Shown here piece after piece: positions 1 through 45,832 of a stretch of 45,832 bases of DNA. Numbering within the stretch: position 1 is the stretch's first letter; every line of letters starts with the position of its first letter. The notes beneath the pieces were generated by a model. The model searched no databases. It was given only the letters and a program-made list of their open reading frames with translations, and was not told where the DNA came from. Position numbers and translations under genes: made by a program. This stretch comes from Thermodesulfovibrionales bacterium (lineage in GTDB: Bacteria; Nitrospirota; Thermodesulfovibrionia; Thermodesulfovibrionales; UBA6898), in contig JBIOIY010000015.1 of assembly GCA_044450345.1 (NCBI GenBank), positions 1-45,832 on the forward strand, read 5' to 3'.

Positions 1-105
1 AAACATTTCGACCCCGACGTCGTCGAGGCTTTTGCTGCCATATTCCAGACATTGGGGGCTGACGTGCCGCTGATATCTGAGAATTTATTACGTAAAGATC
101 ATTAA
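1..105 (+). CDS. C-terminal end of an HD-GYP domain protein (partial, runs off the window start)
   Basis: Frame 1 reads KHFDPDVVEAFAAIFQTLGADVPLISENLLRKDH*. HFDPxVVEAF is the typical closing motif of HD-GYP domains. Not in the ORF track because it has no start in the window. Confidence 0.75.
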   Translation, partial: KHFDPDVVEAFAAIFQTLGADVPLISENLLRKDH

Positions 106-362
106 ACTCCACATCTGGGCGCATGCCCAATGTGTCCCCCCCTCATCATCAAAATGAGTTACGCTGAAATTCCTCCTGAGTCACCTCACATTTGGCCGAT
201 ATTACGACCAAAACATCTTAACGTGGCGCTTCGGAACATCTCAGAAGTTCTGCTGATTAACAATAGGAATCCGTATCTCACGGTGAATTCTTGGGATACC
301 GATCTCAGGAAGAAGGCGTAAAAAAAACAGTGGGTCCTCCTCGGCACTCTCCTCGAAGTCTT

Positions 363-944
363 TTATTTCCGTATCTGAATGAGGTCCTCGGCCGCCGCGT
401 TCTTCATAAGGTTGCTTATGATCTTGCGCTCATAATCCCCGACTTCGTTGAACTCTATTCCCATGCTGGCCTGATTCTTAGCATTGCCACTTCTTGCATT
501 TACCACAATACCTTTCAAACGGATATGGTTTCCCCCTTCCAGGGGCAATGACAGCTCCACTTTTGAACCGATGGCAAAAGGGACTGTTGTCTTAAGACAA
601 ATCCCTCCCAGGGAGAGATTTTCAGTGAAATGTTCAGAGGTTGTACCATTATGGGTCACGTGTACTCTCGTGCAGAAATTAACCCTCACGTGCTTCCTTC
701 TTGTTCCCGGCTTCAGGCCCCTGTTCTCGATCTCGATCCTGAGAATATCAAGTATTTCCCTCGCCAGTGCTGTATCAATGAATAAGGCGATTCTCTTGCT
801 GATAGTGTCAGCGGCACATAAAAAACTCTCTTTGGTATCGGCTGATTCGTCCAGGATAGCCAGAGCCTTTTCTATGAAAAAAGAACTGGCAACTACGCCC
901 AGCCGTTCAGTAATAATGCTTTTTAACCCATCTTTGATAGACAT
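363..944 (-). CDS. PilZ domain protein with an uncharacterised N-terminal helical domain
   Basis: C-terminal half has RRKHVR (RxxxR) and ENLSLGG (D/NxSxxG) c-di-GMP-binding motifs and ends in a GIEF strand. Confidence 0.85.
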   Translation of the reverse strand: MSIKDGLKSIITERLGVVASSFFIEKALAILDESADTKESFLCAADTISKRIALFIDTALAREILDILRIEIENRGLKPGTRRKHVRVNFCTRVHVTHNGTTSEHFTENLSLGGICLKTTVPFAIGSKVELSLPLEGGNHIRLKGIVVNARSGNAKNQASMGIEFNEVGDYERKIISNLMKNAAAEDLIQIRK

Positions 945-954
945 CTTATCCGGT

Positions 955-1251
955 TCACAAGCCCGCCTCTTTTATTATCTTAAAAAAGAGATTGATGGCC
1001 TTCACAATAAATATGGCGGCCGCCAGAGAAATAATCGCGACAATCAGCTCTTTAGATGTTTCCGGCAGCGTCGGGAATAAGAGTGTTGCCAAGAAGCCTA
1101 TTGTTAGAAGACCGATGAGGTAATAAAAAAGCCTCCAATATTGCTTGACAATTCCACCCGGAATCTTCTTATTTAAAATAACAACTCTAAATAACGCATA
1201 AAAAATGGTACAGATGGCTGAGAGCGAAATAAGCATAGGCAACTGCTTCAT
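955..1251 (-). CDS. Small membrane protein (about 3 TM helices), unknown function
   Basis: Three hydrophobic segments. Start chosen at ATG 1251 (MKQLPML) because GAGGG lies at 1261-1265 on the minus strand. Stop is 10 bp before the PilZ gene start. Confidence 0.7.
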   Translation of the reverse strand: MKQLPMLISLSAICTIFYALFRVVILNKKIPGGIVKQYWRLFYYLIGLLTIGFLATLLFPTLPETSKELIVAIISLAAAIFIVKAINLFFKIIKEAGL

Positions 1252-1298
1252 ATCATCGATCCCTCTTTTTGACCATGGATTTTGATATATGATATCCC

Positions 1299-1608
1299 TT
1301 ATGAAATCAAATTGCAAAATAATTGTGTTGAGATTTTTGAAGATTGCGGAGTCTTGAGGAGGCGCTTAATCTTCCGAACGATGGCGAGGGACGCGAGCGT
1401 CAAAAAGCAGAGCCCGGCAACGAAGAGGATGTCCGCCGCTTTTCGGTAAAAACCGTGCGCGGTTTTGCTCCTCAGCGAGGCATACGAAGAGGAAGACGAC
1501 GATCGCAACGGCTACGAGTTCGTCGAGAAGTGTCTGGTCGCGGAGTTTCAGGACATTGATGAAGCTGAATACCAGGAAGCATATCCCGAGCAGGTTTGCG
1601 GTCCTCAG
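1299..1608 (-). pseudogene. Frameshifted, start-less remnant of a small 3-TM membrane protein gene
   Basis: One frame reads RTANLLGICFLVFSFINVLKLRDQTLLDELVAVAIVVFLF. After a shift near 1485-1495 another frame continues SYASLRSKTAHGFYRKAADILFVAGLCFLTLASLAIV. There is no ATG or GTG before the upstream in-frame stop at 1621-1623. Confidence 0.55.
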
Positions 1609-1609
1609 C

Positions 1610-2584
1610 TTAGTGCTGCTTTATCTCCTTTGTAAGGGTGCGAGGAATCTCGACGTCCAAACGCGGAAGAATTGAGATAAATGCCTTCAGCACGCCCTGA
1701 TCAAAGTCAGTCTGAGCACGTTCCATCATCTGCTTTTTTGAATCGACGGGCGATACGTCCTTTCCGGAAAAGCGATCGGAATTCAGCATATCATACGAGT
1801 CCGCAACTGCGATGATCCGCGCCCCGAGAGGGATCTCATCTCCCGCCATATGGAATTCTCCGCTGCCGTCGAATTTCTCGCGGTTATAAAGGATAGAAGG
1901 CAGTATGTCGAGGATCTTTCCGCATACCGGTTCCAGGGCATCGGTTCCGCGCGTGGTGCGAATCTCCATGCGGCCGTACTCTTCGGTCGTCATCTTATCA
2001 ATTTTTTTAAGGACCTCACTGCTTACGCCGAGTTTGCCGAGGTCGTGCAAGAGAGCGCCAATGCGGATATTTTCGACCCACACCTCGGACAGCCCCATCT
2101 CCCTGGCGATCATCCCCGAGATCACAGAAACCCTGTAAGAGTGGCTCTGTGTGGCCTTGTCTGTCGAATCTATGATAAGGGACATCATCTCGATAATCCC
2201 CTGGTAGGTCTTTTTTATTTCTTTGTTTGCTCTCTCCTTCTTTTCATAAAGGTGACCCATTAAATAACCGGTTATGACCAGGAAACTTCCCCATGTGGCG
2301 ATATCGAGCCATCTGTAAAGCTCGTCATTGGCAGCCAAAGTGAATGTAGACGGATAATAGTATGCAATCAAGGAAACAAGTATTATGGAAAGCAGTGCTG
2401 AGTGAGTGGCATAGCGCTTGCCGAAAAAATAGGCGCCGACCAACACGGGAAGGTAAAAGAAATTCAGAAAAGCCCACTGGTTAGAAACAAAAAAGTAGAT
2501 AATTCCGGTGACCGCCACGAGAAGGAAAACAATGATGAGTTCCTTGTCGACTGCGAAATACTTCGCTAACTTTCTTGACAACAT
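1610..2584 (-). CDS. Membrane-anchored HD-GYP-like protein with a degenerate active site
   Basis: Four N-terminal TM helices, then HSYRV, LLHDLGK, EIPLGARIIAVADSYD and FDQGV. The HHExxDGxGYP motif is altered to NREKFDGSGEF. Confidence 0.85.
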   Translation of the reverse strand: MLSRKLAKYFAVDKELIIVFLLVAVTGIIYFFVSNQWAFLNFFYLPVLVGAYFFGKRYATHSALLSIILVSLIAYYYPSTFTLAANDELYRWLDIATWGSFLVITGYLMGHLYEKKERANKEIKKTYQGIIEMMSLIIDSTDKATQSHSYRVSVISGMIAREMGLSEVWVENIRIGALLHDLGKLGVSSEVLKKIDKMTTEEYGRMEIRTTRGTDALEPVCGKILDILPSILYNREKFDGSGEFHMAGDEIPLGARIIAVADSYDMLNSDRFSGKDVSPVDSKKQMMERAQTDFDQGVLKAFISILPRLDVEIPRTLTKEIKQH

Positions 2585-2837
2585 TTCCTTTATCTGTTGT
2601 TTCCCCTTGGGACCGTTAGTGTATGAGGCAAATTATTCCAACAAATCAGTCCGGCGGAGTCCTTTTCCTTATTCATCACTTTAAAATGATATCAAACCCG
2701 GCATGTAAATTTCCACTGCAATTATGAAAGCTTTGGCAGTGAGCGGGTCTCGCCGTATGGCGGGACCCGCTGGATTAGACGGGAAAGGACACGTTTTAGA
2801 GAGTTACGCTGCCGGAGAAGTTACCGCTGAGTGGATG

Positions 2838-3419
2838 TTATCTCCGGATGATCGCCCTGACGATGTCCCTCCGCGAGACGATTCCGATGAGTTTATTCTC
2901 CTGGTCCACGACGGGCAGCCTCCTGATCCTTTTTTCATCCATTACCTTTGCCGCTTCACTGATATCGACGTCGGGCCTTATTGTTACTGCAGGCGCGGTC
3001 ATGATGTCTCCAACCAGGTCCCCCATCCTTCGTTCGGTAAGTGGTTCGCCGAATAGGTGTCTGATTATGTCTTTGAAGGTATGCCCCCTTCTTGCTCCCA
3101 TCATGGAAAGGACGTCCGCCTCGGAGATGATACCGATGACGCGTTTTTCCTTGTCCAGCACGGGGAGACCGCTGATATTATTATCCGCGAGGATCCCGGC
3201 GGCCTTGTTTATATCGTCGAATTTTTGAACGGCGACCACATCCCTTTTCATCACATCCTGGACCCGTATCTTGGAAACAATCCGTGATTTTGCATGTTTG
3301 AAGGCTGTGGCATAGATTTTCTTGAGGTCCCCTGCGGTAATGTCTGAATACGTCTTGGTCTCTTTGAGCGCTGCAATCAGGTCTTCATCAGAGATCTCTT
3401 CGTGAATGTTATCGTCCAT
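2838..3419 (-). CDS. CBS domain-containing protein (tandem CBS pair)
   Basis: VQDVMKRDVV...ISGLPVLD...GIISEADV and VGDIMTAPAV...IRRLPVVD...GIVSRRDIV. Start at MDDNIH has GAGGG upstream. Confidence 0.88.
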   Translation of the reverse strand: MDDNIHEEISDEDLIAALKETKTYSDITAGDLKKIYATAFKHAKSRIVSKIRVQDVMKRDVVAVQKFDDINKAAGILADNNISGLPVLDKEKRVIGIISEADVLSMMGARRGHTFKDIIRHLFGEPLTERRMGDLVGDIMTAPAVTIRPDVDISEAAKVMDEKRIRRLPVVDQENKLIGIVSRRDIVRAIIRR

Positions 3420-3625
3420 ATATTCCCTCTTTAATGAAAGTTGAGATGTCGACTGATGGGGCAATCCCTCACCGTCATACAAAACTCATAGCACAAAAAT
3501 GCGCGCAATTCAATTCACTCAATTATACAGGAAGGCAGTTGCCTATAGGAAGGCGATTCTATGCAGGAGGCAATCCCTTGATGTCGCCTGTTGTCAAAGA
3601 GAACAGGAGGGTACTATAATTCACA

Positions 3626-4750
3626 ATGGCCTTCAACGACCTTGAGCGTAAAATCATTCAAAAAATCGGCGAAGACGGCCCGATTACTTTCGAGAAGTTC
3701 ATGGATATGGCGCTCTATGACGCCGAGTTCGGCTATTACACTTCTCGAAATGCCAGGCTGGGGAGGAAAGGAGACTATTATACGAGTTCCTATCTCCACC
3801 CCGTATTCGGGACGATGCTGGGGAGACAGCTTGAGGAGATGTGGGAGTCCATGGGTCGGCCCCGGGATTTTGAAGTCCTGGAAATGGGCGCCGGCGCAGG
3901 GTATCTGTGTAAAGACATCCTCGATTCCTTGAAAAAACGCGAAATCTTCTCATCGCTGAGATATTACATCATAGAACTCAGTCCAGCCATGAGAGAGGAA
4001 CAGAAAGGGGTTCTCGGCGATTATCCGGGAAAGGTGAAATGGTTCTTATCGTCCGGCGAAGTAAACGGCGCAAGAGGCTGTTTGCTTTCGAACGAACTTC
4101 TCGATGCCTTCCCCGTCCATCTTATCCAGATGGAAGACGAATTGAAGGAGGTTTATGTCGGCGCTTCGGAGGGAAGGTTCAAGGAGTATTTGGGCCCTCC
4201 CAGCGATCATTCAGTCCCTCACTATCTTGAGGAGTTCTCCGTGCAACTCGAGAGAGGATACAGGACGGAGATCAACCTCAGGATAAGGGATTGGCTCAGA
4301 AGCGCGGCCGCTGCTTTTGCTGCGGGGTTCATCCTGACGATAGATTACGGCTACACCACGCAAGAATATTACAGTGAAGACAGGAACAGGGGGACTCTGA
4401 TGTGTTACCACAAACACCGGTTGATTGAAGATCCCCTGGTGAACATCGGAGAAGAGGACATCACCGCACATGTGAATTTTTCGTCTGTCAAAAGATGGGG
4501 AGAGGAAGAAGACTTCAAAACGCTGGGCTTCTGCGGACAGGGCGCGTACCTCACTTCCCTCGGCATCGATGATGAATTAAAACGGCTCGCCGTGGAGTCG
4601 AAGGACTACCTCTTTGAGCTTGCGCGCATAAAAAAACTCATACTGCCGCAGGGGATGGGCGAATCGCACCAGGTGATGATTCAATATAAAGGGCCGGGTA
4701 CGCCGGAGCTCAAAGGCTTTACTCTGAGGAACCGTACGAGATACCTTTAG
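3626..4750 (+). CDS. SAM-dependent methyltransferase, MidA/NDUFAF7 (DUF185) family
   Basis: GPITFEKFMDMALY, GYY, GDYYTS, EMGAGAG, SNELLDAFPVH, IDYG and DITAHVNF motifs. AGGAGG upstream. Confidence 0.9.
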   Translation: MAFNDLERKIIQKIGEDGPITFEKFMDMALYDAEFGYYTSRNARLGRKGDYYTSSYLHPVFGTMLGRQLEEMWESMGRPRDFEVLEMGAGAGYLCKDILDSLKKREIFSSLRYYIIELSPAMREEQKGVLGDYPGKVKWFLSSGEVNGARGCLLSNELLDAFPVHLIQMEDELKEVYVGASEGRFKEYLGPPSDHSVPHYLEEFSVQLERGYRTEINLRIRDWLRSAAAAFAAGFILTIDYGYTTQEYYSEDRNRGTLMCYHKHRLIEDPLVNIGEEDITAHVNFSSVKRWGEEEDFKTLGFCGQGAYLTSLGIDDELKRLAVESKDYLFELARIKKLILPQGMGESHQVMIQYKGPGTPELKGFTLRNRTRYL

Positions 4751-5495
4751 TTTTAAGGTATTCCAGGCTCTTAAGGACATGTTCGGGAGTGTGCGCCTCT
4801 ATGGTATATACGCAATCATGGCGGCCGAGAAGCCCGAAGAATTTCAAGAATTCAAAGGTCCCTTCACCCATCGGCAGGTGCTGATCTGCCGACCTGTCGT
4901 TGTCGTGCAGGTGAAGTTCTGCAATGTAGGCTGCAAGCGCACGCATCCACTCTTCGAGAGGCACCTTCGAAAAGAGGTTGCAGTGTCCGGTATCGAAGCA
5001 TACGCCGAAGTTATCGGAACCCATCTGCTCCATGAGCAGTCTGAGGTTCGAGGGCTCGTCTTCGAAGATATTTTCTATCGCGATTTTGACTCCCATCTCT
5101 GCTGCCCTTTCGTTTAAAGGCCGCCAGGTCAAGAGGCTCTTTTCGATCCAGAAATTGACATCCAGGGCATACTTCCATTTTTCGTAGCCGGAATGAAAAA
5201 CGATTGTCTTTGGCCTGAGGACCTCCGCTATATCGAGGACATAAGAGAACCTTTCCATCGTGGCCTTACGCACTTTCGAATCGACTGCGGCGGGCGAGAG
5301 GTCCATGAAAGGGGCGTGGATCGAGAGGGAAGGGCCGTAATCAAGGACTTCAAGCAGGTCTTTTATTTCATCTGTCGATACGGCGTCGAGAGCGGCGGAA
5401 CCGAAGTATATTTCCAGATCCAACCTCTCTTTTTTTATAAAATCCGCGTATTCCGGTATCCGGCTGTAGGGGACGTGTATATGCGGTCCGGGCAC
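4719..5495 (-). CDS. Sugar phosphate isomerase/epimerase family (AP endonuclease 2 / xylose-isomerase-like TIM barrel)
   Basis: SIHAPFMDL, VFHSG, IAIEN, FDTGH, LHLHDN, DQHLPMGEG and TIE metal-binding motifs. Confidence 0.88.
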   Translation of the reverse strand: MPGPHIHVPYSRIPEYADFIKKERLDLEIYFGSAALDAVSTDEIKDLLEVLDYGPSLSIHAPFMDLSPAAVDSKVRKATMERFSYVLDIAEVLRPKTIVFHSGYEKWKYALDVNFWIEKSLLTWRPLNERAAEMGVKIAIENIFEDEPSNLRLLMEQMGSDNFGVCFDTGHCNLFSKVPLEEWMRALAAYIAELHLHDNDRSADQHLPMGEGTFEFLKFFGLLGRHDCVYTIEAHTPEHVLKSLEYLKTKGISYGSSE

Positions 5496-5800
5496 TATTT
5501 GGATGCAACTGCCTCGGTGGGTGACTTCTTCTCCGTCTTCGTCTCTGCTTTGTTTTCCGGCTTACTCTCAGATTTCGTGTCGTCGGCCTTCCTAGTCGTT
5601 GAATCACCGCCGGAATGATTACCTGAGGCGTAATCTGTCGCATACCAGCCGGTGCCCTTCAGTACAAAGGACGTGCTCGAAATCATCTTCTTCATTTTAC
5701 CTCCGCAGTCCGGACAATCGATCAGCGGGTTTTCGGTTATCCTCTGCATGAGTTCATGTCTTTTTTTGCACTTCAGACATTCATATTCATATACGGGCAT
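5495..5800 (-). CDS. FmdB family zinc-ribbon protein
   Basis: [11 protein letters not shown]...CPDCGG...[13 protein letters not shown] signature. GGAGG upstream. Stop overlaps the next start codon. Confidence 0.9.
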
Positions 5801-6017
5801 AGCGCGTCGAACCTCCCTCGTAAAACCTATTACTAGTATAACCCAGATTTAGAAATCGCGTCAATTCTACTCAAAAAAAAGCCGTTTATAGAAGCATGCC
5901 TGATTATCGACAGAACCGAGGAGAATGTCTCCATCGACTTAGGATAGATGGAAGAAATGGATTGTTTTCAAGGCGTGACTTGTAAGCTACCGGGAAAAAA
6001 TGGCCTCACTTGGGCGC

Positions 6018-6422
6018 CTATGGGCAGCCGGGGTTACCGCCCATAGCCGCACTCCGGATAACTTCTATTTCTCTTTCGAGGACATACGGGTCAAGCGGTT
6101 TTTTGAGGAACAGGCATGCACCTGCTTCAATGAGAGACTTCCCCACATCTTCCCACGCGCTCATTGCTATGACCGGAAGATCTCTCCATTTTTCCTTGAC
6201 CTGTTTTATAAATTCAATTCCGTGCATTCTAGGCATCAAAAAATCCACTATGACCAGGAGGTATGAACTATTTTCACCGATGAGCCTAAGTGCATCAGTC
6301 CCGTTGCCTGCGAATTCCGCATGATAGTTGTTGACCTCGCAAAACGCCTTCAGAAAGGCCCTGATAAGAGGGTCATCATCCACTATAAGAATCCTAAAGT
6401 CGCTGGAATGAAATGAATTCAT
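6018..6422 (-). CDS. Single-domain response regulator (REC)
   Basis: ILIVDDD, phospho-Asp in IVDFLMPRMHG, MSA and FLKKP. Start is uncertain (TTG at 6443 also possible). Confidence 0.85.
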   Translation of the reverse strand: MNSFHSSDFRILIVDDDPLIRAFLKAFCEVNNYHAEFAGNGTDALRLIGENSSYLLVIVDFLMPRMHGIEFIKQVKEKWRDLPVIAMSAWEDVGKSLIEAGACLFLKKPLDPYVLEREIEVIRSAAMGGNPGCP

Positions 6423-6660
6423 TAGTAGACTGATCATCAACAATTAATATCTTTATCATAAATATTGTAGATCAGCAAAAAATATACCACATCATACCGC
6501 GGATAAAACATATCGAATAATAAATGGTATTTCCGGGTTGCTCCTATATATTAGGTAACATAAACAATATAGAAAACTGTTAATCGTTATTAAAAAATAT
6601 ATATACAAGGAGGTCATAAGTAAAGCCTCAAGTTGTTATTCCTCCTGAAAACAAAAGAAT

Positions 6661-6705
6661 GATTCCTGACCTGCCTACCGGACAGCCAGGCAAGCCGGAA
6701 TGACA
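6661..6705. repeat. REP-like hairpin unit interrupted by a 21-nt palindromic insert
   Basis: GATTCCTGA[CCTGCCTACCGGACAGCCAGG]CAAGCCGGAATGACA. Without the insert it matches 12939-12962 at 22 of 24 positions. Confidence 0.7.
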
Positions 6706-6904
6706 AAATACGCGTGAGATGTCGCGTTGCTTTCGATCTTATTAATAACTTCCCTGCAAATAATCCCTTAGACGCAAAGGCTGGGGCAGGCACCGGGTTA
6801 TTGTAATCGGCAATATATTTTATGAAACGCTTGCAATTTATATTATAATGTAGCACTGACGAACGCAGAACAATAAACAATAGAGACGTAAGAAGGAGGA
6901 AAAT

Positions 6905-9900
6905 ATGGCTCGAAAGATGGTAACGGTTGACGGATGCACTGCGTGTGCGCATGTGGTGCATGCCACGAATGAGATTATCACGATTTATCCTATCACTCCT
7001 TCTTCGCCCATAGCGGAGATATGCGACGCGAAGACCGCCGCGGGACAGGCGAATATATGGGGCTCTGTCCCCAGGGTGAGCCAGATGCAGTCCGAGGCCG
7101 GCGTTGCGGGCGCGGTGCACGGCTCCCTTGCCACCGGGGCCCTTGCTACCACCATCTCGGCCTCTCAGGGACTTCTCCTTATCGTCCCCAATATGTACAA
7201 GATCGCCGGTGAACTGACGCCTACAGTATTTCATATTACGGCCAGGTCTCTCGCGTGCCAGGGGCTTTCGATATTCGGGGACCATTCGGACGTGATGGCG
7301 GCCCGCTCAACGGGCTTCGCCATGCTCTGCTCCAAGAACGTCCAGGAGGCGATGGACTTTGCGCTCATAGCCCAGGCGGCGACGCTTGAATCCAGGGTCC
7401 CCTTCATCCATTTCTTCGACGGCTTCAGGACCTCCCACGAGATCCAGAAGATAGAGGAGCTCTCTTTTGACGATATGAGGGCGATGATCGACGACGACCT
7501 GGTGATCGCGCAGCGTATGCGCGGGCTTACCCCGGACCGTCCCGTGATACGCGGCACCGCGCAGAACCCCGATGTCTATTTCCAGGGACGTGAGACGGTG
7601 AACAGATTTTATGATGCAACCCCCATGATAGTGCGGAAGGCCATGGACAGGTTTGCGGCGCTGGTCGGCAGGCAATACAGACTCTTCGATTACTACGGAG
7701 ACCAAAATGCAGAACGTGTCGTTGTCGTCATGGGTTCAGCGGGGGAGACCCTCGAAAGCACGGTCGATGCCCTTAACGCAAAGGGGGAAAGACTCGGCAT
7801 TATCCAGGTGAGACTCTACAGACCCTTTTCCGCGGATGCCCTTGCCGATGTCCTGCCTTCCACCACAAAGGCGATAGCTGTGCTCGACCGTACGAAAGAG
7901 CCGGGGGCCCTGGGGGAGCCGTTATATCTTGACGTCAGGACTGCTGTGGGTGAGGCGATGGAGCGGGGAACGGCCAAAGTAGCGCAGTATCCGAAGATTG
8001 TGGGAGGGCGCTACGGACTCGGCTCCAAAGACTTTACGCCCGCGATGGCAAAGGCGGTATTCGACAACCTGGCCAAGACGGCCCCGAAGAACCATTTTAC
8101 AATCGGTATAAATGACGATCTCACCAGCACGAGCCTCGACTACGACGAATCATTCAGGATCGAAGGGAGCGGGGTCTTCCGCGCCCTTTTCTACGGCCTC
8201 GGTGCGGACGGCACGGTCGGCGCGAACAAGAACACGATCAAGATCATCGGCACCGAGACGGAAAATTATGCGCAGGGATATTTTGTCTACGACTCCAAGA
8301 AGTCGGGCGCGATAACCATTTCCCACCTCCGCTTCGGAAAAGAGAAGATCCATGACCCATATCTTGTCCCGAAGGCGAATTTCATCGCCTGCCATAACAC
8401 GTCGTTCCTCGAAAAATACGATATGCTCGCCAATGCCGAGGAAAAGTCTACCTTTCTCCTGACGACTTCCCACGGGAAGAAGGAGGTATGGGATTCCCTT
8501 CCGGCCGAGGTCCAGGAACATCTCATCTCGAAGAAGATGAAGTTCTTTATCATCGATGCGTTGTCTCTGGCGGAGGAACTCGGGCTCGGGACGAGGATAA
8601 ACATGATCATGCAGACCGCCTTCTTCGTGATCTCAGGCATCATACCCAAAGAGGATGCGATAAAGTCGATCAAGGAACAGATCAAAAAGACCTACTACAA
8701 GAAAGGCGACGAGGTAATCAAGATGAACTATGCTGCTGTTGACAAGGGGCTCCAGAATATTGTGGAAGTCCCTGTCCCCGCCGCTGTTTCATCAAAGATA
8801 AGGATGAGGCCGCCTGTACCCGGGGACGCACCCGAATTCGTCAGGAACGTTACCGCAAAGATGATAGAGGGGAAGGGCGATGCCTTGCCTGTCTCGGCGA
8901 TCCCTCCCGACGGCACCTGGCCGACCGGCACTACGCAGTACGAGAAGCGGAACATCGGTGTCCATATACCGATTTGGGAACCCGATCTCTGCATCCAGTG
9001 CGGCCAATGCTCTTTTGTCTGTCCGCATGCGACTATAAGGATAAAGGCATACGATCCATCGCTTTTGAAAGATGCCCCCTCGACCTTCAGGTCGGTCGAC
9101 GCGACTGGTAAGGACCTCAAGGGACTGAAGTTTACGGTCCAGGTAGCTCCTGAGGACTGTACCGGCTGCGGTTCCTGCGTGTATGTCTGTCCGGGATTCA
9201 AGAAGGACGCCGACGGCAAGAAGATACCCGACCACAAGGCGATAAACATGAAGCCCCAGGAACCCCTTCGTGAACAGGAAACCGATAATTACCGGTTCTT
9301 CCTCAACCTGCCGGATACCGACCCCTCGAAATTCAATGCAGCAAGCGTGAAAGGGAGCCAGCTGGTAAAGCCGCTCTTTGAGTACCACGGGGCCTGCGCC
9401 GGCTGCGGCGAGACGCCTTACATAAAACTGCTGACGCAGCTCTTCGGCGACCATCTTCTCATCGCAAACGCCACCGGATGTTCCTCCATCTACGGAGGAA
9501 ACCTGCCGACGACGCCTTATACAAAGCGGGCTGACGGCCGGGGGCCGGCATGGGCCAATTCGTTATTTGAAGATAACGCGGAATTCGGCTTCGGTATGAA
9601 GCAGACGGTGACGAAATTCAATTCACAGGCGCTCGAACTCCTCGACAGGGTCTCGGCGAGGCCGGAGTATTTCGGGTCGAGGGGCCTCTTCGATGCGCTT
9701 AAGAATTCCGACCAGTCGACTCAGAAAGGGATAGAAGAACAGAGGACGAGGGTCGAAGAACTGAAGAAGTTGATTTCTAAGGACGCCTCCCCTGAGGCGA
9801 AGAGCCTCTTCTCCCTTGCCGACTATCTCGTGAAAAAGACGGTCTGGGCGATCGGCGGTGACGGGTGGGCTTATGACATAGGCTACGGCGGGCTGGACCA

Positions 9901-10489
9901 TGTCCTCGCTTCCGGAGAAGACATCAATATCATGATCCTTGATACCGAAGTCTATTCGAATACCGGCGGACAGATGTCTAAGTCGACCCCGCTTGCTGCT
10001 ATGGCGCAATTCGCCGCAGGGGGGAAGAGGACGCCGAAAAAAAGCATCGGCGCGATAATGACCACCTATGGAAATGTGTATGTGGCACAGATCGCCTTCG
10101 GTGCAAACCAGGCGCAGGCGGTCAGGGCAATGGCAGAGGCAGATGCATACAAAGGGCCGTCGTTGATTATCGCCTATGCGACATGCATAGCGCAGGGTAT
10201 AGACATGGGCAGGGGCGTCGACGAGCAGAAGAAGGCGGTCTCCTGCGGACACTGGCCGCTCTTCCGCTTTAACCCTGACCTTGAGGCACAGGGTAAGCCG
10301 CCTTTTATAATCGACAGCCAGGAGCCGACTATATCGTTCGAGGAATACGCGTACGGGGAGAACCGCTACAAGGCTCTGAAGATGAGCAGCCCGGAACTAG
10401 CGGCCGAGCTCATGAAGCAGGCCGAGGCGAACGTGAAGAGGAGATGGAAATACCTCAAGCATCTGGCGAAATGGACGCCGGGAGAGTAA
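6905..10489 (+). CDS. nifJ: Pyruvate:ferredoxin (flavodoxin) oxidoreductase, single-chain type
   Basis: YPITPS, two ferredoxin motifs (CIQCGQCSFVCP, CTGCGSCVYVCP), GACAGCGE, ATGCSSIYGG and TPP-binding GGDGWAYDIG. 1194 aa. AGGAGG RBS. Confidence 0.97.
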   Translation: MARKMVTVDGCTACAHVVHATNEIITIYPITPSSPIAEICDAKTAAGQANIWGSVPRVSQMQSEAGVAGAVHGSLATGALATTISASQGLLLIVPNMYKIAGELTPTVFHITARSLACQGLSIFGDHSDVMAARSTGFAMLCSKNVQEAMDFALIAQAATLESRVPFIHFFDGFRTSHEIQKIEELSFDDMRAMIDDDLVIAQRMRGLTPDRPVIRGTAQNPDVYFQGRETVNRFYDATPMIVRKAMDRFAALVGRQYRLFDYYGDQNAERVVVVMGSAGETLESTVDALNAKGERLGIIQVRLYRPFSADALADVLPSTTKAIAVLDRTKEPGALGEPLYLDVRTAVGEAMERGTAKVAQYPKIVGGRYGLGSKDFTPAMAKAVFDNLAKTAPKNHFTIGINDDLTSTSLDYDESFRIEGSGVFRALFYGLGADGTVGANKNTIKIIGTETENYAQGYFVYDSKKSGAITISHLRFGKEKIHDPYLVPKANFIACHNTSFLEKYDMLANAEEKSTFLLTTSHGKKEVWDSLPAEVQEHLISKKMKFFIIDALSLAEELGLGTRINMIMQTAFFVISGIIPKEDAIKSIKEQIKKTYYKKGDEVIKMNYAAVDKGLQNIVEVPVPAAVSSKIRMRPPVPGDAPEFVRNVTAKMIEGKGDALPVSAIPPDGTWPTGTTQYEKRNIGVHIPIWEPDLCIQCGQCSFVCPHATIRIKAYDPSLLKDAPSTFRSVDATGKDLKGLKFTVQVAPEDCTGCGSCVYVCPGFKKDADGKKIPDHKAINMKPQEPLREQETDNYRFFLNLPDTDPSKFNAASVKGSQLVKPLFEYHGACAGCGETPYIKLLTQLFGDHLLIANATGCSSIYGGNLPTTPYTKRADGRGPAWANSLFEDNAEFGFGMKQTVTKFNSQALELLDRVSARPEYFGSRGLFDALKNSDQSTQKGIEEQRTRVEELKKLISKDASPEAKSLFSLADYLVKKTVWAIGGDGWAYDIGYGGLDHVLASGEDINIMILDTEVYSNTGGQMSKSTPLAAMAQFAAGGKRTPKKSIGAIMTTYGNVYVAQIAFGANQAQAVRAMAEADAYKGPSLIIAYATCIAQGIDMGRGVDEQKKAVSCGHWPLFRFNPDLEAQGKPPFIIDSQEPTISFEEYAYGENRYKALKMSSPELAAELMKQAEANVKRRWKYLKHLAKWTPGE

Positions 10490-10495
10490 TTTTGT

Positions 10496-10522
10496 AAAAG
10501 GGCAGGCCTATGTGCCTGCCCT
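10496..10522. terminator. GC-rich hairpin between convergent nifJ and phnD-like genes (terminator or REP-like)
   Basis: AGGGCAGGC-CTATGT-GCCTGCCCT is a perfect 9-bp stem. It is followed by a T4 run on the minus strand. Confidence 0.55.
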
Positions 10523-10791
10523 CATTCATATTGGGTAACACACGGAATGCCTGTAAGGGCTGCACTCCACCTTTCCCCCTTTTGCAGCTTTCGACCCGTA
10601 CTATGTTACGCCTTTTTCTTAAATCCATCGACCAACCGATTCTTTCAAGAAACCGAAACTCTATCAAGGTTACAACTGGAATAAAACACTGCTGGAAAGA
10701 CCTGAAGACGTTTATTGCCGCCACTACTCTTGTTTTTCCTGGCAGACCCGCGGCTCTCGATTATGGGAGTTCTTCCTCCTTGAAGTCCTCA

Positions 10792-11700
10792 CTATTTATT
10801 GGCATAGTCATAAGTATCGAGATTGAGACCAATATCCTTTGCGCATTTGTACACAGGGTCGTAATCTTTATCCTTTGTTTCAATAAATCTCCTGGCACCA
10901 AAATTCTTCAAAACACTTCTGCCGTCCGGATCATTATGCATGTTTAAGAGAGCATCTTTCAGTTTTTTCTTGATGGGATCATCGATGTCGTTTCTCACAG
11001 CCAGCCCGTTCTCCGGCACATCAGGAGACATATCAAGAATAATGAGTTCGTTCTTTATTCTGTTATCAGTCCGTGCCATTCTCTCGAATACCGTATTTTT
11101 GGCGGCACCTATATCCGCCCTTTTATTGAGGACATCGTTTATTGCATCGCCATGAGTTCCCGCAAAGTAGGTCTCACGCAAATAAGTTTTATAATTTTTG
11201 ATCCCGTGCTTTTTAAAATACGCCAAAGGGAGCAGATATCCCGCCGTAGTCGCCTTATCCACAAACGCAAATCTTTTTCCTCTCATGTCCTTCGCAGTTC
11301 TTATCCCGCTGTCTCCTCTCACAAAGATTAATCCGTGATAAGTGGATACGCCATCAAGGTCTTCAGGTCTTGCCAAGACTTCAATACTTAATTTTGAATG
11401 TGCCAACGTGTAGGTAAAACTTCCCAAAAAAGCGCCATCCAGGCCAAGAGAGAAGAAGTTATCAATAATGTTCCCATACTCGGTGAGAACCTTCAGCGTT
11501 ATCTTCGCACCGACCTTTTCAGAGAGATAATCAGCAAGTGGTTGATACCGGTTCATTTGATCGAATATGTTCTGCTCAGGGATAACACCGATCACAAGGA
11601 CTTTCCCTTGGAATACCTTCTTTGGAGGGGTCGTCTCTGTCTTGGTACAACCCGTTAAGATAGGCAAGAGGAAGCAAATTATAAGAAATAATGTGGGCAT
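10792..11700 (-). CDS. Phosphate/phosphite/phosphonate ABC-type substrate-binding lipoprotein (PhnD-like), with no adjacent transporter genes
   Basis: Lipobox LTGC after a hydrophobic signal (start MPTLF). YHGLIFVR, GKRFAFVDKATTAGYLLP, GTHGDAINDV and D..YDPV motifs. Confidence 0.85.
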   Translation of the reverse strand: MPTLFLIICFLLPILTGCTKTETTPPKKVFQGKVLVIGVIPEQNIFDQMNRYQPLADYLSEKVGAKITLKVLTEYGNIIDNFFSLGLDGAFLGSFTYTLAHSKLSIEVLARPEDLDGVSTYHGLIFVRGDSGIRTAKDMRGKRFAFVDKATTAGYLLPLAYFKKHGIKNYKTYLRETYFAGTHGDAINDVLNKRADIGAAKNTVFERMARTDNRIKNELIILDMSPDVPENGLAVRNDIDDPIKKKLKDALLNMHNDPDGRSVLKNFGARRFIETKDKDYDPVYKCAKDIGLNLDTYDYANK

Positions 11701-12064
11701 GCCTGAATAAATATAAAAGGTTTCGTCGCTGGATTGCAAGAGTTATTAACGCTCATCCGACAACTGCCCTATGAGTTCTATGATGTGAAATACCAGATAT
11801 GTTTTAATTCTGTAGTTCATATCGTTGCGCAGAAGCTCATCTGTGCGGGTTATAGGGAATAACCGTGAATCGTGGCTGCTCCTCAAATCTATTTGTTACG
11901 ACAGGGATAAAACAGTTCTTTAAATCCGAAACTGCCGAGGATTACAGGAAGTAACTTGCCGGGCGTGTTACGTCCTGAAAGAAGTGCAGTCCATCCAGGG
12001 GAGGGCGAATGGGAACATGGGGTCCGGGAAAGGATTGCCCAATAAGAGGGTTGCAATTTTCCGA

Positions 12065-12463
12065 TTATCCCCTCAGGTGTTTCCAGAATTCTCTCGGAGT
12101 TACTATTTTTATTCCGTTATATTTTTTTAAGACCAAGAGGTCCTTGTCCCCTGTTATGATAAAATCCGCATCTCCGCCTAAAGCGGTCCCGATGATCCTG
12201 TCGTCGCTTTTATCCCTGCATACGGGCTTATCAACTACTTCTGGCTGTACTATTTCAGTCACGTCCCTTAAATATTGAATTATCTCTTGAACGACGGCGC
12301 GAGGGAGATGAATTTTAGCAACAAGGTTTTCCTTTGTCTCTGAGAGGATGTGCTCACTTATGACAATGTTATGTCCCTCCAGGCAGACCTCAAACACTTC
12401 AGCACAAAGGCCCCTGGCAGAAAAGGCCGCAATGATTACATTGGTGTCGAGCACCACTCTCAC
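12065..12463 (-). CDS. PIN-domain toxin of a putative type II toxin-antitoxin system
   Basis: MRVVLDTNV, CRDKSDD, ADFIITGDKDLL and IVTPREF. Overlaps the antitoxin stop codon (GTGA). Confidence 0.92.
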   Translation of the reverse strand: MRVVLDTNVIIAAFSARGLCAEVFEVCLEGHNIVISEHILSETKENLVAKIHLPRAVVQEIIQYLRDVTEIVQPEVVDKPVCRDKSDDRIIGTALGGDADFIITGDKDLLVLKKYNGIKIVTPREFWKHLRG

Positions 12464-12678
12464 GAGATGGCCTTGAAGATATCCTCGTCGGTGAGCAGCC
12501 CTTCCGCCTCTGCAAAAGGCAGTGCCTTTTTTCGCAATTGCTGAAACCGTCTTACTGCGAGATAGCGGGCAACGGCGTCCCGGATGACTTCGCTTTTTGA
12601 CGCCTTCTCTGCCTTTGCAACGATGTCCAGTTCCTTCTGTAGTTTGTCAGTCAGCCGTATTGTGATGGTCTCTTTCAT
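12460..12678 (-). CDS. Ribbon-helix-helix (CopG family) antitoxin
   Basis: TITIRL beta-ribbon followed by SKSEVIRDAV. 72 aa, directly upstream of the PIN toxin. GGAGG RBS. Confidence 0.88.
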   Translation of the reverse strand: MKETITIRLTDKLQKELDIVAKAEKASKSEVIRDAVARYLAVRRFQQLRKKALPFAEAEGLLTDEDIFKAIS

Positions 12679-12692
12679 GTCCAGCCTCCCTT

Positions 12693-12731
12693 ATGTAAGA
12701 CAATGTAACACAATTAGAACCACTGCGTCAA
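12693..12731 (-). promoter_or_regulatory. Putative TA promoter with a tandem 10-bp operator
   Basis: Minus-strand TTGACG (12726-12731) and TACATT (12702-12707), 18 bp apart. The -10 lies inside the tandem repeat ATGTAAGACA-ATGTAACACA (12693-12712). Confidence 0.55.
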
Positions 12732-12768
12732 AGGCACAATAAGAGGGATTGAAAAAAAAGCGGTTAAC

Positions 12769-12795
12769 CGCAGAGCACACGGAGATCACAGAGAA
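12769..12795. repeat. Three-unit, 9-bp period repeat (CRCRGAGnn)
   Basis: CGCAGAGCA-CACGGAGAT-CACAGAGAA. Confidence 0.55.
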
Positions 12796-12905
12796 GGGAT
12801 AACCGGAGCACTGCGACTGCCGGGGTCTCCCTAGTGTAGTGTTTCTAACGCTTCTTTACATAAATGCAGCAACGACCAAAGTCCCCGCGAAAGGGCATAA
12901 ATGGC

Positions 12906-12962
12906 TGTCATTGCGGCTTGTCCGCAATCCTTCTGAAAGATTCCAGACAAGCTGGAATGACA
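12906..12962. repeat. REP-like inverted dimer (two 24-nt hairpin units)
   Basis: TGTCATTGCGGCTTGTCCGCAATC and GATTCCAGACAAGCTGGAATGACA are reverse complements with 4 mismatches. Each unit is itself a 7-bp hairpin with a 5-nt loop. Confidence 0.8.
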
Positions 12963-12994
12963 ATCATAAGGAAAAAGATTTAAGAAACACTACA

Positions 12995-13474
12995 CTAATA
13001 ATCTTCCAGGTGATACCACTCGGGGTTTTCGAGCCAGATGTTCGGCTGGCTGACGAACTTGATGATGTTTTCGAGGATACGGTAGTGCCTCTTCTCCTCC
13101 TCCGCGATCTTCAGGAATATTTCCTTCTGGTCGGGGACTACCTCTGCGGCCTTGGCCAGATAGAAATCCCGGGTCTGTTCCTCGATCCCCTGGGCCTTCT
13201 CATAGAGTTCGACCTCTGAAACATCGGCCTCGAACTGCTTCTTTTCTTTCATCTGGATGAAGATATTCTTGACGTCATTCAGGATCAGGGAGCCCGACAG
13301 CAGGACCTTATCGTTGTTCTTCATATTCTGGAAAAGCTTGTAGTGTTTCACCTCGGCGTCGGCGAGCATCGTGAGGATTGTTCTTAACCCCTTGTTCGTT
13401 GTTCGCGAAGCGACTTCCCGGTAGAAATCCTCGCCGTCTTTTTCCAACTGCATCGCATATTCATAAATGTCCAC
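12995..13474 (-). CDS. Rubrerythrin/ferritin-like family protein
   Basis: Two E...FY...ExxH half-sites (AMQLEKDGEDFY...AEVKH and AQGIEEQTRDFY...EEKRH). GTG start with GGAGG. Confidence 0.9.
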   Translation of the reverse strand: MDIYEYAMQLEKDGEDFYREVASRTTNKGLRTILTMLADAEVKHYKLFQNMKNNDKVLLSGSLILNDVKNIFIQMKEKKQFEADVSEVELYEKAQGIEEQTRDFYLAKAAEVVPDQKEIFLKIAEEEKRHYRILENIIKFVSQPNIWLENPEWYHLEDY

Positions 13475-13609
13475 GGTAAGACCTCCCTTTCTCTTAATCG
13501 ATGTAAGCCTGATGCGATCTTATATCACCTAATTACATAGTAGTTTCATTCCGGCGAAATGACAAGCATAAAATTTGGTCTGTGAATTATTTTCCGTGCA
13601 GATTACAAT

Positions 13610-14464
13610 ATGAGCATGACGAGCGTTGAGGAACGGCTGAGGGCCGCGCTGACCGCGCGTGGAGAGGAACTCTGGACGCTTGTCAGAGATCCCCACCCGG
13701 AAGTCGTATCGCAGGCGACACTCAACAGGAACCTTACCGAGGAGATGGCGGTTTTCGTCGCAAAGGGGAAAATCGCATCTGCCGAAACGCTCGGGTTTCT
13801 CGCGGGCGACGTCAGGTTCAAGGGCAGCTATAAACTGAAGCTCGCGATATGCAAGAACCCCAGGACGCCTCAGAAGGTGACGCTCTCCATGCTGAAATTC
13901 ATCAGGCTCTTTGACCTTTCGGACATCACGCGTGACCAGCATATTCCTATCAATATACGGCAGAAGGTCGAAAGCATGATAGCCGAGAGGATACCTGCCA
14001 TGCCCGTCGGGAACAAGACCGCGCTTGCGAAGAGGGCGTCCACGAACACCCTGCTTTCCCTCATGGAACGCGGCGACGAAAGGGTCATAAGTATCTGTCT
14101 TGACAGCCCGTCGCTCGCCGAGGCCCATCTATACAAGCTCATCAATAACGCCCGAACAAAGCCTGCCGTGATAAAGATGCTTGCCGGCCATACGAAATGG
14201 TCCCTAAGTTATTTTGTGAGGTTTGCCCTGATACGGAATTTCTATACCCCCATGCTGTTTGTCGCCAAATTTATCACGCAGATGAAGACTAACGATCTTA
14301 AAGACCTTTATTCCGACCCGAAGGTCCCGTCGTCGACGAAACCTTTTATATTCCGGGAACTCGGCCAACGGGGCGAGACAGTCGATATCCAGCAGGAAGT
14401 GACTTATGACCTGTACGACGACGATGACCGCGGCTTGTCGGATCCGGGGAGTAATTCGGAATAA
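13610..14464 (+). CDS. Hypothetical helical-repeat protein (LRV/HEAT-like)
   Basis: 284-aa ORF with repeats such as DPHPEVVSQATLNRNL, LAICKNPRTP and VRFALIRNFYTP, and an acidic tail. Confidence 0.75.
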   Translation: MSMTSVEERLRAALTARGEELWTLVRDPHPEVVSQATLNRNLTEEMAVFVAKGKIASAETLGFLAGDVRFKGSYKLKLAICKNPRTPQKVTLSMLKFIRLFDLSDITRDQHIPINIRQKVESMIAERIPAMPVGNKTALAKRASTNTLLSLMERGDERVISICLDSPSLAEAHLYKLINNARTKPAVIKMLAGHTKWSLSYFVRFALIRNFYTPMLFVAKFITQMKTNDLKDLYSDPKVPSSTKPFIFRELGQRGETVDIQQEVTYDLYDDDDRGLSDPGSNSE

Positions 14465-14483
14465 CTGATAAATCCATACGTCT

Positions 14484-14927
14484 TTACCCCATCCAATACC
14501 CTATCCATTCGTCCAGCTGTGTCCTCGAAACAGCCCCGTTGATCTCATTGACCTGTTGTCCGCCACGGTAAAGGGTCAGCCTCGGCAGAGACATGACATC
14601 GAATCGCCTTGCGAGAGAGATCTCCTTCTCCGTGTTTACCATGACGACCTTGAGCCTGCCTGCCATTCGCACGGCCAGTTCCTGAATGGCCGGCATCATG
14701 CCCCGGCAGTGGGCGCACCATGGCGCCCAGTAGAAGACGAGCACAAGACCCGGGGAATCGAAGACCTCGGAATCAAAATTTGCGCCAGTACCTTCAACCG
14801 GGGCACGCGGGAAGTCCAGATAGGCCTTGCATTTTCCGCATTTTGGCGTTTCAGCGAGTCTGTCAACCGGTACCCGGTTTACGGTCCTGCAGGACCTGCA
14901 TCTCAAGAGAGCGGCGCTGTTACTCAT
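14484..14927 (-). CDS. trxC: Thioredoxin 2-like protein with N-terminal zinc finger
   Basis: CRSC...NRVP...PKCGKC zinc finger, WAPWCAHC active site and cis-Pro in SLP. Confidence 0.85.
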   Translation of the reverse strand: MSNSAALLRCRSCRTVNRVPVDRLAETPKCGKCKAYLDFPRAPVEGTGANFDSEVFDSPGLVLVFYWAPWCAHCRGMMPAIQELAVRMAGRLKVVMVNTEKEISLARRFDVMSLPRLTLYRGGQQVNEINGAVSRTQLDEWIGYWMG

Positions 14928-15028
14928 CGTTTTCCTCCATACAGATTAGCACAGAACAAGGAGCATTCAAGTTTTACTATTTACCCCTGTGTCATGTAAA
15001 ATTTAAAAAAATCAAAAGGGAGTACATT

Positions 15029-16063
15029 ATGTTGATCGTAATGCATCACTGGGCTACCGCTAAAGACGTAGAGACCGTCAAAAAGACGATCTCCAGCCTC
15101 GGCCTCAAGCCCGTGGCTATCCCCGGGGCGGAGAGGACCGCCATTGGAGTGATAGGGAACCAGGGGTGGGTGGATGACTCGCCGTTCAGGGGCATCGGGG
15201 CGGTAATGGAGATCATCCATGTCACGAAGCCCTACAAGCTTGTAAGCAGGGACTTCCACCCGGCCGATACCGTCGTCAAACTGCCGGGAAGGGTCAGGAT
15301 AGGGGGAAAATCACCCCTTGTCATAATCGCAGGTCCCTGCGCAATAGAGAGCAGAGAACAGATATTCAAGACAGCGCGTTTCCTGAAGAAGACAGGGGTC
15401 ACTATTTTAAGAGGAGGCGCGTATAAGCCCCGGACCAGCCCTCATAGTTTCCAGGGGCTGAGGGAGGAGGGACTGGAGCTTCTGGATGCGGTGAGAAAGG
15501 AGGTCGGGATCCTGGTAGTCACCGAGGTAATGAGTCCCGAGCATGTCGGGATGGTGGCCGGAAAGGTCGACATTCTCCAGATCGGGGCGAGAAATATGCA
15601 AAATTACGATCTCCTCACCGAAGTGGGAAAGACAAAGAAACCCGTGGTTTTGAAACGGGGGCTTTCGGCGACAGTCGAAGAATGGCTGGCGTCAGCCGAG
15701 TATATACTGCTTGGGGGCAACCGTAATGTAATTCTCTGCGAGCGGGGCATAAGGACCTTCGAACCCTCTACGAGGAACACGGCGGACCTTTCAATAATAC
15801 CCCTGGTCAAATCGATCTCGCATCTGCCGGTGATCTTCGATCCGAGCCACGCAACCGGGAAGAGGAGCCTGGTGCCGCACATGGCGTTAGCCTCTGTCGT
15901 GGTGGGAGCCCACGGTGTTATGGTTGAGGTCCATCCGGATCCGGAGCATGCCCTTTCGGACGGACCCCAGTCGCTTCACTTTAAGGAGTTCGAGTCCCTA
16001 AAAAAAAGGATCGCCGCGCTCGAAGGGTTTATGAAAAAGAGCTCTAACTGCAGTCGTCTTTGA
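15029..16063 (+). CDS. aroF: 3-deoxy-7-phosphoheptulonate (DAHP) synthase, type I-beta with N-terminal regulatory domain
   Basis: IAGPCAIES, RGGAYKPRTSPHSFQGL, QIGARNMQN, LKRG, CERGIRTFE, DPSHATG and EVHPDP..ALSDG. Start at MLIVM has GGGAG upstream. The longer ORF from 14720 overlaps trxC. Confidence 0.95.
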   Translation: MLIVMHHWATAKDVETVKKTISSLGLKPVAIPGAERTAIGVIGNQGWVDDSPFRGIGAVMEIIHVTKPYKLVSRDFHPADTVVKLPGRVRIGGKSPLVIIAGPCAIESREQIFKTARFLKKTGVTILRGGAYKPRTSPHSFQGLREEGLELLDAVRKEVGILVVTEVMSPEHVGMVAGKVDILQIGARNMQNYDLLTEVGKTKKPVVLKRGLSATVEEWLASAEYILLGGNRNVILCERGIRTFEPSTRNTADLSIIPLVKSISHLPVIFDPSHATGKRSLVPHMALASVVVGAHGVMVEVHPDPEHALSDGPQSLHFKEFESLKKRIAALEGFMKKSSNCSRL

Positions 16064-16601
16064 TCAGCATCGCCTCTTTTACCACATTTGCTTTTTCCCT
16101 GCCGACGAGTTTTTCAACAATCGCAAGGGCAAAACATAGCGCGGTGCCGGGGCCTCTGCTGGTCATGATATTTCCGTCTTCCACAACGGTTTTATCCTGA
16201 TAGATTGCGCCTCCAAGCTTTTCACTGTAGGAGGGGTAAGCTGTGGCACGTCTGCCTTCGAGGACCCCTGCGTTTGCAAGTACGTAAGGTGCCGCGCATA
16301 TCGCGCCGGTAAGCTTGCCTTTCCTATGGAAATCCCGAATAAGATTCTTAACCTCCCCGCTCGCATTGAGGTTATCGGATCCCGGTTGTCCGCCCGGCAA
16401 GATAATCATATCGAAGTCATCGGCGGTTATCGTGTCAATAGTGGTATCGGGGGCCACTTTTACATGACGTGCGCTTTCTATCAGAGCGCTGTGCAGACCT
16501 GCAACGGTCACCTCTATCCCGGCCCTTCTCAGAACATCGATAATCGCCATAGCCTCTATCTCTTCAAACCCGTCCGCAAGGGGCACTACTACCTTAGGCA
16601 T
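16044..16601 (-). CDS. DJ-1/PfpI family protein (YajL/ThiJ-like)
   Basis: GFEEIEA, DVLRRAG, ILPGG, nucleophile elbow AICAAP and TSRGPGTA. GGAGG before MPKVVV. Confidence 0.92.
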   Translation of the reverse strand: MPKVVVPLADGFEEIEAMAIIDVLRRAGIEVTVAGLHSALIESARHVKVAPDTTIDTITADDFDMIILPGGQPGSDNLNASGEVKNLIRDFHRKGKLTGAICAAPYVLANAGVLEGRRATAYPSYSEKLGGAIYQDKTVVEDGNIMTSRGPGTALCFALAIVEKLVGREKANVVKEAMLIKDDCS

Positions 16602-16706
16602 TGGACACCTCCTGAAATTATTTTCTATTTGCAATTAGGTCTCAGCCCACACTTGCACACTGAAGACTGGCCTCTGTCAAAGTACTGTCTTTGGTGAAAT
16701 AATTCG

Positions 16707-17222
16707 TTATGCCCCGCAGAGGACCTTGATCGTTTTTTTGTCGTCGGCCGTCTTAAAAACGCACGTTGCGGTCTTGCCTGAACTGGTGGTGGAGTAAAAA
16801 TAGTAGATCATGATGCCGGCGTTGGCAATGATCCTGGATATCCTCTCCAGAGCCCCCACTTTGTTTTCGGTTTCCACGAGGACGACCGATGAATCCTGGA
16901 TATCGTCGGCGCCCAGCTTGTCGAGGGCTTTTTCTGCCTTTATAAGATCGTTCACAATCAGGGTGAAGATCGCCTTGCGGCGTGTGCCGCTGGCCGAGTA
17001 TCCAGTGCCGGCGAGTATGTTCACATTCTCTGCTGCGAGTGCCGACGCCACTCTTGCGGTTAACCCCACACAATCCACAAAGGTCGCCGTAATCTCTTTC
17101 GCCGTCCTGGCTGTAAACGCAGGCACTGAGAGCTTCCTGGATGCCGGTGCCTTTTTCGCTACAGGGTTTGCCGCTGTTGTCTTGGCCGTCTTCACGGTCA
17201 CTCTCTTCGCTGCCTTAGTCAT
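16707..17222 (-). CDS. Tandem ACT-domain protein with a Lys/Ala-rich N-terminal tail
   Basis: DCVGLTARVASALAAENVNI and NKVGALERISRIIANAGIMI ACT motifs. AAGGAG upstream. Confidence 0.8.
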   Translation of the reverse strand: MTKAAKRVTVKTAKTTAANPVAKKAPASRKLSVPAFTARTAKEITATFVDCVGLTARVASALAAENVNILAGTGYSASGTRRKAIFTLIVNDLIKAEKALDKLGADDIQDSSVVLVETENKVGALERISRIIANAGIMIYYFYSTTSSGKTATCVFKTADDKKTIKVLCGA

Positions 17223-17608
17223 AGGTTCTCTATCTCCTTATAATGTATTCCTGCCGCCCGGGGGCTGACAGGTGATGGCCGACTGACGGATTGTCTTTGT
17301 TATTGTGAAAAGACGATCTAATTTACTATATCCTGCAGGCAGAGGACAAGCCTCATCCCGACTTTTTAGTCAAGTGAAAGAGGAAGACGACTTTAGGAAT
17401 AAGTCAGTTTTCAGCAGTCGCAACAGAGGGCCAAGGGGAGGGAGTTATGAGAACCGTTTTCGCTATGCCGGGAATGAATTTTCGGCGGGGGAAATGGTAT
17501 AGTGATACGCTGCAATTTGGCGATTTTTTTTCTTTCATCTTTTCGGTGTTAATGGTAAAATTGTAAAGTTATTTTATAAATTCATAAAAAAGGCTTATAA
17601 TTGAAGCT

Positions 17609-18172
17609 ATGAATCTTAAGAAGATAGAAAAAGGCGTGAGACTTATTATCGAGGGTATAGGTGAAGACCCTGAAAGGCCCGGAATAAAGGGTACGCCTCA
17701 GCGCGTTGCCAGAATGTACCAGGAGATATTTTCCGGGCTGGAGACCCCCACAGAGGAAATCCTGCAGCATATAGAGGGGGAAAGCCACGATGAACTGGTA
17801 CTCCTGAAAGACATCCCCTTTTATTCGGTCTGTGAACATCATCTGCTGCCCTTTATCGGGAAGGCGCATGTGGCATATGTCCCCGGTGCAGGCAAAATAG
17901 CAGGGATCGGAGAACTTGCGAAGGCTGTGGAGATTTTTGCAAAAAGGCCCCAGGTGCAGGAGCGGCTGACCGCACAGCTCGCCGACATGATCATGATGAA
18001 GCTAAAGCCGAAAGGAGCGATGGTCATTATCGATGCAGAGCATCTCTGTCTCTCGATGAGAGGGATGAAGAAGCCGGGGGCGAGGACTGTAACCTCGGCG
18101 GTGCGGGGCATCTTTAGGTCCAAGGAATCGACGCGGCAGGAATTGCTCGAACTTATAAAGAGAAAGGACTGA
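17609..18172 (+). CDS. folE: GTP cyclohydrolase I
   Basis: [31 protein letters not shown] and HLCLSMRG. The GLSK motif is altered (see findings). Confidence 0.93.
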
Positions 18173-18306
18173 GAAGTGTTAGTGATTGGTGTCGGTGTCA
18201 GGAAAATACAATACCGATAGTGAATACCATCATTAAACATTTTTTTTAAAGACTGATACTAAAACATACACTCAATCACCGACATTAAATAAAGGAGGAG
18301 AAAAGG

Positions 18307-19215
18307 ATGGCAGCAAAAATCATAAGCGGTACGGAGATCGCCGCGCAGATAAGGGAAGAACTCAAGAAGGAAGTTGCCGAGATGAAGGAAAAGCATGGGG
18401 CCGTCCCGGGGCTGGTGACTATTCTCGTCGGTAAAAATCCGGCGTCGGTCAGCTATGTTACCGGCAAGCATAAGGCTGCGGACGAGATCGGTTTCTTTTC
18501 GATACAGGACGATCAGCCTGAGGATGTATCCGAGGCCGACCTGCTCAAACTCATTGACAAGTACAATAAGGACCCGAAGGTGCACGGCATCCTGGTCCAG
18601 CTTCCCCTTCCGAAGCATATCGATGAAAAGAAGGTCCTGAATGCCATCGACCCGGACAAGGACGTCGACGGGTTCCACCCGGTCAATGTCGGCCGTCTGC
18701 TGATCGGCGGGGCCGAGGCTAAGTTTCTTCCCTGCACGCCTGCGGGCATCCAGGAACTGATCGTCCGTTCCGGATTCGAGACATCCGGCGCGGAAGTTGT
18801 GGTCGTCGGCCGCTCGAACATCGTCGGCAAACCGATTGCCAACATAATGCTCCAGAAGGGCAAGGGCGCCAACTCTACGGTCACTGTAGTGCATACGGGG
18901 ACCAAGAACATGGAGGCGCACTGTAAACGCGCCGATATCCTTATTGTTGCGGCGGGTGTGCCGGGCCTCGTGAAGCCTGAGTGGATCAAGCCGGGAGCTT
19001 GCGTTATAGACGTCGGTGTAAACCGCGTCGGCGAGAAGAAAAGCGAGAAGACAGGCAAGATGGTGCCGATCCTTAAGGGGGACGTTGACTTCGACGCGGC
19101 AAAGGAGATTGCGGGGGCTATCACGCCTGTGCCGGGCGGGGTAGGGCCGATGACGATCACTATGCTTATGAAGAACACCGTCAAGTCGGCGAAATTGCAC
19201 GCAGGGATCAAGTAG
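18307..19215 (+). CDS. folD: Methylenetetrahydrofolate dehydrogenase/cyclohydrolase
   Basis: YVTGK, GILVQLPLP, KDVDGFHP, PCTPAG, GRSNIVGKP and TPVPGGVGPMT. Confidence 0.97.
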   Translation: MAAKIISGTEIAAQIREELKKEVAEMKEKHGAVPGLVTILVGKNPASVSYVTGKHKAADEIGFFSIQDDQPEDVSEADLLKLIDKYNKDPKVHGILVQLPLPKHIDEKKVLNAIDPDKDVDGFHPVNVGRLLIGGAEAKFLPCTPAGIQELIVRSGFETSGAEVVVVGRSNIVGKPIANIMLQKGKGANSTVTVVHTGTKNMEAHCKRADILIVAAGVPGLVKPEWIKPGACVIDVGVNRVGEKKSEKTGKMVPILKGDVDFDAAKEIAGAITPVPGGVGPMTITMLMKNTVKSAKLHAGIK

Positions 19216-19238
19216 TTTAAAAACTAATTAAGATTTCT

Positions 19239-19266
19239 AAGGGCGGAAGAAATTCCGCCCTTTTTT
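19239..19266 (+). terminator. Intrinsic terminator after folD
   Basis: AAGGGCGGAA-GAAA-TTCCGCCCTT followed by a T run. Confidence 0.85.
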
Positions 19267-19467
19267 GCTCAGGAAAAAAGTTGCTTCAGATAAAAATAAC
19301 CTTGACTTTATTTCTTGCATCATCAAAGATGTTTTTTCTTATTTGTCGGTAATTTGCGCTGCCCAATAAATAGGCATATCAGAGAACTACCTGTTTTTGC
19401 ACGGCAATTCATTTTTTTTATCCGGGTTCTGAACAGACATTGTTAGTTTCCTGATTCTCTTCGCTGC

Positions 19468-19567
19468 TGAGGGCAGGTATCCCGATTTGTCCCCTATATC
19501 GGAGGCCCGAGGCATAAAGGTCTTTTTGGACATTTTGAACATGAGGAGAAGCAACGAGGCGGTAAAT
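19468..19567 (-). repeat. Diverged duplicate of the 3' end of the DUF2301-like gene (22736-22829)
   Basis: By hand alignment about 80 of 94 positions are identical, plus two 3-nt insertions. Shared blocks include GATTTGTCCCCTATATCG, GAGGCATAAAGG and GAGGAGAAGCAACGAGGCG. Confidence 0.9.
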
Positions 19568-19586
19568 CTCTTGTCCGGGAGCGCCT

Positions 19587-21233
19587 TTATTTCCCCCCGT
19601 TCATGGGGAGGGTTATTACGAATCTGGAGCCCTTGTTGAGTTCGCTTTCTGCCGTGAGGTTTCCGTTTAGTTTCCTGATGATGCTATAGCTGACCGCCAG
19701 ACCGAGACCCGTTCCGTCCTCTTTTGTGGTATAAAAGGGTTCGAAGATCCTGTCCAGATTCTCTTTGTCAATTCCTATCCCCGTGTCCTCAAAAACGATC
19801 ATGATACAGTTGTTCTCCGCCATGCTCCGAATAGTGAGGGTGCCCCCGTGCGGCATTGCGTCCGCTGCATTCAACACGATATTCACGATGACCTGGGAGA
19901 GCCGGTTTACGTCTGTGGTCAGCGCCGGGACATCAGGCATGAGTTCTTTCATGATGGTGATGCCCTGTATCCTCTTGTCGTACTGGATGAGGGAAAGGGA
20001 ATTTTCAATAATGCTGTTCACCCTGCAGAGCTTGAGTTCTACGGGCAGCATCCTCGAAAAACCCGAAAGCTGCTTCATGATGTCCGAAATTCTGTTCATA
20101 TGGAAAAAGATGGTCTCGATGGTCTCCTTCTTGAATTCATCCTCCTCCATATCCATCAATACCCTGATAAATGAAAAAACCGATGTGAGGGGGTTCCCTA
20201 TTTCAGAGGTTATGCCCGAAGTCAGTCGTTCGAGGGCCGCGAGTTTTTCTGAATGCATCATCTCGAGCTCCTTTTCATGTTTTGCACGTTCTTCGGCTTT
20301 TTCCCTTTTCCTGTATAACACGATCAGCAGTGCAGAGATGCCGCTGGTTACAGTAAAGATCAAGATTATGATCCATGAATACAACTTCATGGACCTCTTT
20401 ATCGAGACGGTGACCTCGGAGTATGGGGCCGACACAGCGACGATCCATCTGGAACCTCCCACAGCTGCGGTGGAAAAGGCCAGGATTTTATCTTCCCCCG
20501 TAGGCGCGACGTATCTCCCGTAATAGTCGCCTTTTCCTTCGATGATCCTTTTCTCCGCGTCGAAGGTCTTATGACACTTGAAGCAGGAAGAGTCGGTCTT
20601 GTATAAATTCCTGCCGACCATATCAGGCTGGGTCGGATGGTAAAGGAGGTTCCCTTTTTCATCCATCATCCATGCATGCCCTCTGGCGCCTGATTTGATG
20701 GGGCTGAGGAATGTTCTTGCGACGTCCTGTATATCGAGCGAAAGCACCATGGCGCCGTGAAGAGAGCCGGAACGACAGATGGGAGCGGCGATAAACAACC
20801 TCTCTGTATCCTGGTTTATGAGCGCATCTCCAGGGCACCCCTTTTTTGTCATTTCGACCAAACTTTTGCCGTCCCGGCTTTTGGCGGCAAGCTCACCCCT
20901 GGTGAAGAGTATCTTCCCCGAACCATCCAGTAACTCGATCCGCTTCTGCGCGTTGCCCATGTCCTTAAAAACCACGTCGGTCAGCGGCGCAAAGTCCGCT
21001 TCCCGACGGACCTGAGACCTCGACACGAAATAAGCGATATGGAGCATTTTATTTTTTAGCCCGTCAAGATAGGCCTGAATGTTTGACGCCTCCGCATTTG
21101 CAAGGAGTTGCTGCTGCTTATTGAACTGTTCGGCTGTCTCCATCTGGAGCGTCCGCTGAAAAGATACGCTCAATGCGATGAGAGATGCAATGATAACCGC
21201 AAGGACTCCCATGATGACAAAATACGCCTTCAT
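19587..21233 (-). CDS. Cache-domain sensor histidine-kinase-like protein with a heme-c motif and no phospho-accepting His
   Basis: Two TM helices flank a Cache region (AWMMDEKGNLLYHP...W.VAV) containing CFKCH. H-box reads SGITSEIGNPL. N, G1, F and G2 boxes are intact (NAADAM, DTGIGI, FEPFYTTK, GTGLGL). Confidence 0.9.
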   Translation of the reverse strand: MKAYFVIMGVLAVIIASLIALSVSFQRTLQMETAEQFNKQQQLLANAEASNIQAYLDGLKNKMLHIAYFVSRSQVRREADFAPLTDVVFKDMGNAQKRIELLDGSGKILFTRGELAAKSRDGKSLVEMTKKGCPGDALINQDTERLFIAAPICRSGSLHGAMVLSLDIQDVARTFLSPIKSGARGHAWMMDEKGNLLYHPTQPDMVGRNLYKTDSSCFKCHKTFDAEKRIIEGKGDYYGRYVAPTGEDKILAFSTAAVGGSRWIVAVSAPYSEVTVSIKRSMKLYSWIIILIFTVTSGISALLIVLYRKREKAEERAKHEKELEMMHSEKLAALERLTSGITSEIGNPLTSVFSFIRVLMDMEEDEFKKETIETIFFHMNRISDIMKQLSGFSRMLPVELKLCRVNSIIENSLSLIQYDKRIQGITIMKELMPDVPALTTDVNRLSQVIVNIVLNAADAMPHGGTLTIRSMAENNCIMIVFEDTGIGIDKENLDRIFEPFYTTKEDGTGLGLAVSYSIIRKLNGNLTAESELNKGSRFVITLPMNGGK

Positions 21234-21248
21234 CTCATCTCCTCATCT

Positions 21249-22610
21249 TTATTGGTCAATCCCAAATGTCTTAAGCCTTTTCCAGAGTGTAACCCTGCTG
21301 ATCCCGAGGTGCTTTGCGGCCAGGGTCTTATTGCCTTTATACAGGGAAAGTGCCGAACGTATCTCCTCCTGGCCGATACGGCCCTCGTTTCCCTCTGTCT
21401 TTTTCTCATGTACGAGATATTCCGGGAGATCAGAGATTTCTATGGTATCATTTCTGCAGGTGGCGACGCTGTGCTCCAGGGCATTGATGAGCCGCCGCAC
21501 ATTACCCGGCCAGGGGAAGTCTGTGAGGATCTCCATCGCCGCCGGGCTTATGTTCCGGATCTCTTTCCCGTTGACAACGGAAATCTTCATTAGGTAATGA
21601 AGTGCAATGAGAGGGATGTCTTCCCTTCGTTCTCTCAGCGGCGGAACGTTGATCACGATGGAATTTATCCTGTAGAGGAGGTCCTCCCTGAATTTTCCCG
21701 TCTGCAGAAGGTTGCTGAGGTCCTTGTTTGTGGCTGATATAAGCCTTATGTTCACCGGGACCGGTTTATGGTCACCGACGCGCTCCACGACCTTATCTTC
21801 AAGGACGCGGAGGAGTTTAACCTGCATCGTCATCGGCATATCTCCGATCTCGTCCAGGAAGATGCCCCCCTCATTCGCTGCTTCAAACCTTCCTATACGG
21901 TCGCTTACCGCACCCGTGAAGGAACCTCTCTTGTGGCCGAAAAGCTCGCTTTCGAGAAGCTGCTCATTCAGTGACGCGCAGTTCAGTTGTATGAATGGCC
22001 CGTCCCTGCGCCTGCTCAGCTTGTGTATTGCGCGGGCAACCAGGTTTTTACCGGAGCCGCTTTCCCCGCATATAAGGACAGGTGCTTCACTCGATGCGGC
22101 GTTCCGTATGTGCTCATATAATCTCTGCATGGGGACGCTCTTCCCCAACAGCCCCATGAACCAGTAGTCCTGTCGCAGTTCCTCCTTCAACTCCTGCAAT
22201 TCCATTTCCTTGTTGTAAAGGGATGTCATGTCCGTCATCGACTCGACCGTGCCGATGATTTCACCACGATCATCCCGTAAAGTAACGGCGTTCTTAAGAA
22301 GAAGCACGTTCCTTCCGTTGCCGGTCCGTATCCTGCATTTCCTGTTGTAAACGGCGCCGGATTTTTCGAGTTGACTGTCTATGCAGCCGCCGGACTTGTC
22401 CAGGACCATACAGGTATCACAATGGAATATGGAACATTCCTTGCCGATCACGTCTTCTTTTCGATAGCCGGTTATCTCTTCAGCGGCGCGGTTGAATAGC
22501 AGGATAATGCCTTTGTTATCAACCACCATGAGGCCATCCCTCATGACCTCAAACATTTCAGGCAGGAACTGCGCGTCTTTTAGAAGTCTATCCAGCATGG
22601 TTATATTCAT
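21249..22610 (-). CDS. PAS-domain sigma-54-dependent transcriptional activator (no receiver domain)
   Basis: PAS (FNRAAEEITGY...VIGK), Walker A GESGSGK, ESELFGHKRGSFTGA, Walker B FLDEIG, WPGNVR and a Fis-type HTH. Start may be 22598. Confidence 0.93.
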   Translation of the reverse strand: MNITMLDRLLKDAQFLPEMFEVMRDGLMVVDNKGIILLFNRAAEEITGYRKEDVIGKECSIFHCDTCMVLDKSGGCIDSQLEKSGAVYNRKCRIRTGNGRNVLLLKNAVTLRDDRGEIIGTVESMTDMTSLYNKEMELQELKEELRQDYWFMGLLGKSVPMQRLYEHIRNAASSEAPVLICGESGSGKNLVARAIHKLSRRRDGPFIQLNCASLNEQLLESELFGHKRGSFTGAVSDRIGRFEAANEGGIFLDEIGDMPMTMQVKLLRVLEDKVVERVGDHKPVPVNIRLISATNKDLSNLLQTGKFREDLLYRINSIVINVPPLRERREDIPLIALHYLMKISVVNGKEIRNISPAAMEILTDFPWPGNVRRLINALEHSVATCRNDTIEISDLPEYLVHEKKTEGNEGRIGQEEIRSALSLYKGNKTLAAKHLGISRVTLWKRLKTFGIDQ

Positions 22611-22735
22611 ACGGTTAATAGGGAATAACCTTTACCTATTATAATGGAAAAAAGCGGCCGGTGAAAAGAATATTATGATACACACATGCTTATTTTACGG
22701 CAAAACACGGATCGGATGAGAACGTGTATTATTTC

Positions 22736-23362
22736 TCACGGCTGGTATGCTGATTTGTCCCCTATATCGAAGGCGAGAGGCATAAAGGCCTTCCTGAACA
22801 TGAAGAGGAGAAGCAACGAGGCGATAAGTGCGAGACCGTATATCGCTGTCCGGTGAGACAGTGCCCCAAGCGAATAAAAGAAGATGAACGCCGGCATCAG
22901 GAAGGCAAGTATGTATCCTTCAATGAGTTGGAAACAGAAGGCTTCTTTGGCGGTAACAAAACCGAGACATAGGGAGATCGGGATCAACAGAAGTGCTCCG
23001 TACGCCGGCCCGCCCGGCAAAAGGACTGCAGGATTGCCCTTGCCCGTGAAAAAGAGAACGGCAAGACATAACACGGCGACGTAATATATCTTTTTAAGGA
23101 CCCGATGGAATTTCCCGACGTAAAGGTGGATGAAGAACACGCTCAGGCCTGTGCTGAAGTATAAAATGAGTAGAAGTATGTCGGCTGCCAGACCGGAAGA
23201 GATTACCGGATAGTTAAGGACATCGGGATTGGTAAGACCCAGCACCGCAAGGACTGCCGATATGCTGACCGTGATGGCCGAAAGTAATATGCCCGCCCTG
23301 TAAAGGACCACCGTGATCTTATCTTCCCTTGTCAGAGGCTGGTAGTAGGATCGTTCGCCCAT
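22736..23362 (-). CDS. DUF2301-like integral membrane protein
   Basis: Multi-TM protein with LYRAG, GLSVFFIHLY, KEAFCF..IE and DIGDKS.Y motifs, recognised from memory of the family. Start chosen at MGERSYYQPL (GTG at 23377 also possible). Confidence 0.75.
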   Translation of the reverse strand: MGERSYYQPLTREDKITVVLYRAGILLSAITVSISAVLAVLGLTNPDVLNYPVISSGLAADILLLILYFSTGLSVFFIHLYVGKFHRVLKKIYYVAVLCLAVLFFTGKGNPAVLLPGGPAYGALLLIPISLCLGFVTAKEAFCFQLIEGYILAFLMPAFIFFYSLGALSHRTAIYGLALIASLLLLFMFRKAFMPLAFDIGDKSAYQP

Positions 23363-23458
23363 AGAAAAGTATACCACAATGGGCCCGCTATCTTGATAAT
23401 ATGGGCTGAAAAGACCTATTATTACTGAAATACATGGAAGACCATCAAGGAGCGGACT

Positions 23459-24259
23459 ATGCCTAAGATAACGATTCAGGACTTTCTAAGGAAGAAGACG
23501 GAAGGCAAAAAGATATCGATGCTTACGGCCTATGACTTTCCCTTCGCCCAGATAGTCGATGAAGCGGGCATCGACGGCATCCTCGTCGGGGACTCGCTCG
23601 GCATGGTCGTGCAGGGGCTTGAGAATACCCTTCCGGTGACCATGGACGAGATGATCTATCACACGAAACTCGTAACCCGCGCCGTGAAAAACGCGATAGT
23701 CATAGGAGACATGCCGTTCATGTCTTACCAGACGGGTGTCGGGGACGCGGTCAGGAACGCCGGGAGATTTCTGAAGGAGGCCGGCGCTTCCGCGATAAAG
23801 CTTGAAGGAGGCGCTGAAGTGGCAGACCGGATCAGGGCCATGGCCCGGGCCGATATTCCTGTCATGGCGCATATCGGCCTGACTCCTCAGTCGATACACA
23901 GGATGGGAGGATACAAGGTCCAGGGCAAGACGGAAGAGGCGGCGGCGAGGCTGATCGGGGAGGCCAGAATGGCCGAGGACGCAGGGGCCTTTGCACTTCT
24001 CCTTGAAGCGATACCGATGGGTCTCGCAAAAAATATCACAGAGGAACTTTCTATCCCCACTATAGGCATAGGCGCCGGACCATACTGCGACGGACAGGTG
24101 CTTGTGCTGCATGACGTGATAGGCATGTTCGAAAGGTTTGTCCCGAAATTCGTGAAGCGCTACGCGAACCTGAAGGAATCGGCGCTCAAGGCCGTAAGAG
24201 ATTATAAGGAAGAGGTCGAAAAAGGGGTATTCCCCGCCGAAGACACAAGCTTCAGGTAG
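23459..24259 (+). CDS. panB: 3-methyl-2-oxobutanoate hydroxymethyltransferase
   Basis: [40 protein letters not shown] and DGQVLV. Confidence 0.97.
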
Positions 24260-24316
24260 TTCCCGAGCTACGAAGTTTTTTTGTAATATGAACTCTAAGA
24301 CTATTTTAAGGAGTCG

Positions 24317-24808
24317 ATGATGGATATTTGCCCATGCGGATCAAAGTTGGCTTACGATGAATGCTGCAGGCCTCTGATAGACGGCGAGAGATCTGCGGCA
24401 ACTGCGGAACAGGTCATGCGCGCCCGTTATAGCGCGTACGCCCGGACGGGAATCGGCTATCTGCTCTCATCCCTTCATCCCGACCACCGGGCGGACTTCG
24501 ACGAGAAAAGCACCCGTTCCTGGTCGGCAAGCTCGGAATGGCATAACCTCCAAATCGTGGAGACGGCGGGCGGCGGACCGGAAGACAGCGAAGGACGGGT
24601 CGAATTCATCGCGTCGTATACCGAGAAGGGCATCAGGAAAGATCATCACGAAATGGCCACGTTCGCGAAGAAAGACGGCATATGGTATTTTATGAACGGG
24701 GAAGTGGTGCCTCCGAAACCGGTCGTCCGTTCGGCTCCGAAAACCGGGCGTAATGAGCCGTGCCCATGCGGAAGCGGCAAGAAATTCAAAAAATGCTGCG
24801 CAGGGTGA
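24317..24808 (+). CDS. ychJ: YchJ family protein with SEC-C motifs
   Basis: N-terminal CPCGS...[27 protein letters not shown] and C-terminal [18 protein letters not shown]. Confidence 0.9.
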
Positions 24809-24856
24809 GCCCCTTAGAGATTCATCCCCACGGGATATGGTAGAGGCAGACACGCC

Positions 24857-26149
24857 TCAGGAATTCTGCGCGGGCTCGGCCCGTACTTTCAGGATGCGGC
24901 GTCCCTTCATACTCACTATCGTGAATGTGCGTGAGTCCGTGTTGAGGCTGTCCCCTACCGACGGCAGCCTCTGAAAATTCGAGAGTAGGTACCCGCCGAG
25001 CGTGTCGTATTCATTCGACTCCGGGATGTCGAAATGGTAGTCTTCATTCAGGTCGCGGATTGCCAGGGAGGCATCGATCAGCGTCGCTCCGTCCTTAAGC
25101 GTCTGTACCGGACTTTCCGTGTCATATTCATCCCGTATCTCGCCTACGATCTCCTCGATCAGGTCTTCGATTGTCACAAGTCCTGCAACCGCACCGTATT
25201 CGTCTACAACAATGCCCATATGCAGCCTCTTCTTCTGCATCTCCCTCATCAGCGCGCTTATCTTCATGCTTTCGGGGACGAAGAGCGCATAATGCAGCAG
25301 GTCCGAGATCTTGAAATCTCTCTTGTGGGCGAGTGTATTGAAAACGTCTTTGCTGTAGAGAATGCCTTTAATGTCGGACTTGTCTTTATCGTAGACAGGA
25401 TATCTCGAAAAGTTTTCTTCGGCGATCCTCCTGATTATCGTTTCCGGAGAATCGTTTATGTTGAACGCCACCATCTCGGTTGAAGGCACGATCACACCTT
25501 TGACGGATATGTCTGTGAAGCGGAAGACGCTGTGGATGAGTTCATGTTCTGTCGGCTCGAATATCCCCCGGTCCTTTCCCTCCTCTATGAGAAGTTTTAT
25601 CTCCTCTTCGCTTATGAAGGAACGCTCCGAGTAGGCCTTTGTCCCGAAAGGGCTGAGGATAAGGTTAGTGCTTTTGGTAAGGACCGTCACGAAGACCGAT
25701 GAGATCTTCGAGATGAATGATAATGGGCGTGCGACAAAAAGTCCGATGCGTTCGGGATTTCTCAGCGCAATCGATTTTGGCACGAGTTCCCCGATGATGA
25801 GTGTGAAGTAGGAGATCACGATAACGGTGATCGCAAGCGATAACGGCTCTGCGGCCGATGCGATGAAGTGGATGGGAACGTTTGCAAGGAGTGGTTTCAG
25901 TACCTTAACCGACGCCGCTCCGCCTATCGCCGAGGTGATAGACCCCATAACCGTAACGCCTATCTGGACGGTGGCGAGAAGCCTGTCGGGTTCGGCCTGG
26001 AGCTTCATAAGCGTGCCGGCCCTATGGCTCCCCTTGTCGAAAAGCTGTTTTACGTATGATTTTCTTGCGGTGACAACGGCGATCTCAGATGCAGCAAAGA
26101 ACCCGTTCATAAGCAGAAAAATCAGGATGAAAAATATCTCGAGTGTCAT
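24857..26149 (-). CDS. Hemolysin/CNNM family protein (DUF21 + CBS pair + CorC_HlyC)
   Basis: NGFFAASEIA, LATVQIGVT, GELVPKSIA, FSRYPVY, VVDEYG..AGLVTIEDLIEEIVGEIRDEYD and YDTLGG. Confidence 0.93.
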   Translation of the reverse strand: MTLEIFFILIFLLMNGFFAASEIAVVTARKSYVKQLFDKGSHRAGTLMKLQAEPDRLLATVQIGVTVMGSITSAIGGAASVKVLKPLLANVPIHFIASAAEPLSLAITVIVISYFTLIIGELVPKSIALRNPERIGLFVARPLSFISKISSVFVTVLTKSTNLILSPFGTKAYSERSFISEEEIKLLIEEGKDRGIFEPTEHELIHSVFRFTDISVKGVIVPSTEMVAFNINDSPETIIRRIAEENFSRYPVYDKDKSDIKGILYSKDVFNTLAHKRDFKISDLLHYALFVPESMKISALMREMQKKRLHMGIVVDEYGAVAGLVTIEDLIEEIVGEIRDEYDTESPVQTLKDGATLIDASLAIRDLNEDYHFDIPESNEYDTLGGYLLSNFQRLPSVGDSLNTDSRTFTIVSMKGRRILKVRAEPAQNS

Positions 26150-26225
26150 TTTCTATTTTTATAATTATACATGATTATTCGCCGGCGCAAAAGCAGGCAT
26201 TTTCAGCGACAGTGCCCCGAAATGT

Positions 26226-26945
26226 CTAAGCGCCCATATCCCCCAGTGCATACTGCGTAATAGCCACTGCAGTAATCGCTGCGGTTTCAGCCCTCAGGAT
26301 CCTTCTGCCGAGGGTCGCCCTGACAAACCCCTTTTCTGACGCGGCCTTAATCTCCTCCGCCGAAAAACCTCCCTCCGGGCCGGTGAAGAGGGATATCTTC
26401 TCACGGCCCCTGAATCTGTCCAACGCGTTACCGAACCCTTCTCCTCCCTGCTCCCAGAAGATGATGCCCTCCAAAGGAGACGCCGTACCGAGGTTTGTAA
26501 ACTCGATGGTCTCCCGGATCAGGGGGATTGAATTCCTTCCTGCCTGTCTCGAAGCCTCCTCGGCTATCTTCATCCATCTGCCTATCTTCCTTGACGCCCT
26601 CACCTGACATCTTCCGGTGACAACAGGAACGATTTCCTTTACGCCAAGTTCCGTGGCCTTCCGGATGACGAGGTCCATCTTTTCTCCTTTGAGAAGCCCC
26701 TGAAGGAGTGTTATGTCCAGCGGTGACTCGGCCTGAAGGTCTATCTTTTCGATCAGCTCCGCTGACACTTCTTTGTTTGCCACGCCGGTGATTGTCGCGG
26801 AATAGACGTTCCCTTTCTCGTCGTGAATAAAAAGCGGATCGCCGGTACGGCACCGAAGCACCGTCACAAGATACCGCGCCTTTTCACCCCTGATAGTAAT
26901 GAAACGGGAATGCAGATCGGAGTCAGTCAGGAACAGTCTAGCCAT
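26226..26945 (-). CDS. rsmE: 16S rRNA m3U1498 methyltransferase
   Basis: VLR, KGEKMDLVIRKATELGV, EASRQAGR, GPEGGFS and LGRRILRAETA. Confidence 0.95.
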   Translation of the reverse strand: MARLFLTDSDLHSRFITIRGEKARYLVTVLRCRTGDPLFIHDEKGNVYSATITGVANKEVSAELIEKIDLQAESPLDITLLQGLLKGEKMDLVIRKATELGVKEIVPVVTGRCQVRASRKIGRWMKIAEEASRQAGRNSIPLIRETIEFTNLGTASPLEGIIFWEQGGEGFGNALDRFRGREKISLFTGPEGGFSAEEIKAASEKGFVRATLGRRILRAETAAITAVAITQYALGDMGA

Positions 26946-26951
26946 GCAAAA

Positions 26952-28058
26952 TCAATGTTCGACGCCGGAGAAAAGGTCCTTCAGCTTCTCCTTGAAACTT
27001 TTAGAGACTTCGTCGCCGTTTATCGAGGCGAATTCCTCGAGTAGTTCCTTTTGCCGTGGAGTGAGTTTCTTTGGAACGTCTATATAAATTTTTACTACCT
27101 GGTTGCCTCTTTGATGACCGCCTACACGCGGGGCCCCCTTTCCCTTCAGATAAAAGAGCCTGCCCGAAGACGTTCCGGCCGGGATCTTTATCTTCGAGGT
27201 CCCGTCGAGCGAAGGGACCTCGATCTCGGCCCCGAGCGCTGCCTGCGGAAAAGAGACCGGTACCTCGCAGAAGATCTCCGTCCCCTCTCGTTTGAAAAAG
27301 GGATGTTCCTGGACGTTAAGGACGATGTAAAGGTCGCCCTTCGGGCCGCTGTAAAGGCCCGGTTCGCCTTCACTATATATTTTCAGCCTCGATCCGCTGT
27401 CGACTCCGGCAGGGATCTTGACGCTGAAGCTCTTCATCTTTTCGACTTTACCCTTGCCCTTACAGGTCTTACAGGGATTTGCGATGATCTTGCCGGCGCC
27501 GTAGCATTTACCGCATGTCTTCGACACGTTGAAAAAGCCCTGCTGAAAACGGACCTGCCCCGCGCCTTTGCAGGAGGGACAGACTACCGGCTGCTTGCCG
27601 GGTTCAGAGCCCGAACCCTTGCACTCTTCGCACTCATCCAGGCGGGGGAATTCGATTGTCTTCTCGGTGCCGAATACCGCCTCGGAGAGTGTTATTGCCA
27701 GATCATACCTGAGGTCGCCCCCCTTAGTCGGCCTCTGTCTTCTCTGGCCTCCGAAGGCCCCGAATATATCTCCGAAGATATCTTCAAAGACATCCCCGAA
27801 GCCTGCGCCGGAGGCGAAAGGACCATAGCCGGCCCCGCCCGGGCCCTCGGCCGATCCATAGCGGTCATAATTGGCCCTCTTAGAAGGGTCGCTGAGACAG
27901 GAATATGCCTCATTGATCTCTTTGAATTTCTCCTCCGAAGCCTTGTTCCCGGAGTTCCTGTCGGGGTGGTATTTCATCGCAAGCTGCCGGAAGGCCTTCT
28001 TGAGGTCGGCCTCGGAAGCGTCTTTTGAAACGCCGAGTAACTCGTAGTAATCTTTCAT
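26952..28058 (-). CDS. dnaJ: Chaperone DnaJ
   Basis: J-domain with HPD, G/F-rich region and four CxxCxGxG repeats. Confidence 0.98.
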
Positions 28059-28106
28059 GTCAGCATCTTACTTCCTGTAGGTTGTGGTATGTTCTCTCAT
28101 GGACGT

Positions 28107-28143
28107 AAAAAGGGCCCGGAGGCCATAGGACCTTCGGACCCTC
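28107..28143 (-). terminator. Terminator-like hairpin between dnaK and dnaJ
   Basis: Minus strand GAGGGTCCGAAGGTC-CTAT-GGCCTCCGGGCCCTTTTT forms a long stem with G-U pairs and a U tract. Confidence 0.7.
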
Positions 28144-28159
28144 TATTATAAACGTTTCT

Positions 28160-30070
28160 CTATTTCTTGTCCTTGTCTACGTCTTCAAACTCAGCTTCGA
28201 CCACTTCTTCCTCTCCTTCTTTCTTTGCCTGCTGGGCCCCGCCGCCGTCCTGAGGTTGTGCACCGGCTGACTTGTAAATATGCTCGGCAAGTTTGTGAGA
28301 GACAGTAGTAAGCCGGTCGGTGGCTGCCTTGATCTCGTTGGGGTCGGTGCTCGAGTCCTTCACCTTCCTGCACTGTTCGAGCGCCTCTTCTATATCCCTC
28401 TTTTCGTCGGCGCTGATCTTGTCTCCATAATCCTTCAGAGACTTTTCGACGCTATATACGAGGGTATCTGCAGTGTTCTTTGCCTCTGCAAGCTGCTTCT
28501 TCTTCCTGTCCTCTTCAGCGTGTGAATCAGCGTCGCGGACCATCTTCTTTATCTCTTCTTCGTTGAGGCCGCTTGAGGCGGTTATCCTGATCGACTGTTC
28601 CTTGTTTGTGCCGAGGTCTTTGGCCGAGACGTGCAGGATCCCGTTGGCGTCGATATCGAACGTGACCTCGATCTGAGGGATGCCTCTGGGCGCCGGGGGA
28701 ATGCCGATAAGTTCGAAATTTCCGAGAAGCTTGTTGTCCGCGGCCATCTCCCTCTCTCCCTGAAAGATCTTTATCGTCACAGCAGGCTGATTGTCGGTTG
28801 CAGTGGAAAAGATCTGGCTCTTTTTCGTCGGGATCGTAGTGTTTCTTTCGATGATCTTTGTGAAGATACCGCCGAGGGTCTCGATGCCGAGCGAAAGAGG
28901 GGTCACGTCGAGGAGCAGGACCTCCTTTACGTCGCCTTTAAGGACCGCGGCCTGGATCCCCGCTCCGACCGCGACGACTTCATCGGGGTTTACCGTCTTG
29001 TTCGGCTCTTTCCCGAAGAAGCTCTGCACGACCTGCTGGACCTTCGGGGTCCTAGTCTGGCCTCCCACAAGGAGGACCTCGTCGATATTCGTGACGGAGA
29101 GGTTTGAATCCGAAAGGGCATTTTTACATGGACCTGTGGTGTTTTCGATCAGATCGCCCACAAGTTGTTCGAGTTTTGCCCTGGATATTTTCATGAGCAG
29201 GTGTTTCGGCCCCGACGCATCTGCCGTGACGAAAGGAAGGTTGATTTCGGTCTCGGTCGCAGTCGAAAGTTCTATCTTTGCTTTTTCCGCGGCTTCCTTC
29301 AGCCTCTGCAGTGCCATCTTGTCCTTCTTGAGGTCTATCCCCTGGTCTTTCCTGAATTCCTCCACGAGCCAATCGAGTATGCGGAGGTCGAAATCGTCGC
29401 CTCCCAGATAGGTGTCGCCGTTTGTGGATTTGACCTCGATGACGCCTTCGCCTATTTCGAGGATCGATATATCGAACGTGCCGCCGCCGAGGTCGTAGAC
29501 CGCCACCTTCTCTTCTTTCTTCTTGTCCATCCCGTAGGCGAGCGCAGCCGCCGTAGGTTCATTAATGATCCTCAAAACGTTCAGCCCCGCGATCCTTCCC
29601 GCGTCCTTCGTTGCTTGTCTCTGGCTGTCATCGAAGTATGCAGGCACGGTAATAACGGCTTCTGTGATTTTTTCTCCCAGGTAATCCTCCGCCGACTGTT
29701 TCAGCTTCTGGAGGATCATTGCCGATATCTCGGGGGGCGAATACCGTTTGCCCATTATCTCCACATGGGCATCCCCGTTTGAAGCCTCGACGATCTTGTA
29801 GGGAAGCCTCTTTTTTGCGTGCTCCACCTCGGGCGTATTATACTTTCGCCCCATCAGTCTCTTTATAGAAAAAATCGTATTTTCAGGATTCGTGATCGCC
29901 TGTCTCTTCGCTATCTGGCCGACGAGACGTTCGCCTTTGTCGGTAATAGCAACTATCGAGGGTGTTGTCCTGCTCCCCTCCTGGTTAGGTATGACTACCG
30001 GTTCTCCTCCCTGCACAACCGAAACGCAGGAATTGGTTGTTCCAAGGTCAATGCCGATTGCTTTTCCCAT
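28160..30070 (-). CDS. dnaK: Chaperone DnaK (Hsp70)
   Basis: [43 protein letters not shown] and [15 protein letters not shown]. Confidence 0.99.
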
Positions 30071-30071
30071 C

Positions 30072-30692
30072 TTATTCTTCCTCCTCTATATTTTCGTTTT
30101 TTATCTGCCGGTCCGAATGCTGTGCTGCTTTGCCTTCACCTGTTTTCTTCGGATTGACCGACACGGCGACAAGGGAAGGCCGCAAGACCTTGTCGTGAAG
30201 GAGATAGCCCGCCCTCAGTTCCTCGGCCACCATCTTGTCTTCCATGTCTTCCCGCTCCACCTGCACCATAGCGTGGTGCACGGAGGGGTCGAACTTTTTC
30301 CCCAAAGACTCTATCCTCACCAGCCCGAATTTTTCGAGCGTTCTTTGGAGCTCCTTCAGCGTTATCTCGACACCCTTGACCACGCCGGTCTTGGGGTTGC
30401 ACAAAGCGTGCTTGAGCGCCAGCTCCAGATTATCGATGGCCGGCAACAACTCATAAAGAAGGGACTCGTTGCCGTACCGTGTGAGATCTTCTTTTTCCTT
30501 GTTTACCCTCTTCCTATAATTATCAAATTCCGCGTACAATCTCAAGTATTTATCGTTGAGTGCCTTAAGGGCCGAAGCGTCTTCCGCCTTCGGCTTTTCA
30601 GCAGATGTTTCTTCTGTTCGGCCGTCAACGAAGATAAGCTCTTCATCCTTTTTTTCTGCGGAATAGTCGTCTGTGGTGTCGCGTTCGTCCAC
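30072..30692 (-). CDS. grpE: Nucleotide exchange factor GrpE
   Basis: [34 protein letters not shown] and [14 protein letters not shown]. Lies between hrcA and dnaK. Confidence 0.96.
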
Positions 30693-30708
30693 TTGGTAAT
30701 CCCCCTAT

Positions 30709-31731
30709 CTATAAGGACAGCATTTCGGTGATATATTTAGCTGTCAAATCGACGATCGACATCGCCTGTGAGTAGTTCATCCTGGTAGGGCCGATTATCC
30801 CAACCGCGCCGATCGGTCTTTTGCCCTCCTTGTAGGTCGCCGCCACGAGGCTGAATTTTTTCATCTCGTCAAGAGGGTTTTCCGAACCTATGAAAACCTG
30901 CGGTCCTTCAGCGTCGGCGATTTTGTCGAGGAGCCTGACGATAATGTGCTTGTCTTCGATGGTCTTCAGAAGTTCCTTTATCCTGTCGACGTCGCAGAAA
31001 TCGGGAAGGGCGAGGACCTCGGAGAGGCCGGAGATGTAAATAGTGCCCGGCGAGGAAGAAAAAACAGCGTTGCATATCTTCATGGCCTCGGAAATCAGGT
31101 CGTCGCAGAGCACCCTCTCCCTCGCCAGTTCCTTCACCACAACCTTCCTGATATCTTCGATCGTGTGCCCAGAAAATTGAGAATTGATATAGGAAGTGAT
31201 CCGGTTCAAGTCCCTCTGAGAGAGGTCTGAGTCCATCGGGGTTACCGTATTCTTGATCAGTCCCTCGTCGGTGAATAACACTACCGCCACCCGGTTGTCC
31301 CGGTACTTGATCAATTCCAGTCTATTGAGCGTCGTGGTGCTCGAGTTGGGGGACATGGTGATTCCGATGTAGTGGGACAGCGAGGAGAGCATTTTTGCCG
31401 CTTCGTCGAGGAACGCGTTAATGTCTTTTTTGAGCAGTTCGAGTTTCCTGCTCAGTTCGAGGGCGAAGTCCCTGTTTACATGTCTTTCTTCCGTGTTTAT
31501 CGAGTCGACGTAGTATCTGTATCCTATGTCGGTCGGGACCCTTCCGGCCGACGTATGGGGCTGACGGAGGTATCCCATTTCTTCAAGGTCCGACATGATG
31601 TTACGAATCGTGGCAGGGGAAAGGCCGAAAGAGTATTTTTTCGTTACCACCCTTGACCCGACAGGCCCGGGGGTGTTGATATAACACTGAATTACCGCGA
31701 ATAAAACGCGTTTATTTCGTTCATCTAGCAT
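30709..31731 (-). CDS. hrcA: Heat-inducible transcription repressor
   Basis: PVGS, SPATIRNIMSDLEEMGYLRQPHTSAGRVPTD.GYR.YVD and IIGPTRMNY. Confidence 0.97.
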   Translation of the reverse strand: MLDERNKRVLFAVIQCYINTPGPVGSRVVTKKYSFGLSPATIRNIMSDLEEMGYLRQPHTSAGRVPTDIGYRYYVDSINTEERHVNRDFALELSRKLELLKKDINAFLDEAAKMLSSLSHYIGITMSPNSSTTTLNRLELIKYRDNRVAVVLFTDEGLIKNTVTPMDSDLSQRDLNRITSYINSQFSGHTIEDIRKVVVKELARERVLCDDLISEAMKICNAVFSSSPGTIYISGLSEVLALPDFCDVDRIKELLKTIEDKHIIVRLLDKIADAEGPQVFIGSENPLDEMKKFSLVAATYKEGKRPIGAVGIIGPTRMNYSQAMSIVDLTAKYITEMLSL

Positions 31732-31734
31732 GCC

Positions 31735-31761
31735 TTAGCACTCTCCATCATCGAGTGCTAA
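31735..31761. promoter_or_regulatory. CIRCE operator (HrcA binding site)
   Basis: Exact TTAGCACTC-N9-GAGTGCTAA, ending 3 bp from the hrcA start codon. Confidence 0.98.
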
Positions 31762-31762
31762 T

Positions 31763-31792
31763 AATTTAACAGTTATGGGTTATGGGTGTCAA
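31763..31792 (-). promoter_or_regulatory. Sigma-70-type promoter of the hrcA operon
   Basis: TTGACA (31787-31792), 18-bp spacer, then extended TGnTAAATT (-10 at 31763-31768), abutting CIRCE. Confidence 0.75.
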
Positions 31793-32133
31793 GTGTGACT
31801 ATCCCAGATTATATAGGCTTACTTAGCGAAATATAGAATCTGAAAATGTTTGTTTCCTTTCCCCAGGCTTTCAACAGAAACACGAAAGAGAGGAATTTTA
31901 ATATTCCTCATGCGGCAAGAAGCACAAAAAAACGGGCCAAATTATTCCAGCCGTTGTATAGCCGACACCGAAAGGACTGCCGATTTTTCTCTTTTATGAA
32001 GATTTGACCCCTCTGACCGCTACTTCCCGGGGCTGAGGACCCTGATTACAGACTGTTCTCTTGCCCCCTGAGCCATGATAAGATGATTGTAAAGAGTGAA
32101 ATAACTTTTTGTATTTGTGTAATTTATTGTTCC

Positions 32134-33030
32134 ATGATGAACAAACAACAAAATACAAATTGGAGACCGGGTCGGTTCTTCAGCTTCCTGCTGAGGGTAT
32201 TGCGTGGTTTCAAGCGCAATCAGGGGCTGCTGTTATCCGGCGCGGTAGCGTATTATACCCTGTTGTCAATTGTTCCCATGTCGATCCTCGCCCTCATTGT
32301 GCTGTCGCATTTTATAGGAGAGGAACAGTTGTTTCACACCCTAACAACGTATATAGAAATGCTGATACCTGGTTATGCAACAACATTGACTGAACAGGTA
32401 CGGGTATTTCTTGAGCATCGCAAGGTGATTGGCATTGTCGGCTTCCTTGTCATGTTGTTTTTCAGCTCCATAGCCTTTTCGATGCTTGAAAACGCGATGT
32501 CGGTGATTTTTTTTCAAAGTGTCAGGATTCAGCGCCGCAACTTTCTCATTTCCGCAATTATTCCTTATGTGTATATCTTGTTAATGGGTTTGGGCATAGT
32601 GCTGGTGTCGTTTATTGCGGGAGCATTGGAGATACTCGAAAAAAAGCAATTGCTGCTGTTTGGATTGAATTTGAGTCTTGAAGGCACTTCCAGGGTCGCC
32701 CTGCATATGCTAGGGATACTTGGTGAGATGGGTATGCTCACTTCCATATATTTGGTGATGCCCGGCGTACGTATCGCCTTTCGTCACGCACTCATCGGAG
32801 GAATGACCGCAACGATTTTATGGGAGATGACCCGCCGTATGCTGGTCTGGTATTACGCGGTCGTATCTTTGGTAAATTTAATTTACGGTTCTATCGCCAC
32901 GGTAGTGGTTGCCCTTCTCAGTGTAGAAGCTGTAGCATTAATCCTTTTGTTGGGTGCTCAGGTGATTGCGGAACTCGGGCGCAAGACCGACGAATCGACT
33001 GAGGAGAAACTATCAGGTTTTGAGACATGA
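32134..33030 (+). CDS. YihY/virulence factor BrkB family membrane protein
   Basis: GAVAYYTLLSIVP, LENAMSVIF, ALIGG..A..LWE, IYGSIATVVV and ILLLGAQV. Confidence 0.9.
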   Translation: MMNKQQNTNWRPGRFFSFLLRVLRGFKRNQGLLLSGAVAYYTLLSIVPMSILALIVLSHFIGEEQLFHTLTTYIEMLIPGYATTLTEQVRVFLEHRKVIGIVGFLVMLFFSSIAFSMLENAMSVIFFQSVRIQRRNFLISAIIPYVYILLMGLGIVLVSFIAGALEILEKKQLLLFGLNLSLEGTSRVALHMLGILGEMGMLTSIYLVMPGVRIAFRHALIGGMTATILWEMTRRMLVWYYAVVSLVNLIYGSIATVVVALLSVEAVALILLLGAQVIAELGRKTDESTEEKLSGFET

Positions 33031-33079
33031 AGAAGAAGTCCGTGCCTCTACGAAAAAAAATGTTCCGGGCGGCTTTCTC

Positions 33080-34462
33080 CTAACCGGTTCCGCCGTCAAG
33101 GTCAGCAAGATAGGCGGAAGACGCCTTCAGGGATTTACGAACGGCTGTCTTCCCAAAGAGTCCGATCGCTGCGTAGTGGAAGTCCAATCTTGCCAGATGC
33201 CTGAAAATATATCTCCATGAATAAAAACGACCCATTGCCCTGAAGGTCTCCATCTGCAGGGTGGCCGTTGACATGAGCATGGGTCTGAAGACTACATGCT
33301 GGACATCGTATTTACTCCAGTCCCTATGGAGAAGTCTTCCGCTCTCCATCATATCGTGAAAGAACGGTGTTCCCGGTAGCGGTGTAAGAATCAGGAACTG
33401 TACCGTATCTATCTCAAGGTCTGTTGCAAAATCAGCAGTGCCGCGGATGGTATCGACCTCGTCTGTGTCCGCCCCCAGGACGAACATTCCGTGGATATGG
33501 ATACCGTGTTCTCTAACCGTCCTGATGCAGGAAATGATATCTTCCCGGTTCTGTTTCTTATTATACGCTTCAAGTGTCGCGGGATTTATGGATTCAAAAC
33601 CGATGTACAAAGTATGACAGCCCGAGTCAGCCATCAGGCGGAGAAGTTCCTGGTCTCTTGCAACCTCTGTCCTCACCTGGGCAGACCATCGCGTCTTAAT
33701 TCCCTCTGCAATCATTCCCCTGAGAATTTCCTTGGTCCTTCCTTTATTAGCCGCAAAGTTATCGTCAACAATGAACTTGGTCGCCTTGGATGCTGATGCT
33801 ACATATTTCAATTCCTTCAGCGTCGCCTCAACGGATTTAAAACGGTAGTTCCTTCCGAACATCTGGATGACGGAACAGAACTTGCAGTCAAAGGGACAGC
33901 CCCTCGATGTCGAAACAGGATAGGTATTTGACGGGGTCCAGTTATGAACAAGGGAGAAGTTAGGCTCGGGGAGGCTGTCAAGGTCTTCGATAAATCCTCT
34001 GGATGGGTTGTGAACATTCCTCCCGTCCCTGTCCCTGTACGAAAGCCCTTTGATACCCGTTAATGCCGGTGTCCCTTTCTCCAGGTGCTCAAGCAGTTCT
34101 ACAAGGGAATACTCTCCTTCCCCCCGTATGACAAAGTCGGCATATTCCAGGGACTCATCGGGCAGAAACGTGGGATGTGCTCCACCCATAATCACCGGTA
34201 TCCCCAGGGCTTTTAGCCGTTCCCCTATTTTGTATGCCTTTGTCGCTGTAGACGTTATGGTCGAGATGCAGACGAGGTCGGAGTTCTCAATGAATGACCA
34301 ATCGGGTTCGGCAACATCTTCAATAAATGCCTTTACTTCGTATCCCCTTTCCCTGAGGATAGTGGAAAGCAGCACGGCGCCAAGCCGCGGTATGGGAAAT
34401 TTGCTGAAGATATGCAGGCCGGGTGAGCCCGCTTCGATAAACGAGACTCTTTTGATAACCAT
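33080..34462 (-). CDS. B12-binding domain radical SAM protein
   Basis: Cobalamin-binding-type N-terminus (PRLG, VIMGGAHPT, VIRGEGE), TSRGCPFDCKFC, VDDNF, IGFES and LTPLPGTP. Confidence 0.92.
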   Translation of the reverse strand: MVIKRVSFIEAGSPGLHIFSKFPIPRLGAVLLSTILRERGYEVKAFIEDVAEPDWSFIENSDLVCISTITSTATKAYKIGERLKALGIPVIMGGAHPTFLPDESLEYADFVIRGEGEYSLVELLEHLEKGTPALTGIKGLSYRDRDGRNVHNPSRGFIEDLDSLPEPNFSLVHNWTPSNTYPVSTSRGCPFDCKFCSVIQMFGRNYRFKSVEATLKELKYVASASKATKFIVDDNFAANKGRTKEILRGMIAEGIKTRWSAQVRTEVARDQELLRLMADSGCHTLYIGFESINPATLEAYNKKQNREDIISCIRTVREHGIHIHGMFVLGADTDEVDTIRGTADFATDLEIDTVQFLILTPLPGTPFFHDMMESGRLLHRDWSKYDVQHVVFRPMLMSTATLQMETFRAMGRFYSWRYIFRHLARLDFHYAAIGLFGKTAVRKSLKASSAYLADLDGGTG

Positions 34463-34521
34463 ATTTCCATAAAATTATATTTCGGAAAAACCTTCAATGC
34501 AACCTCGTTTTATAAGGACGG

Positions 34522-35031
34522 CTACTTCGGCACTATCTTTTCTCGGCGCTTCTCTCCCGTCTGCAGGTCTTTGCCGTACAGGTCGATATACTTGACTTTG
34601 GGCCCTGTCAGCCCTTCAGAAGCGTTGATGTACATTTTTTCCAAGACGGCTGGCCGGCCGCTGATTATGGCCTCAGCGCGGACGGGTCCCTTCTTCTCCT
34701 TCTTTACGGTGATCTGATGCTCGGGGGCGGCTATCAGGGTCATTTTATAGCCGTTTACCGACAGGTCCGGCCTGATGGTAAAACCGTAGGCCTTTTTCTT
34801 CTCTATCCAACTGAGTTTCTTCCGGCGACCGTCCTCGGCGAGCAGGGCCCAGTAGACGATCACCGGCTCCTTGGTATCCAGTTTGCCGTCGGCGGTGAGC
34901 CGGGCGTCGTAATGTACGACGTTGGCGTTTTTGCTCCGTTCGATAATGAACAGAGGCGAAGTTTTCATCTGGGCCGCGGCAGGCGCGGCCAGTAACGCCA
35001 GAACGAAGGACCACCATATTGCCTTTTTCAT
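34522..35031 (-). CDS. Secreted DUF4833-like protein
   Basis: Signal peptide MKKAIWWSFVLALLAAPAAAQ with GGAGG RBS. LFIIERSKNANVVHYD, LSWIEKKKAYG and PKVKYIDLYGKD motifs recognised from memory of the family. Confidence 0.78.
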   Translation of the reverse strand: MKKAIWWSFVLALLAAPAAAQMKTSPLFIIERSKNANVVHYDARLTADGKLDTKEPVIVYWALLAEDGRRKKLSWIEKKKAYGFTIRPDLSVNGYKMTLIAAPEHQITVKKEKKGPVRAEAIISGRPAVLEKMYINASEGLTGPKVKYIDLYGKDLQTGEKRREKIVPK

Positions 35032-35108
35032 GGGACCTCCATTCTGGATATGGCTTTCACTGCCACCCATACCGGGGACTGCTGTCTGAAGACATTCCTG
35101 CGACCATG

Positions 35109-35189
35109 TTATACGTGACTGGCGTGAAGACGGGGGAGCGCCAATAGCGGAAGAAATACTGCCGATATGGCCATTATAATTTTTTTCAT
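35109..35189 (-). pseudogene. 26-codon signal-peptide-only ORF, probably a remnant of a secreted-protein gene
   Basis: GGAGGT RBS, then MKKIIMAISAVFLPLLALPRLHASHV*. A C5 run follows the hydrophobic core. Confidence 0.45.
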
Positions 35190-35561
35190 CGCACACCTCC
35201 ATTTGTTAATACATCTTCTCAGTATTGCGACTCGAATTCAAGCTCAATGAGAATTCTGTACCTTGGCCCCGCCGCAGGCAAGTAACCCTTCATCCTTTTC
35301 GCCTCGGCGAATCCGCCAGAGTGCGGACAGACTAAACACCCGAGTAGGTAACATCTTGCTCTATATGGAACTTTTAAGTGGAGATTTCGGACAGGTTTTG
35401 ACAGCAGACAGCAGCAAAGGAGTGTACCGACACCATCGGCAATAATTGAAAGACAGTTTCCAACAGATGGTGAACCTTGATATATCCCATGTTTTTTTTG
35501 TATCAAAAAATGTAAAACATCTTCTATATTATAGGCATCATAACGCATAAGGGATAGAGAC

Positions 35562-36179
35562 GTGAAAATACTTGTTGTGGATGATGAACAGCTTGTCCGA
35601 TGGTTCCTCGGTAGGGCACTCAGAAGAAATGGGCATGAAGTCGTAACTGCCGAGAACGTCCAGGATGCGTCGCTAAAGCTCGCTTCAGAGGCAATAGATG
35701 CTCTTGTTATCGACCTCAGAATGCCGGGAGAAAACGGGGCGAAACTTGTCGGAAAGGTAGATATAAGGGGAAAGATACCCAAAGTGATAGTCTGTTCGGC
35801 ATTTGTCACTGCCGAACTCGAAGAGGAACTCAGACAGAAAGGTGTATGCATACTAAGAAAGCCCATTATGCTGGATACGCTGAATGATGCCATCCAGATT
35901 TGTCTGGAGAAAGATCAAAGAGGAGAGATTAGGGAACAAATCATTGCAGATCTGATATGGTCTTATTCTCCTTCCACAGATAAAAACAAAGGCTTGCTTA
36001 TAGAGGAAAGCAAATCGGGCATGAGCATAATGACTTATATCCCGGTAAAAGTGGGCAGCATATTGAGAATTGAATGTAAAGGTTCATGGTTGGTTTCACG
36101 CTATGCTACCGTTCAATGGTGTCGGGAGGTTGCTCCGAATAACTATAGATGCGGCTTGTTTGTGAATAAGTATTACTGA
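35562..36179 (+). CDS. Response regulator with a REC domain and a C-terminal PilZ-like domain
   Basis: ILVVDDE, IDLRMPG, CSA and RKP. C-terminus has QRGEIR (RxxxR), EESKSG, and ATVQWC...YRCGL. Confidence 0.8.
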   Translation: MKILVVDDEQLVRWFLGRALRRNGHEVVTAENVQDASLKLASEAIDALVIDLRMPGENGAKLVGKVDIRGKIPKVIVCSAFVTAELEEELRQKGVCILRKPIMLDTLNDAIQICLEKDQRGEIREQIIADLIWSYSPSTDKNKGLLIEESKSGMSIMTYIPVKVGSILRIECKGSWLVSRYATVQWCREVAPNNYRCGLFVNKYY

Positions 36180-36425
36180 AGTAACGGACTTTTCACTTTT
36201 TTGAAAAGTGCAGTTTTTAAGGGGAACTCAATAGATATCAATAATAGAAACTGTTGCGGTGTTCAGGAAGACATCCAAATATTTGCCTGACCTCCCACAT
36301 CTGCCTATTTTTTTTTAGCACGATAAGAGGCGAAACGTATCTGGCGGGTCATTTATTATGAACGACTCTCAGTCCTCCGCTCTGTATTGTCATGAACACA
36401 GCCGACCGTTACGGTATAATAATGG

Positions 36426-37421
36426 ATGCGCAAGGTCGTATTGATCGCATCGGTGCTTCTTCTATTGTTTCCTGCAGCGTTTTGCGCGGCATCCGACAAA
36501 ACCTATTCAAATCCTGTCCTAGTCGACACCTATCACATCAGCCGGCCAGAACCAGCACGATACATCGGCACGCTTGGGATAGGCGATCCCGACGTCGTTT
36601 TGTACAAAGATATGTATTATCTTTACCCAACAGGGGACAACCACAGCTACCATGTCTATATATCCGATGACCTAGTCCACTGGTCTAGGGGGCCGAAAGT
36701 GTTTCAGAGCAACGAAAATGGTGTATGGGCGCCTAATGTCTTCTTCAACCGCGATGACGGTATGTTATATCTCTACTACACGGCAAACGGCAAGATTGGC
36801 GTTGCTGAAGCAAACCGTCCCGTCGGGGAGTTTAAAGACCTGGGGAATCTGATCAGCAGCGCGATAGATGCGCACATGTTCCGCGACGACGACGGCTCAT
36901 ATTTCCTCTATTACGCCAGGTACCCGAACTTCGGGATATTTGTCCAGCCTATGGCTACCCCTGTTCGGAAGAAGGGTGAACCCATTCGAGTCATCTCTCC
37001 TTCCGAGGCATGGGAAATAACAAATGTGCCGGTTACCGAGGCACCATGGCTACTCAAACACCGGGGCGTCTATTACCTCCTTTACTCTGGGGGCAGTGCG
37101 AATACGGAGCATTACGCCATCGGGTACGCAACGGCACAAAACCCCTTAGGTCCTTTTACCAAGTATCCCGGAAATCCTATCATCCGAGAGGGAGGTGGCG
37201 TCCTCGGGCCAGGGCATGGGAGTGTCACGAGGGATCGGGAGGGGAAACTCTGGCTGGTTTATCACCAGCAGAGGGATAAGACACCGGGCTGGAACAGGGT
37301 TATCTGTATCGACCCCCTCTGGTTCGACGAGAAAGGTGTCCTCCATGGAAAAGCCACACGGGCGAGGCGACGGCCCGCGCCTGTGACAGCAGAGAAAACC
37401 GGGGGAGCGGCACGGAAATAA
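36426..37421 (+). CDS. Glycoside hydrolase family 43 protein, secreted
   Basis: Signal peptide, GDPDV (base), WAP, IDAHMF, TEAPW (acid), YYLLYSG, GPFTK and GPGHGSV. Confidence 0.9.
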   Translation: MRKVVLIASVLLLLFPAAFCAASDKTYSNPVLVDTYHISRPEPARYIGTLGIGDPDVVLYKDMYYLYPTGDNHSYHVYISDDLVHWSRGPKVFQSNENGVWAPNVFFNRDDGMLYLYYTANGKIGVAEANRPVGEFKDLGNLISSAIDAHMFRDDDGSYFLYYARYPNFGIFVQPMATPVRKKGEPIRVISPSEAWEITNVPVTEAPWLLKHRGVYYLLYSGGSANTEHYAIGYATAQNPLGPFTKYPGNPIIREGGGVLGPGHGSVTRDREGKLWLVYHQQRDKTPGWNRVICIDPLWFDEKGVLHGKATRARRRPAPVTAEKTGGAARK

Positions 37422-37690
37422 ATCGGGGCCCTCACCTTTTCTCAATTGCTCATGTTTAAAGGAGTACTTCCTCCTCTTCTAACAAATATGCTATAAAGAG
37501 AGTAAGAGTTGTAAGGCAGGAGAACGCAGTTCTTCCCGGGTCTTCAACAGTTATGACTTTGTAATACCTATCGAGTATCAGATAACTCGCCCATACCAAA
37601 AAAAGGGTGCACCTCTCAAGAACGAAAAGACCTAATGGAGTCAAGTGGATAGTCACAGTGCACATTTGCCGGTCTTTTCATAGGTAATCT

Positions 37691-39040
37691 CTACCGCTTT
37701 CCTGTTGAGTTGGACCCCGATGCAAATGGTTGCGGATTCCTAAGACCTTTGAAATAACGTTTACGGGTAGATAGATTGATCCCGGCGTATACCTGGCAAC
37801 CGAACAGGGTCCGTTTCCATGGGCTCATGCCAAAGAACCGTTTTGTTATCGCGCCGAAAGAATAGACTTGTCTGTTCAAGCGGGCGAAACCGTTAATGAG
37901 TTCGTCGGCAGTCATGCCCTTTGGTTGATAAAGGAGTGTATCAGGAGGATATCCACGGAGCCACCAGTCACTTATAAACAACCTGCCTTCGCCTATGAGA
38001 CGCTTGTATAAACGTGTTCCCGGATAAGGAGTGAGGATCCTCAGCTGGACACAATCCATACGACTCCTCATAATAAATTCAAGGGTCTGCTCGAATACAT
38101 CCTTGTTTTCATAATCAAAGCCAAAAACAAAGCAGCCCAGTATACCGAAACCTTCAGCATGGAATCGATGCATGGCCTCATAAAAATCGATCCTCAGGTT
38201 CTTTATTTTATTCACCTCATTTTGTGTGCCTTTCTGTACCGATTCGAATCCAATCAAAAGCCCCATGCACCCCGCTCGTTTCATCAAGCCTATCAGCTCC
38301 AAATCCTGAGCCAACGACACTGTTCCTTGTCCCAGCCATAGCCGCCGAAGAGGTATCATTTCAGTAAAAAGCTTTTTGGCTGCATTCCGGTTCAGTCCAA
38401 GGGCGTCATCGACGAAGAAGATGTGACGGGAATCGATCGCCTCTATTTCGGCAATCACTTCCTGAACAGGCCTGACTCGATATTGATGCCCCAATGGTCC
38501 AATGGAACAGAATTCGCAATCGTGCGGACACCCGCGCGATGTCTCGACGCCGATCGGGACCGGGATATAGCCTTTCCCGTCGGCTCCGGGGAGGAGATCT
38601 CGCCGTGGTTTCGGCAGGCCCTGGAGATCGGTCATTTTATCGGCCCGATATATTCTTTGCATCTGCTCCGAGGCCGCATCAGATACAAGTTGTGGCCAGA
38701 TGGCCTCCGCTTCTCCTACAACTACAGCGTCTGCATGCGCTAAAGCTTCGTCAGGCAATACAGTGGGGTGTATTCCTCCCATCACCACTTTCACAGCCTT
38801 CCGGCGATAGGTGTCGCCGATTTGGTAGGCTCTCTGCGCAAGTTCGGTCAAGACGGTGATGCCCACCAAATCCACATCCTGATTGATGTCATCAGGAGCA
38901 AAAGCTTCCTCAACTATTGTAATCGTGTGGCCAGGCGGGGTGAGCGCCGCCAAAAGAGGGAGATTTACCCTCTGTAGTTTGAAGGGGCTGGATATCGTGT
39001 CTTTACGTTGTTCATGGGGTGCGATAAGTTTTATTTTCAT
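37691..39040 (-). CDS. B12-binding domain radical SAM protein
   Basis: LAALTP, VVMGGIHPT, VVVGEAE, TSRGCPHDCEFC, FVDD, IGFES and LTPYPGT. Confidence 0.92.
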   Translation of the reverse strand: MKIKLIAPHEQRKDTISSPFKLQRVNLPLLAALTPPGHTITIVEEAFAPDDINQDVDLVGITVLTELAQRAYQIGDTYRRKAVKVVMGGIHPTVLPDEALAHADAVVVGEAEAIWPQLVSDAASEQMQRIYRADKMTDLQGLPKPRRDLLPGADGKGYIPVPIGVETSRGCPHDCEFCSIGPLGHQYRVRPVQEVIAEIEAIDSRHIFFVDDALGLNRNAAKKLFTEMIPLRRLWLGQGTVSLAQDLELIGLMKRAGCMGLLIGFESVQKGTQNEVNKIKNLRIDFYEAMHRFHAEGFGILGCFVFGFDYENKDVFEQTLEFIMRSRMDCVQLRILTPYPGTRLYKRLIGEGRLFISDWWLRGYPPDTLLYQPKGMTADELINGFARLNRQVYSFGAITKRFFGMSPWKRTLFGCQVYAGINLSTRKRYFKGLRNPQPFASGSNSTGKR

Positions 39041-39088
39041 GTCTTCATCTCTCCAGTATTATTTAGTTGGGCGGAACAAACAGCGCCC

Positions 39089-40204
39089 CTACTTGCCCTC
39101 TTCCCATTTGGTGGCTATGATCCCCAGGATGAATACTACGACCACGAAAGCCCCTATGACCGCGGAGTAACGCAGCGCGGCCATGTTGTCTTCAAATACC
39201 ATGGATGCCCGGAGCCCCTCGTTCACGTAAAACAGCGGCAGCGTCCTGGCGAACTTCTGCAGGAACCCAGGCATCAGCTCGATAGGGAAGAAGCTCCCCG
39301 AGAGGAACATCATCGGGAAACTGATGGCGTTTGCCGCGGCGGCGGCGCTCTGGGCCTCCTTCACGAAGCGGGCGAGTATCATCCCGATTCCGACGAACGC
39401 GAAGACGTCAAGCAAAATGAACGCAAGGAGCCAGGCGTCGATATGCAGGCTGACGTCAAACACCGCGTAGCTCACCAGCAGCATCGCAATCGTCGATATG
39501 ACCGCGAGTATGAATTGGTACAGGATGTTCGACAGTATCCAGTCGGTCCGGGTGATGGGCGTTGTGGACAGCTTCCTGATGATGCCCTTCTGCCGCAGCT
39601 CCGTGTCCGAGTCCACCGTGCCGAACAGGCTCAACGTCATCACCGACATCGCGATGATACCGGGGACGAAGAACTCGATGAACCGGTATTTCTTGGCGAG
39701 TATAGATCTCTCAGCCGATCGGATGAACGGCGGCTTCCCGGACATCTTCTGGTTTATCACGGCTAACACTGCGTTCAGGATATCCTTCTTCGTGGCCACA
39801 GAGGAAGAGCTGGGGTCGTATATATAGGTGATGGTGACGGATGCGGTGAAGTCGTTGAACACCATCCTCTGCATGAGGGCCCTTTCATAGCCTTTGGGAA
39901 TAACGAGGACAAGGTTCACCCTGTTGTCCCTGACGTACTGGGTGGCGTTGACGGCGGGGTCGACCCTGGTTATCTTGAATTTCCCGTTGAACTCGAGGGT
40001 CTTGATGGCCTGTGCGGACGAATTCGTCTGGTCGAGGTCCTGCACACAAAGGTGGTATTCCACGTTGTCCTGGCTCATGAATATCGTGCCGAACACGAGT
40101 ATCAGAATTATCGGAAACGCAAACGTAAAGAACATCGTGGTCTTCTCACGGTAGAAGCTCAAGAGCTTCACGACGAGATTTGCACTGATTATGCGCGGTT
40201 TCAT
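39089..40204 (-). CDS. ABC-2 type exporter permease
   Basis: FFTFAFPI TM, periplasmic loop, FFVPGIIAM, GIIRKLSTTP, PMMFLSGSFFP and LPL. Confidence 0.93.
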   Translation of the reverse strand: MKPRIISANLVVKLLSFYREKTTMFFTFAFPIILILVFGTIFMSQDNVEYHLCVQDLDQTNSSAQAIKTLEFNGKFKITRVDPAVNATQYVRDNRVNLVLVIPKGYERALMQRMVFNDFTASVTITYIYDPSSSSVATKKDILNAVLAVINQKMSGKPPFIRSAERSILAKKYRFIEFFVPGIIAMSVMTLSLFGTVDSDTELRQKGIIRKLSTTPITRTDWILSNILYQFILAVISTIAMLLVSYAVFDVSLHIDAWLLAFILLDVFAFVGIGMILARFVKEAQSAAAAANAISFPMMFLSGSFFPIELMPGFLQKFARTLPLFYVNEGLRASMVFEDNMAALRYSAVIGAFVVVVFILGIIATKWEEGK

Positions 40205-41148
40205 TTTGCCACCATTTCGGGCTGATCCTCCCGGAGCGCCTCGCCGGTGAGCTTCAGGAAGACCTCTTCAAAGTTGGGTTTCCGAACGTCCAGACCGAGG
40301 TACAAGGCCCCGGCGTCCCTGATGGCATTCAGTATCTTCTGCACATCGTCCGTGTGCTCCACCCTGATCTTGATGTCTTTGTAGTTATCAAGGACAGGCT
40401 CGAAGCCCATCGTCCGGACGATTTCTAAGACTTTTTCGTCGGCGGGCTTTAGCGTGAGGACCAGGTAATTCGCGTTATTTTCGATGAGTTCCCTTGGCGA
40501 GCCCATGGCGATTACCTTACCCTTCGAGATTATGGCAACCGTGTCTGCAAGAAGCTCCGCTTCCTCCATGTAGTGTGTGGTGAGAAACACCGTCTTCCCC
40601 TTTTTTTTCAGGCCCAGCAGGACCTCCCATACCTCGCGCCTTGCGCGGGGGTCGAGCCCTGTTGTCGGCTCGTCGAGGAACACGACCTCGGGGTCGTTTA
40701 CGAGAGCAATCGCTATTCCGAGACGCTGTTTTAAGCCCCCGGAGAGGTTCCTGTACTGCTCTTTGGTCTTGTCCTTGAGGTTCACGAGCTCTATCAACCC
40801 GTCGATATCGGAGTCCATGCAGAAAAGCCGCGAGTAGTACTGGATGGTCTCCCTGACCGTTATCCTGTCGAACGAACTGAACCCCTGCGGGAGGACGCCG
40901 ATGCGTGGGACGATGTCGTGTTTCTTCTTCGTAACGTCCATTCCAAGAAGGGTCACTTTCCCGGACGTGGGCGTGCGGATCGTCTCGATGACCTCGACGG
41001 TAGTGGTTTTGCCGGCGCCGTTCGGGCCCAGAAAGGCAAACACCTCGCCTTTACTGACTGTGAAGGATATGTCGTTGACCGCCAGTAAATCCCCGTACCT
41101 CTTCGTCAGTCTCTCGACTTCGATTGCGTATTCAGTTTCTTTGGTCAT
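40201..41148 (-). CDS. ABC exporter ATP-binding protein
   Basis: GPNGAGKTT, LSGG, FLDEPTTGLDP and TTHYMEEAE. GGAG before MTKETE. Confidence 0.95.
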   Translation of the reverse strand: MTKETEYAIEVERLTKRYGDLLAVNDISFTVSKGEVFAFLGPNGAGKTTTVEVIETIRTPTSGKVTLLGMDVTKKKHDIVPRIGVLPQGFSSFDRITVRETIQYYSRLFCMDSDIDGLIELVNLKDKTKEQYRNLSGGLKQRLGIAIALVNDPEVVFLDEPTTGLDPRARREVWEVLLGLKKKGKTVFLTTHYMEEAELLADTVAIISKGKVIAMGSPRELIENNANYLVLTLKPADEKVLEIVRTMGFEPVLDNYKDIKIRVEHTDDVQKILNAIRDAGALYLGLDVRKPNFEEVFLKLTGEALREDQPEMVAK

Positions 41149-42331
41149 GAATCTCCATTTTGCCTCCATGGGTCAACGGCATTGAAACCGGCACATCCGA
41201 TGCGGCGCGAGGGGAGACGGCTGGCCAGAACCTGAGGCGGCTAAGGACCTTATTGTTGACCGCAGGCCATGCAATAAGAAAACGGTCAATCACCGGCTGG
41301 CGGTGTTTAAATAAAATAAAGCTTGGGATCAATGTCGCACCCAGGTGTGCTTTGGTCCTCTCCGCGCCCTGCCCCGCGTAATAAAGTGGGATTTTTTGCT
41401 CCACGCAGGTGCGGACATTTTCGAGCCAGGACAAGACATAAAGGTTGTATGTGCGGCCGAGCTCGGTATCCATGCAGAAATAAATATCCACCATCGCTTC
41501 CTGTTTTACGACGAGAAGGTTGAAAGCGACGAGTTCTTCCTGCACAAAGTAGAGTATGTATTCGGCGCCCGGGACTCCCTCACAGATTTTTTCAAAAAAT
41601 AAACGGTTGTGCATGCCAAGCGCCATGGGGCTGCGCTCCACTGTTTTCAGATAAAGCGTGTAGATCCTGTCGAGAAAGGGAGAAATAGTGCGGCTTCGAA
41701 CCACTCTGACTTCGTGGGAGGCACGCATTTTGCGGCGCAGGTCTTTTCTGGCGGCCCTTGAAAAGCGGCCCAGGAATTCCTCCATGCTGCTAAAATCGAT
41801 CGGCAGCCGGGCGCAGGACTGACATTGCACCCGGTTGAATTGCTTGAACACTTCCCCTGGAAGTTTGCCGTAATGATTGAAGTTGTAAAGCGCCACGATG
41901 TCGCTTTTCAGTTCGGCAGCGAGCGTCTGCAAGGCGCCAAAGGCCATTTTGCATGCCGCATCGAGCGTGGCCTCATCGATTTGAGGATCAACCCCGATTT
42001 CACTCCATTCCCCTACCAGCAGCCCGACGCTTAAAACACGGGGTTGAAAAAGTGAGGGGATGAGCCGGCCTGCAACTTTTAGCGATTTCTTGATCCATCC
42101 CTCCACAAAAGTGGACAGATCAAAACGGGTTTCAAACAACGGCAATAAGAGAATGGGAACATCATCTCTCAACACAACGATGCTCCGCAGGTTAAAACCG
42201 TCTATACCCGATTCTTGCAACAGAGAAAGAAGGGGGGCGGTTATAGAAGGCTCAGGGAAAAGCCGTCCAAGTTCTGCGGCCGACACTCCGTCTAACCGCG
42301 GCACGCAATTGCAGGTAAGGTTATTCATCAT
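41132..42331 (-). CDS. GNAT-fold acyltransferase, FemAB-like
   Basis: FSSMEEFLGRFSRAARKDLRRK, FFEK, LVAFNL, YNLY and YYAGQGAERTKAHLGA are typical of double-GNAT FemAB-like proteins. Confidence 0.78.
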   Translation of the reverse strand: MMNNLTCNCVPRLDGVSAAELGRLFPEPSITAPLLSLLQESGIDGFNLRSIVVLRDDVPILLLPLFETRFDLSTFVEGWIKKSLKVAGRLIPSLFQPRVLSVGLLVGEWSEIGVDPQIDEATLDAACKMAFGALQTLAAELKSDIVALYNFNHYGKLPGEVFKQFNRVQCQSCARLPIDFSSMEEFLGRFSRAARKDLRRKMRASHEVRVVRSRTISPFLDRIYTLYLKTVERSPMALGMHNRLFFEKICEGVPGAEYILYFVQEELVAFNLLVVKQEAMVDIYFCMDTELGRTYNLYVLSWLENVRTCVEQKIPLYYAGQGAERTKAHLGATLIPSFILFKHRQPVIDRFLIAWPAVNNKVLSRLRFWPAVSPRAASDVPVSMPLTHGGKMEIHDQRN

Positions 42332-43094
42332 CGCCTGTCGGCCTCCGGCTCAAAAGGGCGATGGAAAGCCACATCTTCCTCTGAGGAAGCGAACGTACCA
42401 ATAGGGATTGGCCGGCATCCATGGGAAACCGCACCAAGGCCTTCCCTGATAAGCCCACTGGAAAGGTATACCCCCAATTCTCCGCAATTGGCCCCCCTGC
42501 CGCGCTCTCTTCAGATGGATAGACGGTGATTTGCCGCGGATCCACGAGGTGGAATCCACATCCCAGGGCCTTGACAACGGCTTCCTTGGTAGACCAGAGC
42601 AGGGCCGATGCCTTTTCCAAATCTCCGTCCGCCAACCTTAAGGCATGTTGAAGCTCTTGTGGATGGAAGACCCGGTGAAAGGGGTATCCTGTGTGGAATT
42701 CATCGGTCCCTGCCACATCAATGCCGATATCAGACTTATCTGCACAGAGGGCGGCCCAGACCCTTCCTCCACCTTCGCTGAAGGAAACAGCCGGCCCCCG
42801 ATGCTCTCCCAACAGGAGATGGGGCTTGCCAAGCTGGTCGTGGACCACCTGAATCGGGAAAGCGTCTCTGTTTGAGGATTGAGAGCGTTTCCAAAGAGGA
42901 CTCTCCCCCACTACAAGATAGTCCCACAGGATGGAGACGAGGCGGTGTTTTGCTGCTTCTCCGTTCGTATCATGATCCTTGCGGGTTTCGGTGTCACGTT
43001 GAAGGGATGCATAGAAGACGGGTCCCCTTCCATGGACGGTATTCATCGTATGGACGGTTACTCCTTCGCGATCCATTGTCATATTGACTCTCAC
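42321..43094 (-). CDS. 4'-phosphopantetheinyl transferase (ACPS/Sfp superfamily)
   Basis: LGKP, SFS, IGIDV and LWSTKEAVVKALGCG. Directly downstream of a PKS. Start is uncertain. Confidence 0.88.
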   Translation of the reverse strand: MRVNMTMDREGVTVHTMNTVHGRGPVFYASLQRDTETRKDHDTNGEAAKHRLVSILWDYLVVGESPLWKRSQSSNRDAFPIQVVHDQLGKPHLLLGEHRGPAVSFSEGGGRVWAALCADKSDIGIDVAGTDEFHTGYPFHRVFHPQELQHALRLADGDLEKASALLWSTKEAVVKALGCGFHLVDPRQITVYPSEESAAGGPIAENWGYTFPVGLSGKALVRFPMDAGQSLLVRSLPQRKMWLSIALLSRRPTGDDE

Positions 43095-43111
43095 CTGTCC
43101 GTAGCCTCGGC

Positions 43112-45832
43112 TCAGTCCGAACCCCAGTGCATTCGAATACCGGAAATCTGCATGATGGTGCGGCCTTGATCGTCAATCCCTCTGGCGTCCCAGGAGAGGC
43201 CTTCGTCGTCCTGCGCCCGCATGCGGGCCTCAAGGGTTATCTGTTCCCCCGCCCGGCATTTTCGCAAAAACGTCATCTCCCCGATCTCCATGGGAATCAT
43301 CGATCGCCGCTCCGATGGTTCCGTTAGAGCGATGTGGAAGCCGACCAACTGCAAAAGGGCCTCGAAAAGGTAGGGAGAGTATTGGTACCGGGCGTTGCGC
43401 AGATTTGCGAAATCACTTGTCTGCCTGTAGGTAGTCCGGCCCCGCACTACCCCTAGACCTGCACCGTCAAGGAACTCCATCACGCGATACCTGCCTTCGA
43501 GACCGCTGCGGTCTTTGTACCATTTAAGCACTTTTTTATGATCCATAGGCCCCGTCCGAAGTTCGTCGAGCCGAACAGGAAAATCCGGGAGCCCCTCCCC
43601 GAGATATCCTTCCCCGCCATCAAGGATCACCTGGCCCTTACAGTGCGGGGTGAAGCGGTCGGTCAATCTCCCGGCGGGGGAGATATCCTGTGTTGCGAGT
43701 GAGACCTCGCACAATACCCCCGGAAGGCCTCTGCTGGCCCGGCTGCATGAGATCCTGGAAGGCCGTGGGACCCCCGGAGGACATTGGATCATGTCCATGA
43801 ACCGCACATGGCGAACTCCCCGCACCTTGAGGTGGGGATACAGGACCCGGGCGGCTTCCATGAATGTCTCCAGGACCATTGCGGCTGAGACCAGAGGATG
43901 CTTGACGAACCTGAAAGGCCTGTGGTCCGCGATCCAAAGATCCTTCTTTAGGGAGAAGGATCTGAAGGCCTCCAGTTCTTCCCGGCGGATGTCCAGACAA
44001 GAGATCCTTTCTATCATGGGAAAGTCTTCGGGGCTGAAGGACACGGTGCCTCCATCAAGTTTTTTACTGAGTGAAGGGAGGGTTGTATCATTGATATTAT
44101 TTATGTCATCGGGATCCATGTCATTGATTAGGGCCGTGCTCATTGGTGGCAGCCTCCTCATGAACATCACCCAATCGTCGTCGGCAGGGGCTACAAAGAG
44201 CTCGCGGCAGAAAAGCCCTGCAAGCTCATTTACATGTATGTACGACACGCCCTTCCGCTTCATCAGCTCCCGGACCTCCGGGTCCTCGGCCATGCCCGCC
44301 CCCTCGACGGGGGGAAGCATCAAAGCCTTGAACCGGATGTCACCATTTTTCCGGTGGAGAGTCCTGAGTAACGCAGACATCATCCGGTTGGCTGCGGCGT
44401 AGTTGGCCTGGCCGGGATTCCCCTGGATCGCGGCCGCCGAGGAGAGGCCCACGAAAAACCTCAAACCGACCCCTGCCGCAGCCGAGAACAGATTCCAGGC
44501 CCCGAGGAATTTGACGTCCGTGACCATGGAGAAATCATCCGGGGTCATTTGGCTTAAGAGACCGTCCCTGAGGACTCCGGCGCCGTGAATGATCCCATCG
44601 ATCTTGCCATAACGGCTTGCCACCTCGCCCATGATCGTGCGTACCGCTTCGGGGTCGGTCACATCGCAGGTATGGTACGTTGCCTCGATCCCTGAAGACC
44701 GCAAATCCGCCAGGGTCCGGACGATCTCCGATGCCCTGGGGTTGCCCCGATCGAGAGGGGTCCTCCCCAGCAATACCAGGCGGGGCCCGAAAGGCACGAG
44801 GCATTGGGCCAGATGGGCGCTGATTCCGGTTGCGCCCCCGGACATGACTACAACGTCTCCAGGGCTCAGATTCAGACTTGACGAATCCCCGAAGACCGAC
44901 GGGGCCACGTGTCCCTCTGAAGTGAAGACCCTTCCATCACGATGAATGATCTCTACCACGGTACAACTTCTGTCCAGAGCACCGTGCAGCGCAACGCGAA
45001 GGTCGGTATCCCTGTCGATTTCCATTGTGCGAAACTGGACCGATGGGTATTCATGCGCTGCGCTCAGAAAAAGTCCGAGCATCCCTTCCGCCATCAGACT
45101 GCCGGGAGTTTCGGCATCCTCCCTGGAATGGATCAGCACCACGAATTTCTTAGCCGGTGATTGGAGAAATGCCTTCAGTGGTAAAAATAGTCCCGTCAAA
45201 AGCCGCGAAACATCCGCTATACCTTTTAACTTTCCAGCCCAGTCTTTAGGTAAGGTGATAACCATCCCAGCCAGGGACGCCAAACCCGATATTCTTTCTG
45301 ATACCTTACAAAATCCTTCATCAGTAAAAATATCATAACCTTCTTGTCCGGAATCGTTCGCCTTCATAAATTGCATTGGGATCGTGTCAACCCCGTAATC
45401 CTGCCGGAAGATATCTCCGACATTTTTTGCAATCCCGTTGTCCCCGGCATTATCCTTATCCGGTGAAAGAAGAAGCACCGAATCGCTCCGGCTTAATTTT
45501 ATTGGTGCCGCTGCCGAGATTTCCACGGGCACGCTCCTGAATACCAGTCGCTTCAGATTCGCCTCATCCCATAAGGGCTTCAGGGTTTCGTCTTGCACTA
45601 AGCCGGGTCCGGCCGTCTTGGTGGCCGGCGGCAGGTCGACACCCTCTTTTGCAGCGACCAGCCCGGAGATCTTCTCGGCGATGTCCCTGATGGTGCGGAG
45701 ACCTATAAAATCCTCCAGTTCGATGGTGATCCCGAAATGGCGTTCCGCTGCATCCATGATTATCGGGAGACGGCTGGAGCGGATGGAGAGGTCCCTTCTG
45801 AGATCCATATCAGGCCGGATTTCATCCCTGTT
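43112..45832 (-). CDS. Type I polyketide synthase, PfaA-like C-terminal part (ACP-KR-DH), partial at the window end
   Basis: Frame stays open to 45832 (NRDEIRPDMDLRRDL). ACP-like helix set, KR (SGGATGI, CDVTD, HGAGVLRD, SSAAA..GNPGQANYAAAN) and double-hotdog DH (WIADH...P.V, PYLFEALLQ). Confidence 0.92.
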   Translation of the reverse strand, partial: NRDEIRPDMDLRRDLSIRSSRLPIIMDAAERHFGITIELEDFIGLRTIRDIAEKISGLVAAKEGVDLPPATKTAGPGLVQDETLKPLWDEANLKRLVFRSVPVEISAAAPIKLSRSDSVLLLSPDKDNAGDNGIAKNVGDIFRQDYGVDTIPMQFMKANDSGQEGYDIFTDEGFCKVSERISGLASLAGMVITLPKDWAGKLKGIADVSRLLTGLFLPLKAFLQSPAKKFVVLIHSREDAETPGSLMAEGMLGLFLSAAHEYPSVQFRTMEIDRDTDLRVALHGALDRSCTVVEIIHRDGRVFTSEGHVAPSVFGDSSSLNLSPGDVVVMSGGATGISAHLAQCLVPFGPRLVLLGRTPLDRGNPRASEIVRTLADLRSSGIEATYHTCDVTDPEAVRTIMGEVASRYGKIDGIIHGAGVLRDGLLSQMTPDDFSMVTDVKFLGAWNLFSAAAGVGLRFFVGLSSAAAIQGNPGQANYAAANRMMSALLRTLHRKNGDIRFKALMLPPVEGAGMAEDPEVRELMKRKGVSYIHVNELAGLFCRELFVAPADDDWVMFMRRLPPMSTALINDMDPDDINNINDTTLPSLSKKLDGGTVSFSPEDFPMIERISCLDIRREELEAFRSFSLKKDLWIADHRPFRFVKHPLVSAAMVLETFMEAARVLYPHLKVRGVRHVRFMDMIQCPPGVPRPSRISCSRASRGLPGVLCEVSLATQDISPAGRLTDRFTPHCKGQVILDGGEGYLGEGLPDFPVRLDELRTGPMDHKKVLKWYKDRSGLEGRYRVMEFLDGAGLGVVRGRTTYRQTSDFANLRNARYQYSPYLFEALLQLVGFHIALTEPSERRSMIPMEIGEMTFLRKCRAGEQITLEARMRAQDDEGLSWDARGIDDQGRTIMQISGIRMHWGSD

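Follow-up and report, generated by a model that had tools for sequence, protein, structure and literature searches.

A conserved six-gene unit on the minus strand

The window, by which we mean the entire 45.8 kb stretch of DNA that was analysed, ends in six minus-strand genes, and a check of the open reading frames found them at the coordinates given in the first-pass annotation, co-oriented and closely packed as it had described. These six genes are the visible 3' 8.1 kb of a larger cassette. They are listed here together with two further genes that lie outside the unit.

43112..45832, minus strand: type I synthase (PKS), C-terminal 906 amino acids, open at the window end (Pfam); its last ACP lies at nucleotides 45674-45826, KR at 44348-44851 and PS-DH at 43127-43420
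42321..43094, minus strand: 4'-phosphopantetheinyl transferase (PPTase), 257 amino acids, GTG start (PF01648, 7.3e-12)
41132..42331, minus strand: FemAB-like tandem-GNAT transferase (GNAT), 399 amino acids, probable start at the second methionine, nucleotide 42328 (weak Pfam matches and an AlphaFold model)
40201..41169, minus strand: ABC transporter ATPase, 322 amino acids, alternative start at 41148 (PF00005, 1.2e-31)
39089..40204, minus strand: ABC-2 type permease, 371 amino acids (PF12698, ABC2_membrane_3, 2.7e-37)
37691..39040, minus strand: B12-binding radical SAM enzyme, 449 amino acids, final gene of the unit in the window (PF02310, PF04055)
34522..35034, minus strand: secreted DUF4833 protein, start at the methionine preceding a signal-like segment (PF16117, 2e-35)
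33080..34462, minus strand: second, paralogous B12 radical SAM gene, outside the six-gene unit (Pfam)

The spacing reported earlier was reproduced, with a 17-bp gap between PKS and PPTase, an 11-bp overlap between PPTase and GNAT, a 4-bp overlap between ATPase and permease, and a 48-bp gap before the radical SAM gene. The remaining figure, a 17-bp overlap between GNAT and ATPase, depends on the ATPase start, being 17 bp with the methionine at 41148 and 38 bp with the longest open reading frame (41169). GNAT homologues align from the second methionine, with which the overlap with the PPTase gene is 8 bp.

Both genes outside the unit are sporadic neighbours of the cassette in the related loci described below. 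The second radical SAM gene is about 33% identical to the first and has a homologue directly after the first in one locus (L013, 91% identity) and another at the end of L035, and L005 and L057 carry homologues of the DUF4833 gene (77-79% identity) on the downstream side of the cassette.

The cassette recurs across phyla

Searches identified 59 related loci with the GNAT, carrying about 11 phylum labels, although nearly all of these loci are metagenome bins and the labels may be wrong for short contigs. The usual order in these relatives is a bCerS-like N-acyltransferase, a Cys/His lipoprotein, the synthase, the PPTase, the GNAT, the ABC-2 exporter, an optional EptA-like transferase and the B12 radical SAM enzyme, and tblastn recovered the same genes in an unchanged order throughout the 59, with few exceptions. 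Counting for each gene only loci with a long enough flank, PKS and PPTase were present in 36 of 39, the ABC ATPase in 49 of 51, the permease in 50 of 51 and the radical SAM gene in 29 of 41. Of the 24 loci flanked by 10 kb on either side, 17 have the bCerS-like gene, 22 the lipoprotein gene and 16 the EptA-like gene. The GNAT is the most constant member of the cassette (67-91% identity across the 59 loci); identities in related loci are 64-86% for the PKS at the amino acid level (45 loci), 75-96% for the ATPase, 63-91% for the permease and 74-90% for the radical SAM enzyme (39 loci). The arrangement far exceeds what chance would produce. Conservation of the downstream genes with the PKS, which the first-pass annotation had named as a test, held, and the region is a single conserved operon-like unit, as it had proposed. 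The radical SAM gene is not obligatory, since it was not found in 12 of the 41 loci with enough flank.

The window shares 75-88% nucleotide identity with its 25 best-matching loci, which span several phyla, indicating that the cassette spreads horizontally. The tree also mixes phyla, with 18 label changes compared to a minimum of 10, and contains mixed clades. The cassette is highly conserved and common to many phyla of uncultured, mostly anaerobic bacteria, and a literature search found no paper describing it.

In two loci (L040 and L043), the FemAB-like GNAT directly adjoins a FAAL-ACP-AOS fusion, where AOS denotes an alpha-oxoamine synthase. The fetched flank of L043 contains neither a megasynthase nor a radical SAM gene, but retains the GNAT, the lipoprotein, the ABC-2 pair and the bCerS-like, CerR-like and PAP2 genes. 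This gene content suggests that the PKS can be exchanged for another acyl supplier and may be one of two interchangeable ones, and it indicates that the GNAT is independent of this PKS.

The synthase is a single reducing module

Pfam places a PP-binding domain at residues 3-53 of the window PKS, KR at 328-495 and PS-DH at 805-902, and finds no thioesterase in this fragment, confirming the earlier description of a PKS that ends in ACP-KR-DH without one. An ACPS match likewise confirms the identity of the PPTase. Full-length relatives of the PKS are about 2,650 amino acids long and consist of one module with the order FabK-type ER-KS-AT-ACP-ACP-KR-DH. The complete architecture is seen in L013:1306-9252 (NMO/FabK ER, KS, AT, two ACPs, KR and PS-DH), where the fused ER matches solved FabK enzymes at 7e-22. 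Judged by its domains, the synthase is a single, fully reducing module resembling a FAS. The analysis supports a lipid-type product over an aromatic one.

Neighbouring genes in relatives suggest a link to ceramide synthesis

The acyltransferase encoded upstream of the synthase in relatives (GNAT2) is 31% identical over 379 amino acids to YghO of E. coli BL21 (E 1e-65). The gene yghO is described as a homologue of the Caulobacter ceramide N-acyltransferase CC_1154, in an account that itself only infers YghO to be an N-acyltransferase and writes that it "might be" one (PMC9386255). By clustering of open reading frames, this bCerS-like gene occurs in 21 of the 59 loci. A neighbouring AOS has serine palmitoyltransferase as its best NCBIfam match (1e-164), with 548 bits compared to an equivalog cut-off of 640, and is 44% identical to BL21 Spt (E 2e-99); this Spt-like gene adjoins the cassette in 11 of the 59 loci by the same clustering and in 5 of the 24 with full flanks. 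An epimerase encoded nearby shares 32% identity with BL21 'epi', a CerR homologue (E 2e-41). Clustering places the CerR-like epimerase gene beside the cassette in 8 of the 59 loci and a PAP2 gene in 11. The presence of a bCerS homologue together with Spt-like, CerR-like and PAP2 neighbours points to a link between the cassette and bacterial sphingolipid synthesis. None of the bCerS-like, Spt-like, CerR-like, PAP2 and lipoprotein genes was seen anywhere in the 45.8 kb of the window itself; because the upstream side of the window ends inside the PKS, the link to ceramides rests on the relatives.

Comparison with the ceramide genes of Caulobacter crescentus and E. coli BL21(DE3) (Spt, bCerS, CerR, AcpR/AasR) shows both common and distinct features. 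Relatives of the cassette carry the bCerS/YghO homologue and a minority also the Spt-like and CerR-like genes, and both systems have a dedicated, carrier-protein-bound acyl supply, which in the known pathway involves AcpR/AasR (PMC9386255). As that pathway is described, its acyl source is an acyl-ACP synthetase with a small ACP, whereas the cassette has a 2,650-amino-acid de novo synthase, along with the FemAB/MprF-like GNAT, the Cys/His lipoprotein, the ABC-2 exporter, the EptA-like transferase and the B12 radical SAM enzyme, all absent from the pathway in that description.

Reducing PKSs without a thioesterase also act with an AOS to form 2-amino-3-keto lipids in fumonisin- and myriocin-type pathways, which are fungal or actinobacterial natural-product pathways. 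In contrast, the AOS adjacent to the cassette in those 11 loci is Spt-like and lies among envelope lipid genes.

The predicted GNAT fold resembles aminoacyl-tRNA-dependent transferases

The GNAT has weak Pfam matches to FemAB_like, ATE_C and Acetyltransf_6, with the score against FemAB_like (PF04339) reaching 25.5 bits, just under the gathering score of 27; more distant relatives of the protein (25-47% identity) exceed this cut-off with up to 59 bits. Its AlphaFold model (pLDDT 90.2, pTM 0.87) has the tandem-GNAT fold of FemX and MprF. The best Foldseek matches are the C-terminal domain of MprF/Lys-PG synthase, FemX, Sba18/Sbb17 and A-PGS/L-PGS (entries 5vrv, 1xf8, 7z6a, 9wqy and 4v35; E about 1e-11, target TM 0.6-0.69), and fold similarity is moderate overall (TM about 0.5-0.69). 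Sequence searches against the solved aminoacyl-tRNA-dependent members of the tandem-GNAT group gave no detectable match. Among these proteins MprF acts on a membrane lipid, and the window GNAT lacks the fused flippase domain found in MprF. The GNAT carries an invariant Lys327 and a basic RKDLRRK helix. Membership of the GNAT itself in the bCerS family was rejected (E 0.36 against YghO).

The first-pass annotation had suggested that the GNAT might be the release enzyme. In that case it would take the finished chain off the PKS ACP and join it to a small amine or alcohol through an amide or ester bond, as in an N-acyl amino acid-type lipid that the ABC pair would then export. GNAT-like enzymes that unload acyl-ACP exist, among them N-acyl amino acid synthases, OlsB and LuxI. 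Release by the GNAT would agree with a PKS that has no thioesterase, with the translational coupling of the GNAT between PPTase and exporter, and with its constancy in the cassette, and acyl-CoA-using tandem GNATs (the clavulanate tandem GNAT, Eis and N-myristoyltransferase) are also among the matches of the model (E 1e-10 to 1e-8). However, aminoacyl-tRNA-dependent transferases account for the best fold matches and for all three of the weak Pfam matches, the bCerS-like N-acyltransferase and, in some loci, the Spt-like enzyme are better candidates for releasing the chain, and the GNAT is retained in L043, where the fetched flank has no megasynthase. We therefore regard release by the GNAT as possible but unlikely; its predicted fold, nearest to MprF and FemX, favours a decorating role.

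The exporter, the radical SAM enzyme and other possible products

Pfam confirms ABC_tran and ABC2_membrane_3 domains in the exporter pair. The best NCBIfam matches of the pair are of the DrrA, NodI, DrrB and SagH types, all below their curated cut-offs, with 265 bits for the ATPase against the drug-efflux DrrA subfamily (cut-off 312) and 71 bits for the permease against DrrB (cut-off 223). The radical SAM enzyme exceeds the thresholds of both PF02310 (39.4 bits compared to 32.1) and PF04055 (52.8 bits compared to 29.5), and with an N-terminal B12-binding domain and the cluster motif CPHDCEFC, of the CxxxCxxC type, it is class B-like. Against the named NCBIfam families (HpnJ, BchE, the TIGR04072 lipid radical SAM family and methylases) all scores were far under the cut-off, for example 97 against 578 for HpnJ, and the nearest solved sequence is AprD4 (5.8e-14).

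These matches bear on whether the cassette could be a secondary-metabolite cluster, in which the radical SAM enzyme and the GNAT would tailor a toxin or antibiotic of the reduced polyketide kind and a DrrAB-like self-resistance transporter would export it. Many biosynthetic clusters are horizontally mobile and B12 radical SAM enzymes are common as tailoring enzymes, so the mobility of the cassette, whose DNA in the 25 best-matching loci is over 75% identical to the window, and the identity of the best exporter matches would suit such a cluster. We nevertheless consider it improbable, given that none of the ABC family scores reaches its curated cut-off, that the synthase is a single fully reducing, FAS-like module with a FabK-type ER, and that the recurrent neighbours are a lipoprotein and membrane-lipid enzymes (bCerS-like, Spt-like, CerR-like, PAP2 and an EptA-like phosphoethanolamine transferase).

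A PfaA-type secondary lipid synthase, making polyunsaturated fatty acids, heterocyst-type glycolipid alcohols or olefin precursors, is a very remote prospect and was rejected: the KS-AT-tandem ACP-KR-DH order of PfaA-type synthases is present (ACP-KR-DH in the window, full length in L013) and the PfaA model TIGR02813 matches the KR region alone of the window's C-terminal third of the PKS (3.4e-24), but with 83.8 bits compared to a cut-off of 1010, with the ER fused at the N-terminus, and with no PfaB/PfaC (KS-CLF, AT, FabA-like DH) or separate PfaD among the gene families that recur within 10 kb in the 59 loci. Of the earlier PfaA-type reading, only the terminal domain order survives. In the cassette and the Pfa-type synthases (types A-T in Shulse and Allen 2011) alike, a dedicated PPTase accompanies a large protein of the order KS-AT-tandem ACP-KR-DH, and both are patchy in distribution and horizontally transferred; as those types are presented, the cassette differs in its fused FabK-type ER, its single KS without a CLF/PfaB/PfaC partner and its other accessory genes. 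None of the cluster types considered here from PMC3098273 has the gene set of the cassette, and the nearest in order, type J (an ER gene followed by KS-MAT-ACP3-KR), is without a DH and the accessory set.

A proposed pathway to an exported amino lipid

On balance, we favour the reading that the window shows the 3' part of a horizontally mobile cassette of about 17-20 kb, whose probable function is to synthesise, decorate and export a ceramide-like (sphingolipid-type) amino lipid. From its gene content, order, conservation, domains and homologies we infer the mechanism, the product, the GNAT donor and the radical SAM chemistry as follows. The synthase would be iterative, fully reducing and self-contained, with two ACPs activated by the PPTase, and would make a saturated or hydroxy acyl chain. 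If a sphingolipid-type lipid receives its acyl chain from this synthase, a thioesterase would be unnecessary, as the chain could leave by transfer, either through the Spt-like AOS to serine or a related amino acid, or through the bCerS-like N-acyltransferase encoded upstream in relatives to the amine of a long-chain base. The FemAB/MprF-like GNAT may then attach a further group, with an aminoacyl group from aminoacyl-tRNA best fitting the predicted fold and an acyl group as the alternative. The ABC-2 ATPase and permease would carry the lipid out of the inner leaflet, and the EptA-like transferase or PAP2 enzyme, where present, could act in the periplasm to attach a head group. The B12 radical SAM enzyme would alter the alkyl chain without oxygen, by methylation, desaturation, hydroxylation or another reaction. 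In the earlier idea of an exported, amide- or ester-linked product of an oxygen-independent pathway, amide linkage and export appear probable, and the gene set shows no obvious step that requires oxygen.

According to PMC11087976, sphingolipids still lack an identified flippase or transporter. In a bolder and rather unlikely combination, the ABC-2 pair would be the missing inner-membrane ceramide exporter, the GNAT an aminoacyl-tRNA:ceramide (or long-chain base) aminoacyl transferase, and the radical SAM enzyme a catalyst that methylates, desaturates or hydroxylates the sphingoid or acyl chain without oxygen, all travelling between phyla as one block of DNA with a private fatty-acid synthase. 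If this were true, the cassette would supply three things that the bacterial sphingolipid field lacks. Such a GNAT would account for ceramides that bear amino acids, among them the lysine-ceramides that have been reported in anoxic water (PMC11334938). We know of no enzyme for these.

Organization of the cassette

Six co-oriented open reading frames occupy the minus strand at 37691-45832, and their positions, together with the Pfam assignments, bear out the gene set and spacing proposed in the first-pass annotation. The description of the PKS given there, an ACP-KR-DH end with no thioesterase, likewise held, as Pfam recovers the three domain types and no thioesterase in the fragment present in the window. 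The genes of the unit and its surroundings are as follows.

43112-45832, minus strand: PKS fragment running past the window end (Pfam PP-binding, KR, PS-DH)
42321-43094, minus strand: PPTase, 17 bp after the PKS (Pfam ACPS)
41132-42331, minus strand: FemAB-like tandem GNAT (flagged GNAT), overlapping the PPTase by 11 bp, or by 8 bp if the second methionine is the start
40201-41169, minus strand: ABC ATPase, sharing 38 bp with the GNAT, or 17 bp if translated from the methionine at 41148 (Pfam ABC_tran)
39089-40204, minus strand: ABC-2 permease, overlapping the ATPase by 4 bp (Pfam ABC2_membrane_3)
37691-39040, minus strand: radical SAM gene, 48 bp after the permease (Pfam B12-binding and Radical_SAM, both above cut-off)
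36426-37421, plus strand: GH43 hydrolase, converging on the unit
35562-36179, plus strand: response regulator (receiver protein), converging on the unit
34522-35034, minus strand: secreted DUF4833 protein, within 3-5 kb beyond the operon
33080-34462, minus strand: rSAM2, a second, paralogous B12 radical SAM gene, about 33% identical to the first and 3.2 kb downstream

Because the strand switches downstream, where the response regulator and the GH43 hydrolase lie on the plus strand, the unit in the window ends with the radical SAM gene. A promoter and terminator consensus scan of 36000-45832 returned counts near expectation (13 vs 7.1±3.1 and 12 vs 9.8±3.4 in shuffled sequence, respectively), and the short gaps between the six genes contain no site. 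An open reading frame at 35219-35893 on the minus strand (224 aa) was rejected as a gene, being of low complexity, belonging to no family and shadowing the plus-strand response regulator. Two related loci, L005 and L057, have homologues of the DUF4833 protein (77-79% identity) downstream of the cassette. Every homologue of the flagged GNAT aligns from its second methionine. The database gene call for this protein (P0009) is 347 aa, approximately 52 residues shorter than the open reading frame, and as conservation extends through the missing residues in every one of the 21 aligned homologues, its start was probably called too late.

Conservation and spread between phyla

A word search yielded 649 relatives of the flagged GNAT; among the 120 listed, all except P0009 are 76-90% identical, and their source names span several phyla. 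One genome per species (GTDB representatives, 185,579 species) was scanned with an alignment of 22 GNAT relatives, and 59 loci were recovered with GNAT identities of 67-91%, the scan resting on two peptide patterns that divergent copies may have escaped. Fifty-eight of these loci come from metagenome-assembled genomes, the exception (L002) being a complete chromosome, CP113000.1, and none is titled as a cultured isolate. Tblastn searches with the window proteins recovered the gene set and order of the window in all but a few of the 59 loci.

Identity and presence of cassette genes across the related loci (tblastn; presence counted only in loci with enough flank, from matches of at least 45% identity)
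Gene; amino acid identity; loci with gene
PKS; 64-86%; 36/39, counted jointly with PPTase (exceptions L040, L043, L051)
PPTase; 49-80%; counted with PKS
ABC ATPase; 75-96%; 49/51
ABC-2 permease; 63-91%; 50/51
Radical SAM; 74-90%; 29/41

The first-pass annotation had let its reading stand or fall with the conservation of the downstream genes alongside the PKS, and in these flank-limited counts they are conserved together. With the lowest count, the radical SAM gene is the least fixed member of the cassette. In some loci cassette genes are split into pieces in different frames, namely the PKS and permease (L009), the PKS (L052), the GNAT (L057) and the radical SAM gene (L042); L046 and L059 are also among the loci with split genes, and such cases could be either bin assembly errors or decaying copies. 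In a plasmid collection, 47 records matched, all below 60% identity (approximately 30%), and the cassette was present in none of them.

A maximum-likelihood tree of the GNAT from 44 loci and the window (quick search, SH-aLRT support only) is very compact (median end branch 0.13), and the phylum labels on it are mixed, with 18 label changes compared to a minimum of 10, the labels having been taken from submitters' titles, of which those reading “Deltaproteobacteria bacterium” were oddly mapped by taxonomy. One mixed clade with a support of 100 contains three Verrucomicrobiota, two Acidobacteriota, one Binatota and one Planctomycetota, and another with a support of 98 joins Geobacteraceae to a Bacteroidota record. 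At the nucleotide level, the 8.1 kb of window cassette DNA gives alignments of 7.8-8.5 kb with the best 25 loci, at 75-88% identity; identity to the window cassette is 84.8% in L002 (Thermodesulfobacteriota), 82.2% in L015 (Verrucomicrobiota) and 80.4% in L052 (Acidobacteriota, on a 496-kb contig). Some contigs, such as L034 at 1.8 kb, are so short that they may be mis-binned; several others are long and come from different phyla, which supports the view that the spread of the cassette between phyla is real. The GC3 of the cassette genes (0.52-0.81, compared to 0.63-0.70 in housekeeping genes of the window) is not clearly foreign. L033, a Thermodesulfovibrionales record, is one of the two nearest relatives of the window; the other, L013, has the downstream rSAM2 and brkB in common with it. 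The host thus probably belongs to the Nitrospirota.

The synthase and further cassette genes

Full-length relatives of the PKS measure approximately 2,650 aa. In L013 (1306-9252) the order is an N-terminal 350 aa, an NMO/FabK-type ER, KS, AT, two ACPs, KR and PS-DH, with the enoyl reductase matching solved FabK enzymes (7e-22) and the N-terminal 350 aa having no Pfam match and resembling the ER domain next to it only weakly (E 0.019). The synthase of a Binatia record (L024:3331-9126) is 1,931 aa, without the N-terminal 350 aa and the FabK-type ER, and a separate ER gene was not seen in its flank. With its large tandem-ACP protein and a PPTase of its own, the cassette is similar to Pfa-type secondary lipid synthases, but it fails the family model, and no PfaB/C/D partners appeared among the recurrent neighbour families within 10 kb; PfaA-type membership was rejected on these two grounds. 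The first-pass interpretation was supported in part; the conserved unit stood and the PfaA-type assignment did not. In the part of Shulse and Allen available, none of the cluster types described has the gene set of the cassette.

Two more conserved genes lie upstream in relatives, encoding a 278-aa lipobox protein and a second GNAT-like protein (GNAT2). In L013 and L033 they precede the PKS, the lipoprotein being the nearer to it, and a like arrangement is predicted beyond the window end after a further 5.2 kb or so of PKS (ER-KS-AT-ACP). ORF clustering placed GNAT2 (approximately 375 aa) in 21 of the 59 loci, which is an undercount because the gene often lies right where the 10-kb flank stops. 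The lipoprotein was found in 32/59 loci by the same clustering and varies in position (before the PKS, in the PPTase-GNAT gap, after the radical SAM gene or directly after the GNAT). It has no match in Pfam or NCBIfam, and a protein atlas gave sub-threshold leads to TseH/NlpC-P60-like and DUF3750 clusters (0.89); its AlphaFold model is poor (pLDDT 66.5), with 0 of 500 Foldseek matches at E ≤ 0.001. Two invariant residues of the lipoprotein, His101 and Cys200 (motif NNCTD), point to a possible thiol enzyme and may resemble LRAT-type motifs. In addition, the permease and radical SAM genes are separated in 23/59 loci by a gene for a 592-aa sulfatase-family protein, which has EptA-type phosphoethanolamine transferases as its best NCBIfam matches and is absent from the window.

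The radical SAM enzyme carries the cluster motif CPHDCEFC and a B12-binding domain. No named family fits it, with HpnJ, BchE, TIGR04072 (“lipid biosynthesis”) and others far below their cut-offs, and the closest solved sequence is the diol dehydratase AprD4 (5.8e-14). In L013, the rSAM2 paralogue lies directly 3' of the first radical SAM gene.

The FemAB-like GNAT

The flagged GNAT scores 25.5 bits against the Pfam FemAB_like cut-off of 27, with weak matches to ATE_C and Acetyltransf_6. Its distant relatives (25-47% identity) are proper PF04339 members (up to 59 bits), some of them fused to an alpha/beta hydrolase, an arginase-family domain or an EamA transporter. Alignments against PDB sequences gave chance-level matches only (E ~1). 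The AlphaFold model (pLDDT 90.2, pTM 0.87, from 67 sequences) was compared to the PDB with Foldseek, and the top matches (E ~1e-11, target TM 0.57-0.69) were the C-terminal domain of MprF (lysyl-phosphatidylglycerol synthase), FemX, the aminoacyl-tRNA-dependent peptide synthases Sba18 and Sbb17, and alanyl- and lysyl-PG synthases. This modelled fold favours an aminoacyl-tRNA donor, with MprF as the nearest lipid-acting example. Acyl-CoA-using tandem GNATs rank lower in the same search, and use of an acyl donor is possible.

A homologue of approximately 30% identity is encoded on a Rhizobium sp. BG4 plasmid (NZ_CP044127.1; L062:1688-8394) in an operon with a HAD phosphatase, a class III aminotransferase, an arginase-family protein, a permease, a fatty acid desaturase, an alpha/beta hydrolase and an EamA protein, and partners from this operon recur as domain fusions in other GNAT relatives. 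As a lead at this level of identity, the rhizobial operon may represent an uncharacterised amino-lipid pathway.

Association with ceramide-type genes

Three neighbours recur in the related loci (ORF clustering, Pfam, NCBIfam), usually just past the radical SAM gene on the opposite strand. These are an alpha-oxoamine synthase (AOS) in 11/59 loci, which matches the serine palmitoyltransferase family best (1e-164) although its 548 bits fall short of the equivalog cut-off of 640; a PAP2_3/PAP2_C protein, also in 11/59 loci, that weakly matches phosphoinositol dihydroceramide synthase (5.5e-6); and an NAD epimerase-family protein in 8/59 loci. According to the available portion of PMC9386255, the Caulobacter ceramide genes correspond in E. 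coli BL21(DE3) to yghO, an epimerase gene, acpR, aasR and spt, with yghO paired with the Caulobacter N-acyltransferase CC_1154. GNAT2, the bCerS-like protein, is 31% identical to BL21 YghO over 379 aa (E 1e-65), the neighbouring AOS 44% identical to BL21 Spt (E 2e-99) and the neighbouring epimerase 32% identical to BL21 “epi” (E 2e-41). The flagged GNAT aligns with no identity to either YghO (E 0.36) or GNAT2 (E 1.2), and its placement in the bCerS family was rejected on these values.

Two variant loci strengthen the association with ceramide-type genes. In L040, a Verrucomicrobiota record, a 1,107-aa FAAL-ACP-AOS fusion ends 39 bp before the longest GNAT open reading frame. In L043 (1525-15470), a Methylomirabilota record, one strand carries the FemAB-like GNAT, the lipoprotein and FAAL-ACP-AOS, and the other carries PAP2, a bCerS-like gene, an epimerase, two stand-alone KS genes and the ABC-2 pair; the megasynthase, PPTase and radical SAM genes were not seen in the fetched flank. 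The GNAT, lipoprotein and exporter thus accompany ceramide-type genes with or without the megasynthase, which, from gene content, appears interchangeable with a fatty-acid-activating FAAL-ACP.

Compared to the bacterial ceramide pathway, the cassette would work likewise, with a private acyl supply, yet it is not simply a member. No Spt, bCerS or CerR was seen in the window (which is cut inside the PKS), and Spt is adjacent in only 11/59 relatives.

In E. coli BL21(DE3), a region (L061:9920-15646; NC_012971.2 2994920-3000646) directly adjoining the E. coli B spt-acpR-epi-aasR-yghO cluster encodes LptG/LptF-annotated paralogues, a YtfJ-family protein, a “lipopolysaccharide biosynthesis protein” and an ATP-binding protein. 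The cassette likewise places an ABC-type lipid exporter beside ceramide genes, a parallel that may point to a sphingolipid transporter.

Proposed pathway and significance

It is somewhat probable that the cassette as a whole makes, decorates and exports a sphingolipid-type lipid, and the single steps are each held with much less confidence. The PPTase would prime the two ACPs of the synthase, which, with all four reductive-cycle activities, would build a saturated or 3-hydroxy chain. As there is no thioesterase, the chain would be taken off by transfer, either by an Spt-like AOS to an amino acid, giving a 3-keto long-chain base, or by the bCerS-like enzyme to the amine of a long-chain base, giving an oxidised ceramide. 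In the Caulobacter model used for analogy, as far as the accessible part of PMC11087976 describes it, Spt and bCerS are cytoplasmic and CerR periplasmic. The FemAB-like GNAT may add an aminoacyl or acyl group, and the ABC-2 pair would carry the lipid across the inner membrane or out of it, with periplasmic finishing by the His/Cys lipoprotein and, where present, EptA-like, PAP2 and CerR-like proteins. The radical SAM enzyme would change the chain without oxygen. The boldest reading would make the ABC pair the missing ceramide exporter and the radical SAM enzyme an anaerobic chain modifier, with the GNAT modifying ceramide in an aminoacyl-tRNA-dependent reaction; that all three hold at once is unlikely.

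Long regarded as rare, bacterial sphingolipids are today inferred to occur in dozens of phyla. We know of no enzymes for unusual sphingolipid head groups or for oxygen-free chain modification. Transport of bacterial sphingolipids is treated as unresolved in the available text of PMC11087976. Full-text literature searches returned no paper on this gene combination, and Stankeviciute et al. 2022 may hold neighbourhood data that bear on its novelty. We would class the unit as a bacterial sphingolipid-type lipid cluster that combines a fused FAS-like synthase with four or five accessory genes new to descriptions of that pathway and that spreads between phyla of uncultured bacteria. It places candidates for the transport, head-group and oxygen-free chain steps beside a ceramide N-acyltransferase homologue and adds a dedicated acyl-chain megasynthase, and the whole moves between phyla of uncultured anaerobes at approximately 80% DNA identity. 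At approximately 17-20 kb, the unit is compact enough for synthesis and expression, and for lipid geochemists it would offer a genetic marker for a possible lipid class from uncultured, mostly anaerobic bacteria.
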